The position numbers were made by a program, and so were the translations under genes. Below the pieces are notes generated by a model that saw only the letters and a program-made list of their open reading frames with translations, made no database searches and was not told where the DNA came from. This document shows positions 1-64,000 of a DNA stretch of 64,000 nucleotides, piece by piece. Position 1 is the first letter of the stretch. Every line of letters begins with the position of its first letter. Origin of the DNA: Candidatus Obscuribacteraceae bacterium (GTDB lineage Bacteria > Cyanobacteriota > Vampirovibrionia > Obscuribacterales > Obscuribacteraceae); the NCBI GenBank assembly GCA_044226015.1, contig JBGAHS010000006.1:448001-512000 (forward strand), read 5' to 3'.

Positions 1-643
1 CACTGCCCAAGCGTCCCAGAGTCGGACAAGCTGAGGAGTTTCGCACCACAGTGTAAGTGACCTTGTTAGCGCCAGCATCATATGAACGCTTAGCCACAAC
101 AGATCGGGTGGTTCCTGTCATTGAGTCAGAAATGTCGACCACCATTGCGATGTCGCCCTCAAGTCCTTCATAACCTGCAAGAGAATGAGTGTGGATAGGC
201 GCGGTACCAAGTCCAAGATATTTTCCAAAAGCAGGCTCTAAGCCGAAAGCTGCTTTTGCAGTGACTCTACCTGTGGTTTCATCAACCAGTAAGTCAAAGG
301 TGCCTGTTCCGACATCTGGACTGTCTGTGTCAACGCTAGTTGAGTATTCAGAGTGATCAAGAAAGGTACTCATCACCATATTTTTCTTGAAAAAACTAAG
401 CGCTATTTCTTTGGCTTTGGACATATTACTAGCTGTTGAACCAGAACTGTTTGCTAAGAAACTGGCAGCGCCTAAAGATGCTGCATCTGTTGCTGCTTTG
501 AGCTGTTTGGTAGCCATCTGCAAGCGAGACATCTCAAAGGCAAACAAACCAAGTGGAAGCAAGATCATATTGGCGCCAATAAGCAGCACGATCATGGTGG
601 TGCCAGCAACTCGCCGTTTATTTCGATAGAACTTTCTTAGCAT
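1..643 (-). CDS. TadG-like pseudopilin/Tad-domain protein, probably with a vWA domain (runs off the window start)
   Basis: Manual translation from ATG 643: MLRKFYRNKRRVAG-TTMIVLLIGANMILLPLGLFAFEMSRLQMATKQLKAATDAASLGAAS (basic leader, G, hydrophobic helix, 'QL..A.DAA.L.AA' Tad motif). Later 'GDIAMVVDISDSM' resembles a vWA DxSxS motif. Not in the ORF track because it has no stop in the window. Confidence 0.75.
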   Translation of the reverse strand, partial: MLRKFYRNKRRVAGTTMIVLLIGANMILLPLGLFAFEMSRLQMATKQLKAATDAASLGAASFLANSSGSTASNMSKAKEIALSFFKKNMVMSTFLDHSEYSTSVDTDSPDVGTGTFDLLVDETTGRVTAKAAFGLEPAFGKYLGLGTAPIHTHSLAGYEGLEGDIAMVVDISDSMTGTTRSVVAKRSYDAGANKVTYTVVRNSSACPTLGRLGS

Positions 644-656
644 ATTCGCCTTTGCC

Positions 657-1208
657 TCACTTGGCTAAACCAGCAGGATGTTCTGAGAATTGACGATAGG
701 TTGCGGTCACAGGAAAAGGTACCGTTAGACCAGGTACGTTACCGAACAGTGTGGGAGTGAGAGTGACTAAAGGCTCAACGGTGCCTGAAACCTGGACCTC
801 CACCTGGTAAATATAGTCTTTGGTGGATACTGCAGTCAGGGGTGAATCAGTACGCAAAGGGGGTTTTCCAACTTTGGTAGGGTTTCCGATGATGAAAACG
901 GCGACATCATTTGCACTGAAATCAACCCCAGCCAGACCATTTTCTTTCGTTGCTACGGCATCACGTTTCGCGATGTTTATCGCCGACAACTCACCCTTAT
1001 CTCCGTTCTCCTTAAAGGTTTTAGCTCTGGCTGCACTATGAACGGCGTTGTGACAGGCTGAATGAATAAAACTGGTTCTGAAAGCAATAGTTGCAAGATC
1101 TATAAGAGGCAACAACAAAATCAAGAAGAGGATAAAAATAGCTACCGGCAACTCGGCAATGCTTGACGCTCGTGCCTTCCTACCGCGCAGCTTGTGACTT
1201 GCGTGCAT
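657..1208 (-). CDS. TadE-like pseudopilin
   Basis: Basic leader 'KLRGRKARASSIAELP' then a hydrophobic helix and 'ACHNAVHSAAR'. Start moved to ATG 1208 (track ORF 657-1355). Directly upstream of the TadG-like gene. Confidence 0.65.
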   Translation of the reverse strand: MHASHKLRGRKARASSIAELPVAIFILFLILLLPLIDLATIAFRTSFIHSACHNAVHSAARAKTFKENGDKGELSAINIAKRDAVATKENGLAGVDFSANDVAVFIIGNPTKVGKPPLRTDSPLTAVSTKDYIYQVEVQVSGTVEPLVTLTPTLFGNVPGLTVPFPVTATYRQFSEHPAGLAK

Positions 1209-1417
1209 CGTACTCCACCCAGAGCGCCGCATGGTCACAGCGCACATACCCACCCGTATGGAATGTACCCGATGGGCTACGTCCAGTATCGGCTCAAGCA
1301 TCAATTTAACGTTCGGAAATAGCTCGACAAGGTGTAGAGAATCGAGGACAGCCAAAGTGCTAAACTCACAGGACTAGCAAGTCTATTCGGCTAGTATCAT
1401 CGGCAATTGGTAATTTC

Positions 1418-4400
1418 ATGGCAGACATTTTATGGTCTATTAGGGCAACTGACCTGGGCGAGTTTATCAGATACAAGTCGTGCGAAAGGCGCTTTAGACT
1501 TGCTTACAACAATCGGGCGTTGGCCAGACAATTGCCTTATGCGGCAAGACTCTTTGCGGGACTCGACCCTGTTCTCCAAGCGCATGGTAAAAAACGCGAG
1601 GCTGAGTGGGAGCATTATCTGCAAAAATTGGGACTGGAGAATCTAATCCAAACCCAAAACGCAGAGACAGAAGCAGCGAAAAGCGTTCAGTGGGATGATT
1701 TTCTCGACATGCTTTCCAGGCTCGGGCGCGATAAGAATGCTTACGTAAGAGAACTTTCGGTCAAGGGCAGCTTCGGTTCTTTTCATGTCGAGGGAAGAAT
1801 TGATTTTGCAATTATCTTATGGCGCAACGGAAAGCCTAAACTGCGCCTGGTTGAATGCAAGGCAAGCAGAAGAGACCAGACTTACCATCGCGCGCAGCTC
1901 TCAATTTACAAACTCATGGTATCGCAGTTAGTAGCAAACACCGGACGTGTTCCTGTTGGTCGCTTCGATTTCGGTCAAAACGATATCGAGTGTGTCGTAG
2001 CACGAATTGACGAAGAGACAAACAAAAACCAGGCCTTTTTGGAACTTCCATCGTTCGATCTCAGCATGATGGAAGAAGACGTGTTGCTGATGCTAGCTCC
2101 GGATGGAGCACTTTCCACGATTCTTGAAAAGGAGTTGGCAGCGCTAGATTATCAATTTGAAGCAAAATGTGACGATTGTGTATTCAACATTCATTGCTTG
2201 CCTGAAAGTGCCAGAGAAAGAAAATTGCAGTTGCTTGCTTGCGACCCTGCAACTACCCGCAGTATCGAAGAAGAAGGCATTAAGACCCTGGATGAGCTTG
2301 CAAAACTCGACCTGAATAGCCAGCAAGCGGACAATATTAATAAGTCAGCCAATTTTAGCGGCAGCTTACAGTTTTTGCAGTCAAAAGCTCGCGCGAGACT
2401 AAGTAGCCTACCATCAAATACTGAAGCAGCGGAACCCGTTCATTTTTTGTCATATCGTGTTTTCAGCCAGCTGCCAGAGCACGATTGCATGGGTCAGAGC
2501 TTGATTCGCATCTATATTTGCGTTGATTATGATTACAGTGAGAATCGCATTGCTGCAATCACCGCTCATGTGACAAATAGCGGCGGATTTTTGCATACGC
2601 CCTGGAATGATGACACTCCCATTGCCGATGTAATCGAGAGAGTTGGGATTAGCACAGAAGACGAGCTAGCATCTTGCAATATCGAATGGAAAGACTCTGA
2701 ACTTAACGGCATCGATATCAGTGCTCACATTGAGAAAGAATGGACAGGAGTCTATGCCTGGGACACGGCGTCTGAGAAAGAGATGCTAGAGCAGTTTTTC
2801 CAGGGTCTCGTAGAAGCAATCGTAAAGGTGAATAAGGGCAAAGCTCATGCTCCGATACATTTCTATGTCTGGGGTAGAAACGAAATCAGTCGTCTGGTAG
2901 AAGCGTGTTCTCGGTCCAGCTCCGAATTATTAGGACACCTGCAGCAACTATTTGGTTGCAGAGAGTCGCTTGAGCAACTCATTTATTCGTGCCTGCAAGA
3001 TGAAGTAAACAATCGGTTTGGGCTAGCCTGGACTGGACGAGGACTACTGGTAGCAAGCTCTCTCGATTGGTATGGATGGAAGTTCCATTGGAAGCGCACC
3101 GTCAATGGTGAGCGAGTAGCACTTGATGAGAAATTCAGACAGGACATGTTTGACTTCACAGAAGAACTCAATTTTGCGCAAGGACAGTGGCTAAACGATG
3201 CTGATGTCGCTGCTGATAAGCACAGATTCGAATTGAGAAGCCAATTCAAAGACTCCCTTCCGATGGGCTATCTACATGCATATTGGGGTTCACTTGCAAA
3301 TCTGGAATCCAACACCAGCAAGACTGCAAGATCGGTAATCGAGAATTATCGCGGCGCTGAGTCTCCCGAATTACTTACAGAGTTTCTGATAGCGCGCGTC
3401 CACGCATTGAGGTGGATTGAGGAACGCATCGATAAAAAGAGCTCTGCATTGCAGAAGCCTCCAATGTTTCTCAAAGACTTGCCCAAATTCTCGCTAGGCA
3501 TTGACCATCCAGCGAAGGCTTCGATTGATTTTCTTCGTCTCGATTTTCACATCAAATTTACAGACTGGCTTGCAGAACACCTGCATGCACCTGTTGAAAG
3601 AGTGAGCTCTGGACGAACAATACCGGTGAGAGATGTTCGCGCGAAAAATGGTAAGTTATTTGCGAAAATTGATCTTGAAGGTTATGGAATAAGCACTGAA
3701 GACTTGTCTGCGCGCTCAAGCATTGAGACAGGTTCGTTTATCAGACTGAGCCCCTGCGAAGCTGACCCAGCCACATCTCAAAGCCTATTGCAATTCGGAC
3801 GACAGGGCGTTACAGCAATAATTGAAAGCCTCGACTGGAAAACCCAAGTTGTAGAGATGAGTCCGTTCAGCATGCAAGGCGATCGATATCGCCTTCCGAG
3901 CAGGCAAATAGATAGATATTCGGATTCCTTGATTTTCAAGTATGCAACTATCGATGAAAGTCCTTCCGACTTTGTTTCCACGCGAGTCGAACAGCGCCTG
4001 CTTTCAAAAATCGGACGACACGCTTACGATTGGTTTGATCGAACGAAGCCACAGATTCCTCATGCAGAGCAACTCACGGACATAGAACTTCAGAGTCTAA
4101 AAAAAATGGTTCGGCACTTCAAGCCGACCGGTACGAGTGAACTAGCAGTAGATCAAGCTAATGCTATTTTGATTGGCTTGAACTCAACTGTTCAACTATT
4201 GCAAGGTCCACCCGGAACAGGAAAAACCACAACAACGGCTGCTGCAATTCTAGCGAGAGTACTTGCAAAAAAACAAAAAACGACGGTGGTGGTTTCTGCA
4301 ACCACCCATACTGCAATTGACACCCTGCTTCAACGAATCGCTGATATTGAATCTCCGATGCGAACAGAGGCTGCTGAAAATGGCTTCGAACTTAAACAAC

Positions 4401-5632
4401 TAAAGATAGTTAAAGTCGGCTCAGAATCAGAAACTAATGAGCCTGGAAATGTCATCAACAGTGCAAAAGCAGATAAAAGTACCTGGCAAAAATTGTCTCT
4501 GCTGCAAAAAGACTCGATTCTAATCTTAGGGGGAACCGTCGGTTCATTGCTTAAGATGGGCTTAGACCCAGAGTTCAGGGCAGACCTGCTGATTATAGAT
4601 GAAGCAAGCATGATGGTGTTTCCACATTTTCTTTCTCTTGCCACACTTGTGCGGGCATCAGGAAAAATCATGCTCGCAGGCGACCATAGACAGTTATCTC
4701 CCATACTTGCTCATGATTGGGAACGAGAAGATCGCCCACCCTCTGTTATCTATCAGCCTTACGTGAGTGCTTACAGTGCCATCAAAGACATTGCAGAAGT
4801 AACAGACAGAGAACAAGTCACTACATCAGCATTACAAATGACATTTCGTCTGCCAGACGAGATTCGTTTGCTTATTGCCCGACTCTACAAACTTGACGAG
4901 GTCGAATTGCATGGCACTACGGGTAGTTCACTAACAAGCAAGCGTTTGTCACAAAACAAAGGGGGCGGGGCAGCTCAAGGAGTGCGGGCTGCTGAGCAAG
5001 CAACTGAGCACGCAACTGAGCAAGCAACTGCAAGAGAAACAAGAGCCACTCTCATTGGCTCGAACCTGATAGAACTCACTTCAGACCAAGAATTCTTCCA
5101 AACAGTCTGGCAGAAAGAAACTGGACTCTACTTGCTTTCTCACACAGAAAGAGAGTCAAAGCAAAGCAACGAGCTAGAAATAAAGTTGATTGAAGAGTTG
5201 TTACGCTCCGCAAATCTGCCACCGGCATCAGTGGCGATAGTGACTCCTCACAGAGCGCAAAGAGCAATGCTGCAGACTCGACTATCAAAATTTTCTAGCA
5301 CTGTAGATTTGATTGATACTGTAGAAAGATTGCAGGGTGGTGAACGACCCAACATCATTTTCTCAGCGACCGTCAGCGACCAGGCAGCAATAGCTGATAA
5401 CGTGGAGTTCATTTTGAATCTGAATCGTTCAAATGTTGCCTTCTCGCGCGCAAAACAAAGACTGATTGTTTTGTGCTCTCAAACACTGATGAATTTTGTG
5501 CCTTCCGTTCTCGAACAATACGAGGAAACCCTTCTCTGGAAATCACTCAGACAGGTATGCTCAAAACTAGTTGGCAGCACAAGAATTGCCGGACACCGGA
5601 TAGATTTATTAAAACCGCAAGACTTTTGCTAG
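1418..5632 (+). CDS. PD-(D/E)XK nuclease plus SF1B (Upf1/Dna2-like) helicase fusion, 1404 aa
   Basis: N-terminus: C(ERR), 'GRIDF', 'VECKAS', 'QLSIY', 'CDDCVFNIHC'. C-terminus: 'QGPPGTGKT', 'IIDEAS', 'GDHRQLSP', 'VTPHRAQ', 'TVERLQGGE', 'NRSNVAFSRAK'. Confidence 0.88.
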   Translation: MADILWSIRATDLGEFIRYKSCERRFRLAYNNRALARQLPYAARLFAGLDPVLQAHGKKREAEWEHYLQKLGLENLIQTQNAETEAAKSVQWDDFLDMLSRLGRDKNAYVRELSVKGSFGSFHVEGRIDFAIILWRNGKPKLRLVECKASRRDQTYHRAQLSIYKLMVSQLVANTGRVPVGRFDFGQNDIECVVARIDEETNKNQAFLELPSFDLSMMEEDVLLMLAPDGALSTILEKELAALDYQFEAKCDDCVFNIHCLPESARERKLQLLACDPATTRSIEEEGIKTLDELAKLDLNSQQADNINKSANFSGSLQFLQSKARARLSSLPSNTEAAEPVHFLSYRVFSQLPEHDCMGQSLIRIYICVDYDYSENRIAAITAHVTNSGGFLHTPWNDDTPIADVIERVGISTEDELASCNIEWKDSELNGIDISAHIEKEWTGVYAWDTASEKEMLEQFFQGLVEAIVKVNKGKAHAPIHFYVWGRNEISRLVEACSRSSSELLGHLQQLFGCRESLEQLIYSCLQDEVNNRFGLAWTGRGLLVASSLDWYGWKFHWKRTVNGERVALDEKFRQDMFDFTEELNFAQGQWLNDADVAADKHRFELRSQFKDSLPMGYLHAYWGSLANLESNTSKTARSVIENYRGAESPELLTEFLIARVHALRWIEERIDKKSSALQKPPMFLKDLPKFSLGIDHPAKASIDFLRLDFHIKFTDWLAEHLHAPVERVSSGRTIPVRDVRAKNGKLFAKIDLEGYGISTEDLSARSSIETGSFIRLSPCEADPATSQSLLQFGRQGVTAIIESLDWKTQVVEMSPFSMQGDRYRLPSRQIDRYSDSLIFKYATIDESPSDFVSTRVEQRLLSKIGRHAYDWFDRTKPQIPHAEQLTDIELQSLKKMVRHFKPTGTSELAVDQANAILIGLNSTVQLLQGPPGTGKTTTTAAAILARVLAKKQKTTVVVSATTHTAIDTLLQRIADIESPMRTEAAENGFELKQLKIVKVGSESETNEPGNVINSAKADKSTWQKLSLLQKDSILILGGTVGSLLKMGLDPEFRADLLIIDEASMMVFPHFLSLATLVRASGKIMLAGDHRQLSPILAHDWEREDRPPSVIYQPYVSAYSAIKDIAEVTDREQVTTSALQMTFRLPDEIRLLIARLYKLDEVELHGTTGSSLTSKRLSQNKGGGAAQGVRAAEQATEHATEQATARETRATLIGSNLIELTSDQEFFQTVWQKETGLYLLSHTERESKQSNELEIKLIEELLRSANLPPASVAIVTPHRAQRAMLQTRLSKFSSTVDLIDTVERLQGGERPNIIFSATVSDQAAIADNVEFILNLNRSNVAFSRAKQRLIVLCSQTLMNFVPSVLEQYEETLLWKSLRQVCSKLVGSTRIAGHRIDLLKPQDFC
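4993..5030 (+). repeat. In-frame 12-nt tandem repeat x3 (GAGCAMGCAACT; EQAT-EHAT-EQAT)
   Basis: Directly visible in the sequence; lies in a linker within the helicase domain. Confidence 0.8.
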
Positions 5633-5695
5633 AATTCCTCTAATTTGTAGTTGAAATAAGTAGCGATACTTCAAAGGCATCCTGGGGGGAAAAAT

Positions 5696-6694
5696 ATGAG
5701 CTTCGGTTATAAGAGATCAATTATGAGTTTACTGGCGATTGGCTTACCTTTCGCGCTGACAGCATGCTCTAACTCTGAAGACCTCCAGGTGAAGATTAGA
5801 ACGCTTGAATCGGAAAATGCAGCTCTCAAATCCGAGATTGCAATTATGAAAGAGACCTATGCCAATGCTAAGACGGCGGAACTGAAAGCTGCTTTCAAAG
5901 GTCTGGAGAATGCACCTGCCAAGTCGGCCGCAAGCGGCACAGAGCCGTCGGATTCGGCGAAAGCTACTAGCAATAGTCAAACTGACGCCCCGACACAAAA
6001 TTCGGCAAGTGGCTCGCAAGAAGCGAATTCAGGTTCAAGCGAAAGTTCGAAGTCGTTTACGGACCTTGACGATACTCCCACAAAAGACATGATTTCTGAC
6101 CTGGCAAAACTCCACGTTTTCGATCAGCTCGGTTCAAAGTTTGAACCAAATAAGCCTATCACTCGTGCGGAATATGCCGAGTGGCTGTTCAAAGCGTACA
6201 ATGCGCTTGAGCCTGAATCAAAGCAAATTCGATTTGCTCCCCAAGAGAAACAAATTTTCAAAGACACACCAGAGACAACACCGCAATACAAGTACATTCA
6301 GGCACTTGCCAATGCAGGTTTCTCAATTGGTTATGACGATGGCACCTTCCGACCAGATAAGCCAATGACCAGAGAAGAGATGCTTGGAATTAAAATAGGA
6401 ATAGACGTGGGCAAAACGCTTCCCCCCTGGCGCAGTCAGATGGAGGCTGTATGGAAATTCAGTGACGGCAAGAGCGTAGACGAACGCTTCACAGGCTATG
6501 TTCACCAAGATTTCTATGTTTCGGGCAAACATGGTTCGAACATTCAGCGAGCCTTTGGCAAGATTGGAACTTTTAAGCCAAAACAGAGCGTACTGAGATA
6601 CGAAGCTGCTGCAACTTTATGGCAGATGGGGCAGTTTGGAGAAACACAAAACACAAACGTAGCAGCTGTTTTGCAGAGCCAAAAGCACATCTAG
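5696..6694 (+). CDS. S-layer homology (SLH) domain lipoprotein
   Basis: Lipobox-like 'ALTAC'; SLH motifs 'FEPNKPITRAE' and 'GYDDGTFRPDKPMTREE'; GGGGGA RBS upstream. Confidence 0.85.
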   Translation: MSFGYKRSIMSLLAIGLPFALTACSNSEDLQVKIRTLESENAALKSEIAIMKETYANAKTAELKAAFKGLENAPAKSAASGTEPSDSAKATSNSQTDAPTQNSASGSQEANSGSSESSKSFTDLDDTPTKDMISDLAKLHVFDQLGSKFEPNKPITRAEYAEWLFKAYNALEPESKQIRFAPQEKQIFKDTPETTPQYKYIQALANAGFSIGYDDGTFRPDKPMTREEMLGIKIGIDVGKTLPPWRSQMEAVWKFSDGKSVDERFTGYVHQDFYVSGKHGSNIQRAFGKIGTFKPKQSVLRYEAAATLWQMGQFGETQNTNVAAVLQSQKHI

Positions 6695-6840
6695 TTGACG
6701 ACGCCATGACGGCAGATATTATGTCTTTGCCGTGAACCTCCGCTGATTAGTGAGTTCACTATGCAAAGGCTCCTTAGCAAAATCAAGCTTGAGCAAAACT
6801 GATTTGATACCATAGTATTTTGTATCAAACAGTGAGGCTA

Positions 6841-8097
6841 ATGGTGAGAAAATTAAGCGCGGCTTGCTTCTACATGCTCACTATTTTTGCTGCGTACCAA
6901 ACGTCTGGCTTGTGTGTCAGTGGAGAACCGACGTCCAATCAAACCAAGCTAGCGCCTACAAAACCGAAAATCACAAGAGAGAACCCAGAAATTGCAGCGG
7001 AAAGCTCTGCTCCAGCCACCAGTCCTGCATCCAGTTCCGCAAGAACCACCTCCCAAACGGCTCCAACTGCAAAATCCACCTCTGCAAAAGCCTCTAACGC
7101 CAGACCAAAAGCTGCGTCCGCAAATTCAAAGGCAGCTCTTGCAAAACCAGCGTCAACAAAATCTTCGGCAGAAAAATCGAAAACAGCGAAACCTCATACA
7201 CCTGAGCCGGATGAATTTGAACTGGCAAAAATTGACCTTGTCGACACAGCAGATAGCACAGAACTTAAAAAGACTCTGGCAAGCAAAATAAGATTTTGCG
7301 ATGAATTGATTCTAGGTTCGGCTGTTGAACACATGGTGGCACCCTGGTCTCGCGAGGACAAGCGTATTGCAAGCGAAACCCTAGAAAAGGCTTGCACTCT
7401 GGCACCAGGTTTGATGAAACGTGCACTCCGGTATGGACCGATTACTGTTTATCGAGCCGGCGAATCTACGGATCGGTTTGCCCAAGCATACCCACCATAC
7501 ATAGACAGCCCAAATACAGAGTTAGTTCTAGCAAGCAAGTTTTTCGAAGAGCCTGACCCCGGCATCTATGCTTTTGCGAAAATCTATCCGCGCAGACTAT
7601 GGACCTGCATTCATGAACTCAGTCACCTTGCCGATGCAGCGCATAAAGTATCTGGATCTCCTGAGTGGCTAAAAATACTTCCGAAGTTGTTGGCAGCTCA
7701 ACGAAGAGCATACAAAATGGGCGAGATTGCCGCGTATGTCTGCTGGAGCATGGGCGTTCCAAGCAAATATACAGGCACGAATGAAAGAGAAGCCCTGGCT
7801 GAATATACAACTGCACTTGTTCTAATCAAAGGAAAAACAAACATAGATGCAGATGTAGATACATACATCAAGAAAAATATTCTTTCCTCCCCGAATGGCA
7901 CCGATGGCTCCGTACCACTGGCGTTTGATGCATACAATTTCTTTGCCAGAAAAAACGCAAGTATTGAGGACTTGCAGAAAGCAATTGATCTTTTTAGCAA
8001 AGCTCTCGCAATAGATCCTCAATATCTACACGCGCAATATGGACGGCAGCTGGCAGAAATGCGTCTTGAAGCTTTGAAGAAAAGCCAAACGAAGTAA
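6841..8097 (+). CDS. Exported protein with a putative zinc metallopeptidase motif and a C-terminal TPR
   Basis: N-terminal hydrophobic stretch, Ala/Ser/Lys-rich linker, 'IHELSHLAD' (HExxH), downstream 'TNEREALAE', TPR-like 'AIDLFSKALAIDPQY'. Start uncertain (6820/6841/6874). Confidence 0.6.
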   Translation: MVRKLSAACFYMLTIFAAYQTSGLCVSGEPTSNQTKLAPTKPKITRENPEIAAESSAPATSPASSSARTTSQTAPTAKSTSAKASNARPKAASANSKAALAKPASTKSSAEKSKTAKPHTPEPDEFELAKIDLVDTADSTELKKTLASKIRFCDELILGSAVEHMVAPWSREDKRIASETLEKACTLAPGLMKRALRYGPITVYRAGESTDRFAQAYPPYIDSPNTELVLASKFFEEPDPGIYAFAKIYPRRLWTCIHELSHLADAAHKVSGSPEWLKILPKLLAAQRRAYKMGEIAAYVCWSMGVPSKYTGTNEREALAEYTTALVLIKGKTNIDADVDTYIKKNILSSPNGTDGSVPLAFDAYNFFARKNASIEDLQKAIDLFSKALAIDPQYLHAQYGRQLAEMRLEALKKSQTK

Positions 8098-8114
8098 ATA
8101 AGTCCAGAGTAAAT

Positions 8115-9311
8115 CTAATCAGTTTTCCAGCCTAACTCACGCAACGCTTCATCAAATGAGCATCGCATCTTTTGCGTGTAGGCTAAAGCTGTGAGCGCCT
8201 TCTCTTCGTCGATGTATCCTTCGCGCAGAAGGAACTGACAGCGCAAACCGTTATGAAGCGTAGTTTCCTCGATCTGTCCAGTAGCGACAAGAATTTTTCC
8301 GAGAAGCGAAGTATTCGACATCGTCAACTGCATGGCCTCTTCGATGTCACCCTGATTCAAGACTCCAGCGCGCTTAAACAACTCCCCAAGTCGCAATGTT
8401 TCAGCATGATTTGTGGTTGGGTTCAGACCGAGTTCGGAGACCGCTTGCGGAAGCTCTTTCCCATTCACTACAACCTGCTTCAATAATTCACCAGCAGCAA
8501 CGGGTGGAACGCCGCCTCTGCCAACCATTTCCTGAATCGTAAGCGCCGTCTCGATTGCTTTTTGACTCAACAATTTCTTGTCAATCAAAATTTGCCCCAT
8601 AGGCTTATCAGTTAGCAAACAAGATTCAAGGGCATTCAAAAGGTCTTGCTCATTTATCAAACCTGACATCACAAGAATGTCGCCGAGCTTGATTTTACGC
8701 GATCCTTCCTCATAGTGAATGCCTTGCTCCATCAGCGATCGTTCAATGCTTATTTGGCGCTTGTGCGCAGCGTTCAGTCCTGCAACAGCTTGTTTGCGAT
8801 CGATGCGCTTGTCACGAATCAAAACTTGAGCATTCAAAGCTGACCAGAGAATTGAATGCGTAACAAAATTATTCACTATGAGAACACGACCCAATGGCAT
8901 CTGCGTCTTCACAGCAATACTCAAGCACTCTCTCAATTGCTCCTTACTGATGACGCAAGCTTCCATAAGCAAATCGCCCAGTTTGGTGAACACCGTATCT
9001 TCTTTTGGAGTCCATCCACATTTTGCAAGAGCAGCCCCGGCACTGAGCCCCTCTGTTTTCACCAGACTGAGAGCAGCTTTGATAGTTTCTACATCGACTA
9101 ATTTATCTCTGTGTAATGATTGCATCTCCACAGCAGCTACAAGAACTGGTGTGCTGAGAGTTCCTAACATAACAAGAGCTTTTCCTAGCGGCATTGACAG
9201 CGCAGAGCCAATCTCCATAGCTTGTGCCATCTGCTCATCGGTCACCAAACCGGCAATCATCAACAAAGAGCCAAGGCGAGCACCGCTTTTTTCTTCCTCA
9301 GTCTTTCCCAT
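8115..9311 (-). CDS. MshEN-like repeat protein (putative c-di-GMP receptor)
   Basis: Eight (R/K/P/L)(L/M)GxxL... motifs in four pairs, e.g. 'RLGSLLMIAGLVTDEQMAQAM', 'KLGDILVMSGLINEQDLLNAL', 'RLGELFKRAGVLNQGDIEEAM'. Confidence 0.75.
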   Translation of the reverse strand: MGKTEEEKSGARLGSLLMIAGLVTDEQMAQAMEIGSALSMPLGKALVMLGTLSTPVLVAAVEMQSLHRDKLVDVETIKAALSLVKTEGLSAGAALAKCGWTPKEDTVFTKLGDLLMEACVISKEQLRECLSIAVKTQMPLGRVLIVNNFVTHSILWSALNAQVLIRDKRIDRKQAVAGLNAAHKRQISIERSLMEQGIHYEEGSRKIKLGDILVMSGLINEQDLLNALESCLLTDKPMGQILIDKKLLSQKAIETALTIQEMVGRGGVPPVAAGELLKQVVVNGKELPQAVSELGLNPTTNHAETLRLGELFKRAGVLNQGDIEEAMQLTMSNTSLLGKILVATGQIEETTLHNGLRCQFLLREGYIDEEKALTALAYTQKMRCSFDEALRELGWKTD

Positions 9312-9474
9312 CCTGCAAATCCCGGTTATCCGAAACACTCATCTGATTTTAACGCGAACGATAAGTAAAATCCTTCAAACTACGCCAACACTCTGTAAAA
9401 CAGTACTTAATATATGGTCATTGCAGTCGTCAAGCCCCTTTTCATTTAGATACTTAAGACCAGACGACGCATTT

Positions 9475-9510
9475 TTCGCAGCTAAGCGCCTTGCACCGTA
9501 TAATACCCGC
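9475..9510 (+). promoter_or_regulatory. Sigma70-type promoter, probably giving a leaderless argS mRNA
   Basis: TATAAT at 9499-9504, 6 nt before ATG 9511; TTCGCA 18 nt upstream; no Shine-Dalgarno sequence. Confidence 0.6.
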
Positions 9511-11265
9511 ATGAAAAACACTATAACCACAATTAAATCCCGGCTGAAAGAAGCTGCAGTCAAATCTTTCGGTTCTGAACTTGAAAACATCGAGCCTCAG
9601 GTCGATGCTGCAAGTAATCCGACATTCGGCGACTTCCAGAGCAACATTGCTATGGTTTTGACCAAACAATTGAAAAAACCACCAAGAGCAATCGCGGAAG
9701 CAATCGTTCAGAATCTCGAAAGCGACGGCATTTACGATACCCCATCAGTTGCGGGTGCAGGCTTCATCAATTTGAAGCTAAAAAAAGAATACCTTGAGTC
9801 ACAGCTGAACGCTATCAAAAAAGACCCCAGACTAGGCATCGCTAAAGCAGCTCCACCAAAGAATGTGGTAGTTGATATGTCCAGCCCCAACATAGCAAAA
9901 GAGATGCATGTAGGACATTTGCGCTCTACAATCATTGGTGATGCGATAGCAAGAGCATATGATTTTCTCGGTCATAACGTAATCAAAGTGAACCATGTAG
10001 GTGATTGGGGAACGCAGTTTGGAATGCTTATTGCGGAGTTGAAAGAAAAATATCCGCAAGCACTAACTCAACAAGATGCTCTCGACCTGGGCGATTTGGT
10101 CGATTTTTATAAGCAATCGAAAAAGCACTTTGACGAAGATGCCGATTTCAAGGCACGCGCGCATCAGGAAGTAGTAAGCCTTCAATCAGGAAATGCCGAT
10201 AGTATCAAGGCATGGAAACTCTTATGCAATCAGTCGAGAAAAGCATTCGAGGAAATCTACGACATACTCGACATTCGCAATTTGAACGAACGCGGCGAAT
10301 CCTTTTATAATGACATGCTTGCCGACACAGTTGAAGGACTGGTTGAGAAAGGCATTGCGGTTGAAGACCAGGGGGCTCTCTGCGTTTTCCTCGATGGCTT
10401 CACCAACGAAGAAGGTAAACCGTTCCCTCTTATCGTCAAGAAAAAAGACGGCGGCTTCAATTATGCCACCACCGATATAGCAGCAATAAGACACAGAGTT
10501 GGCCCCCCAGATAATGCTGATGAAATCATTTACGTTGTTGGTGCAGAGCAATCATTACACTTGCAGATGATTCGCCTGGCTGCAATCAAAGCCGGTTGGT
10601 TGCCTGAAAGAGTTCGCACCGAACACGTGGGCTTTGGTGCAGTTCTGGGTGAAGACGGAAAGAAACTGAAAACCAGGTCAGGTGAAACAGTTCGCTTGAA
10701 AGACTTGCTTGATGAAGCAGTGGCTCACGCACGAGAAGACATAGAATCACGGTTTCAAGACAAAGAAAGCGCTGAGTGGAAAGATTCTATAGCACAGCTG
10801 ATAGGAATAGCCGCAGTCAAATACGCAGACTTGAGCTTGAACCGAATGACCAATTACATGTTCAGCTTCAAAAAGATGCTAAGTCTTCAAGGAAATACGG
10901 CACCATATATGATGTATGCATATGTGCGCGTGCGAGGCATAGCCAGAACTGCTGGCATCAAATTTGAAGAAATCGATGACAGCGCCAAAATGAATCTAGA
11001 TAGCCCTCAAGAATTGGAATTGGCTAAACAGATTCTGAAGTTGGATGAAATTCTGGACACTGTAACTCGCGAGTTCATTCCTAACCGAATATGCGAATAT
11101 ATTTTCGAATTGAGCCAGAAATTCAACCAGTTTTATGAGAATTGCCCGGTGCTTAATGCAGAAGAACCAACGCGTACATCGCGCCTTCTACTTTGTGACA
11201 TGACCGCAAGAACCATCGAAACAGGTATGAGCCTGCTAGGAATAAATGTGCCAGATCGCATGTAG
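9511..11265 (+). CDS. argS: Arginine--tRNA ligase
   Basis: 'FGDFQSN', 'SSPNIAKEMHVGHLRSTIIGD' (HIGH motif), 'GDWGTQFG', 'KTRSGE', 'GNTAPYMMYAYVR', C-terminal 'LLGINVPDRM'. The 8878 start in the track is an antisense extension. Confidence 0.97.
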   Translation: MKNTITTIKSRLKEAAVKSFGSELENIEPQVDAASNPTFGDFQSNIAMVLTKQLKKPPRAIAEAIVQNLESDGIYDTPSVAGAGFINLKLKKEYLESQLNAIKKDPRLGIAKAAPPKNVVVDMSSPNIAKEMHVGHLRSTIIGDAIARAYDFLGHNVIKVNHVGDWGTQFGMLIAELKEKYPQALTQQDALDLGDLVDFYKQSKKHFDEDADFKARAHQEVVSLQSGNADSIKAWKLLCNQSRKAFEEIYDILDIRNLNERGESFYNDMLADTVEGLVEKGIAVEDQGALCVFLDGFTNEEGKPFPLIVKKKDGGFNYATTDIAAIRHRVGPPDNADEIIYVVGAEQSLHLQMIRLAAIKAGWLPERVRTEHVGFGAVLGEDGKKLKTRSGETVRLKDLLDEAVAHAREDIESRFQDKESAEWKDSIAQLIGIAAVKYADLSLNRMTNYMFSFKKMLSLQGNTAPYMMYAYVRVRGIARTAGIKFEEIDDSAKMNLDSPQELELAKQILKLDEILDTVTREFIPNRICEYIFELSQKFNQFYENCPVLNAEEPTRTSRLLLCDMTARTIETGMSLLGINVPDRM

Positions 11266-11266
11266 C

Positions 11267-12067
11267 ATGGCAAGATCAATTTTGAAGCAAACCATAACTC
11301 TGCTCTTTTTGCTTTTGCTTACAACTTCACTGGTAGAAGCAAAAGACGGAGTCAATGCTGCCTCTAGCAATGGAGCGGAGCAAAGCCTGATACTCCAGGG
11401 TGGCTTAAAAATGAGCGAGAAGATAATGCCAGTTCCGCTCAATTTGAAAAGCGGAAGTTCGTTTTACAGCGCAATGATAAGTGACAACGAAGAAGAGGAT
11501 GAGTGGATCAAATTACCATCCTGGCGCGCTGGTATTTTCGAAAGACATACAGCATCACGCCAACGAAAAACTGATAGCAACAAATCACACGTCTTTAGGT
11601 CCAAATACGTGACACCTGAACAAGTGCTACAGAAGGATCGCAATGGTGGCATATGGCAATATTTGACGGCGCCAGAGCACCAGAGCATCGATATCGGAGC
11701 CTATGTTCAATACTCGAAGATTACGGATAACGAGATAATTGAATCATCCGAAAAAGAAGAACTAATGCGCACAAAATTCCTTTCTCTCAAGGTAGACAAA
11801 ACCAGCGGGAAAATTTTGGAAGTGTTTCAGCAAGAACAAATGGACTATTTGACACCCCTCAGAAAAGGGAAAGGATTTCACCAGGATAGCTACGTCAAAT
11901 GGTTTGATGAGACCGGACAGGCAAGCAGCAAACCAACAGATGAAATGTCTGCGGACATGATACTCGTAAAACCCTATAGCCTGAGCAACAGCTACAAAGG
12001 CAAAGATATGCGTGCAAGCTTACGACAATATCTAAAGAATCATAATCTAGAAGAATTGATACCTTAA
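11267..12067 (+). CDS. Hypothetical exported protein
   Basis: Signal peptide 'LLFLLLLTTSLVEA'; starts 2 nt after the argS stop. Confidence 0.7.
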   Translation: MARSILKQTITLLFLLLLTTSLVEAKDGVNAASSNGAEQSLILQGGLKMSEKIMPVPLNLKSGSSFYSAMISDNEEEDEWIKLPSWRAGIFERHTASRQRKTDSNKSHVFRSKYVTPEQVLQKDRNGGIWQYLTAPEHQSIDIGAYVQYSKITDNEIIESSEKEELMRTKFLSLKVDKTSGKILEVFQQEQMDYLTPLRKGKGFHQDSYVKWFDETGQASSKPTDEMSADMILVKPYSLSNSYKGKDMRASLRQYLKNHNLEELIP

Positions 12068-12099
12068 TAAAGGAAAAGAGAAGGGAATCTAAATTTGGA

Positions 12100-12881
12100 A
12101 TTGAGTGAATCTCGTTAAGGTTCGATGGCTAAATCGCCTTCTGATATAGATCGAACTAAAAGTCGATATACATTCTGCTTTCGAACCGATTCATGCGACC
12201 GTCCATCGAGCAAACTTCAACAAGCTCAATGCTTTGCGGACTTTGCGGAATTCCGCAAGAGCTTTGCGTGAAAGCTAATTGTTCAAACTCAGTGCAAAAA
12301 GCATAATCAACTCATCCTCGAAATGAGATGAGTTCGAGCAACCCTGAAGCTTTGAACTCCTCTCGCGAGAGGACAACTAATTCGAACTGACAAACAAGTT
12401 TTTTTACCCGGTGGATCCGTGCTTTGCCGGTTGCCCCGAGACGCAACCGGCAGGGCACAGACTCTGAAAGATCAGTCGAAAAAGTTGAGTGTTGCCGAGG
12501 GCGCCGCAATCGGCACAATTGCAGCGATCTGTTGCTCTGAGAACCGCCTACCTCTGAAGGCATAAAGCGCACTGTCCTGGAGAGTTGCAATGTTTTGGCT
12601 AGACAGTTGAATGGGAGCATCTTCTGTCAAAGCCGCGGCGAGTGAATTGATACTCTTCAATTCACTTCGAAATTCGGATTACGGGGAATAATCCGAACGC
12701 AAGGCGATTGGACCGAGCTAGAGCCATTGCTCACCATCGCAGCTGTGCCTCTAGCGTAGCAGAGGGGAATCTGCTTCACTAGAGGCGCAGCAAATCAAAG
12801 AGCTATCTTTGATTGATTATAAGAAGGAAACGATCGTTTGAAGAATGAGTGCTGGGTAGCAGAGCCCAGCACTCATTCTTC
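12100..12881 (+). ncRNA. Candidate large structured non-coding RNA (family not recognised)
   Basis: About 800 nt without a credible ORF. More than a dozen stems visible by eye, several nested. Mismatches resolve as G-U on the + strand. Boundaries approximate. Confidence 0.5.
12840..12881. terminator. Perfect 17-bp inverted repeat, probable terminator
   Basis: GAAGAATGAGTGCTGGG-tagcagag-CCCAGCACTCATTCTTC, about 40 nt past the stop of the minus-strand gene ending at 12922. Confidence 0.65.
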
Positions 12882-12921
12882 TATTACGGCTAAGCACAAT
12901 TACATGCCAGAGAATAACAGT

Positions 12922-15900
12922 TTACTGCATCCCGTTCTTTGTCTGCTTCGCTTGCCAGGCTTCGCGGAATTTCTTGACGCTACTATTGAAATCGTCAATC
13001 ACATTGGCATGAAGCGAAATTTGGAGTGGTTCCATCAACCTCTGTCCTAATGCAATTCTCATTTCAGTTCTGTTTCTAAAATCTCGCGTCAATGCTGATG
13101 AAAATTCAGGGACAGTTATGAGTTTGTTGATTCGACCGATCAATTGAATTCTGTCACTCTCTGTTCCCCACGAAGAGAAATTCTCGATATGCTGCCGAGC
13201 CTGAAGCAGATATTCTGGAGACTTGGTGCCAAGCAAAAGTCCGATTGCTTGTGTTCTTACAGGCGAGGAAGTATCAACCAAGTTACTCGCTAATTCATAA
13301 GCTCGATCAGGGTTAACTTTGAAGATTGTGTCCAATGCCTCAGTCGAGAACTTACTCCTTTCTTTGAGTCTGGCGATCATCAAATCTTCAGGCATGAGTT
13401 CACGAGCAGCGGCAATGAGTTTAGGATCGCCAGAGGCACCCAAGACGCGCAGGTTGCTGGCAGCAGCGGAAAACGTTTTGGTATCGGATATCCAGGCTCG
13501 ATAGTCAACCTTTGACTGAGCTTTAGCAGCATCGTAAGAGGCTCGCAAAGCATCATCATATAGTTCAGGTTTCTTTTCTGCAATTCGCTCGAGTAATGTT
13601 TGCATTGCCAGTTTGCTGATGTGATCTGCATTTGGATTTGCAGCCAACCGTTTTGCTTGAGCTAGTACCAGATGCTGCAGCGGAGTTGGATCCTTCATCA
13701 CCTTAAGTTGACTTACAATCTCAGGCATGCCACGGAGTAACCATGACGGCATATCTTGATTAACCAGCATGCGAAGTGCCATTATTTGCGCTGGACCATT
13801 AGACAATGCCAGACGACGACTAGCAAAATACTGTTCATTCGTTCCGTGTATTGGACTGATAAGTTCAAGGGCAGTTTTTGCACTTTCTGGAGCGCTGCCA
13901 TTCATGGCGAGTTGCTCTAAAGCAGAAATGGGAAATAATCTTGCTGCCAATTCTTTGCTGGCACCTGGCTCTGCAAGAGCTTTTGCCAGTTCGAGACTGG
14001 CCTTGTGATAAGGCATAGCTGGGTCTAGAATATTCGCTACAGAATACGTATTTAGAAGTTGAACCATCTTCTCGTAGTTTCTTGCGCGCAAGGCGAATGA
14101 TTGTGGGTCTACAGCCTTCATCAACTCAAGACTCAAGACAACCCTTGCAACTACATCGCGACTAAAATTGCCGTCAGCTGGTCTTGCATCGGCAGCAGCT
14201 TCTAGCGCTTTCTTATCGACAAGTTTTTCAGCAAAGGCTCTGCTCTCTGGAGACGAGTACAACATTCGAACTAAGGAGGTGCTTTCAAGAACATCTTGAA
14301 TTTTATGGCTTGCAAGCTTTTCATTTAGGCTCTTCACTGCCTTAGGCAGCACTTCCGTATCAATATAATCGAGCCTCCTTGTCAGCTCTTCTCGCCCCTT
14401 GCTATTCTCACTTTCGGGAGCCTTCGCCATACTTGCCCTGAGCGCACTACCTATGATGGCAGTTCTTATAGGTGCCTTCTCAGCAAGAGTTAGAAAATAC
14501 TCGGGAGAAGGATCCAAAACGGCTTCGCCGAAGCTAGTTGCCCAATTTTCGCTGCTGTTCCTTTTGCCGTAAGAGCGCAAGACAAACGGTTCGAGTTTTA
14601 TTGCTTGCGAATAGGCCGCAAAGGTATGGGGATACTCAGCTTGCATAAGATGAGTCCATTCGTGATTTAGAACCGTTGGAACTTCGTTGAATACCTGGCT
14701 GCTTTCTTTGAATAATCGAATTCGTCCGCCACCACTACTTGTCGCGTCAGCCAGGGTGTCTTTAGAGGCACTGTAAGCTAAAGAACTGTCATCAGTCAAA
14801 ACTAGTAGCTGATTGAGCCTGCGATTAGGAAGCCTGTCCAAATATTGTCCAAAGTACTCAGGCAACAAGTGGTCGCGATAAGGAGAAGTAAACAATGTTC
14901 TCCTGGCTTCATTTATTTGCTCGCGAATTTCTGGAAGCATAGATGGTGACAAGGTAGCTGTCCGGCGCAAATCGCGCAACTCATCAAGCCTGGCGGCGTG
15001 AGTCTCCTCGACAGCGATTGTCTGAGTTCGCTCACGCAGCCCAGAGAGGAACTTGTCGAAAGTGTCCTGATTGATAGTTCGCTCTTTTAACTGCTCTCTT
15101 CTATCGGCAAGCTCTACTGTCTGCTCTTGCGACATAATTCTGTAGACACGCACATTGAGATTTGATTTAACCAACGGAGGAAGGTCTTCTGGCTTCGCAT
15201 CTGCTGTAACAGCTCTGTGTTCCATCCGCAAACTCGTCCGTTCATACATCTGTCCGGAACTAGCTGGCAATATTCTCAACTCAGCCTGCCATGGCTGTTC
15301 CATTCTTTCAGCAGACATATTCAACGCGAGGTAAGTGTCGATAGATTTGGCTTTGACAATAGCAGAATCATATCCAATGCCCAAAAGCTTGTTCCATCTG
15401 TTGCCAGTGCTGTCCACAGACTTGCCATAATTTTCCTGCAAGCTCCAGACCCGAAACGGCGCAGTTTCGGCACTGCGGTGCATGAAGCCAGATGATTCAA
15501 GGCTGCCATAAGGAACCCAGATTGAATTGGCCCCTCGCTTTTCACTCACGGACTTTTCGCTAAAAATGCGACCATCTTCGAGCTGCCAGAATTTCCCTTT
15601 TTCTGTTTCGTACTGTTTTGCACCGTTAAGTGCACCTTCTTCTGGACGATTATTTTCTCCAATCTTTTTTGCCACCAGAGACTCAATGAGATTTGCTTTC
15701 ACAGGTGCATTATCATTGGCAAGATTGAACTTCATTGGTGATCTTGAAACAATTCCTATGCCATCAATCTGTTCAGTAATAGAAACTGGTTCGTTCATTG
15801 CTCTAGCGACATTCGAGTCTAGAGGCACTTCTTTGGGACTGACTGTCTCTGCTTGGGCGCTTACAATCTTTTCCGGAGATAAGCCAGCTTCATTCTGAGC

Positions 15901-16734
15901 TTGTGCCTGGCGGCTGATGTGACGGCTGGCAATTATGCCACCTGGTGCTGCGGCTAGCCCTGAACTCAGTCCTTCCAGAGTTCCTCGATAGACAATTTCG
16001 CCTAAATCATAATGTCCAGACTGATACTGCCGTTGTGCCTCTGCAGATGAACCAGAGAGAAAACCGAAACTTGCACCAGTTGAGATAGTCTGCATGACTG
16101 TACTGCGCTCAAGCAAACCTCTGGTGAGCACGTTTGCTGACTTCATTATCAGAGCTGAACCAGAAAACACAGCTATATCCGTAGCAAGCGCAGGCAAATT
16201 CACTGCACCAGAGGCGGTATTATACAAACCACGAGATAGACTGAACTCTCGATTCTCATCCAAGTAGCTCTGTCGCGTTAAACCGCCATCTATCAATCTC
16301 GAACTAATACCAAAGCTCATCGCCTTAGCGGAGATTTCTAGCGGCTTCCCACTCAAAAACTTGGGTGCTAAGCCTGCCTCGACCAGCCCATTTACCCCGC
16401 TAAAGTTCACTCTTCCGAGCAAGTCGAAACTGCCTTTGGTCAGGGCACCTTTGCCCGCCCCCAAAGCAAAATCGTTCAACTGGTCCGAGAGAGCATCTCC
16501 CTGCTTCGCTTCATCGAGCCCCGCGAGGACAGCAGCCGCACCATAACCAACGGCGGCAGCCCTTCGACTTATCGATGGCAAAAACAGCGGAACAGTTTTG
16601 GCGAATTGAGCTAAATAACCTGCCAATTCATTGCGAAAGGAAGAGCTGCTGTCGTCAGCTGGATGCGCGACGGTGTCGATGGCATTTTTGATGCCAGATT
16701 TCAGCAGAGAATCTTTTTCTCGATTCAGTTCCAT
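12922..16734 (-). CDS. Large (1270 aa) hypothetical protein: Gly/Ala-rich hydrophobic N-terminus, central HExxH motif, helical C-terminus
   Basis: Long ORF; 'LNHEWTHL' followed by 'SYGKRNSSENWA'; Leu/Ala-rich helical C-terminal half. Confidence 0.65.
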   Translation of the reverse strand: MELNREKDSLLKSGIKNAIDTVAHPADDSSSSFRNELAGYLAQFAKTVPLFLPSISRRAAAVGYGAAAVLAGLDEAKQGDALSDQLNDFALGAGKGALTKGSFDLLGRVNFSGVNGLVEAGLAPKFLSGKPLEISAKAMSFGISSRLIDGGLTRQSYLDENREFSLSRGLYNTASGAVNLPALATDIAVFSGSALIMKSANVLTRGLLERSTVMQTISTGASFGFLSGSSAEAQRQYQSGHYDLGEIVYRGTLEGLSSGLAAAPGGIIASRHISRQAQAQNEAGLSPEKIVSAQAETVSPKEVPLDSNVARAMNEPVSITEQIDGIGIVSRSPMKFNLANDNAPVKANLIESLVAKKIGENNRPEEGALNGAKQYETEKGKFWQLEDGRIFSEKSVSEKRGANSIWVPYGSLESSGFMHRSAETAPFRVWSLQENYGKSVDSTGNRWNKLLGIGYDSAIVKAKSIDTYLALNMSAERMEQPWQAELRILPASSGQMYERTSLRMEHRAVTADAKPEDLPPLVKSNLNVRVYRIMSQEQTVELADRREQLKERTINQDTFDKFLSGLRERTQTIAVEETHAARLDELRDLRRTATLSPSMLPEIREQINEARRTLFTSPYRDHLLPEYFGQYLDRLPNRRLNQLLVLTDDSSLAYSASKDTLADATSSGGGRIRLFKESSQVFNEVPTVLNHEWTHLMQAEYPHTFAAYSQAIKLEPFVLRSYGKRNSSENWATSFGEAVLDPSPEYFLTLAEKAPIRTAIIGSALRASMAKAPESENSKGREELTRRLDYIDTEVLPKAVKSLNEKLASHKIQDVLESTSLVRMLYSSPESRAFAEKLVDKKALEAAADARPADGNFSRDVVARVVLSLELMKAVDPQSFALRARNYEKMVQLLNTYSVANILDPAMPYHKASLELAKALAEPGASKELAARLFPISALEQLAMNGSAPESAKTALELISPIHGTNEQYFASRRLALSNGPAQIMALRMLVNQDMPSWLLRGMPEIVSQLKVMKDPTPLQHLVLAQAKRLAANPNADHISKLAMQTLLERIAEKKPELYDDALRASYDAAKAQSKVDYRAWISDTKTFSAAASNLRVLGASGDPKLIAAARELMPEDLMIARLKERSKFSTEALDTIFKVNPDRAYELASNLVDTSSPVRTQAIGLLLGTKSPEYLLQARQHIENFSSWGTESDRIQLIGRINKLITVPEFSSALTRDFRNRTEMRIALGQRLMEPLQISLHANVIDDFNSSVKKFREAWQAKQTKNGMQ

Positions 16735-17083
16735 TTTGCGCCCATTTTCCGATAGCTCAAGGATATGGAACGCAGACTGCTTGAGCTACGGGGATTGGTG
16801 TACAACTGGAGTGAGCAAACTGCGATTGTCCCCATTTACCACTGCACAATTCCACGGTCAATTTGATTACTCCAAAATCAATGTCACTAATCCACAGACT
16901 TAAGCGACTCGGGTGTTTTGGGACAAGATAAATTCTCAGGAAAAACCGAGAATTAATCTAGCTCAAAATGGGCACATTAAATCTAGGATTGACCTATTAA
17001 ACGATGTCAAGAAACATTATGGGTACGCATAGAATAAGACAGCGGCAGAATTGCTCTTGCCGAATTCATGAGCCTAATTGAAC

Positions 17084-20000
17084 ATGCCATTAGAAGAGCA
17101 AGATGACAGCATAAAGAAGCGGCACGAAGAGCCCGACAATAGCTCGTCCAGACTAAGGTCTGAGAGCGATCTTGCCTTGCGCGAAAATATGAACACTTCG
17201 CGTTCGCCGTCAGATACATCCAAAGTACCAGCCATCTCGCTAGATGAGAGCCGCACGACATCGAACAAAACTGACACACGTCAAGTTGTGACCAGAGTTT
17301 CAGATGACGATGCCTCACCGGATTCATTTTTTGCTCCGAGAAAAGACAATGGCTCAGCAAAGCCGTCTCCTCAAGCCGAGCTTCCGCCAAATTCCAAAGG
17401 AACACTCAAAGAGAATTTCAACAGCAGTCCCGATATCAATACAAAGCAAGATACTTATTCGGTGAAAAACGTAGCTGAGAAAACTCAGCAGAACTCGTCG
17501 GACAGTGGCAGCGCTTACCGCAGCGTGGCTGATACTCTCACGAGGACTGCCGCCGGTGTTGGCGCGAGCTTGGTGCACGAAATTAACAATGCAAATGCCA
17601 GAATTGCGACTGAAACGGCAATGGCGGCAAACTCTCCTGTTCAATCGTTAAAGTCAGAAATCAAAAACAATATAGAACCCTCCTTCACCAGTCCAAAGCA
17701 ACTTGAAAAACTGGAAGCCAATTCCGCGTCCATTGGAAACATGTTGAACAGTGCTTCGCGCGAGGTAGGGTCTGCCTTGGCTCAAAAGGCTTCGCTTGCA
17801 GGCTCTGTCGGTGAATTGGTGAACCGCAGCGACTCGATGAAACAAGAGATGCAGCATTATGCCCAAGCAGCTAAAGCAGTCGAGGCGCATAATCTGGAAA
17901 CTCGCGCTGACGGTCTCAAAGGTGATGGATATGCAGGCGCCAAGAGTTACGAAAACATGGTCAAGAACGACGCTTTCAATTCGTTCGCAGCGAAAGAAGC
18001 CCTGAAAATGGAAAACAGCGGCGGAGCGAAAACAGAATCTGGCTTGCTTCACGGAGCTGATAACACAAACGGCATTCTTCCAAAAATCGAAGGCGCTATC
18101 AGAAACAACGGAGAGCCCGGAGCAAAATCTCCCGAGCCAGCCGGGCGTTCACTGGAAGCAGCGATCAAAACCTCGGGCGATTCAATTCGAACGACGGAGT
18201 CTCGCCTGTCCGAACAAGGTAAGCAGCTCGGAGAGCAATTGTCCAAGTCGCCTGAGCTGGGCGCGAAAATCAACTCGCAAGATCTGCGCTCCAATGTCCC
18301 AGAAAATACATTGAAGCCCGGTGCTATAGACAATGCACGCTTGAGCCCGTCGGACTCAAGCATCAAGTCTAATGCACCGGAACAAAGCAATAAGGTAAGT
18401 CCAAGCGACAACGGCAGCAGAGTCAACAGCCCAGAAACGGTTTCCAGACCACAAACAGAGCCAGGCAACAAAGTTGGACTAGAGCCAGTGCACAAGACTA
18501 CTGCAGACAATATTGTTAGCAAGAGCACTGCTGACAATGTAGCCAAAGTTTCGGCCGATAGTTCGTTGAAGGGCTCAACTATTCCAGGTGCAAAAGTTGA
18601 ACCTGGCACTCATACTGAAGCAGCAAAGCTAGAAGCAGTTCGTGTTGGTGAACAAAAAAATCAGACCGGTGCGGTGAAAGACGCGGGCACAAATTCAACT
18701 ATAGGAAAATCAGAAACCGCAGCTAATAGCATTGCCATCAAACTTGATCCTTCAAAAGGCGAACTTTCTACAAAAGGCGACCATGCAGCAATCAAGCTCG
18801 ATGCCGGAGTTGCCGTAAAGAGCGCTATGCTAAACAGTAGTGAAATGCACTCGGCGGTGCAAAATAGCATTTCTAAACTTGATGCACGGACTCTTCCAAG
18901 CACTAATAATGATGCCGCTAAAGTTATTTTGCAAGGAAAAGTAGAAAACCAGACAAGCATTACTGGAGCCAGAGACAACGGTGCAAGGGACATACAAACG
19001 AATAAATCTGCGCAAGCAGAAGTAAGCACCACACGCAGTATCGCACAATCAAATCTTTCAGCTAAGGCAGAGGAACATATCGTCGCCGGAAAAAATCAGT
19101 CCTCGCAACTTGAGGGGAAGGTGAATACTAGCAATATCAACAATATTGCCGGCACTCGCAATGCGGAAGTTGCTGCAGCAGGCGGTCGCGCTCAAGCCAA
19201 TATCGCGCAAGGCAAAGAAATAAGCGGCGGCAACCGGGCAGACTTGAATGGACGAAGCGATGCAACAGTTGGACAGAAAGGAAGCACCATCGGTAATGCC
19301 GCAATACTTGGCGGAAAAGTTGCCGGCGATGCTGCTGTCGGAGTTAAAGGTGCTGGACGCGCCATCCGCGCTGAAGGCGGCAGGTATCTAACAGGTGTAG
19401 AAATCGGACTACTAATTGCAGCGGTGGGTATCGCCAAAGCACGTAACGATGCTCGCAACGCCAAACCAGGGGAAGGGGCAGCTAAAGAATTTAGCACTCA
19501 TAAAGGTTTCCTCACCGAAAGAGGTTCGCGTATTACCGAACTCACTGCAAATGTGCGTCGATTCCCAGGAAAAGAAATTACATTGTCCGCCATGTTGGCA
19601 ATTACCGGTGCTGCAGGCAAACAAAGCGAACAGGCTAACGGCATGGCTAACCGCAGTATGGATTTCAATATTAGAATCGAGAGAAGCATTGGTGCAACCG
19701 GTGGAAAAACGAGCAAGGAAGATCTTGTAGCAGCGGCACTGTTCCAACAAAAGGAAGCAGATCCACCTGCTGAACTTACAGATAAGAAGAAGCCAGAGGA
19801 AGAAGATAGCAAGCTCGACACGCAATTGCTTGGACTACTGCCAAGCGCAGCCTTGTTGCGTGGACGAAAGAACGAAGCAGAAGAAACTGATGAATCAGAC
19901 GATATAACTGCTGCTTCAGACTCTCTGGACCTGGGCAACACGGCATCTGCTTATCGGCGCGTCGTGAAAATAAAAGCTGAAGAAACTCTGGTGAGCATTG

Positions 20001-20275
20001 CAGAAAAGGAATTCTCCGATGCAAACATCGCGTGGCTAATAGCTGACATAAACTTCGATCAGACAACACAGCATGAAATTGACGGAAAACGAGTAGTTGA
20101 AGTTATAAAAGGGCAGGATTTGCAATTGCCTCTTGAAAGTGAAATAGCTGAGTTCTACAATCGCCGTGATGGATTTGTTGACCCCGACAATTTGGTCACC
20201 ATCATTGTTGAGAACGAAATCAACCGCGACAAACTAGACAAAGATTTGAAGGATATTCTTGGACTGGCAAGATGA
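17084..20275 (+). CDS. Large low-complexity protein with a C-terminal LysM-like domain
   Basis: About 900 aa Ser/Asn/Gly/Ala-rich region; C-terminal 'KIKAEETLVSIAEKEFSDANIAWLIADIN...GQDLQLP'. Confidence 0.7.
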   Translation: MPLEEQDDSIKKRHEEPDNSSSRLRSESDLALRENMNTSRSPSDTSKVPAISLDESRTTSNKTDTRQVVTRVSDDDASPDSFFAPRKDNGSAKPSPQAELPPNSKGTLKENFNSSPDINTKQDTYSVKNVAEKTQQNSSDSGSAYRSVADTLTRTAAGVGASLVHEINNANARIATETAMAANSPVQSLKSEIKNNIEPSFTSPKQLEKLEANSASIGNMLNSASREVGSALAQKASLAGSVGELVNRSDSMKQEMQHYAQAAKAVEAHNLETRADGLKGDGYAGAKSYENMVKNDAFNSFAAKEALKMENSGGAKTESGLLHGADNTNGILPKIEGAIRNNGEPGAKSPEPAGRSLEAAIKTSGDSIRTTESRLSEQGKQLGEQLSKSPELGAKINSQDLRSNVPENTLKPGAIDNARLSPSDSSIKSNAPEQSNKVSPSDNGSRVNSPETVSRPQTEPGNKVGLEPVHKTTADNIVSKSTADNVAKVSADSSLKGSTIPGAKVEPGTHTEAAKLEAVRVGEQKNQTGAVKDAGTNSTIGKSETAANSIAIKLDPSKGELSTKGDHAAIKLDAGVAVKSAMLNSSEMHSAVQNSISKLDARTLPSTNNDAAKVILQGKVENQTSITGARDNGARDIQTNKSAQAEVSTTRSIAQSNLSAKAEEHIVAGKNQSSQLEGKVNTSNINNIAGTRNAEVAAAGGRAQANIAQGKEISGGNRADLNGRSDATVGQKGSTIGNAAILGGKVAGDAAVGVKGAGRAIRAEGGRYLTGVEIGLLIAAVGIAKARNDARNAKPGEGAAKEFSTHKGFLTERGSRITELTANVRRFPGKEITLSAMLAITGAAGKQSEQANGMANRSMDFNIRIERSIGATGGKTSKEDLVAAALFQQKEADPPAELTDKKKPEEEDSKLDTQLLGLLPSAALLRGRKNEAEETDESDDITAASDSLDLGNTASAYRRVVKIKAEETLVSIAEKEFSDANIAWLIADINFDQTTQHEIDGKRVVEVIKGQDLQLPLESEIAEFYNRRDGFVDPDNLVTIIVENEINRDKLDKDLKDILGLAR

Positions 20276-21416
20276 CAAAGCAACTCGGGCTCTCGCGGAA
20301 AAACTGCGAATGCGCCGTTTTTTGCGTAATGTACTCTGGGCAGGAGTTAATACACTCTATGTAGCTGGGCTCAGTGTATTAATCAAACCGACAGACCATG
20401 CCACTTTTGCAGAACTTGTTCACGGTTTTGATGACCTGATAACAGCACTTAGAAAAGATCTTTCCGGGGTAAGCGAACCGTGCGGCACTATATGCGGTTG
20501 CATAGGCTTTTTCCTTTTTTCCAACGCAGCAATCTGGATCAGTCAGAGATTCACTGGCGCAGTTCGCGTGGTCGTGCTGATTCAATTATCAGTTCTTAGT
20601 CTTTTATATGAACTTGTATGTTTCCAATTCTTTGGTGCCGAAGGTCGCCCACTCTCGACAGTTCTAGCTATTGTGCTGTCTCTCTGCGTAGGGATATTCT
20701 TGCGAAAACGAGATACAGAGAGACGCGAGCTTGATGCAAAACAGATTGAAATCAAATTGCGAAACGATGAACTGCAAGAGTCTCGACTGGCACTAGTGAA
20801 ACAAGACGAGAGTGAACGCCGCCTTCTAGCCGCCGATTTGCACGATCAGGTGCTGAATGATTTGCGCAGCATCCAAAAGAAATTTGAGCAGTATGTCAAA
20901 GAACCCAGCACTGACTCAAAGGATGCAATCAATTCGCTACTAAAAACAACCATGAGCGACATTCGCGAAATCATGGATGAGCTTTGCCCGGTATTACTTG
21001 AAGAATTCGGATTAGGGGCAGCTATTGAAGATCGCCTTGATAAGGCTTCGAAACAGTCCGGATTTCAGGTCAGGTATAATCAGTCTGCATCCAGCGATAC
21101 TCTTGACCGCCTCTCGGCTGTCGAAAAACAACTGTTGTATCGCCTGGTACAGGAATCTCTTAACAACGTCAGCAAGCACGCCGCTGCTACAGTTGTGAGA
21201 GTAAACATCGACGAAACCGACTCACAACTGTTTCTTCGAATAAGTGACGACGGTAAAGGCATTGACCCCAGCAAACTTTCAGAAAGTTCTAGAGGAACTT
21301 TGTATATGCGGCTTCGGGCAGCCCTGATTGGTGCTAAAGTATCATGGAAGCCGGGTCCTGATGGCAAGGGTACTACAGTGGAGATTCGAGCGAATGTACA
21401 AAATACTGGTAGTTGA
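20259..21416 (+). CDS. Membrane sensor histidine kinase, HisKA_3 (NarX/UhpB-like)
   Basis: About 4 TM helices; 'ERRLLAADLHDQV', 'LEEFGL', 'LYRLVQESLNNVSKHA', 'ISDDGKG'. Start codon uncertain (TTG overlapping the upstream gene). Confidence 0.9.
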   Translation: MDWQDDKATRALAEKLRMRRFLRNVLWAGVNTLYVAGLSVLIKPTDHATFAELVHGFDDLITALRKDLSGVSEPCGTICGCIGFFLFSNAAIWISQRFTGAVRVVVLIQLSVLSLLYELVCFQFFGAEGRPLSTVLAIVLSLCVGIFLRKRDTERRELDAKQIEIKLRNDELQESRLALVKQDESERRLLAADLHDQVLNDLRSIQKKFEQYVKEPSTDSKDAINSLLKTTMSDIREIMDELCPVLLEEFGLGAAIEDRLDKASKQSGFQVRYNQSASSDTLDRLSAVEKQLLYRLVQESLNNVSKHAAATVVRVNIDETDSQLFLRISDDGKGIDPSKLSESSRGTLYMRLRAALIGAKVSWKPGPDGKGTTVEIRANVQNTGS

Positions 21417-22149
21417 AGACGTCGCAGCGTTGAGGCAGCATGTCATAAAGATTTTGAAAGAGACTGTGCCGGATATCCACATAGTCGAAGCTACCAACGG
21501 TGCCGAAGGGCTCCGCATGTATAAGGTTGAGCGTCCTGACCTAATTGTTATGGACATTTTGATGCCAGAAATGACTGGAATCAAAGCGGCTCAACAAATA
21601 TGGGCTGAGAACTCAAGGCAAAAGATTCTCTTCTGGTCGCAGTTTCACAAAGAAGCATATGTCCGAGAGTTGGGAAAAATCGTTCCAGATGAAGCCATTC
21701 ACGGATATGCACTGAAAACTGAAAGCGATGAGAAATTGGCTCACGCAATCAACACAGTACTTGTTCACGACAACTCGTATATCGACCCTATAGTGCGCGG
21801 TGTACAGCATGCAATACACGTAAGAGCTGGGCTCTTAAACGAGAGCGAAGCCGCCATTCTCGAAGATTTGATTCTCGGACTTACAGATAAAGCCATTGCT
21901 ATGCGCCAGCACATCAGCGTAAGGGGTGTGCAAAACAGAATTTCAGCGCTGTCTGACAAGCTAGTAAAAGGCTTGGACATTCATGCAAAAGAGACCGCTG
22001 GCTTGGAAGTTTTCAACACAAGAATGCGTATTATGCTCGAAGTGTTCCGTCAAGGTTTTGTTGAGCCAGAAGAAATCGATGGATTGGAGTCAGACCTGGC
22101 CGGTTGGATGGCACGACGCTTGAACTTTGAGATGCCGAGCAAGAAATAG
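21394..22149 (+). CDS. NarL/LuxR-family response regulator
   Basis: 'KILVVED', 'PDLIVMDILMPEMTG', HTH 'GLTDKAIAMRQHISVRGVQ'; overlaps the kinase stop. Confidence 0.9.
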   Translation: MYKILVVEDVAALRQHVIKILKETVPDIHIVEATNGAEGLRMYKVERPDLIVMDILMPEMTGIKAAQQIWAENSRQKILFWSQFHKEAYVRELGKIVPDEAIHGYALKTESDEKLAHAINTVLVHDNSYIDPIVRGVQHAIHVRAGLLNESEAAILEDLILGLTDKAIAMRQHISVRGVQNRISALSDKLVKGLDIHAKETAGLEVFNTRMRIMLEVFRQGFVEPEEIDGLESDLAGWMARRLNFEMPSKK

Positions 22150-22161
22150 CTTCAAACATTC

Positions 22162-25100
22162 TCAATCATCGCCAAAATCCGACTCGCTTAGCTTCGGTAG
22201 ACGCAAACAGTACAAATTTCCTTCCTCATGAGGCTCAACGGAAACAGTGCCGCCATGCTTCTCTACAATAATGCGTGCCAGTGCCAGTGCAAGCCGCGAA
22301 CCGACGTCAGCTAGCGGCACAGTGTCTAAATTCAATTTGGAGTAATGCCAAAACAATTTCTTGCAGTCATCGATTGGTTGCGCGTCATCAAAAATTTGAA
22401 TGAGACTATTTTCTTCTTTGTTTTCGAGACGAACTCTAACCTTGCCAGACGATTCCGAAGCGAAATCAAGAATGTTTGACACAGCTTGTGCAAGGCGATC
22501 GAAATCAGCGTCAACAACAGTTTCATCCAGAGCAAGAGTATATTCAAGTTTGACCTTTTCTTTGTTTACACACGCCTCAATCGATTTCTTGAGTACATCT
22601 GCCAATTCGATCTCTTCAAGACGCATTGTCATCTTTCCAGCTTCCAACTTCTCGAGGTCCAAAAGATCACTTAGCACCTCAACAAGAGCTCGACAGTCTG
22701 CGCTTATTTGATTCAAAATCGCAAGCTCTGCGGGCTCGACCACACCGAACGAACCTGCTGCAGCTAGTTGGGTCGTACCATGAATAGCTGTAAGTGGTGA
22801 GCGCAGGTCATGACTTACCATGTTCAAAAAATCTTGCTTTAGCTGAGCGAGCTGCTTTCGCGCTGTGATATCGTAAGCAACGCAGTAAGTTTGCGAGTCA
22901 TCTGGCTTGCGTGATAAAGACCATTCCACATCGACAAGTTCAACGTTTTTTCTAAGGACCTGTCCTTCTAGCTGGTATCGGGCTTGCTCTTTTGGTTCAG
23001 ATTCAACAGCAGCTTTGATTTTCTCAACACTCTCTTTGTCGGAGACAAGGTCAAATAATCTTTTCGTCGGTACTTCTGCTCGGCTTAAAGACAGAAGTCT
23101 GCGTCCGGCAGGATTTATACTCAAGAATTGACCTTCTCTACCGAGCACACAAATAAGGTCTTGAGAGTTATCAAAAATTGCGCGCTCCTTCTTGCGAGCG
23201 TCACTGAGCGCAGCAGCAGTGCGATGAAACTCTTGATCCAAATTTGCTATTTGATCGTTTCCATCAATTGGTAGATTCAAACTCTTATCGTTAGCCAGTC
23301 GATTAGCGTTATCAGCGAGAATCATCAATCGAGAGTTGATATCTCGACTAAAGTAGAAAGCAAGCAAGACTGAGGAAAGTATGCTGCCAGCAAAACCCAT
23401 AGCGAGAACTTCCCATTGTGCCTCGCGCAGAGACTTTTGCTTTGTTGGACTCATCTGCTCTTTGCTTTCTGCCAGATTAACGATGCCCTCAAGATTTCGG
23501 TAAAGGCGAAGCAAGGTGGGAATCATCGCATGCCGAGAGGAAAATGGCAAAAATATTTCACGGTTCAACCGCACATTCTCTTTGGCTTCTGCATAGCTTT
23601 CTTCAATGTAATTGAAGCAATCTTCTGACTTCTTCAACAACTCAAGTTCAGATGGGTCTTTTGCAATCAAACGATAAAGCTTTGCTTTGGTTTGCCTGAG
23701 AACCTTCATATTGCTCTGAATCTTTTTCCAGTCATCATCGCTAAACTCATGCCCGAGGGTCGTTTGCGTATCGACACTGAGTATTGTCAGAGCACTGGCT
23801 GCATTCGAAACCAATCGCTCATGTAATTCGTGAGACCTTTCCTTATCCACTTGCATAAGAATTACGGAGAGACTGCAGACCAGCACAATTTCGCAGAACA
23901 AAGGCAGACCAACGAGAACAGCGCCCTTCAGCGGCATGCCGATATTGGATATAAACTTGAATCGATTGGCGACCACAGCAGGCAGACTTTGGGTCTCCGA
24001 AAGTTCGTGATTCCAGACCTTGCTCACTGCTGGCTCTGCAATATCTGAATGGAGCGCAGGAACCTTTTTCGGTATTGAGAACCAGAACGTACTGCCTTTA
24101 TCAGCTTCACTTTTGACACCAATACTGCCACCATGCGCTTCAACTATCTGCTTGCAGATTGGCAGCCCCAAGCCAGTTCCGGCTTGTCGTTTGCCGTCTG
24201 ACTCTTCGACTTGGGAGAACTTTTCAAATACACTAGAAATCTGATTTTCTGGAACACCTCGCCCATAATCAATCACTTCGCAAACAAAGCTGTTGTCATT
24301 TTCCTTGCTAACGATTTCAATCTTGCTTCCATCATCTGAGAATTTTATTGCATTCGTGAGTAAGTTGACGAGAACCTGAATAATTCTGTTTTTGTCAACA
24401 TTCCAGGAAGCTTCAATGCTCTCATGAATAATACGGATCTGTTTTCTTTCTGCAAGCGCCTCAACATTGTTAACCGAGCTTTCTATTAACTTCGAAACCT
24501 GACACCATTCCGTTTCAATTTTTTGCCTGCCAAAAGACTCATTATTAATCGCAAGTAGATCGTTAACCAGGCTTACCAGGCGCTTCATATTGCTTCCAGC
24601 GCCGCTCAACTTAGTTCTTGCAGTCTCGCTCAGATTGTCTTTGTGTTCTCGAATGAGTGCGTTGAACGAATTAGATATGGAATCAAGCGGCTTCTTCAAA
24701 TTGACGCTAATCATACTCAGGAAACGTGCTTTAGCCTGCTCAAGCTCCTTTTGTTCTGTAATGTCGTGAATGATGCAAAAGGCTTGTTGCACGGAACTCG
24801 ACCAATAGGCAGAACAAAGCATCACCTTTTCTTCTTGATTCTTTTTCCTTACAGCAAACTCGAAAATACGAGGTTCTCCCGTTTGCTTGGCGGCTTTCAG
24901 CTCATCCACAAAGCTTTTGGCGTCTTTTTCTGAGAGTAGCTGCGCAATTGAAAGACCAATCAACTCGTCCACATCATAGCCCCAATAGTCACGACAAACG
25001 GGGTTAATTTTTACAAAAACGAAATTCGAATTGAAGACACAAATAACATCGCTAGCATTTTCGAACAATGCCTGCTCTCTTGCAGAAGCATCACTTAGCT

Positions 25101-25863
25101 GCTTCTGCATTTCATGGAAAGCCTTATCAACTTGTGCGATTTCATCAGTTCCAGATAAAGCAGGCTGCATTTCTTTTCCCATGCGAAGAGCTTTCGCATT
25201 AGAAGTAATGGTTTGAATTCTTCCCAGGATTTCAGTTCGATAAAATAAAGCAAGCCCTGTTGCCAGTCCAACATTTGCTAGCAAACCGAATAGCAGAATA
25301 TAATTTTGTTGCTGACGAATTCTTTCTTGTCGCTGCCTGGTTAGAGCCGTGGCATCGTCACCATGCTGTACCATCTCGTGTAATCGCACAGAGGAATCTG
25401 TCGCAACCTTATTCATTTCGATAGACAACTTAAGCAACCAGTCTAAGGTTTCCTTTGCAGATTTCTTGTAGTTCCTTGCAATTTCTGCAGCGGCATCCAG
25501 GACTCTAGCTTGATTGCGCTCAAGATCATCGACAAACGTGAGGGAGATCTCTGGACACTTCTTCTTAATCTCGTCGGCTTCTACAGAGAACTTGTTTATG
25601 AGTGCAACATTTTTTTCGTAGTTCTGAAACAATTTGTCAGAGCGAAACTCCATTGCTGCAGCCAGGAGCAATGGAACTTCGACAGTCAGCGATAACAACC
25701 TGAGCTGCACCACAGCACCACGCCGATAAACAACCTCTTTGAGCTTTTCCTGTTCAGACTGATAAAGTAGGACGGTTAGGCTCGAAAGTAGGCCAAGCTC
25801 AAGCAAGAGCGGTAGCCCAACTAAAATCAGCCCCTTTTGAAAAACCTTGAGTCCGGCTGGCAT
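22162..25863 (-). CDS. Tandem double sensor histidine kinase (2x TM-sensor-TM-HAMP-PAS-DHp-CA)
   Basis: Internal duplication: 'KGLILVGLPL' / 'KGAVLVGLPL' and 'ALFENASDVICV' / 'AIFDNSQDLICV'; two DHp and two HATPase-like regions. Confidence 0.88.
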   Translation of the reverse strand: MPAGLKVFQKGLILVGLPLLLELGLLSSLTVLLYQSEQEKLKEVVYRRGAVVQLRLLSLTVEVPLLLAAAMEFRSDKLFQNYEKNVALINKFSVEADEIKKKCPEISLTFVDDLERNQARVLDAAAEIARNYKKSAKETLDWLLKLSIEMNKVATDSSVRLHEMVQHGDDATALTRQRQERIRQQQNYILLFGLLANVGLATGLALFYRTEILGRIQTITSNAKALRMGKEMQPALSGTDEIAQVDKAFHEMQKQLSDASAREQALFENASDVICVFNSNFVFVKINPVCRDYWGYDVDELIGLSIAQLLSEKDAKSFVDELKAAKQTGEPRIFEFAVRKKNQEEKVMLCSAYWSSSVQQAFCIIHDITEQKELEQAKARFLSMISVNLKKPLDSISNSFNALIREHKDNLSETARTKLSGAGSNMKRLVSLVNDLLAINNESFGRQKIETEWCQVSKLIESSVNNVEALAERKQIRIIHESIEASWNVDKNRIIQVLVNLLTNAIKFSDDGSKIEIVSKENDNSFVCEVIDYGRGVPENQISSVFEKFSQVEESDGKRQAGTGLGLPICKQIVEAHGGSIGVKSEADKGSTFWFSIPKKVPALHSDIAEPAVSKVWNHELSETQSLPAVVANRFKFISNIGMPLKGAVLVGLPLFCEIVLVCSLSVILMQVDKERSHELHERLVSNAASALTILSVDTQTTLGHEFSDDDWKKIQSNMKVLRQTKAKLYRLIAKDPSELELLKKSEDCFNYIEESYAEAKENVRLNREIFLPFSSRHAMIPTLLRLYRNLEGIVNLAESKEQMSPTKQKSLREAQWEVLAMGFAGSILSSVLLAFYFSRDINSRLMILADNANRLANDKSLNLPIDGNDQIANLDQEFHRTAAALSDARKKERAIFDNSQDLICVLGREGQFLSINPAGRRLLSLSRAEVPTKRLFDLVSDKESVEKIKAAVESEPKEQARYQLEGQVLRKNVELVDVEWSLSRKPDDSQTYCVAYDITARKQLAQLKQDFLNMVSHDLRSPLTAIHGTTQLAAAGSFGVVEPAELAILNQISADCRALVEVLSDLLDLEKLEAGKMTMRLEEIELADVLKKSIEACVNKEKVKLEYTLALDETVVDADFDRLAQAVSNILDFASESSGKVRVRLENKEENSLIQIFDDAQPIDDCKKLFWHYSKLNLDTVPLADVGSRLALALARIIVEKHGGTVSVEPHEEGNLYCLRLPKLSESDFGDD

Positions 25864-26008
25864 TGCCAGTTATCCTGATGAGTAATACCAATTTATACCC
25901 AGTTTATTCCGCCAAACTCCCAGGAGACAGGCTAGACTGGACTTTTAGAATTTGTTTGGCGATATGCAAAACGAGCAGTAAAATGAATGTCCAAAAGACG
26001 AGGGCCTT

Positions 26009-26998
26009 ATGACGAGCAAATTTCCAAAGTTGGCAGGCTTGCTCTTGCTTGCAAGTGCGTTTTCAATACAATCAGCTTTTGCATGGAGCGACCTTGGCCA
26101 TATGGCAGTGGCGTACATCGCTTATCAAAAGCTCTCACCAACAGCAAAAGAGCGGGTGAATCAGCTAACAAAACTGAACCCTTTCTGCGAAGCATGGAAG
26201 GCGGAAATTCGCGAGTCTGGGGCAAAAATAGACACTGACACGGCACTTTTCATGCTGTCAGCAACCTTTCCAGATTTGATCAAGACAGACTCAAGATATG
26301 AGTCTGACGGTTCGGAAAAGGGAAACAGCCCCGACGACCCGAGGGCAGCGCAGAACATTGGATTTGCTGATCACCTCACGCATAAATACTGGCATTACTA
26401 CGACCTGCCGTTTTCACAGGATAAGGCACAGCTGTTCACTCCACCTGCGCCAAATGCGCTCACGCAGATAGCCACGATGCGCAAGACACTGGCTTCTGAT
26501 GCCAGCGATGATGTAAAGTCCTACGACCTATGCTGGTTGACACACATTGTTGGCGACGTACACCAGCCCCTTCATTGCACGACTCGAGTCAGCAAAAACT
26601 CCCTGCATGGCGACAATGGTGGCAATGACGTTTCTATCTTGTACAGCCCTTCAAAATATAAGTATCAAACCTTTTACGAAGGCATGAAACCACAAATCAG
26701 ACTGCACTGGTTTTGGGACTCTTGCCTCGGAAACACGGGGTTAAGCCACACGCTTAGAGTGGCTACGCAACTGCAGAACGCCAACGCAAAAATGGCAAAT
26801 GACTTGAATGAGAACGACTGGATCAAGGAGAGCTTTGACTTAGCAAAGAAGAAGCTCTATTCCTCCCCGATTGGTTCTGGAAATGGTCCATTTTTGATGA
26901 CTCCCAAATACGAACAGGCTGCCATAAAAATCTCGCGCGAACGTGTAGCGCTAGCCGGAGAACGGTTAGCCAAGATTCTGAACAAAGAACTCAAATAG
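26009..26998 (+). CDS. S1/P1 nuclease, secreted
   Basis: Signal peptide then mature 'WSDLGHMAVA'; 'WHYYD', 'HIVGDVHQPLH', 'GDNGGN', 'LHWFWD', 'LAGERLAKILN'. Confidence 0.92.
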   Translation: MTSKFPKLAGLLLLASAFSIQSAFAWSDLGHMAVAYIAYQKLSPTAKERVNQLTKLNPFCEAWKAEIRESGAKIDTDTALFMLSATFPDLIKTDSRYESDGSEKGNSPDDPRAAQNIGFADHLTHKYWHYYDLPFSQDKAQLFTPPAPNALTQIATMRKTLASDASDDVKSYDLCWLTHIVGDVHQPLHCTTRVSKNSLHGDNGGNDVSILYSPSKYKYQTFYEGMKPQIRLHWFWDSCLGNTGLSHTLRVATQLQNANAKMANDLNENDWIKESFDLAKKKLYSSPIGSGNGPFLMTPKYEQAAIKISRERVALAGERLAKILNKELK

Positions 26999-27194
26999 TA
27001 AAAGACGCCGAAATAGATTCTGAGCAATGTATCTCGGCGCCTGGGGATTGGTCGGGTGAGTCAAATATAGCCCTTTCCCGTGCAAGCGCCGTGCGAAGGA
27101 TGTGGATCCGGCAGCATGAAAAGCGGTAGAACAAAAAAATAATCGATCACAAACTTTTAGAACAGGACAGTTTAATCTGCTGATAAAGCGGGGA

Positions 27195-27746
27195 ATGGAT
27201 TATAATGACCGCTCGTGCCACGGAGAAAGGCTTGAAATGACTGGAACTGCAAATTTGTCCGAAGAAAACGACCTCAACTATGCCAACTTTTTGGAACGCC
27301 TTCAGCTAGAGCTGGAGCGCTCAAAGCGTTATAACAGAAGCTTTTCGCTGTGCCTGTTCGCTCTGGGCGGCGGCGGCGTTGAATTCGCGGCAGTTGATGT
27401 CAAACCATTTGTGAAAGAACTGTCCAAACTGATATCTGAAGTAGCACGAATACCAGACATAGTTGTCAGCAGCTCGTCGGACGAGCTGGCTTTGATAATG
27501 CCTGAAACTCCACTACCAGGTGCATTCACCGCAGCTGATAGAATTCGCAAGCGCTTGATGGACCACACCTTCAAACTCAATGGCGAAGACACAAAATTGT
27601 CTGTGAGTATGGGTGTAGCTTCTTACCCTGATCATGCAAGTGATACCCAGGGACTTGCTTCCGCTGCCCATCAAGCTAGAGAACTTGCATCAAAGCGTGA
27701 GCCTAACTCCATCGCATCAGCGGCTGAAGTCAACGAAGGCGAATAG
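27195..27746 (+). CDS. Degenerate GGDEF-domain protein
   Basis: 'LQLELERSKRYNRSFSL', 'RIPDIVVSSSSDEL', 'ADRIRK', 'LSVSMGVASYP'; GGDEF is replaced by SSDEL. Start 27195 or 27238. Confidence 0.8.
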   Translation: MDYNDRSCHGERLEMTGTANLSEENDLNYANFLERLQLELERSKRYNRSFSLCLFALGGGGVEFAAVDVKPFVKELSKLISEVARIPDIVVSSSSDELALIMPETPLPGAFTAADRIRKRLMDHTFKLNGEDTKLSVSMGVASYPDHASDTQGLASAAHQARELASKREPNSIASAAEVNEGE

Positions 27747-27809
27747 TCACCATATTTGGTATCAATAATTCTGCAAAGGGAAGTGGCAAACTTCCCTTTT
27801 TCTTTGAAA

Positions 27810-28532
27810 TCAGGGATGCGTCTTCCAGCGCTCAAAGTGCTTGGCCACAATATCAACAGCCTCAGCCGGAGTATTAACGCAAGTGGGAATCTCAAGATCT
27901 ACCGGATTTGCCAGAAGCATTCCTTCTTCCAGCATGTTGTCACCAGACCAATCGACAAGCTCACGCCACATTTCACCAATTAAGATAAGTGGCGTATCGT
28001 AGAGCTTGCGAACCTGAAGAAGTTGCCAAATCATCGAGAGTTCCAACAGGGTGCCTATGCCGCCGGGAAGAACTATGAATGCATCAGACGAAATGACAAA
28101 GTGGTGCAGCCTTGAGAAGAAGGTCTTATGTTGAAAGGCCCTTCCGACAAAAGGATTAGGTTCTTTTTCAAACGGTAAATCAATACGTATACCGATTGAC
28201 TTGTCCATTTTGCCACCAGATGCGATGGCAGCACCCTCGTTAGCAGCCTGCATCAAACCGGGCCCGCCACCAGTTATAATACCGCAGCCAAGAGCTGAGA
28301 GTGCCTGAGAAAGCTCGCGAGCTTGCGCATATACAGGACTGCCCGGCTGAATTCTGGCCGAACCAAACATGGTAACAAAATAGTGCTCTTTGTGAGTTCG
28401 GCGCAATCGGGTCAGCTCATTCACGACCTCCCAGAGGTTCTCGACAGCTTTTACGAGAACCTGAGACACGTTTTCCTCATCTGACAACAAAACGACGTCT
28501 GTTTGCCCTGGCCTGATAATGTCGCCGGTCAT
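27810..28532 (-). CDS. LOG family (lysine decarboxylase-like/phosphoribohydrolase) protein
   Basis: 'VTMFGSAR', 'ITGGGPGLMQAANEGA', 'LPFE', 'PGGIGTLLEL'. Confidence 0.9.
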   Translation of the reverse strand: MTGDIIRPGQTDVVLLSDEENVSQVLVKAVENLWEVVNELTRLRRTHKEHYFVTMFGSARIQPGSPVYAQARELSQALSALGCGIITGGGPGLMQAANEGAAIASGGKMDKSIGIRIDLPFEKEPNPFVGRAFQHKTFFSRLHHFVISSDAFIVLPGGIGTLLELSMIWQLLQVRKLYDTPLILIGEMWRELVDWSGDNMLEEGMLLANPVDLEIPTCVNTPAEAVDIVAKHFERWKTHP

Positions 28533-28738
28533 TTTCCTTTTCTCCTGGATACATACGAGTGAAGCAAGGAGGACCACTCGCAAATTTCAAACTGACTCTA
28601 GCCGCAGAATGCTTAAAAAGTAAAGCCAGCTTGCAAAAAACCGGCTATTACTTTAACTTAATATGAGGGGAGCAAGGTTTGATCAACCTTTAACGCAAGC
28701 CCTAGTACGATTTCAACAGTCCCTTTTGGTTCGTTTCG

Positions 28739-31700
28739 GTGGATATCCGTTTCTGTCAAGCATGTGGAATGATCTTGCGCCAGAGCAAATCTTGCAAAGG
28801 TTGCGGCGCTTTCGCCACCGAACATTCACCCACATGCCTCAACAATGAGTTCACCCCATCGAGGGCCTTAGCTGTCGCTGTCAAAGACGACCCGCTGGTC
28901 ATTGAGCGAACGGTGAACCAGCTCAGGTATGGAATTCAGCCGATTGAAGAAAACGACGACGAAAGTCCGAGTCCAGCAGAGGAAATGAGTGCGGCTGGCA
29001 CTTATTTTCCCAAAGTCGAGGGCAAAACCTGGAACCCTAAGTCAGCACCAGTTCTAGGTGCAGGCAAGTATCAGGCGTCTTCAGAATTAATGGAGACACT
29101 CAGTAGTTTTTCCGATTCAATAGACAGCTCGACTGATTCATACGAAGAAATCCAGAAAATGAGTTCAGACGACATTTCTGACAGTTCAGAATATGACAAT
29201 TATTCCAATAGCGACTCATATTCCTCGAGCTACAGCGCTTCGAATACCGAAACTTCCGATTATGACTCGATAAGAGCTGAAAACCAGGTCACGGAACAGT
29301 CAGAAAACTTTTCGCTAATCGCATCCGACCCTGACGCTGCAATGCCCTCGTTACCTGAAGAGGAACCATACTTACCAGCAGCACCTTCTGAGCACACGCC
29401 CTCTGTCATACCATCGAGCTCGATAGGCAAAATACCCGGACCCAAATTTGGGACCACATCGATGGGAGGCATTGGTGCTTCAGCGATTGGGGCGATGGCG
29501 GCAGCAGCTGGAATGAGACAGCTCACCGAAGCAGCACAAACAGTTAAAGACAATAATGAGCCTCAACCCGAAGTTGATGACATGAACCGCTATGCAGATG
29601 CATACAATCCTTCAAACTCAGCTTTCATTCCAGAACCCAGAATTGAATCTGACCTGACTGAGACGGCGCCGGAATCACCAATATACGAGCCTCCGAAGGA
29701 CGGTCCTGCGTTTCAACCAGAGGAAACAAACAAGAGTCAAACGAGCACTTCTGACAGGGAAAAGCAAACCGCACAACCCGGCTTCTTCGATCTCAGTGGA
29801 GATGTGGATAAAGAAAAGCCAAATAGCGAAGAAAAGACTACAAAGAATTCGGGCACTATCTTCGATGCAACACCGCCCGCAGAGCCAGAGCCCGCGCCTG
29901 CACTTGCGCCGCCAGCTGCACCCGTTGAAGAAGTTAAACCGGTGAAGAAACGTGCTGTGATGAATCAAAACTTCTTTAGCGCAACAATGAATGAACCCTC
30001 GGTTTCAATCAGGGAATCTCAAGACGTTGACGACAGTAACACCCGAGTAATTTCAGATGACTCCCGTATTAGCGAAGATCGCACTGTTCTAATAAAAGAA
30101 AATAGCTCGGCAAAAAAGAAAAGAAGCGAAGTTGACGATGAAGATGCCGACGAGACTAAGGCTCGTAAGAATACTGGGAAAGCAAAAAAGAAAAAGGCAA
30201 AAGACCCAGCCAAAAAATCCTCAGCGATTAAGACAAAGCGTCGCAGTTTCAGCAGCAAGAAGGAAGACGAAGAGGATCTTGAAGAAGACGAGGATGATCT
30301 TGCAAACGGAGAAACTGATGATGATGATGATGATGAGCTAGTTGAAGACGAATCGGAGAAAAACGAGAAGGTCTCTAAAAAGTCCGTGGATGATAAAAAA
30401 TCCAAAGACAAAACAGCTAAAGACGATAAGAATTCTAAGAACAAAAATGACCTTCTCTCAGACCTTGTCGACCTGACAAAAAAAGAGAAGCCAAAGTCCG
30501 GTCCGAAATACCACGACCGATTTTCCAAAAACAGTGCCAAAGAGCCGGTAAAAACAGTAACAGTACTTGGGCGAACATTTTCACAAAAATTTCTGATCAC
30601 CATCGGACTGCTGGTCATGATGGCAGGGTTCCCATCCCTCGTACTTATTTCAACCGTATACACGATATTCCACGATTTGTTTCCTGGCAAGTCTCAAGCC
30701 ACCGCCAATTCAGGTGGCACCACAGCGCAGGGTCCTAGCCCGATAAGCATCGGACAATCAGGACTCAGCGGGAAATGGGACTTAGCATTTCAAAATCAAA
30801 CCACTATAGAAAAATGCTCTATGAATCTGGAGCAAAGAGGGAACGTGATTCAGGGATTGGGTGCTGATCGAAGAGGACCCTTTCAAATTGGTGGCACCGT
30901 AAACGGTACCACAGTGAATTTCACAAAAGTCTACGTACAACAAGGTCAGGTAGTAGGCAAACCAATTCAATATCAAGGTGTACTATCCACAAGAACCATT
31001 CAGACAGGTCCCGTGCTGCAATTAGACGGGAAGTGGGAAGTAACAAAGAGACAGGGTTATAGCTGGCGAGCACAAGTAGTAACGTACAGCGGACCATTTC
31101 AGGCGAGATTGACAGCTCCTTCAGAGACTGCCTCCGCCACTGGTGCTAGTACGGGTGCCAATGGAACCAGTACACCGGGCAACACAGAACGAGATCCTAA
31201 AAAAGCTCACGGATTTTTCTTCAATGTGGCGATAGGTATTGTCGGCATCGGTGTTGCTATTGCGATGCTTTCATTAAAGTTCTTCGGACCGTCCGGTTTG
31301 CTTAATATATGGGCCAAGAAGGAATACATTCCATCGCAGTTCAAGGCACAACATTTCAAAATGGTAAAGGAAATGGGCAAACCTTTGCGCGCTGGCGACA
31401 TTCCCCTCGGAATGAGAGAAGAATGGGGACTCCACCAGTTCTGGCTTCCCCGTTCACTTTGCCTTCCTTCCGAAGTCCGAGACAAAAACCCCCACATTCT
31501 TATTGTAGGAGCCGGGGCAACGGGCAAATCAAGACTACTTGCCAGTATGGCTGCCCAAGACATAAAGAACAACGACAGAGCGGTTGTCGTCATCGATTCG
31601 GACGGTTCGCTTGCCGATCTTTTGCTGGACTGGATTGCAAGTCAACCAGATGCATCAGCCTTAGCGAAAAGAGTGTTAGTTGTAGATCCGACAAACAACA

Positions 31701-33109
31701 TCAATGAAACTACATACAATCCTCTGGAATTTCCTCCAGATGGCGACTTGCAAAATACGGCATCTGCACTGGTGTTTGGATTCAAAGCTGCGTACACCGA
31801 GCCCCCAGGCTCACAAACCCAATGGAACCAACAAACTGCAAACATCTTACGCAACTGTGCTGTTCTCTTGATGGCAAACAACAAGACTTTGACTGACTTA
31901 CCCGTTCTGCTTTCTGACAACGACTTCAGAGATGTCTTGCTCGAAAAGGTTGAAGCCGAGAAACATCAGCGCAGTGAATATATAACGCTGGTCGATGCGT
32001 GGACCAACTACAAACGACTCGCCAGAACAGACCAATGGATTACTTGGATTGAACCTATTTTGAACAGAGTTCAACCTATGCTTTCAGATCCACGACTGCG
32101 TACAATTCTGACAAAGCCAAAATCAGATCTTGATTTACGCGAAGTCATATGCCAAAAACAAGTATTGATAGTGAAGATTCCACAAGGACATTTGGACCGA
32201 AATGGAAACTTGCTTGGCTCTCTCATGGTTGCAGGGCTGAAACAAGCTGCATTGTCTCTGTCCTCACGAAAAAACTCAAAGAAACGGCATCCTTGTTCTC
32301 TCTATCTAGATGAGTTGGATTCATTTATCGAGAAAGAAACTTTCGATTCAATTACAACAGAGACAAGAAAGTTACAAATTGGCTTTTGTGGGACATCAAA
32401 GACACTCCAAACCCTTCCCGAAGACTTCCGCAACCAACTTATTATCAACGTTGGAGTGATCGCAATCTTCGCCCTGGCAAAGAAGGATGCAGATATGCTC
32501 GGTCCACAAATGTTCCGCGTGGACGGGCGAAAGGTCAAGCATCAGACGATTCAAAACGTATTTAACAAAGTGAATTCTTCACCACAATTCGAGCTAATTA
32601 TGGATGAGGAAAAGTTGAACATTGATAGAGTTGTAGGGCAAGAGAAACAAACTTATTTTTGCTATCGAGTTGGCACCGTAGCTGGCGTGTTTAGAATGAA
32701 GTCGCCGATTTTTGATGATGCCCAGGCAAACGCAGTAAATCAAGATATTCTCGAGAGGCTGAGGACAAATAGGCAAAGTGAGCTGCTTTCTTCTGCATCG
32801 GATAGTTCTGATGATTCTGAAGAAGAAGAAGAAGATGATGATGATGATGGCGAAACTGCTGAAGTAACTGAAAAATCCAAAAACACGAAGGTAACAAAAT
32901 CAAGCAAATCGGCTTCAACCAAATCAAAAAGAAAGGCTGTAAAAGACGATGATGACGAGGTCGATGATAATGACGATGACGACGATGAGAACCTCGATGA
33001 TGATGATGATGATGATGACGATGACGACGAAGTTGATGACGATGACGAGGATGAAGAATCGGCCCCACGAAACAAAAAATCAAAGGCTCGACTAAAAAAG
33101 AAACGTTAA
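28739..33109 (+). CDS. VirD4/TraG/HerA-FtsK-superfamily membrane ATPase with a long acidic disordered N-terminus and poly-Asp tail
   Basis: N-terminal CxxC...CxxC; two TM segments; Walker A 'HILIVGAGATGKS', 'VVVIDSDG', 'YNPL', Walker B 'LYLDELDSF', 'ETRK'. Confidence 0.8.
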   Translation: MDIRFCQACGMILRQSKSCKGCGAFATEHSPTCLNNEFTPSRALAVAVKDDPLVIERTVNQLRYGIQPIEENDDESPSPAEEMSAAGTYFPKVEGKTWNPKSAPVLGAGKYQASSELMETLSSFSDSIDSSTDSYEEIQKMSSDDISDSSEYDNYSNSDSYSSSYSASNTETSDYDSIRAENQVTEQSENFSLIASDPDAAMPSLPEEEPYLPAAPSEHTPSVIPSSSIGKIPGPKFGTTSMGGIGASAIGAMAAAAGMRQLTEAAQTVKDNNEPQPEVDDMNRYADAYNPSNSAFIPEPRIESDLTETAPESPIYEPPKDGPAFQPEETNKSQTSTSDREKQTAQPGFFDLSGDVDKEKPNSEEKTTKNSGTIFDATPPAEPEPAPALAPPAAPVEEVKPVKKRAVMNQNFFSATMNEPSVSIRESQDVDDSNTRVISDDSRISEDRTVLIKENSSAKKKRSEVDDEDADETKARKNTGKAKKKKAKDPAKKSSAIKTKRRSFSSKKEDEEDLEEDEDDLANGETDDDDDDELVEDESEKNEKVSKKSVDDKKSKDKTAKDDKNSKNKNDLLSDLVDLTKKEKPKSGPKYHDRFSKNSAKEPVKTVTVLGRTFSQKFLITIGLLVMMAGFPSLVLISTVYTIFHDLFPGKSQATANSGGTTAQGPSPISIGQSGLSGKWDLAFQNQTTIEKCSMNLEQRGNVIQGLGADRRGPFQIGGTVNGTTVNFTKVYVQQGQVVGKPIQYQGVLSTRTIQTGPVLQLDGKWEVTKRQGYSWRAQVVTYSGPFQARLTAPSETASATGASTGANGTSTPGNTERDPKKAHGFFFNVAIGIVGIGVAIAMLSLKFFGPSGLLNIWAKKEYIPSQFKAQHFKMVKEMGKPLRAGDIPLGMREEWGLHQFWLPRSLCLPSEVRDKNPHILIVGAGATGKSRLLASMAAQDIKNNDRAVVVIDSDGSLADLLLDWIASQPDASALAKRVLVVDPTNNINETTYNPLEFPPDGDLQNTASALVFGFKAAYTEPPGSQTQWNQQTANILRNCAVLLMANNKTLTDLPVLLSDNDFRDVLLEKVEAEKHQRSEYITLVDAWTNYKRLARTDQWITWIEPILNRVQPMLSDPRLRTILTKPKSDLDLREVICQKQVLIVKIPQGHLDRNGNLLGSLMVAGLKQAALSLSSRKNSKKRHPCSLYLDELDSFIEKETFDSITTETRKLQIGFCGTSKTLQTLPEDFRNQLIINVGVIAIFALAKKDADMLGPQMFRVDGRKVKHQTIQNVFNKVNSSPQFELIMDEEKLNIDRVVGQEKQTYFCYRVGTVAGVFRMKSPIFDDAQANAVNQDILERLRTNRQSELLSSASDSSDDSEEEEEDDDDDGETAEVTEKSKNTKVTKSSKSASTKSKRKAVKDDDDEVDDNDDDDDENLDDDDDDDDDDDEVDDDDEDEESAPRNKKSKARLKKKR
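32945..33056 (+). repeat. GAY/GAR trinucleotide-rich tract encoding poly-Asp/Glu
   Basis: 'gatgatgatgatgatgatgatgacgatgacgac'; smaller tracts at about 30317-30336 and 32819-32849. Confidence 0.8.
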
Positions 33110-33125
33110 CACGGAGTCTGAAACC

Positions 33126-33584
33126 ATGCAATTCACGTTTTGCTCAGTCTTCATAGTGCTCACCTTAGCGTCCGTTCCCACGTTTGCAGCCGACCTACTG
33201 GATAAAGAAGCGTTTGCAGAGGGTCAAAAATGGGACAAGCAATCAGCCAGTCTATACGCGCAAGGTAAGTTCAAAGAAGCTATAGAGCCGCTCGAAAAAG
33301 CAACAGAATGCTATAAGAAGGGACTAGGTCCTAATCATCGCTGGGTTGGCGATAACTATACGCATTTGGGAAATATGTACTTCAATCTCAAGGACTACAA
33401 GTACGCTGAAACAAATTACAAAGCGGCACTCAAGATTTTCCAGAGCACCAATGGAAGCTGCCAGATGGGTGATGCTCTAAAAAATTATGCAACTATTTTA
33501 CGCAGCACAAATCGAATAGCCGAAGCTGAGAAACTGGAGAAGACCCAGTCAAGCTGCCCGGCGCCAGAAGCCACAAAAAAATAA
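33126..33584 (+). CDS. Exported TPR protein
   Basis: Signal peptide; 'LYAQGKFKEAIEPLEKA', 'LGPNH', 'LGNMYFNLKDYKYAETNYKAAL'. Confidence 0.85.
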   Translation: MQFTFCSVFIVLTLASVPTFAADLLDKEAFAEGQKWDKQSASLYAQGKFKEAIEPLEKATECYKKGLGPNHRWVGDNYTHLGNMYFNLKDYKYAETNYKAALKIFQSTNGSCQMGDALKNYATILRSTNRIAEAEKLEKTQSSCPAPEATKK

Positions 33585-33589
33585 CAGTA

Positions 33590-34708
33590 CTAGCGCAGTG
33601 AAGGCTCTTGCGAATTTGTGTTGAGGCTGTCAGTGCCGCTGCTTGGCGCGGAGTTGCTTGTAGCTGAATTGCTCTGGGTTTGCGTCTCCGATGCCCCTGA
33701 ACTGCTACCGCTACTGCTGGAGTTTGTGGAAGAAGTGGCGGAATCTGAGCTGGAAGCTGACGAAGCACCAGGCGCATTGCTTGCAGTACCGGTTGCTCCG
33801 TTGCCAGTCGAAGAACCGCTTGCAATCGCAGCATTCCCAAACGGATCAAACTTATCAATGCCCTCTCTGAGGCGATCGAAAAACGACTTCGGAATTTCCG
33901 TTTTCACTTTTTTCTCAACGCCAAACGCGCCAGCTGTCAGTTCAACAGACGGTTTTTCCTGCTGGCTTGGTATCATCACAAGCCCCTTCAACTTTGCCCA
34001 GAGCCCAACATCGAAGAAGATACCCTCAATGTTAGCCAGGGTGAAGTTGCCATCGTCATTCCGTTTTAGATCAAAGGCAATCTTTTTGTCGAGTCTCAAT
34101 TGTTTGACCTGTGGAGCACCAGCTGGAGCAGGTAGGTTAGCCACATCTTGCTGAGTACCGTCAGCCTTCTTCGGCATGAATGAACTCAAAAGGTCTTGTA
34201 TTTTTTGTTGAAATCTCTTGTCGAGACTAATTTCAATATGGTGATTATCTTCCTTGTTCAGGGCAGACGCACTGGTTGCACCAACGTGTTTAGCAAAACT
34301 AGTAGCAGTTTCATCAAACGATTCGAGGTTAATCGGCCGATAAACTCTACTGAGCTCATCTAGTTTAGATTGAGCCTCGGCACTGTCTTTAGACATATTT
34401 TTCGAAACTTCAATTGATTGCTTGAAAGCTGACTCTGCATCTGAGAATTTTGATTCCTTCGAAAAGGTGTCGCCGAGATGCACCAGAACAGAGGGAAGTC
34501 GCTCATCGCCAGGTGATTTTTCTAACTCAAGCTGCACCTTTTTCCAAGTTCTTTCAGCCTTTACAAAGCTGCCTGCATCAAAAGCCTTTTGAGCGAGGTC
34601 CATATTTTTATCAAGCAGCGTAGGCTTTTTGGTTTCTTCAGCCTGAGCAATATTAGTACTCAAAATCACGCTAAAAGCGAGCATGTACGGAAACAAATTC
34701 CTCTTCAT
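33590..34708 (-). CDS. Exported TPR-containing protein with a Ser-rich tail
   Basis: Signal peptide ending 'IAQA'; TPR 'LGDTFSKESKFSDAESAFKQSI'. Start taken at MKRNLF. Confidence 0.7.
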   Translation of the reverse strand: MKRNLFPYMLAFSVILSTNIAQAEETKKPTLLDKNMDLAQKAFDAGSFVKAERTWKKVQLELEKSPGDERLPSVLVHLGDTFSKESKFSDAESAFKQSIEVSKNMSKDSAEAQSKLDELSRVYRPINLESFDETATSFAKHVGATSASALNKEDNHHIEISLDKRFQQKIQDLLSSFMPKKADGTQQDVANLPAPAGAPQVKQLRLDKKIAFDLKRNDDGNFTLANIEGIFFDVGLWAKLKGLVMIPSQQEKPSVELTAGAFGVEKKVKTEIPKSFFDRLREGIDKFDPFGNAAIASGSSTGNGATGTASNAPGASSASSSDSATSSTNSSSSGSSSGASETQTQSNSATSNSAPSSGTDSLNTNSQEPSLR

Positions 34709-34899
34709 TCTTCTTGGCTTCCTTTGCGAAGTTCGTAAGCTCTTAATTCCCTCATATAGTGTACTTGAACCAGACACTTTGCTCTATCGAATTGAATGTC
34801 AGAAAGAACTTTTTCACCAATTTTGTCGGCATATCACCCAATCAGGTGACTCTAGACATCCACTTCGTGGAATATTCAGGTTAGCAAAGGCAAAGAAAA

Positions 34900-36825
34900 G
34901 TGTCTGAAAGCCCAGAGGATGAACAAGACAACACCATCAGTGCCGAGATCTTGCCTGCAAGATTTCGTCATGCAACTCTTATTGGAAAAGGTGGCATGGC
35001 AATGGTCTTTAGAGCCTTTGACAAAAGCCTCGAAAGAACAGTTGCGATAAAGCTATTGTGCTTCGATGGTGCAACGTCCGAAAAAATTCATCAGCGTTTT
35101 TTTCAAGAAGCCAAAACGCTATCGAAACTTGACCACCCAAATATCCTAAGAATTCTTGGAACTGGACTGACAAAAGGAAACGATCCCTTTCACATAATGG
35201 AGTTTCTGGAGGGACATTCTTTAGCGGATGAGCTGAAAGAAGGTAAGCTTGCCAAAGAAAAATTCTTCGACCTCATGATTCAAGTTGGTGAAGGACTCGC
35301 TTATGCGCACAAGAATGGAGTTCTTCATCGCGATTTAAAGCCAAGCAATATCTTCGTCCTTTCAACGAGTGAAGAACCGACAAAAGCAAAAATATTGGAT
35401 TTTGGAATCGCTACCGTTGTTGATGAACAGGATCCGACGCAGAATCTATTGGATGCAACACAAGGTACGGCAACAAAGTCTGATACAAAAACCCTGACAC
35501 GGAGCAATGAACTGCTCGGTAGCCCTGCTTACATGAGCCCCGAACAATGCATGGGCATTCCGGCGACAAAACTCTCCGATATCTATGCATACGGATGCAT
35601 CTTGTATGAGTGCCTATCAGGGCACACTCCTTTTGAAGTCATAAGTACGATGGACATCATGTATAAGCACATTCATGAGTCGCCGGACAGCCTGGAATCG
35701 CGGGCGCAGTCAGCACTGGCTAAACGTGTGGGCAAATTAGTTGACGATTGTTTGAAAAAAGATCCCACGCAAAGACCAGCATCGGTTCAAGAAATTGTCT
35801 CTCTTCTTCAAGAGTCTGAAAAAAACGGACTCAACTTAAACGAGTTCGTAAAGGCAATACCTGCGCCAAGGAAGAGTTCCAAAGCAATTTACTCAGTCAT
35901 TATTTTGATTGCAGCAATCATGCTTTTTGTAGCTTTGAACTTTCATAAGAATTATCAGGTAAGTCAAATCAAAGTAAAACACTCAAGCCTGACGCCTGAG
36001 CAGGAGAAAGAAAAGATAAGGACAGAACGAGACATAATTCCCTTGAAGAAGGACTGTTTGGATCTGTCAAAGCCAGAGGCAAAGCGCAAGAAATGGCTTC
36101 TGGCAATGACTCAAGCGTCTGAATATCTGGCAGACCTGCAGGTCAAAAATGGAGAGAGAGATAAAGCAACTGAAACACTCAATGAGGCTCTGAATATTTG
36201 TGATAAAGCTAAAAGCTCTATTAAAGATGAGAGCCCAGGGCTTCTCAAAGGGTCGATCTACTCCACCATGGGCGAGCTAAACGCGTCTGATCAAGATTTA
36301 GCAGAAGGCTTTTTCAAGAAAGCGCTTCAAGAAGTAAGAGATGCGGCACATGAAACTGAATCGGCACAAGAAATTTTTGTTCAGTCCTCAATATTCAAAT
36401 TCTACATGTCACATAAAGATTGGGTGAGGGCACGAAAAGAATTTACAACCTGGTGCCGCATTCGCAAGAAAGCAGAGCAATATCTTAAACGCGAACAACT
36501 AGAGGATTTACAACATGAAATTCGAAGATACCTTCAGCTCATCTCATCGGAGATAGCACTGAATGGGCAATCTGCAAGCCTCGAGGAAGCCGAATTGTGC
36601 GTGGACATGTGCGACTATGAGATAAACACGGCTGGCTCCGACATTGCGGTGCCTGCGTTGGGATCCTGCATGGTTCCTCTAAATAATATTCCTAAAGACA
36701 AGCGATACTTCACTTTTGCGCATCATATTTACGAGCTTCTCTCTCTTGGTTTCAAGCACCAAAACGAACCGGCACTGTCTGCAAAATATGAAAAGCTGGC
36801 GCAAGAAATGAAAAATAAGATGTAA
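34900..36825 (+). CDS. Membrane Ser/Thr protein kinase (Hanks type) with a TPR-like external domain
   Basis: 'GKGGMAMV', 'VAIK', 'RFFQEAK', 'HRDLKPSN', 'DFG', 'GSPAYMSPEQ'; one TM helix after the kinase domain. Confidence 0.93.
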   Translation: MSESPEDEQDNTISAEILPARFRHATLIGKGGMAMVFRAFDKSLERTVAIKLLCFDGATSEKIHQRFFQEAKTLSKLDHPNILRILGTGLTKGNDPFHIMEFLEGHSLADELKEGKLAKEKFFDLMIQVGEGLAYAHKNGVLHRDLKPSNIFVLSTSEEPTKAKILDFGIATVVDEQDPTQNLLDATQGTATKSDTKTLTRSNELLGSPAYMSPEQCMGIPATKLSDIYAYGCILYECLSGHTPFEVISTMDIMYKHIHESPDSLESRAQSALAKRVGKLVDDCLKKDPTQRPASVQEIVSLLQESEKNGLNLNEFVKAIPAPRKSSKAIYSVIILIAAIMLFVALNFHKNYQVSQIKVKHSSLTPEQEKEKIRTERDIIPLKKDCLDLSKPEAKRKKWLLAMTQASEYLADLQVKNGERDKATETLNEALNICDKAKSSIKDESPGLLKGSIYSTMGELNASDQDLAEGFFKKALQEVRDAAHETESAQEIFVQSSIFKFYMSHKDWVRARKEFTTWCRIRKKAEQYLKREQLEDLQHEIRRYLQLISSEIALNGQSASLEEAELCVDMCDYEINTAGSDIAVPALGSCMVPLNNIPKDKRYFTFAHHIYELLSLGFKHQNEPALSAKYEKLAQEMKNKM

Positions 36826-36838
36826 TTTCTTGGAACTG

Positions 36839-38257
36839 TTAAGAATGCGCAGAAGAATCGGGATGTGATAGGGCTTCCATTTCTTCGAGGTTTTCTAACT
36901 TAACCTCCTCACCCTTTATCTCAGGCATTTTTTCCTGCGAACGTAGGATGAAGAAAAGAAACGCGGCACATAGCCAACTTTGAACCGACGGAACCCCAAT
37001 TTGAAGTTTTTCCAAACCTGGAATGACTCCCGAGCTTCCAATTCCCACAATCATTCCGACTAGGACAGACCAGAATGCGGGCCAGCGCATGGAGGGCAAT
37101 TGATCAAAATCTGGAATTCTCGTAAAAAACGGAGTCATTTTTAAAACCTTCGACTCGTAATACCACTCGCAAATCATTACCACCGTAGGCAGTGGCAGCA
37201 TCACAGAGTTTAGCGAGCAAATTCCTTCTAGCGCCTTGCTTGCGCCAGAGCCAGCCAGCCAATAAGCCAGCACGGCTCCAATAGCTGCAAGTACAAAAAC
37301 GGTTATTCGCTGAGGAAACTTTGCCATGTTCTCAATAGCGTTGATGGCTCCGTATAAGTTTGAATCATTTGCTGCAAAATATGCAGCAGAAATGATCAGT
37401 ACTGCAAGTGCCGTCATTCCACCCATCGAGTGCTTCGTCAAGTATGCAGTTGCTGCAGCAGATTCCGTTATGCCTGATTGGTTAGCAAACAGCCAACCTG
37501 CAATGGGGAAAAGTAAACAGCCAATACCAAGTGATGCTACAAGCGGCCATACAGAGTGCGAGAGCTTTGGCTTTGCATAACGCCAGTAGTCGGGTTCGTT
37601 GCCCCATACACTGAAGCCAACCACGAAACTTGAGATTCCACAAAAGGCGTGCCAGTGCGAAACAGTATGCTTGGCAGAGAGAAGCGCCATAGGGTCAGCA
37701 GGAGCAGCTTTCACAAGTGAGATTCCAACCCAAATTAATAACAATGGTGCAGCCACAAAGCGAGCAAAATTTGCCACTCCACTAAAGCCAAAGAAGTTAT
37801 TAAATGCCATCACAAAAGACAAAAGAGCGGCAGAAACAGCAAGCGTCAATTTGATTGGCAGCAAATCAGTCAATTCATCGGCAAGACAGAGAGCCAGAAC
37901 TGTGTACCATCCAACGAAAATCCAGATCAGATTTGTCGAAATTATGCGCGAGCCCCAACTTCCGAAGACTGTCCTTGATAGAACAGCGTAGGTCTGACCG
38001 CTTACGGCTCCCAAGAATGCGGCAGGCACACTGTAAGCCATTAGCAAAGCACAACTGAGAATACAGCCAACGATTATCTGGCTGAAATTAAAGCCTTGTT
38101 TGAACCATTCGAAACCAATCAGAACCGACGGAAACTGTGTGACCATCGTCAACCACAGCAAAGCCATAGATACGGGGTCTTTCCTCAGCTCGAGCGGAAC
38201 CGCAGAAACGCAATACTCTTCATCGATTTTATTTTCAGAAGTATCGGTTGGAATCAT
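36839..38257 (-). CDS. Purine/cytosine permease (NCS1/CodB-like)
   Basis: About 12 TM helices; 'LSRTVFGSWGS', 'PDYWRYAK', 'NDSNLY'. Confidence 0.8.
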   Translation of the reverse strand: MIPTDTSENKIDEEYCVSAVPLELRKDPVSMALLWLTMVTQFPSVLIGFEWFKQGFNFSQIIVGCILSCALLMAYSVPAAFLGAVSGQTYAVLSRTVFGSWGSRIISTNLIWIFVGWYTVLALCLADELTDLLPIKLTLAVSAALLSFVMAFNNFFGFSGVANFARFVAAPLLLIWVGISLVKAAPADPMALLSAKHTVSHWHAFCGISSFVVGFSVWGNEPDYWRYAKPKLSHSVWPLVASLGIGCLLFPIAGWLFANQSGITESAAATAYLTKHSMGGMTALAVLIISAAYFAANDSNLYGAINAIENMAKFPQRITVFVLAAIGAVLAYWLAGSGASKALEGICSLNSVMLPLPTVVMICEWYYESKVLKMTPFFTRIPDFDQLPSMRWPAFWSVLVGMIVGIGSSGVIPGLEKLQIGVPSVQSWLCAAFLFFILRSQEKMPEIKGEEVKLENLEEMEALSHPDSSAHS

Positions 38258-38434
38258 TGACTAAAACAGAAGCTCCTGCTGAGAACAGAGGATGCAGCAT
38301 GCGTTACTGAAGGACACTGAATCAAACAAGTGTATTATCTCTCAATGCGATTAGTCCATCGAAGAAGCCGCATCTAGAAGACTTTTAGGTTAACTTATTT
38401 GAGGTCCACGAATGCAGCTGAAATTTGAATCAGA

Positions 38435-39499
38435 TTAGGCGCTTATGAAAGTCTGGATATTTTTGTTATCAGTAACGATGAGCACTCTGTCGCCGGTTTG
38501 CAACACTGTGGCTGGCGCCGGGTTCCAATCAACCGAACTTCCCCTCTGATGCATCAAAACCGTCACCTCATAGTCACCTCGAACGCGATCGATTTGCATG
38601 TTCTTCAAGGGACTGCTGTCCTCAATATTTAATTGAAAAGCATTGACTACAGTGCCGGCAAACTCGAAGGAAGCAAGCAAGTTAGAGCTCAGAGCCGCCT
38701 GAGCAAAAACCGGCGCGGAAAGAGCTGATGCACTAAATGCACCATTTATTCCGAAGGTCTTTTCCACTTTTTGAGCAAGCCGCTGATCGAAGACTCGAAT
38801 GATAATTCGACTTCCTGGAGCCAGATCTCGCACAGTCAGGGCGGCTTCTATGTTAGCGAGATCATTATCAGTAACGGCGAGGAATGCTTTCGCTTTTTTT
38901 ATTCCAGCCTTCTCAAGTACATGTGTATTAGTCACATCCCCTATCACAGCGGGCACATCATATCCCTCAAGTTCGGTCAAGAATGACGCATCAGCATCAC
39001 GCTCAATGCAAACAACATTTTCCCCATATCGCTTAAGGTGCTGCATGACTCGAAAACCGACGTTGCCCATTCCGGCAACAACAATGTGATTTTCAAAGCT
39101 GGCTGCAAGCATCTGTTGCCACTCCCTGGAGTTTGTTCTGTGTTGTAAAAGTAAGTGCCCGAGCTGAACTACGCCCTCCGCGATTACAAGCAATCCGAGA
39201 ATAGGCAAGCAAAAAAATACTGGTATCAAACGCCAATCATCAACGAAAGGAATTGGCATTTGAAAGAAAGTCATCTGAACCACATCATAAGCGATTCCAA
39301 GAAAAGACTGGTGATGTGGTGGCAGTTCTTTTCGGGGATAGAAGTTGTAGAGGACCATTACAGATCCCCAAAACGCAACGAAACTGCAAATCAAAAAGAA
39401 CCTGAATTCATAAAGCAACACTCGACAGAGTCGATAAAGATGTCGAATGCGACCTGACATAGGACGGTTTTCAGAAAATTGGCGTCCGCTACTTTTCAT
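38435..39499 (-). CDS. Potassium channel-like protein with TrkA-N/TrkA-C (RCK) domains
   Basis: TM helices; 'HIVVAGMGNVG', 'GDVT', 'AVTDNDLAN', 'LQTGDRVLIV'. Confidence 0.85.
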   Translation of the reverse strand: MKSSGRQFSENRPMSGRIRHLYRLCRVLLYEFRFFLICSFVAFWGSVMVLYNFYPRKELPPHHQSFLGIAYDVVQMTFFQMPIPFVDDWRLIPVFFCLPILGLLVIAEGVVQLGHLLLQHRTNSREWQQMLAASFENHIVVAGMGNVGFRVMQHLKRYGENVVCIERDADASFLTELEGYDVPAVIGDVTNTHVLEKAGIKKAKAFLAVTDNDLANIEAALTVRDLAPGSRIIIRVFDQRLAQKVEKTFGINGAFSASALSAPVFAQAALSSNLLASFEFAGTVVNAFQLNIEDSSPLKNMQIDRVRGDYEVTVLMHQRGSSVDWNPAPATVLQTGDRVLIVTDNKNIQTFISA

Positions 39500-39532
39500 T
39501 GGCTAATCATAGTACGAACGTCACTAAAAAGT

Positions 39533-40003
39533 TTACTGCCCGTTTGCTTTCTCTAGCACAACAGCAGTGCCATAGCAGATTACCTCAGACTCGACATTGT
39601 CTCCGTGATTAAATGCGGAACTGTCATAGCGCAATCCAATCAAGGCATTGGCACCAAGAGCCCGGGCTCTTTGCACACACAATTCGAATGCTTGCTGCCG
39701 GGTGCGCTCACACATTGTCGTGTAAGCGCTTATTTTTCCGCCTGCAATTCTTTCAAGACCAGCACTGAGCCCCTGACCTATTGTCGGTTGCCTGACAATA
39801 ACGCCTCGGACCACACCTTTGTATTCCTTGATACGAAAACCATCGACGGTCTGCGTTGTAGTAATGACCATATCATTGGGATTGGCCATGCTAGCAATGT
39901 ACTGTTTTTCTTCAGCAGCTTCGTCCTCCGACTTAGCAAGCGACGGAGTACTGCAAAGAAAGAGAAGCGCGCAGCAAGTTAATACGAATCTGTGCATTTT
40001 CAT
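39533..40003 (-). CDS. YbjQ (UPF0145) family protein with a signal peptide
   Basis: 'ITTTQTVDGFRIKEYKGVVRG', 'GGKISAY', 'LGANALIGLRYD', 'EVICYGTAV'. Confidence 0.88.
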   Translation of the reverse strand: MKMHRFVLTCCALLFLCSTPSLAKSEDEAAEEKQYIASMANPNDMVITTTQTVDGFRIKEYKGVVRGVIVRQPTIGQGLSAGLERIAGGKISAYTTMCERTRQQAFELCVQRARALGANALIGLRYDSSAFNHGDNVESEVICYGTAVVLEKANGQ

Positions 40004-40137
40004 TCCTCGAAAAAAAATGATGTATGCACAAATTCTAACTGGCTCAGGCGAAAGCCAGAACAAGTCCAAGCTAAGACAAGACTAAAGGTAAGAACTTAAA
40101 AGTCCTTACCTATTTGCTTTTCAACCTGGTCTATAGA

Positions 40138-40434
40138 CTAGTTGTGGCGTGAAGGACGTCCACCACCACCGCCGCCTGGGCCTTTTGGCTTTGGTTGGGA
40201 CACGCTGACTGCGATTTGACGTCCTTCGACATCACGACCGTTCAGTGCTTTGATTGCAGCTTCGGCTTCTGCTTGGCTCGCCATTTCGACGAAAGCAAAA
40301 CCTCTCTTGCGTCCGGTCTCACGATCTGTGGGAATTGCGCAAGATACTACAGTTCCATATTGTCCAAACAATTGCTCTATTTCTGCCTCAGAGAGCTTAA
40401 AAGAGAGGTTACCAACGAAAAGCTTGTTATTCAT
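40138..40434 (-). CDS. RRM (RNP-1) RNA-binding protein with a Gly-rich tail
   Basis: RNP2 'LFVGNL'; RNP1 'RGFAFVEM'; 'DRETGR'. Confidence 0.95.
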   Translation of the reverse strand: MNNKLFVGNLSFKLSEAEIEQLFGQYGTVVSCAIPTDRETGRKRGFAFVEMASQAEAEAAIKALNGRDVEGRQIAVSVSQPKPKGPGGGGGGRPSRHN

Positions 40435-40597
40435 GTCCAAAAAATTACCGATTAAAAGTGTACCACCGGGCATTATCCCACAGAATCGAATATTATCGAC
40501 TGATCTTGTCCATCTTGTTGCATTTGTACGAAATCAAACTCAAAAAATGATATAAGGAATTGCTGGAAGCCTTGTTTCCACAATAGAAATCAGAACT

Positions 40598-41914
40598 ATG
40601 ACATTTCTGAACTTATTTGCAAAAAAGAGAACTGTTAATTCAAAATCCGTCGCAATTGTTGGGGCCGGAGTCGCGGGTTTATCAGCAGCTCGTGAGCTAA
40701 AACGTCTTGGCCACACTGTCAAAGTGTTTGAGGCTAGAGACAGGGCTGGCGGCCGGGTCTGGACAGATAACAAACTCGGAACGCCCGTAGACATGGGCGC
40801 AGCATGGATTCACGGAAACAGCGGCAACCCAGTCTTCAAACTATGTCGCCAGCACAAAATTCCCACGGCGAAAACAGATTACGCCGAAGCTACATTAATA
40901 GATGAATGCGGAAAGGAAGCGTCACCACTTGACAAAGTAGCGTTTGCTGCCCGTGCAAACCGATTACTTCCCCGTCTAAAAAGGCTAGCCAGAACTTTAG
41001 AGTCTGACATCACAGTAAAGGAAGCAGTGAGATTATTGGCAGAGAAGCAGTCACTTGGAAAGATGGAGTTGCCTTTTCTCAATCGACAGCTTATTGAACT
41101 TGAAGCCTATAATGGGGCAAGCCTTGAAGAACTTTCTCTCCACAACATTTTGATTGCCGCAGAACACAGACATGGTGACGACCTGCTTTTTCCAGGAGGT
41201 CAGGCTCAGTGGATCGACGTTCTTGCAAGAGACACTGACATAGTTTTCAACGCACCCGTAAAAGCAATTAAGCAAAACCCAAATGAAGTAGTAATTCAAA
41301 TGAATGATTCGGAATTTGTTGGAGACGCGGCAGTTGTAACTTTGCCTCTCGGAGTTTTAAAAGCCAAGCGAATTGAGTTTTATCCTGAGTTGAGTCAAGA
41401 AAAACAAAATGCAATTGAGCGCATCAAAATGGGCTCGTTCAATAAGATAGCGATGCGATTTGATGAGCCCTATTGGGGAACGACCTCCGATTTTATTGAA
41501 CTTATTCCAACAAATCATAATCAGACAATTCAACTACTCAGCCTATACCGATATACAAATGAAGCGATTATAGTTGTCTGTGTCGCTGCAAATACTTCCC
41601 GACAGTGGGAGAACTTATCAGACAAAGAGATCACCGAAAAGGCTCTCAAGTTTCTCAGGCAACTTTACGGCGAAACGGTAAAAGATCCGCTATTGGTTTC
41701 GATATCCCGTTGGGGAAAAGATGAATACAGCCTGGGCGCATATTCAATTCTAAACCCCGAAGCGAAACATACAGACTTCGAATCTCTTTCAAAATCTGAA
41801 GGCAGATTTTTCTTTGCTGGCGAAGCGACATGCTTTGAATATCAGGGCACCATACATGGTGCTTATAATTCTGGGATTCGTGCAGCAAAAGAACTGCATC
41901 ATCATTTCAGCTAG
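40598..41914 (+). CDS. Flavin-containing amine oxidase family protein
   Basis: 'IVGAGVAGLSAA', 'EARDRAGGR', 'DMGAAWIHG', 'TLPLGVLK', 'FFAGEAT', 'HGAYNSG'. Confidence 0.92.
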   Translation: MTFLNLFAKKRTVNSKSVAIVGAGVAGLSAARELKRLGHTVKVFEARDRAGGRVWTDNKLGTPVDMGAAWIHGNSGNPVFKLCRQHKIPTAKTDYAEATLIDECGKEASPLDKVAFAARANRLLPRLKRLARTLESDITVKEAVRLLAEKQSLGKMELPFLNRQLIELEAYNGASLEELSLHNILIAAEHRHGDDLLFPGGQAQWIDVLARDTDIVFNAPVKAIKQNPNEVVIQMNDSEFVGDAAVVTLPLGVLKAKRIEFYPELSQEKQNAIERIKMGSFNKIAMRFDEPYWGTTSDFIELIPTNHNQTIQLLSLYRYTNEAIIVVCVAANTSRQWENLSDKEITEKALKFLRQLYGETVKDPLLVSISRWGKDEYSLGAYSILNPEAKHTDFESLSKSEGRFFFAGEATCFEYQGTIHGAYNSGIRAAKELHHHFS

Positions 41915-42396
41915 TCGGAAAATCGACTGAGTTTCAAGATGACTCCGGTCTTGGAGCAGACTGAGCAAACTCGGTTCAAACCAGAGAGATTAGCTAGCTA
42001 AGCCGTGACAGAGGCGGTAACTCCACGTCAGACGGAGACAAAGAAATCCAAACGAGGTGATGTCAAGAACAAATATTAAGATACAAATTTTGTCTTATCA
42101 GGCAAATGGCGGACGATAAAGGACTGAAGAAGGAGACAAGTAAAGGGATTGCCAGCCTTAAATTTTTGATCTTTTTATCTAATTTCGGGAACACAAATAA
42201 ATGACCAAGGTCATAGGATCAATATGACTTGCAGTCGTGGTAAGGATTCTAGGATACGGGTAGAATATTAAGGTAGGTCTGGTTCGAAATTTTTCCTATT
42301 TTTCGAATTTGCTTAGTAAAAACCCTAATGCATAAAGACCAACATCAGGTTATGTTTATATATAGGAAGTTCCGCTGAACCGGAGGACTAAAAGAA

Positions 42397-42612
42397 ATGA
42401 AGAAGTTGTTAACCACAGGACTAGTAGCTGGAGCTTTCGCCGCCACTATTACTGGGGCAATCGCAGGACCAATATTTATGGGTCCAATATCTGCACCTAT
42501 GGTGCCGAAAGTTATGTCGGTGCCAGTAAATGCAGCTCCGATTCAAACAAAGTTGCTGAATACTTATCGTCAAATTCGTTCGTTCTGGGTTTCCAGAGCG
42601 ATCGTCAGATAG
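42397..42612 (+). CDS. Small (71 aa) protein with a signal-like N-terminus
   Basis: GGAGG RBS upstream, MKK plus hydrophobic stretch, intrinsic terminator directly after. Confidence 0.7.
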   Translation: MKKLLTTGLVAGAFAATITGAIAGPIFMGPISAPMVPKVMSVPVNAAPIQTKLLNTYRQIRSFWVSRAIVR

Positions 42613-42634
42613 TTTCAGAGTTCAAAAGCTCATT

Positions 42635-42664
42635 AGAGGTAGACCTTCGGGCCTGCCTCTTTTT
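42635..42664 (+). terminator. Intrinsic terminator
   Basis: AGAGGTAGACC-TTCG-GGCCTGCCTCT followed by a T run. Confidence 0.8.
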
Positions 42665-42800
42665 GTTGGACATAAGTGTCAAGACTTAGTGTAGTTTTCG
42701 TGTGCGGCGGCAAGGCTCAGATTTTCTTGGAACTCAAACGGTACCGGTGCAGTTTTCGCCAAGAGCGTAGATTTTTCCTAGAACTAGACCCAGGGGAAGG

Positions 42801-44329
42801 CTAGTTACCTGGACTCTGACTCTCAATCTCATGGTCAAAATGGAAGAGTACTGCCACGCTTTCGCCAGACTCAGGCGGCAGATGCTGAAACGGAGCCGCA
42901 GCTTTGATGGCAGCAATGCTTGATTGATTTCTAGCATCGGATGCAGATGCTCGCACCAGCGTGATACTGTCTACGGTGCCATCCCTATGTAACTTAAAAG
43001 ACACCGTGACATGGTCCTCTTGAAGGTCTGAAGGTGGGTGCCAGTTGTGGCGAATCTTCCTGCGCAGTTGCCTCATATAATCAGCCAAATCGACGGAGTT
43101 CTCTCTGTCATTAAATGTGTACTCTATTTCCCCAATTCCTGCAGGGCAGTCAGGGAAAGGGGCTACCCGCCGCACCACATTCAGTGCCTGTTCATCAATA
43201 GTTGTATCCCCTGACGAAGTCTTGATTCTCAACTCAGAAATGTCGCCATGTTTACTGAGCGTAAAAGCAACAGTCGGAAACTTCGCAATGGCGATATGGC
43301 TCAGCTGCCATTCCCTGGCGAGCTGTCTTTTGGCGTTATCGACATAGTCCGCGACATAGAATTCATTCGACTTGGTCCCGAAGCTAGACGCCTCATCTTT
43401 GACAGAAGTCTGCTTGCTGTCAGGATTCACCAAATTCAGAGCATGCTGCTCTACCGGAATAGTAGAGTATTGCTGGCTTGGGAATTCACCTTGCGATGCA
43501 GTAGGGGATTGTGTTGAAGTGGACGAAGACGACGCAGCAACATTAATATCGCTAGAGCCGGGCAACTCCGATTTTAATTTCCCCAATAATATAGAAATTG
43601 ATGTGCACGTATCGAGTGGTGCATTTGCATTTCCGTTTTCTATTAGGTCTGCACACTTTTGATACGAGTCGAGCGCTTCAGCTTTGTTACCGATGAGGTA
43701 GGCAGAGCTTCCAAGGCTCAAGAGATTATTGAATTTCGGAGTGATTCCAACAAGGTCACGAGAAATGGAATAAATCAACTTTCTATTTGCATCATTTGTT
43801 GGATCCAAAAATAGCGCGCGACGAGCTTCGACCCAAGCATTTAATAACCTCTGCATTCCTTTGGTTCCACGCCCACTCTCCTTTGCTTTCATTGCATACT
43901 CGTAAAGGATGCTGGCAAGCATCTGGTGGCATTTTGCAGCGTCGGGCTGATCAGACGACCGCCATTTGCTCAATTCCACTGCTATTCGCAGTTCTCTAAA
44001 ACCCTCTACTACCTGGCGCTGCTCCAGAAATTTTTGCCCAGTAATAGCATGCTCTTGGCTGTAAACTGCCGAGCCCCTAAATTGACTCAAATCAAGATCA
44101 GAGAGTCCGGCTACTCCTTCGAGCACCACTGGTACATCGACATCAGAAGGAAAGGGCGGTAAATCGCGAGGAACCGGTACAGGCGAGACAGTAATGGGTC
44201 TAATTGTAAGATCACTAGCATCAGGTTCAGTCACTTGCTGGGGCTGACTTAGCGCAAATGATGACATTGAAATAGAACTCGCAATTGCCAAAACAAGGGC
44301 AAAGGACCGACGGTTCTTTTTGATTTGCA

Positions 44330-44330
<1 letters not shown>
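42801..44330 (-). CDS. Exported protein with a TPR-like region and two TonB/TolA C-terminal domains
   Basis: 'VAFTLSKHG...TSSGDTTIDEQALNVVRRVAPF' and 'YMRQLRRKIRHNWHPP...VSFKLHRDG...AAAPF'. Confidence 0.8.
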
Positions 44331-46947
<2,617 letters not shown>

Positions 46948-47465
46948 AACATAATTCCATCTGGTTTAAGTATTTTACCCAGCTTTAGAATTAAACCCTC
47001 CAACTTGAGAACCGTATCAAGTAGGAGTTTTGCGGGAACGAACCAGTGCATCAGCACTATATCCGGTATCACTATTTTCTCGCGCTAGAAAAGTGTACCA
47101 ATTAACCGCTGTTGATCTCTCAAATGGCTCGATTTCTGTTAGCGAACTCGATTCCTATTGCCAAAATGGAATATCTGGTTCATTCGACGGACCCCGTGAC
47201 CTCCCCTCAGAAATTCGCGTCTATTGGACAGAATCTAATCGACTGCATGGAAACATTCCTGCGGCATAAATTCTTGTCTTCCACCCTCTTGAAATCAATA
47301 AAGCATATAAACAACGCGTAGCCAATGGAAATTCAAGATTGCAGGAATGTCAGAGTTCAAGAAAACAAAGCGAAAAAGGGATCAAATTCTCCGCAATACG
47401 GATAAAATACTAGTTTGCGTTTCTTCCACGCGCCACATTCGTCCGAGACATCTCGGTGGACAATC

Positions 47466-48596
47466 GTGATCAAATTCGTTCATACCGCTGACTGGCAGAT
47501 TGGCAAACCGTTCGGTAACATCGACGGCGACCAGGCGGCTTTTCTGCGAAAACAGCGAATTGAGACTGTAGGCAAAATTGGTGCAATCGCCGAGCAAGAA
47601 AAGGCTGACTTTATTCTCGTTGCTGGAGATGTTTTCGATAGCAATTTGCCTGAATCCAAAAGCGTTCTGCAAACCTTCAAAGTGATGGCTGAGTCATTTG
47701 GCGGGAAATGGTTTTTGCTTCCCGGAAACCATGATGCAGCTGAAACACAAAGTGTATGGACACGCATCAAGAAAGATTTTTCCTCAGATAATATTTCTAT
47801 ATTGGACGAACCTAAAGCTAGAAGAATTCCTGAACTCGGAACCGTCATTTTGCCAGCTCCGTTAAAGCGCCGGCATGAATCAAGCGACTTGACCGAATGG
47901 TGGGACAGTTATGAATCAAGCCATGATGACATTCGCATAGGACTTGCTCATGGTTCGCTTGACGCACTTTCTCAATATCGGGGCGAAGCACCAAATACGA
48001 TAGCACTCTCACGAATTCAGTCAGCCAAAATAGATTACCTGGCGCTGGGTGACTGGCACGGCACGATAAGTGCCTCAAAGCGTGCATACTATTCCGGCAC
48101 TCCCGAGCCAGATAGATTCAAGGCAAATGAATCTGGCAATATAATCATTGCAGAAATAGAAGCTCCAGGAAAAGAGCCTGTTGTTCAGATTAGAAGCACT
48201 AAGCACTACCTCTGGCAATTGTTGGACAATTCGATTTTCAGGGCAGCAGATATTCTCTCCATTCGACAGCAACTGCAAGAGCTAAATCATCCGTTGGATA
48301 GAATTGCACTCCGCATGAGCCTGAAAGGCTCATTGAGTTTTGAAGAACGAGCCTTGCTAGATAAAGAAATAGAGCAACTGAACTCCGAGCTGTTTTATGT
48401 GGAGTCAGATCTGAGCGGATTGCTTGCAGAGCCTAGCAATGAGGATCTTGACGAAATTGAGCAATCGGGATTCGTGCGCACCGCCGTAGACAAACTCATG
48501 GCAATGATGCGAGACACAAACAACCCAGACGCAGAAAAAGCTAGACTTGCATTACACATTCTCTACGTTGAGAACAAGGAAATCAGCCAATGTTGA
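47466..48596 (+). CDS. SbcD/Mre11-like (YhaO-type) metallophosphoesterase nuclease
   Basis: 'HTADWQIG', 'AGDVFD', 'PGNHD', 'AHGS', 'YLALGDWHG', 'YSGTPEPDRF'; GTG start at 47466. Confidence 0.92.
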   Translation: MIKFVHTADWQIGKPFGNIDGDQAAFLRKQRIETVGKIGAIAEQEKADFILVAGDVFDSNLPESKSVLQTFKVMAESFGGKWFLLPGNHDAAETQSVWTRIKKDFSSDNISILDEPKARRIPELGTVILPAPLKRRHESSDLTEWWDSYESSHDDIRIGLAHGSLDALSQYRGEAPNTIALSRIQSAKIDYLALGDWHGTISASKRAYYSGTPEPDRFKANESGNIIIAEIEAPGKEPVVQIRSTKHYLWQLLDNSIFRAADILSIRQQLQELNHPLDRIALRMSLKGSLSFEERALLDKEIEQLNSELFYVESDLSGLLAEPSNEDLDEIEQSGFVRTAVDKLMAMMRDTNNPDAEKARLALHILYVENKEISQC

Positions 48597-51253
48597 TACG
48601 TAGAATAGAGATTCGCAATTTCAAAAAGCTCTTAGGACCACTAATTTTTGATGGTCTGAAAGAAGGACTGAACATAATTGCTGGAGACAACGAAGAGGGT
48701 AAGTCGACGCTTTTGCAGGCAATTAAAGCCGGCATTTTTCAAAAGCACAACTCCAAAGGTCAGAATATAAATGACTTCAAGCCATTCAGAAGAGCCGTGC
48801 GTCCGGAAGTCACTATTGAACTGGAGTACAAGCAAAAACAATATTCCATTCGCAAAGGATTTTGCCTCAAGGCAAACGCAGAATTCAGATCTCCTGAAGG
48901 AATTGTCGAAGGATCTGAAGCTGAAGAAAAAATCCGAGAACTGTTTGGACTTCATTTAACAGACAAAGGAAAAAAATCAGAGCAAGACCATGGTATTTGG
49001 GGACTTCTCTGGCTTGAGCAGGGACTTGCCGGAACGGGGCTAAACACTACCGATGGTGGCAAAGAAACATTGATGAGAGCACTTGAAAGTGATCTCAGTC
49101 ATATAACAGGCGGTCAAAAGGGCAGAATTCTTCAAAAACGCATCGAAAAGTTATATCAGAACTTTTACACTCCGAAGAGCAAAACAGAAAAGGGCGAACT
49201 CACCAAGGCTGTCGACCACCTTGAACTTAAGCAAGCAGAGCTAGACCAGCACAAAGCTACCTATGCGGAGTACGACAAGAAGCTTTTAAAGTTACAAGAT
49301 GTTCTTGACCAGCTTCAGCAATTGGAAAAGAATAAGACACTTGAAACGACACAGAAAGAGTATGAGAACTTAGGGCTGCAGCGATCACAAGCTGAAAAAT
49401 TGAAGCTTGAACTCAATGCAGCGATTGCCGAAAATTCCTCAGCTAGCATGGAGCTTGAGAGGCTGGAAAAGGAAATCGACAATCGAAACAAACTGATTCA
49501 ACGGCGCTCAGATACTGCAACAAAAATCGCAACTCTCTCCGACGAATTGGCAATTCAGAAAACTCAGGACAAGGAATTATCTGCAAAAACAGATGAGTTA
49601 GACATCGCGATAAAAGCTCTGCAAGAAGAAAAACAAAAGTTAGATCTACTCTGCAAAACAGCAGAAAGAGTAAACGAATGCACAAGCCTGGAACAGCAGA
49701 AGGAAGAACTTGCGACAAGAATAGCTTACCTGACAGACTTGGCTAAACAATACAATGACGCCAATAAGCTAGGAAAGGAAATTGCCGTTGATGCCACTGC
49801 ATTGGAAAAGCTAAAGACGCTAAGCAACACGCTTGTGAAGGCAGAAGCACATGCTGCAGCCATTGCTACAAAAGTAAAACTAATGCCCCAAGCCGGTGCC
49901 GAAGCCTCAATCGCAGACAAAAAGTTCGGAAAGGAAGATCTGATTCTCACCGAAGAAACAAGCATCAGACTAGAAAACTGGGGCGAAATAACAGTCATTC
50001 CTGGTGGCAAAGAAACTGCGGAAATCAATAAATTACTTTTGAATGCCAGACAGTCTTTAGAAGCCGAATTAAAATCCCTCGGTGTCAGCAGTTTTTCTGA
50101 AGCTGAACAACAATCGAACAAGAAACGTGAGCTTGAATTGAAGAAGAGCTCAATCATGAGCACACTACAGCAATATGGTGGGCGAAATGCTATTGAACTT
50201 CAGAAAGAGAAGTTAAAAGAAATCGAGAACAAGATTGAGACGCTTAAGCAAGAACTTAATAACGCACCTATACTTGAATCAGGAAGTTCATTGCTTGACC
50301 TCAAAGTAGAGTTCGATAATGTAAATAAGACTCTCCAGAGTAGCCTCAAGTCCTTCGATAAGCTTAGGGAGGACTGCGTCAATTCAACCAAGTTATGCAC
50401 AAAGAAGGAAGCCGAACTTAATTCCGCACAAGACATGCTGCGGGAGCTTGAACAAAGGCTCACAGAGTTCAATCAAGAAACTGAAATTATCATGCAGCAG
50501 CGACTAAAAGACTCAAAGATGAAGGCACTTGAGCTACACACTAAGGTGCAACAAAAGCGGGACGATTTCAGCAAACTCGACGAAGAAAACCTCAAGGAAA
50601 AGGAAGAGCAACTGAAGCGTTCTCTCAAGACGCTTGAGTTAAATATTCAAAATCTAAGAGAGACAAAAATCAAATTATCAGCGGAAATTGACGCGCATGG
50701 TCACAGTGGACTTGGCGAACAAGTTCAACGGCTTGAAGGCGAAGTTGAAGTAGCCAATCAGCGATTGAGCCAGCTAAGGTTGCGTGCACAGGCGCTAAAA
50801 CTGCTACACGAGACTCTTTTGGAAGCGGAGTCAGAAAGCCGATCAAAGATTTTGCAGCCTGTAATAAATATGATGCGTCCGCACATGCAGCAAATCTTCC
50901 CTTCAAGTGAATTGAGTCTGGACGAAGGAAACTTCGAGATTGCCCATCTGGTTCGAGATGGAGTGGAGGAAGACTTTCGCTCACTTAGCCTTGGCACAAG
51001 AGAGCAGCTGTCCATCTTAACGAGAATAGCCATGGCAAAGCTCATGAAGGAACAGGGACAAGCTGCACTTCTGTTGCTTGACGATGTCCTGGTTTATTCA
51101 GATGATAAGCGATTTTCGCTGATGAAGCAGATTATTCAGGAGTCAGCAAAAGACCTTCAGATAATTATCTTGACCTGCAGGCTCCGCGATTACGAAGACA
51201 TGGTCGAAGCTAACGTCATCCGCTTTCCCAGAGCACAAGTAGCCTCTCTCTAA
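48590..51253 (+). CDS. SbcC/Rad50-like (YhaN-type) coiled-coil ATPase
   Basis: Walker A 'GDNEEGKST', long coiled coil, signature 'LSLGTREQL', 'LLLDDVLVYSD'; overlaps the nuclease gene. Confidence 0.9.
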   Translation: MLIRRIEIRNFKKLLGPLIFDGLKEGLNIIAGDNEEGKSTLLQAIKAGIFQKHNSKGQNINDFKPFRRAVRPEVTIELEYKQKQYSIRKGFCLKANAEFRSPEGIVEGSEAEEKIRELFGLHLTDKGKKSEQDHGIWGLLWLEQGLAGTGLNTTDGGKETLMRALESDLSHITGGQKGRILQKRIEKLYQNFYTPKSKTEKGELTKAVDHLELKQAELDQHKATYAEYDKKLLKLQDVLDQLQQLEKNKTLETTQKEYENLGLQRSQAEKLKLELNAAIAENSSASMELERLEKEIDNRNKLIQRRSDTATKIATLSDELAIQKTQDKELSAKTDELDIAIKALQEEKQKLDLLCKTAERVNECTSLEQQKEELATRIAYLTDLAKQYNDANKLGKEIAVDATALEKLKTLSNTLVKAEAHAAAIATKVKLMPQAGAEASIADKKFGKEDLILTEETSIRLENWGEITVIPGGKETAEINKLLLNARQSLEAELKSLGVSSFSEAEQQSNKKRELELKKSSIMSTLQQYGGRNAIELQKEKLKEIENKIETLKQELNNAPILESGSSLLDLKVEFDNVNKTLQSSLKSFDKLREDCVNSTKLCTKKEAELNSAQDMLRELEQRLTEFNQETEIIMQQRLKDSKMKALELHTKVQQKRDDFSKLDEENLKEKEEQLKRSLKTLELNIQNLRETKIKLSAEIDAHGHSGLGEQVQRLEGEVEVANQRLSQLRLRAQALKLLHETLLEAESESRSKILQPVINMMRPHMQQIFPSSELSLDEGNFEIAHLVRDGVEEDFRSLSLGTREQLSILTRIAMAKLMKEQGQAALLLLDDVLVYSDDKRFSLMKQIIQESAKDLQIIILTCRLRDYEDMVEANVIRFPRAQVASL

Positions 51254-51478
51254 GCACAGTCCTGGGCTGGCTCTTGCTTTCAAGGCAGCGTAGCCTCACA
51301 ACAGCACTTGGGACCACGTCACTAACAACGGCGGATTTCAAGTTGCAGCCGTCTGTTTCATGCTTATACACAGTTCAGCCCTGAGCAAAATATTTCGAGT
51401 TCCCCTTGTGAGATACTACAAGTTGCCCTGCCCATGGACGAGCAGAGCGCGCCGCTGTCAAGATATAGGTATTTTCCG

Positions 51479-53848
51479 ATGAACAAATGGCTACCTTTCC
51501 TTCTAGTTGCAATTCAAGCTAGCACCGCACCATATTCGGTGCTTGCTTCAGATCACAAAAAGGAGCCAAAGAGCGAAAAGAAAAGCAAGGCAGCCAAGGT
51601 AAAGAGTTCGAGCGAGAACAAATCAACATCGTCAGCTAGCGATACAGACAAAGCGATGAATGATTACATCGACAAGCTAATGAAAAAGATGACGCTCGAA
51701 GAAAAAATTGGTCAAATGAACCTACCTTCAATCGGGTTTGACGTCACAGGTCCAGTAGTGAGCGAGGGCGTTGAAGAGAAGATCGCAAAAGGTTTAGTCG
51801 GAGGAGTGTTCAACACCTACACTCCAAAAGCAGTTCGTAAATTACAAGAAATGGCGGTAAATCAATCGCGATTGAAGATTCCTCTGATTTTCGGCTATGA
51901 CGTTATACACGGACACAGAACAGTATTTCCAATTCCACTCGGTTTGTCTGCATCTTGGAACATGGATCTCGTAAAAAGAACGGCTCAAGCGGCTGCACTT
52001 GAAGCAAGCGCAGATGGTTTGAACTGGACATTCTCCCCAATGGTCGATATAGCTAGAGACCCGCGTTGGGGACGTGTAAGCGAAGGCGCTGGAGAAGACC
52101 CATATTTGGGCGGACAGGTCGCTAAGGCGATGGTTGACGGGTACCAGGGAAATGGTTACAAGAACGCTGACAGAGTCATGTCCTGTGTCAAACACTTCGC
52201 CCTTTATGGAGGTGCAGAAGCGGGACGAGACTATAACACAGTAGACATGAGCCGCATCAAGATGTACAACGAGTACCTGCCACCATATAAGGCTGCAGTT
52301 GATGCTGGTGCTGCCTCTGTAATGAGTTCGTTCAATGAAGTTGAAGGAATGCCTTCAAGCGGAAACAAATGGCTCATGACTGACCTTTTGAGGAAAGAAT
52401 GGGGCTTCAAAGGCTTCATCTGCACCGATTACACCGCCATCAATGAGATGATTGCACACGGCGTTGGCGATGAAGCAAAGGTAGCTGAGCTTGCCTTCAA
52501 TGCCGGCATAGACATGGACATGGTTGGCGAACTCTTCATTAAGTATGGTACAGAGCTCGTAAAATCTGGTCGAGTAAAGGAATCTCAAATTGATGCAGCT
52601 TGTCACAGAGTATTGGAAGCAAAATACAAACTTGGACTTTTCGAAGATCCTTACCGTTACCTGAATGAAACAAGAGCAAAAGAACAACTGCAGAGCGCCG
52701 ATAAAATCGCCCTGAGTACAGAAGCTGCTGAGAAAAGCATGGTTCTTCTGAAAAACACTAATAATTTGCTTCCGCTATCAACAGACAAGAAGATTGCATT
52801 CATAGGTCCTCTAGTCAAAGACCATAGACATTTAATAGGAAGCTGGAGCGGTGCGGGCTCTTGGGATAATACCGTAAGCCTGTGGGATGCCCTCGAAAAG
52901 AAATTTGGATCAGACAAATTTGCCTATGCAAAAGGCTGCAACATTATCGACGATGAAGCTTTGATCAAAAGGCTGAATAAAGATGGTGGCATGCTTGAAT
53001 TAGATAAGAAAAGTCCAACGGAGTTAATTGCTGAAGCTGTCGAGACTGCTAACAAATCAGACGTTGTTGTCGCGGTTTTAGGTGAACCATTTTGTGTAAG
53101 CGGTGAGGCATCGAGCCGAAGCACCATCGGATTATTCGATAATCAGGTGGAATTGCTCAAAGCACTGAAGAAGACCGGAAAGCCGATTGTTCTGGTCGTC
53201 GAAAACGGTCGTCCATTGACCCTATCATGGGAAGACGAAAACATGGACGCTATTCTCGAGGCGTGGCACGGCGGCACCACTGCTGGTGCAGCGATGGAAA
53301 AGGTTCTATTCGGTGAAGTGAACCCATCTGGGCGCCTGAGTATGACGTTTCCCAGAAGCCTGGGACAAGTGCCAATCTACTACAATCACAAAAATACTGG
53401 ACGTCCTTATGACGCCAACGAGAAGTACAGGTCCAAGTATCTCGATATCTCGAACGATCCACTCTACCCATTCGGTTATGGATTGAGTTACACAAGCTTT
53501 GATTACAGTGAACCGAAGCTCAGTAGCAACAAAATAAAAGCCAGCGAAGAATTGTCTGTCAGCAGCACAGTCACCAACAAAGGCAAAGTTGCCGGTGTAG
53601 AAACTGTTCAGCTTTATATCAGAGATATGATCGGAAGCAGCACTAGACCCGTCAAAGAGCTGAAGAAGTTTGAGCAAATCGAGTTAAAGCCAGGCGAATC
53701 AAAAACCGTGACCTTCAAACTAAGTAAAGATGATTTGAGCTTTTACAATGCTGATCTCAAATTTGTAGTGGAGCCCGGTGAATTCAAAGTTTACGTAGGT
53801 CCAAACAGCCGCGATGCGAAAGAAACCAGTTTTGAACTAGTTGATTAA
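51479..53848 (+). CDS. bglX: GH3 periplasmic beta-glucosidase
   Basis: 'MTLEEKIGQ', 'DVIHG', 'RDPRWGRVSEGAGEDP', 'KHFALYG', 'TDY', 'GEASSR', 'LYPFGYGLSYT', 'RPVKELK'. Confidence 0.92.
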   Translation: MNKWLPFLLVAIQASTAPYSVLASDHKKEPKSEKKSKAAKVKSSSENKSTSSASDTDKAMNDYIDKLMKKMTLEEKIGQMNLPSIGFDVTGPVVSEGVEEKIAKGLVGGVFNTYTPKAVRKLQEMAVNQSRLKIPLIFGYDVIHGHRTVFPIPLGLSASWNMDLVKRTAQAAALEASADGLNWTFSPMVDIARDPRWGRVSEGAGEDPYLGGQVAKAMVDGYQGNGYKNADRVMSCVKHFALYGGAEAGRDYNTVDMSRIKMYNEYLPPYKAAVDAGAASVMSSFNEVEGMPSSGNKWLMTDLLRKEWGFKGFICTDYTAINEMIAHGVGDEAKVAELAFNAGIDMDMVGELFIKYGTELVKSGRVKESQIDAACHRVLEAKYKLGLFEDPYRYLNETRAKEQLQSADKIALSTEAAEKSMVLLKNTNNLLPLSTDKKIAFIGPLVKDHRHLIGSWSGAGSWDNTVSLWDALEKKFGSDKFAYAKGCNIIDDEALIKRLNKDGGMLELDKKSPTELIAEAVETANKSDVVVAVLGEPFCVSGEASSRSTIGLFDNQVELLKALKKTGKPIVLVVENGRPLTLSWEDENMDAILEAWHGGTTAGAAMEKVLFGEVNPSGRLSMTFPRSLGQVPIYYNHKNTGRPYDANEKYRSKYLDISNDPLYPFGYGLSYTSFDYSEPKLSSNKIKASEELSVSSTVTNKGKVAGVETVQLYIRDMIGSSTRPVKELKKFEQIELKPGESKTVTFKLSKDDLSFYNADLKFVVEPGEFKVYVGPNSRDAKETSFELVD

Positions 53849-53880
53849 TTTGCTCGAACCGATCAAATCAAGCGACTAAA

Positions 53881-53901
53881 TAGTACAGGGACTCTGTACT
53901 G
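53881..53901. terminator. Hairpin between bglX and the repeat array
   Basis: AGTACAG-ggact-CTGTACT; followed by ATTT on the minus strand, with no T run on the plus strand. Confidence 0.4.
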
Positions 53902-54116
53902 GATTAGCCTTGCTGGTCCAGGTATCCGTCTTGTCCTTCTGGAATCCGCTTAATTCTTCCGAGATCCGCCTTGTTCTTTTATGGGATCCACCTTGCATTT
54001 CTGGGATTCACCTTGTTCTGATGGGATCCACCTTGTTGTCCTGGATCCGTCTTGCTTGTTCTGGATTCATCTTGCTGCTAATGGTATCCGTTTTGTTCTT
54101 CAAGGATCCGCCTTCC
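53899..54116. repeat. Degenerate tandem array, 11 units of ~20 nt, core GG(N)ATCCRCCTTG
   Basis: Core 'ATYC' (ATTA in unit 1) at 53903, 53924, 53944, 53964, 53986, 54006, 54026, 54045, 54065, 54086, 54106 (spacing 19-22). Confidence 0.85.
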
Positions 54117-54140
54117 ATTGGCCGGGTAATATTTTGCGCC

Positions 54141-54175
54141 TTGAAAGTGCTCCGACATCGAGATAAAATCCTGGC
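54141..54175 (+). promoter_or_regulatory. Sigma70-type promoter, leaderless methyltransferase mRNA
   Basis: TTGAAA(54141)-17 nt-TAAAAT(54164)-6 nt-ATG(54176); no Shine-Dalgarno sequence. Confidence 0.7.
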
Positions 54176-55024
54176 ATGCCAAATGCCCTTCTTCCTACTG
54201 AGAATGCACCTGCACGCGAGTTCAAATCTCCACTGCGATATCCAGGTGGCAAGCAAAAAGCTATAGATCTCATATCGTCTAAATTTCCGCAGAAAGTGGG
54301 CGAATATCGTGAACCGATGGTAGGCGGTGGAAGCGTCTATTTTCGCGCCCGGTCAATGCGGTTAGCACGAACCTATTGGATCAACGACCTGTTTGAAGAG
54401 TTGGTCTCTTTTTGGAAAATCTGCCAGAATCCTCAGCTCTGTGATCAGCTCACAAACGAACTGGAAATACTAAGACAATCGTTCGCATCTGCAGATGAAA
54501 TCAAAGAGTACTTTCTGGCTGCACGCAAAGAGAAATGCGATAACGAATTTAGAATCGCGGAACTCTTCTTCTTCTTCAATCGCGTTACGTTCAGCGGCAC
54601 GACGAGAGCAGGCGGCTTTTCGAGTGCAGCGAGCATTAAAAGATTTACTGCGTCGTCCATCCAGAGACTTCAATCTCTGCCCTCAGCCCTCGAAGATACG
54701 AGAATTAGCCAACTTGATTTTGAAGAGCTGATTTCAGCACCAGGTAAAGACGTATTTTTATTTTTGGACCCGCCTTATTACACAGCAACCCGCTTATATG
54801 GAAAAAACGGTAGCTTGCATAACTTTGATCATGAAAGGCTTTCAGCGGCTCTTCGAAAAACGAGACACAGATTTTTGATTACCTACGATGACTGCGCGGA
54901 GCTCAGGAAACTTTATTCGTGGGCAAAGATAGAGGAATGGCAACTGCAATACGGAATGAATAATTGCAATTCTGAACGCAGCAGCAAAATAGGCGCCGAA
55001 TTGTTCATCTCCAATTATAGCTAA
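54176..55024 (+). CDS. DNA adenine methyltransferase, D12/Dam-like class, solitary
   Basis: 'PLRYPGGK', 'YREPMVGGGSV', 'WIND', 'FLFLDPPY', 'ELFISNY'. Confidence 0.92.
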   Translation: MPNALLPTENAPAREFKSPLRYPGGKQKAIDLISSKFPQKVGEYREPMVGGGSVYFRARSMRLARTYWINDLFEELVSFWKICQNPQLCDQLTNELEILRQSFASADEIKEYFLAARKEKCDNEFRIAELFFFFNRVTFSGTTRAGGFSSAASIKRFTASSIQRLQSLPSALEDTRISQLDFEELISAPGKDVFLFLDPPYYTATRLYGKNGSLHNFDHERLSAALRKTRHRFLITYDDCAELRKLYSWAKIEEWQLQYGMNNCNSERSSKIGAELFISNYS

Positions 55025-55303
55025 TCCTAATCAGTTAATCGGTTAGCGAACAGCAGCTGAAAAAATTTCCTATATTGTGACTGTGCATCTCCAATACTCG
55101 TCATCGCATAATTCCATGCGCTGTCTCCCAGTCATAAACTCCGACCGCAACTCACACAGAAATTAGATTCGCGAAGTTATCAGCCGCAGAAACGGCAACA
55201 TTAGCCCCGCTCGGTCGTCAACAGTTCCATATCAGTCATGATTTGCCGTTTGCACACGTCAAAGCGGGTGTTCGAGCGCTCTAGCTTGCGAGGGAATTTC
55301 AGA

Positions 55304-55987
55304 ATGAAGAAAGCAGTTCTGATTTGCTTGCTCAGTTCAATTTCGGCGCCTTGCAATTTTACAATGCCAGTCTATGCACAAACTCTGACCAGCGAAGCCA
55401 TCGCAGAGAATGCATATAAGGTAGCGCAACAAATGAACAGAACAGGAAGGTGCTACGAAGGTGTTTGCCGAGCTATGCGTCCACTGGGGGTAGAACTTTG
55501 GGGCGAAGCAGCATTCGAAGCGGACGGGCTTCTCTCAAAAGACAGCCGTTTTGTTCCTTTAATAGTCACAGATACGGCTCAACTAAGACGCGGTGACATA
55601 ATTGTCTACAGGAAATCGCCCCAGCATCCCTATGGTCACATCTCCGTGTATGAGGGGAATCTTGTCGAGGCGAGCGACCATATTTCGCCAGTGACACATA
55701 CTAAGAATTATGGTGGAGCTACTGTTTTTCGATTAAATCAAGAATTTCAGAATCAAAATTTGGCGAACAGCGAATACCAGCCCTACGCGCAATCTTCATT
55801 GCAAAACGGAGGCTTTCGCCCCCTCGCGAATACGCAGCAAATCCAACAGAACATGTTGCCCCCAGAGGCACCCGATTTCAGAGACAAAAAGGGTTTCACG
55901 AGCAAAACCACTTTCCCCTCAAGCAAAGTCATCAAAGGTATGGAGAGACATTTATTTAAAAGGCTCATTAGATACATACTTCAATAA
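55304..55987 (+). CDS. Exported protein with an NlpC/P60/CHAP-like Cys-His motif (putative peptidoglycan hydrolase)
   Basis: Signal peptide; 'GRCYEGV', 'RRGDIIVY', 'PYGHISVY'. Confidence 0.6.
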   Translation: MKKAVLICLLSSISAPCNFTMPVYAQTLTSEAIAENAYKVAQQMNRTGRCYEGVCRAMRPLGVELWGEAAFEADGLLSKDSRFVPLIVTDTAQLRRGDIIVYRKSPQHPYGHISVYEGNLVEASDHISPVTHTKNYGGATVFRLNQEFQNQNLANSEYQPYAQSSLQNGGFRPLANTQQIQQNMLPPEAPDFRDKKGFTSKTTFPSSKVIKGMERHLFKRLIRYILQ

Positions 55988-56188
55988 CTCTCAAAGTGAT
56001 ACCATATGCCCATATCAGGTTTTCACCTACGAACCAACCTTGCGCACCATATACGATACCGCTTTAATCGCTAGACTTTTTAGAATTCACTTCAATAGCT
56101 GCACAACAAGTAACAGACTCACAGCGCAACGAACCGCCAGCAAACCCTGCATCACAAGCAAAGGATTGATGGCTTTAGTCAGCGGATT

Positions 56189-57586
56189 CTAAATAATTGG
56201 TTCCTTGAACAGCATAGTTTCAGGATTGGTAGGACCAAGCGCCGCTTCTGCGACCTCGATTGATTTCTTGCGTGCAGATTCTGCGTCTGCGGTTTTCTTC
56301 TGGCGATGGTAGCACAAAGCCAATGCGCGCCAGCAATAAGCGGTGCAGATGTTTTTAGCAAATGAAGTGCCTTGGAGACTTTGAATCATATCTTTCAAGC
56401 TACTTTCAGCATCATCAAATTGCTTTCGCTCGATGAGAACTTTTGCCTGGAGACTCTGCAATCGAGCTATGATATTTACTTCTGCGGACAATGATTTTGC
56501 CGTCTCATAGAGCAATTGAAGCAGTGAATCTGCGAAGTGAACATCTCCAATCAACAAGGCAGACTCGATTGCCTGAATATGCTTGAACCATGTAATTTTG
56601 GAAACGGACACACTAGATGATGCGGGTGCTGATGAAAATGCTGACGATGCTTCTGCCTCTGATTCCTGACTTGTCCCCTTCTTTCCAGGCATAAGATTAG
56701 CAAAAAATCCAGCAACGCCTCCTTTGCTCTGTGGCTTCGCAGCAGCAACACTTTCGGATTTCACTGGGGGACTTGCGCTAACTGCTGCAGAGGGAGTCTC
56801 ACTGGTTGTTAGAGGCGCGGAGAAGCTCATTCCCTGCGGTGCGGACATGCTCATGCCGGCAGCACCTGAAGGTACAGCAGAGCCGATGGACGAATTTGAA
56901 GAAACACTAGCCGTAGCACTGCCGGTACCGGATGAAGAATTATTAGAATTCGAGGAAGACACCGTATTTGGTACCGCTCCTTTCGAGCTGGCGGGTGCTG
57001 TCGACATCACCACAGGAGCAGATGGCATCGCTGAGCTGTTTGTCGAACTTGAGAACATCGGCTGTGCTGCAGAGGCAGCTGGTTCCACCTTAGGAACAGT
57101 TGCTACTTTCTCTTCGGTTTTAGGAGCTTTCTTTGCCGCTTCCGCAGTGACGCAACTCGGACATATTTGCATCACCGGAATAGGGTCTGGCGTGAAAGGC
57201 ACCGTCTTCGGTGCAGGTTCTGGGGACGCGGACTTCTCTGCAGCGACAGATGAGCCATGTCCACCATGAGCAGACTTGCCATGAGAGCCGGCCGGCGGTG
57301 CTTGGATGGTTCCAGGCAAGCTCGCTACACCATTATTGGACAAACTCTGTCCAACGAAAGCAGATAGAGTTTTGCGCCGCTCGACCACAAGAGCGGGGTC
57401 ATCGGCATCATCCGAGCCTTTTTTAGCGGTGATTGGGTTTTTGCTTAGAAAATCTTTGAGTGCCGCACTTGCAGTTTTGGGATCAACAGTCTGAACAGAT
57501 TCATCTTTCCTTAGCTTCGTAGTGTCAACACCACTTTCCGCCAAGTTCTTTTTCAGTTGGCCCAGTATGGATTCTAATTGTGACAT
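56189..57586 (-). CDS. Ser/Ala/Pro-rich protein with C-terminal TPRs
   Basis: Long low-complexity centre with a CPSC motif; C-terminal 'LALCYHRQKKTADAE...LGPTNPET'. Confidence 0.7.
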   Translation of the reverse strand: MSQLESILGQLKKNLAESGVDTTKLRKDESVQTVDPKTASAALKDFLSKNPITAKKGSDDADDPALVVERRKTLSAFVGQSLSNNGVASLPGTIQAPPAGSHGKSAHGGHGSSVAAEKSASPEPAPKTVPFTPDPIPVMQICPSCVTAEAAKKAPKTEEKVATVPKVEPAASAAQPMFSSSTNSSAMPSAPVVMSTAPASSKGAVPNTVSSSNSNNSSSGTGSATASVSSNSSIGSAVPSGAAGMSMSAPQGMSFSAPLTTSETPSAAVSASPPVKSESVAAAKPQSKGGVAGFFANLMPGKKGTSQESEAEASSAFSSAPASSSVSVSKITWFKHIQAIESALLIGDVHFADSLLQLLYETAKSLSAEVNIIARLQSLQAKVLIERKQFDDAESSLKDMIQSLQGTSFAKNICTAYCWRALALCYHRQKKTADAESARKKSIEVAEAALGPTNPETMLFKEPII

Positions 57587-57760
57587 TCTGCAAGCACACC
57601 CCCATGTAACCTGAGCAATATTCCAATTTCCCATCAGCTAATAACATTTTTCAGACACTTGCTAACATTAACTGAGTTTGGCGAAAGTCTCCTTGTGGAA
57701 GTTGGAACTATAGCAGCGTTCTTAGATGCCACTTTTCAACAGCCAAACAGGGATTTTTCG

Positions 57761-58876
57761 ATGACGTCCACACTAAACAAAGCTCCGTCCACCAAGAAAA
57801 TAGATGCATTCTTCCAATACATGTTTGCAAAGAGTGCTTCCGACTTACACCTTTCATCGGGGAAACCACCGATGGTGCGTGTACACGGCGAGCTAGAAAA
57901 TATCGAACAATTGCCTGCGCTACAACATGCAGATTTGCTTGAATTACTTCAGGAAATCGCCCCATCAGCTAAGTGGGATCAGTTTGCCAGAACAGGAGAC
58001 GTCGACTTCGGATACGAAATACCTGGTATGGCTCGTTTTCGCTGCAATTATTTCAATCAAAGAAGCGGTTGCGCAGCAGTCTTCAGGCAGATTCCCAGCA
58101 AAGTTCTAACAGCAGAAGACCTGGGTTTACCGAAAGTTTTGACTCAGGCTGCAATGCTCAAAAAGGGATTGGTACTTGTTACAGGACCAACTGGAAGCGG
58201 CAAGTCCACGACACTTGCAGCGATGATTGACCACGCTAACAAAAATAGAAAAGACCACATTATCACAGTCGAAGACCCGATCGAATTCGTGCATCAGAGT
58301 AGTGGTTGTATGGTAAACCACAGAGAAGTGGGTCTACACACCGAATCATTTTCCGCTGCATTGCGCGGTGCTCTTCGCGAAGACCCCGATATCATTCTAG
58401 TCGGTGAAATGAGAGACCTGGAGACAATCAGATTAGCTGTAGAAGCAGCTGCCACAGGGCACCTTGTGTTCGGAACTCTTCACACAACGAATGCACCGAA
58501 AACCGTTGACCGTGTAATTGAAGTTTTCCCACCAGAAGAGCAGAACCAGATTAGAAACACGCTCTCAACCAGCCTTCGCTGCGTGGTAGCGCAAAATCTT
58601 TTCAAGCGCGCTGACATAAAAGGACGCTGTGCGGCTCTGGAAATTTTGGTTTGTAACTCCGGCGTGGGTAACCTGATTCGCGAAGGAAAGACATTCCAAA
58701 TTCCATCACAAATGCAGTTAGGAAAGAAACAAGGGATGCAAACCCTCGATGATGCAATTCATGACTTACTCCAAAAGAAATGGATCAGTCCAGAAGAAGC
58801 CTTCGACAAGGCAATCGACAAAGCAAGATTCCAGCATTTGATCAAGATGTCTCCGGAAGATTCGATGTTCTTCTAA
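57761..58876 (+). CDS. pilT: Type IV pilus retraction ATPase PilT/PilU family
   Basis: 'ASDLHLSSG', 'GPTGSGKSTTLAAMID', 'TVEDPIEF', 'LREDPDIILVGEMRD', 'TGHLVFGTLHT', 'NLIREGK', 'GMQTLD'. Confidence 0.93.
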   Translation: MTSTLNKAPSTKKIDAFFQYMFAKSASDLHLSSGKPPMVRVHGELENIEQLPALQHADLLELLQEIAPSAKWDQFARTGDVDFGYEIPGMARFRCNYFNQRSGCAAVFRQIPSKVLTAEDLGLPKVLTQAAMLKKGLVLVTGPTGSGKSTTLAAMIDHANKNRKDHIITVEDPIEFVHQSSGCMVNHREVGLHTESFSAALRGALREDPDIILVGEMRDLETIRLAVEAAATGHLVFGTLHTTNAPKTVDRVIEVFPPEEQNQIRNTLSTSLRCVVAQNLFKRADIKGRCAALEILVCNSGVGNLIREGKTFQIPSQMQLGKKQGMQTLDDAIHDLLQKKWISPEEAFDKAIDKARFQHLIKMSPEDSMFF

Positions 58877-59014
58877 CTGCCAACTTGCAATATTGGGATA
58901 TTTGCTCAAACTTCTAAAAGGCATTCATCCCGGAAGCGCCCTTGCGTAATTTCCCGATAGCGCCGAGCACGCGCGCTTCGTAGAATCTTCTTGTCATTGA
59001 GGACAGAAGTAGCT

Positions 59015-59722
59015 ATGGCGTGGGAAAAAGAAGACCTTAAAACAGGAGATAGAGTGGCCCAGGCCGGCGTAGCGCTGGTGGAACAGGCTCTTTTTGCTGA
59101 CGGGAAGACTTTTCCTGATAAGGTCGAGGGAAACATCAAGCTTCCAGACAAAAACGGAAACGTCCAGCTGAATCTTCCCAACATTGAATTCGTAAACACG
59201 ATGCGTCAGCACGATAGCGATCCGCCAGCTGTTAACACAAAGGTTTATCAAGAAAACATCGACACAATTTCCGACAAGAATGGCAAGAAGATTCAAACCA
59301 TTGATGAGCAACGGCAGGGTTTTCTTGCCGATATAAATTCAACTAACCGATTTGAATGGTGCAAAACAATAGTTCGAAACGGCGAGGGCGCCTTACAATA
59401 CCAGACCCAAGGAACATGCAACGTAACGACAGTAAATGGCGTTTTCAAGGATGCCACCTTCAATGTCTTCGATAGTCAGGGCAAGCAATTACCTGTCCAG
59501 ATTCACTTAGTCGGACAAGCTACGGGTCCTGACTCATTAAAAGTAAGTGCCACCACTGTTTATGCAGACAAGGATGGCAGGCCAATTACCGATGTCACAT
59601 CAGGCAAACCAATGGTACTCGGCACTGTTGAAGCAACAATATCGGTGGATCCTGAGAATCCACAACAAGGCGCGAAAGTAAAGCTAAGCAGAGAAGGACG
59701 AACACTATCTTCTTTAAAATAG
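59015..59722 (+). CDS. Hypothetical protein, beta-strand-rich
   Basis: ORF filling the intergenic space, with plausible composition; no motif recognised. Confidence 0.65.
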   Translation: MAWEKEDLKTGDRVAQAGVALVEQALFADGKTFPDKVEGNIKLPDKNGNVQLNLPNIEFVNTMRQHDSDPPAVNTKVYQENIDTISDKNGKKIQTIDEQRQGFLADINSTNRFEWCKTIVRNGEGALQYQTQGTCNVTTVNGVFKDATFNVFDSQGKQLPVQIHLVGQATGPDSLKVSATTVYADKDGRPITDVTSGKPMVLGTVEATISVDPENPQQGAKVKLSREGRTLSSLK

Positions 59723-59986
59723 TGTTTCGGCAAGAACACTGCAAGACAAAAGCCCTTAGCCAACGCATTATAGAATCCACTTCCGCGCAAATCAGAGATT
59801 TTAGGAAGAACCAAAGGCTAAGTCCTCGGCAACCATTTCTTGAATGTGCGATGACTAAAGTCAAAACAAACTGAAATTTTTCCAAGTTGAAACTTGCGAT
59901 GACAATTTTCGGAACCCGGGAAATAATCATCCGTCACTCATGTCTCAACCAAGTTGAATGTCATACGAAACATCGAGGTGATGAAC

Positions 59987-60406
59987 ATGAAGAGAGCCCT
60001 TTTATCTATGATCGTTTTGTTGAGTGCATGCACATTCGTTGCTGACACCACAATTCCAGTGCAAGCACAATCAACAATGGAAATTGCGCGTGGAAACTGC
60101 AAAGCAGCTTCTGACAAATGTCAACAAACATTGACCTATGCCACAAACAAGAAGGGAAAACTTGGTGCCGAAAATGTAACCGACGCGTTGAAAGACTGCA
60201 TTCAAGTTTGCAACGCAGCTGAAAAAATACTGGCACGCAACTCTCAGCTTGGTGGCAAGACTTCAGCACTTACAATTCAAGCTTGCACAGAAGTAGCAAA
60301 AGCATGTGACCAATTCCCCGGAGACGCTCAAATGCAAGGTTGCGCAAATGAAGTGCGCAAGTGCATCGGCAATCTGCAAAAATTAGACAAGAAATCTGAC
60401 GGCTAA
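59987..60406 (+). CDS. Exported four-helix-bundle Cys-rich protein (Csp copper storage/DUF326-like)
   Basis: GAGGTG RBS; signal peptide; 'DCIQVC', 'ACTEVAKACDQFPGDAQMQGCANEVRKC'. Confidence 0.65.
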   Translation: MKRALLSMIVLLSACTFVADTTIPVQAQSTMEIARGNCKAASDKCQQTLTYATNKKGKLGAENVTDALKDCIQVCNAAEKILARNSQLGGKTSALTIQACTEVAKACDQFPGDAQMQGCANEVRKCIGNLQKLDKKSDG

Positions 60407-60423
60407 TAACTTACAGCTATCGA

Positions 60424-60462
60424 AAGGGGTGCAGAGAATATCTGCATCCCTTCGTTTATTTT
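60424..60462 (+). terminator. Intrinsic terminator between convergent genes
   Basis: AAGGGGTGCAGA-gaata-TCTGCATCCCTT followed by T-rich sequence. Confidence 0.75.
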
Positions 60463-60498
60463 GTATACGGATAACTTAGATTGGGGCACATTTAAATA

Positions 60499-61089
60499 CT
60501 ATTCGGCGAGATAGAACTTCTTCGTTACTGGGTCTTTACCCAAGTTTTCCCACTCATGAGCTGAGTGCAGATGCACCGGAATTGGTGCATTCAAACCAGG
60601 TATTTTCGGACCAATGTTCGGAAACAAAATAATCGGCGACATCTCTAATTGTGCATCAAGCTCTAACGTGTAAAGCAAACCAGGGTTAGTCTCGCCAGGC
60701 AGCCATGCCGCACTGATTTCAGCAGGCGCACTCGCACTAAACGAGTCCATCTTAGATCCACCCACCCTTCTGATGTTAATTTGCAAATCTAGAGCCCGAA
60801 TTTTGATGCCTCCCAAGTCTTGTAAGCGTGACTCAAGCGAAGGGTACGAACTCATTTTCTTAATTGCATCGGAAAACGTATCAGCCTGCGACAATCTCCT
60901 GTTCGCGTCATTCAAAACATCTTGAGCTAACATCCATCGGACAGGAATCACAACCAGATCTAGCAGAGGAATCAGCACCACCCCGACCAAGATTGCAAGA
61001 GCAGGTCCAAATTCTGCGAGTTGGGACCCTCGTTTTGATCGTTTAGCTCGTGGCAGTTGAAACATACGCAGTGATCGAACCAATGACAT
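60499..61089 (-). CDS. TadE-like pseudopilin
   Basis: 'KRSKRG-SQLAEFGPALAILVGVVLIPLLDL'; C-terminal 'IPGLNAP' resembles the 657-1208 gene. Confidence 0.72.
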   Translation of the reverse strand: MSLVRSLRMFQLPRAKRSKRGSQLAEFGPALAILVGVVLIPLLDLVVIPVRWMLAQDVLNDANRRLSQADTFSDAIKKMSSYPSLESRLQDLGGIKIRALDLQINIRRVGGSKMDSFSASAPAEISAAWLPGETNPGLLYTLELDAQLEMSPIILFPNIGPKIPGLNAPIPVHLHSAHEWENLGKDPVTKKFYLAE

Positions 61090-61156
61090 TTAAGCAACTT
61101 TGAATGTCAAGAGTCTATAATTAGCCCTTTACATTTTGTGCAGGCGTTACATTAGC

Positions 61157-62041
61157 ATGAAGAGCCGCCGAAACGCGAGAGGAAACATGCTCTTCCTTGT
61201 GGCTATATCCGCAGGGTTGATCTTGGCTGTCGCCATGATGGGCTTCATGTTTAATCGATTTCTATCTCATCGAGCCCGCGCTCAGTCCGACCTCGATGCG
61301 CAAGCCGTTATTTGTGCAAGCGCAATCAACAAAGGAAATCGAGTCGGAAATTTGAATGAGATGGAGCAAGCGTCGCGCGAACTAGTCTTTGAGTCTCGAG
61401 AACAATGCGACAAATGCCAGGTTTCAGATTCCAGTTTCTTGTCTCCACTCACTTATCAACTTATGTTGGAAGCCAGAGAGGGACACAATCTTCTTGAGAA
61501 AGAAAGACAAAGAACCATCGAGACAATTTGCACAGAAATCAACCAATCAGCACAAAGTTTCAACGAAAAAAACCGGAATCGTTCCGCGGCTTTCTGCTGG
61601 CCAGAGGCTGCTGGGGCACGCATAGATTCGATTCAAGTGGGAACCATTGCGAACACTGACTCTAACATCAAAGATTTATCCGTCATCAAAGAACTCAGCG
61701 AAGCTGATGAAGAGAAGGGCTACATCAATTCCAGAAGCAGGCTGTACAGAGCGAACTTAAACGCAAAGTTACCAAATGAGGGCGACCTCGATTTCTTCAT
61801 TTCTAGCCTTCCAGCTAACATTGATGGCATCAGTGCGCCTCCTCGAAATGCAAATCCAGAATCGTTTTTGAGAAGCGAAGTAATTTTTTCTGATAATCAG
61901 GCAGGCAGCTGCACCCCAAGTCAGATACCAAATGCAGTGCAAATTCAAGGCAGCATTAAAACGAGCGCTTCAAATAAAGTGGCACGACTCGAGTTGCTGT
62001 CTACCGGTGTTACAGGTGGAGACAGCAATAAATCTCGATGA
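61157..62041 (+). CDS. TadG-like pseudopilin
   Basis: 'MKSRRNARG-NMLFLVAISAGLILAV...RAQSDLDAQA'. Confidence 0.6.
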   Translation: MKSRRNARGNMLFLVAISAGLILAVAMMGFMFNRFLSHRARAQSDLDAQAVICASAINKGNRVGNLNEMEQASRELVFESREQCDKCQVSDSSFLSPLTYQLMLEAREGHNLLEKERQRTIETICTEINQSAQSFNEKNRNRSAAFCWPEAAGARIDSIQVGTIANTDSNIKDLSVIKELSEADEEKGYINSRSRLYRANLNAKLPNEGDLDFFISSLPANIDGISAPPRNANPESFLRSEVIFSDNQAGSCTPSQIPNAVQIQGSIKTSASNKVARLELLSTGVTGGDSNKSR

Positions 62042-62520
62042 GCTCAGTGTCACATCGCAAAAGCAGAGGCAGTTCATTTATCGAACTGTGCACGGGCATT
62101 GCAATCATCGTTCCAGTTATACTTGTGCTTTTCGATTGCGCGATATTGATTATGGGAGTGGAAGCAAACGATACAAATTGCCGTATGGCTGCAAGAGCTG
62201 CAGCCGCAGGTTCTCCCGACGATGCGAAACTGCGCGCACAAACTATTATCTCAGTTAAAAATTCAGCACTAAGTATGGTGTCAAATTCCCTACTGGTAGA
62301 ACCGGTAGGAGTCGAAGTGCTGAGTCAGCCAGAAACAGAAAAGGATCTGGCTACGGAAACAGAGATTTGCCTCGGCGGCCCTGTAATTGGCACAACTACT
62401 GTGACTACCCAAGTACAGATCAGACCACTTCTCATCCACCGCCTTTATGGTGGACGAAGCCCTCTAACCTTCACAGCCACCCATTCCTTTCCGATCAGTT
62501 ACATAGTTCCATCTCACTGA
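62038..62520 (+). CDS. TadE-like pseudopilin
   Basis: 'RKSRG-SSFIEL' plus hydrophobic helix plus 'CRMAARAAA'; ATGA overlap with the upstream gene. Confidence 0.75.
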   Translation: MSSVSHRKSRGSSFIELCTGIAIIVPVILVLFDCAILIMGVEANDTNCRMAARAAAAGSPDDAKLRAQTIISVKNSALSMVSNSLLVEPVGVEVLSQPETEKDLATETEICLGGPVIGTTTVTTQVQIRPLLIHRLYGGRSPLTFTATHSFPISYIVPSH

Positions 62521-62572
62521 ATTACGAAAGAAAACGCTGCGTCCAAACAGGGAAGGTGTTAAGTCCTTACCG

Positions 62573-64000
62573 ATGCTCTATAATGAGCTTCCCTCACCTT
62601 CAGATGATATGCAGGAAACAGAAAACAAGATATCGAAAGGCTCAACTGCTGACTTTCCGCCAATTTCTGGCTTGGAACCTATCGAGTTGCTAGGTAGTGC
62701 AGGAATAGGAAATGTATACAAAGCAAAGCAGTCAAGCGGCGATCGGCATTTTGCAGTTCGTGTAATTTCTGCCGCAAAACTTGGAAATGATGGCGTTGAC
62801 AGGTTTCTGTCTAATGCAAAAAGTTGTGCTGGACTGAAGCATCCCAACCTTGTCAACATTCACGCAATTAACAAGACTAAGTCGGGAGACGTATTCATCG
62901 TTACTGACTATTTGGGCAATCGCACCCTAGCGTCGCTTCTAAGAGACACAAATAGTCAAGCAAAGCAAGACCTTAAAAAGACTCTCTGCGAAATGGTTGA
63001 AGGGGTAGATTACCTTCACAGGTGTGGAATTGTTCACCAACGACTGAACCCCAAGAACGTAATGATTGTTCAGTCAGGCAGTGGAGTGCTGGCGAAAATT
63101 GTTGATTATGAATTGGCAAAAAATCTTGGACAAGATATCAGCAAACCTGATTTCCTTCCATCCAACGCTGCATACATGAGTCCTGAGCAATGTCTCAATA
63201 GAGATGTTGACCAGCGTTCTGACATTTATTCGCTTGCATGCATCATCTACGAAAGTTTTTGTGGACAAGCTCCCTTTATCGGAGCGAACAGACAAGAGCT
63301 GATGTATAAGCAAATAAGCTCACCCGTGCCCAGTACGGCACTAATGCAGATGTTCGCAGGAGAGCAGCTTGCTGAACTATTGCATTTGACGCTTTCGAAA
63401 AACCCGGAAGACCGAATGAACAGCGCAAGCAGATTTAGAGACAGCCTTGAAAAGGCGCTTGTGGCTGTTCCCGAAAGCTTCGATAGAAAGAAATTTGAAA
63501 AGCAACTGAAAGCTGAAACCACATCAGCAAGTGCCAGTGGCGGAATGAAAAACAGCTCTCAAAGTGATAAGCCTGCAGCAAAGCAAGAACATGTGCCTCA
63601 GTCAGAAACAGCTACAACAACGGCATCGACTGGTACAGCTGGTCAAGGATCTTCCTCTCAGGAAAAGCCTTCACATAATAAAGCCTCAAGTGCCAGACAG
63701 AAGGCTGTTGAAGCAGACTCACATGATTCCGAAAAACGCAGTCCTGTAAAAGCAATTTTCATTGTTCTGGCGGTTGCTATTTTCCTTTTGCTTATTCTCA
63801 AAGACAGCATTTTGCCTTTCTTGAGCAAGCCAGAGAAGCCGGCTGCCAGCTCAACGGAGGGTAATGCTTCTTCTAGTGGCAGTTCCAGCACGACACAAGA
63901 AAACACTCCACCCGCAGGCAGCGCACCAGCTTCGCCTTCTGCCGAGAGCAATCCAGCTACAAGTGCATCCCCCGAGGGGACAGCTGGAACGAACACTTCG
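62573..64000 (+). CDS. Membrane Ser/Thr pseudokinase (runs off the window end)
   Basis: Manual translation: 'LLGSAGIGNVYKA', 'FAVR', 'LKHPNLV', 'IVHQRLNPKNV', 'KIVDYELAK', 'AYMSPEQC', 'RSDIYSL'; TM helix near 63750-63800. Start 62573 or 62609. Confidence 0.85.
   Translation, partial: MLYNELPSPSDDMQETENKISKGSTADFPPISGLEPIELLGSAGIGNVYKAKQSSGDRHFAVRVISAAKLGNDGVDRFLSNAKSCAGLKHPNLVNIHAINKTKSGDVFIVTDYLGNRTLASLLRDTNSQAKQDLKKTLCEMVEGVDYLHRCGIVHQRLNPKNVMIVQSGSGVLAKIVDYELAKNLGQDISKPDFLPSNAAYMSPEQCLNRDVDQRSDIYSLACIIYESFCGQAPFIGANRQELMYKQISSPVPSTALMQMFAGEQLAELLHLTLSKNPEDRMNSASRFRDSLEKALVAVPESFDRKKFEKQLKAETTSASASGGMKNSSQSDKPAAKQEHVPQSETATTTASTGTAGQGSSSQEKPSHNKASSARQKAVEADSHDSEKRSPVKAIFIVLAVAIFLLLILKDSILPFLSKPEKPAASSTEGNASSSGSSSTTQENTPPAGSAPASPSAESNPATSASPEGTAGTNTS

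Follow-up and report, generated by a model that had tools for sequence, protein, structure and literature searches.

A genus-conserved predicted structured RNA outside Rfam within a ComA-box-like regulon of Candidatus Obscuribacteraceae

The window analysed here, 64,000 nt of contig JBGAHS010000006.1 from a Candidatus Obscuribacteraceae bacterium, which is related to cyanobacteria and is not photosynthetic, holds a predicted structured RNA whose stems are real and which is conserved at the genus level, outside Rfam and within a ComA-box-like regulon (Table 1); what we say of its function is predicted from these features. The predicted RNA runs from 12314 to about 12830–12881 and may be a regulator-induced base-pairing RNA that works like RNAIII and not the message of a conserved protein, a reading to which we give a little less than an even chance. 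Below, G000 denotes the genome of the window and G001–G007 are relatives from the same genus.

Table 1 Features of the locus (window coordinates)
Feature	Position	Strand	Remarks
argS, arginyl-tRNA synthetase	9511–11265	+	Pfam tRNA-synt_1d, E 2e-122; marks the upstream side of the slot in G000, G002, G006 and G007
273-aa ORF without family	11246–12067	+	absent from the slot in three relatives; six paralogous matches elsewhere in the genome
Hairpin upstream of the promoter	12106–12193	+	z −1.2 for 12100–12240; no homology in relatives
Extra operator half-sites	12234–12239 and 12264–12269
Palindromic operator TTGCGG-N4-CCGCAA	12243–12258		conserved in 12 aligned copies; binding protein predicted
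Predicted sigma70-type promoter	12279–12307	+	−35 TTGTTC 12279–12284, 17-nt spacer, −10 CATAAT 12302–12307
Predicted structured RNA	12314–12881	+	z −7.8 for 12314–12830; end at about 12830–12881
P1, irregular 5′ hairpin, loop ACCCUGAA	12315–12373	+	individual folds in G000, G007 and G002
U-tract, invariant CCCGGUGGA (12407–12415) and P2	12399–12463	+	nearly invariant in G000, G002 and G007
P2, 16-bp hairpin	12419–12434/12443–12458	+	model R1
Hairpin C (GCCGAG/UCGGC)	12494–12514	+	also readable as Ala-Glu of an ancestral ORF motif
Hairpin D, C/U-rich loop ACCUCUGA	12546–12561	+
Hairpin E1, GGAG loop	12597–12634	+	most compensatory changes
Five further hairpins	12641–12666, 12673–12697, 12704–12740, 12742–12791, 12793–12814	+	similar order in G007
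Perfect 17-bp hairpin	12840–12881		40 nt from the stop of the convergent gene at 12922
1270-aa ORF without family	12922–16734	−	missing from the slot in relatives
1063-aa low-complexity protein	17084–20275	+	homologue follows the slot in five relatives
HisKA_3-type histidine kinase	20310–21416	+	Pfam HATPase_c; HisKA_3 below cut-off
NarL/LuxR-type response regulator	21361–22149	+	Response_reg E 2e-16, GerE E 0.015; candidate activator of the promoter

Results

Folding strength and extent of the RNA

A first-pass annotation of the region 12100–12881 had listed a dense series of stems, all of which were found where it placed them, and the region folds far below its shuffled controls (z −9.2 on the + strand and −8.9 on the − strand, with 0 of 20 shuffles as low). 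Rfam models gave no match at the gathering threshold in the window and, down to E 10, just 14, all of them generic hairpins, in line with the absence of a known family supposed by that annotation. It had also seen no trace of tmRNA or RNase P here, and the Rfam models place the copies of both elsewhere in the genome. No ORF of at least 60 aa starts inside the region on the + strand, and two (102 and 62 aa) lie on the − strand. A mobile repeat of the MITE or REP kind is not what we see: the region is single-copy, and other matches are pieces of 16–34 nt at E 0.13 or worse. The whole genome (92% complete) has no 6S RNA by its Rfam model, and this locus has none either.

The notion of one unit of about 800 nt did not survive. 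Positions 12100–12240 fold no better than shuffled sequence and 12243–12313 form a promoter block. As the promoter lies at 12243–12307, the first 214 nt of the region fall outside the predicted RNA, and in the stems GTTCAAA/TTTGAAC and AACTCATC/GATGAGTT the 5′ arm precedes its predicted start entirely or for the most part. The hairpin at 12106–12193 is likely the 3′ end of the argS/ORF273 message, outside the RNA. The part of the earlier proposal that is supported, by homologues in which promoter and hairpins are conserved, is a multi-hairpin, largely non-coding + strand RNA outside Rfam; its predicted length is about 520–570 nt and not 800 (517–568 nt with about ten hairpins, both ends being predicted). 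Within it, the 500 nt from 12314 to 12813 fold 58.6 kcal/mol below their own shuffles. Among 147 intergenic regions sampled from 390 of at least 500 nt, each represented by the best of at most three windows, just one ranked lower, and by eye this region is made up of perfect hairpins plus a tRNA-like stretch.

The assignment to the + strand is supported by the orientation of the promoter and by a U-A/U-G/C-G exchange in P2. The wobble argument originally made for it fails: G-U pairs on the + strand are indeed present in three stems, yet minimum-energy folds of the three genomes give the − strand as many or more (+ versus −: 13 versus 16, 10 versus 13 and 9 versus 21).

The predicted RNA is preceded by a conserved promoter-like block

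The palindrome at 12243–12258 is the exact ComA inverted-repeat consensus; the TTGCGT half-site that follows it resembles RE3 of the ComA direct repeat (RE3-5nt-RE4), and no RE4 was seen by eye. Twelve copies of the block align without gaps and share TTGCG(G/T)-N4-(A/C)CGCAA, a half-site 5 nt further on, a −35 element, a spacer and a −10 element. CATAAT is present in nine of the 12 and TTGTT in eight, at constant distance, and the 17 bases between them vary freely. Such a combination of constant length and unconstrained sequence is characteristic of a −35/−10 spacer. All of this is seen in an alignment; a generic promoter scan did not flag 12279–12307. An A conserved seven bases past the −10 element corresponds to 12314 in the window and would be the first nucleotide of the RNA.

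A relaxed promoter pattern gave 47 matches in 26 of the 107 genomes of the order, compared to four for a reversed control, and was found in six of eight genomes of the window’s genus and in six of six and eight of eight genomes of two others. In these 26 genomes, it mostly stands before mRNAs. At least 12 of 20 further matches have an ATG-started ORF within 215 nt downstream, often reached via a structured leader, and an mRNA origin of the RNA is therefore likely; it probably arose from an mRNA encoding a small acidic protein of this regulon. A weight matrix finds three clear promoter copies in G000, of which the other two precede acidic proteins of 245 and 238 aa; the 245-aa protein had no usable match in the Protein Atlas. 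Neither operator nor RNA was seen on the 3′ side of argS in 13 further genomes, namely G001 plus 12 of other genera. In metagenomes, the promoter pattern gave two matches, one arising by chance in a coding gene and one corresponding to the G005-type locus, and the P2 pattern gave none.

Several further loci of this promoter were noted. In G041 (L089:5174-13560), four copies are present, two before short ORFs with acidic products (about 79 and 78 aa) and one directly after the regulator. The copy in contig C10 of G000 (L083:3703-5483) lies between the gene of the 238-aa acidic protein and a divergent ECF-like sigma factor gene. In contig C5 of G076 (L137), a match to the pattern is followed by about 440 nt of hairpin-rich sequence without a long ORF, which is possibly another RNA or a chance match.

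Conservation of the hairpin series within the genus

DNA matches to the region occur in five of the seven same-genus genomes and in none of 33 others. A P2 pattern gave three matches in the genome collection, all in Obscuribacterales/Obscuribacteraceae records. The match stands directly after argS in G002, G006 and G007; G002 and G007 retain the series of hairpins at this position, which with G000 makes three full copies, and G006 retains only its 5′ part. The copies fold with z scores of −7.8 (G000), −7.4 (G007) and −5.8 (G002), and that of G007 ends in a stem with U7 near +575. Common to these three genomes is the order of a 5′ hairpin with a CCUGAA loop, the U-tract, CCCGGUGGA, P2, C, D and E1. 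An automatic alignment yielded no consensus for P1.

Model R1, built on P2 and trained on G000, G002 and G007, finds the untrained G006 copy with E 2e-5. An extra match in G111 (E 0.046) was weak and was rejected, and nothing else in the 107 genomes was credible. argS is 73–75% identical between genomes of the genus, yet the 5′ strand of P2 is nearly invariant. Farther downstream, C, D and E1 keep their order and spacing (146–149 nt) in three genomes. When the C-to-E1 block is aligned pairwise, 0 of 500 shuffles do as well for G000 with G007 and for G007 with G002, and 205 of 500 do for G000 with G002. Past E1, G007 and G002 alone align (1 of 500), G000 aligns with neither of them in this 3′ part, and the sequence of the hairpins between 12641 and 12814 shows no conservation beyond chance. 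Linkers vary in length between copies, and conservation is patchy. A second model, R2, built on C-D-E1, returned its three training copies and 13 weak matches in the 107 genomes; seven of these 13 were inspected and rejected, each being situated within or across a coding frame or missing the architecture.

Covariation gave a mixed answer. In a hand-set register, 116 of 126 cells are paired, eight of 11 double changes are Watson-Crick compensatory and seven of 15 single changes keep pairing, counts that come from three or four rows with helices and registers chosen by hand; the compensation test, with wobbles allowed and 0.45 as the chance rate, is marginal (p 0.06). Automatic alignments do worse, and on one of them the covariation term of E1 is unfavourable (+0.44). 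The compensatory changes are no more than supportive of selection at the RNA level.

The perfect hairpin at 12840–12881 is likely the terminator of the convergent gene, or one that the RNA shares with this gene, and was not flagged as a U-tailed terminator. In phages and plasmids, including 50,697 phage records, nothing matched the RNA, and two viral pattern scans gave one match without the hairpin and no match, respectively.

Is the RNA a message?

In G006, P2 lies within the 185-nt leader of a 277-aa ORF, and homology between the leaders of G006 and G002 extends as far as the ATG. Across C-D-E1, G007 has an open frame of 65 codons and G002 one of 71, each with an ATG and a ribosome-binding site; the probability of this by chance is about 5% in either genome. 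G000 lacks the segment with the ATG. Two non-ATG starts, GTG within P2 and TTG at 12485, were dropped for their poor ribosome-binding sites. In a tree of the genus, G000 groups with G007 (95/95) and G003 with G005, and G002 and G006 are left without firm placement.

These frames invite a different explanation, the main rival, which we consider possible though somewhat unlikely: the transcript would be a structured mRNA for a tiny acidic protein that belongs to the regulon and evolves fast, with P1 and P2 as its cis-acting leader. Its ORF would be translated in G002 and G007, and the window would carry a decaying copy whose start has been lost. Besides the shared leader and the ribosome-binding sites, it can point to a YAE/VAE sequence resembling the LAEEA motif of the family, to ORFs of 63–95 aa after the same promoter in other genera, to structured leaders of 120–180 nt that are common in the regulon, and to a 90% variant of the 71-aa peptide (P0004) in which the frame is intact. 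P0004 is the one relative of this peptide, and the 65-aa peptide has none among 5.8 billion proteins of similar length. The two peptides are, however, unrelated to each other (410 of 1000 shuffles score as well), and the nucleotide motifs D and E1 that they share are read in different frames in G002 and G007. Moreover, C, D and E1 persist in G000, which is devoid of the ATG, and align there with G007. The substitutions in P0004 are radical; as read back from the protein, two would imply a compensated pair in a stem of G002, one falls in the D loop and another would break a pair of E1.

Gene neighbourhood and the two-component system

The large low-complexity gene downstream of the slot has a promoter-like motif of its own, TGTCAAG...TA(G/C)A(A/C)T, in four of six genomes. 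Considering this motif and the stem with U7 that ends the G007 copy, the RNA is likely a separate transcript and not the leader of the large gene. The low-complexity protein, which like its relatives has a conserved C-terminal domain, accompanies the kinase-regulator pair throughout the family; the gene is split into two ORFs in G007, and the protein has no Pfam or NCBIfam match. Elsewhere in the window, at 1418–5632, a 1404-aa ORF has a nuclease-like start and, near its end, helicase-like motifs (by eye).

The nearest NCBIfam models of the kinase are UhpB, MctS and LiaS, each below cut-off. PDB relatives of the regulator include DesR, VraR and NarL, and its motif HISVRG(V/A)QNR is present in 15 of 15 aligned rows. 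In all six same-genus genomes that have the promoter, the slot precedes the large gene (about 1000 aa), the kinase and the regulator. A close orthologue of the regulator (85–96% identical in the output domain) is found in six of the seven relatives: all five that have the promoter, plus G004, the contig of which begins within the large gene. In G001, neither the orthologue nor the promoter is present. Operator-like sites were present at ten of 16 regulator loci examined and missing at six (one truncated, three from other genera and two paralogues).

A second predicted structured RNA in sister genera

In ten of the 107 genomes, the same promoter stands before a structured stretch of about 230 nt upstream of the regulator orthologue (all eight genomes of one genus and one genome each of two others; L104–L113). 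An example is L105:1501-1730 on the − strand. The 5′ domain of this RNA is closed, and UCCCCGGCCC is followed by a 13-bp hairpin that hardly varies. None of the four loci scanned matched Rfam. In a model-fitted alignment of 13 rows, three of which are short opposite-strand matches, 94% of cells are paired and three pairs have double changes; the covariation score does not exceed that of shuffles (115 of 500). Model R3, built on this second RNA, gave at best 6.5 bits against the RNA of the window, which is no match, and a profile search of the genome likewise found none.

Two other repeat-rich stretches of G000 were observed. At C10:354369-355166, an intergenic tandem array consists of repeats of about 55 nt, each with an internal inverted repeat, and at C4:98296-99556, four to five repeats of about 95 nt contain the palindrome TTCGAACCGCTATCGGTTCG.

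Discussion

The mechanism that we propose for the RNA is as follows. The kinase would phosphorylate the NarL-type regulator, and a dimer of the regulator would bind the palindrome (−71 to −56) and the half-site beside the −35 element and thereby switch on transcription. The 5′ hairpin would stabilize the RNA, and the exposed C/U-rich loops together with the U-tract and CCCGGUGGA could pair with ribosome-binding regions of targets, perhaps assisted by Hfq. An Hfq model matched weakly in all four same-genus genomes tested, exceeding the cut-off in one, and gave nothing in G069. When five segments of the RNA were scanned against 5660 start regions, no target stood out; the D loop alone clearly beat all five shuffles.

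The closest parallel is RNAIII of the Staphylococcus aureus agr system, described in PMC4152353 as a 514-nt RNA with 14 hairpins, a small ORF and C-rich loops that is induced by AgrA. The predicted RNA is like it in size, number of hairpins, the logic of the locus and the C/U-rich loops, and unlike it in that RNAIII models in Rfam do not match, the small ORF is unconserved and AgrB was found in none of five genomes. The output domain of AgrA is of the LytTR type; that of the regulator here is of the GerE/LuxR type.

The operator leads to Bacillus subtilis ComP/ComA. The ComA box, as given in PMC4797271, is the inverted repeat TTGCGG-4nt-CCGCAA with a downstream half-site. Both elements recur at our locus, as does the combination of a HisKA_3-type kinase with a NarL-type regulator, and ComA ranks first in the PDB for the helix-turn-helix output domain of the regulator, at a non-significant E of 0.19. 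The whole regulator is nearer to DesR and VraR, and no pheromone genes were recognized among the neighbours. ComA is not known to drive an RNA of this kind.

Regulatory RNAs as outputs of two-component systems also include VR-RNA of Clostridium perfringens, with a 72-codon ORF, and the streptococcal csRNAs (PMC4152353). Our RNA shares this position in a circuit with them; they belong to another phylum and do not match it in sequence. The regulators of VR-RNA and the csRNAs are of other families than the one found here.

After the message of a tiny protein, weighed above, two further explanations have to be considered. Control of the Rsm/Csr RNAs by GacA/UvrY is exerted by a NarL-type regulator acting on a palindrome, and our RNA could by analogy be a protein sponge of the CsrB/RsmZ type whose GGAG/GGGA loops are offered to a translational repressor. 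A GGAG-loop hairpin is indeed found in three genomes, with two copies each in G002 and G007. G000 has few such loops, however, there is no Rfam match, and CsrA is missing from all six same-genus genomes searched (70–95% complete), which makes this reading an improbable one.

Equally hard to credit is a pile of unrelated terminator or stabilizer hairpins between convergent genes, with selection acting on promoter and leader only. The genome does have many long perfect intergenic hairpins, the 3′ part of the RNA and the 12106 hairpin are unconserved, and the genes flanking the slot differ in relatives. Such a pile is at odds with the order and spacing of C, D and E1 kept in three genomes, with a folding excess among the top two of 148 regions, and with folding that is just as strong in relatives whose neighbouring genes are different.

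The first-pass annotation had suggested an ornate RNA of 800 nt in the class of OLE, GOLLD and ROOL, which are likewise long and structured. Dense structure and the absence of an Rfam match speak for it, but it is very improbable, since the promoter lies within the proposed span, conservation is patchy with linkers of varying length, the 3′ third does not align beyond chance, no model of the class matches, and the window has no tRNA and the RNA no phage match. GOLLD (often >800 nt) and ROOL are found in phages and prophages near tRNA islands, and OLE binds OapA (PMC12286853); none of the features tested for these RNAs is present here.

Taking the base-pairing regulatory RNA as the preferred reading, a wider picture can be drawn, which is speculative and which we ourselves regard as doubtful. 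It would be a quorum-sensing-like circuit in which a ComP/ComA-like pair acts through a Bacillus ComA box and has large structured RNAs as outputs. An RNAIII-like effector would here be in the course of being born from a protein gene, from the leader of the 277-aa ORF in G006, via a tiny unconstrained ORF in G002 and G007, to the ORF-free copy in the window, and in three sister genera the second RNA, upstream of the regulator in ten genomes, would take on the same role.

The literature covered, apart from most subscription journals and from the supplements of RNA-motif surveys, which could hold such motifs, yielded no paper on non-coding or small RNAs of Obscuribacterales. If the findings are real, the lineage gains a defined two-component regulon for which an operator is predicted and whose outputs include two structured RNAs undescribed so far, and a natural series that leads from an mRNA leader to an RNA free of any ORF. 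The pair of operator and regulator could be tested in vitro without culturing the organism.
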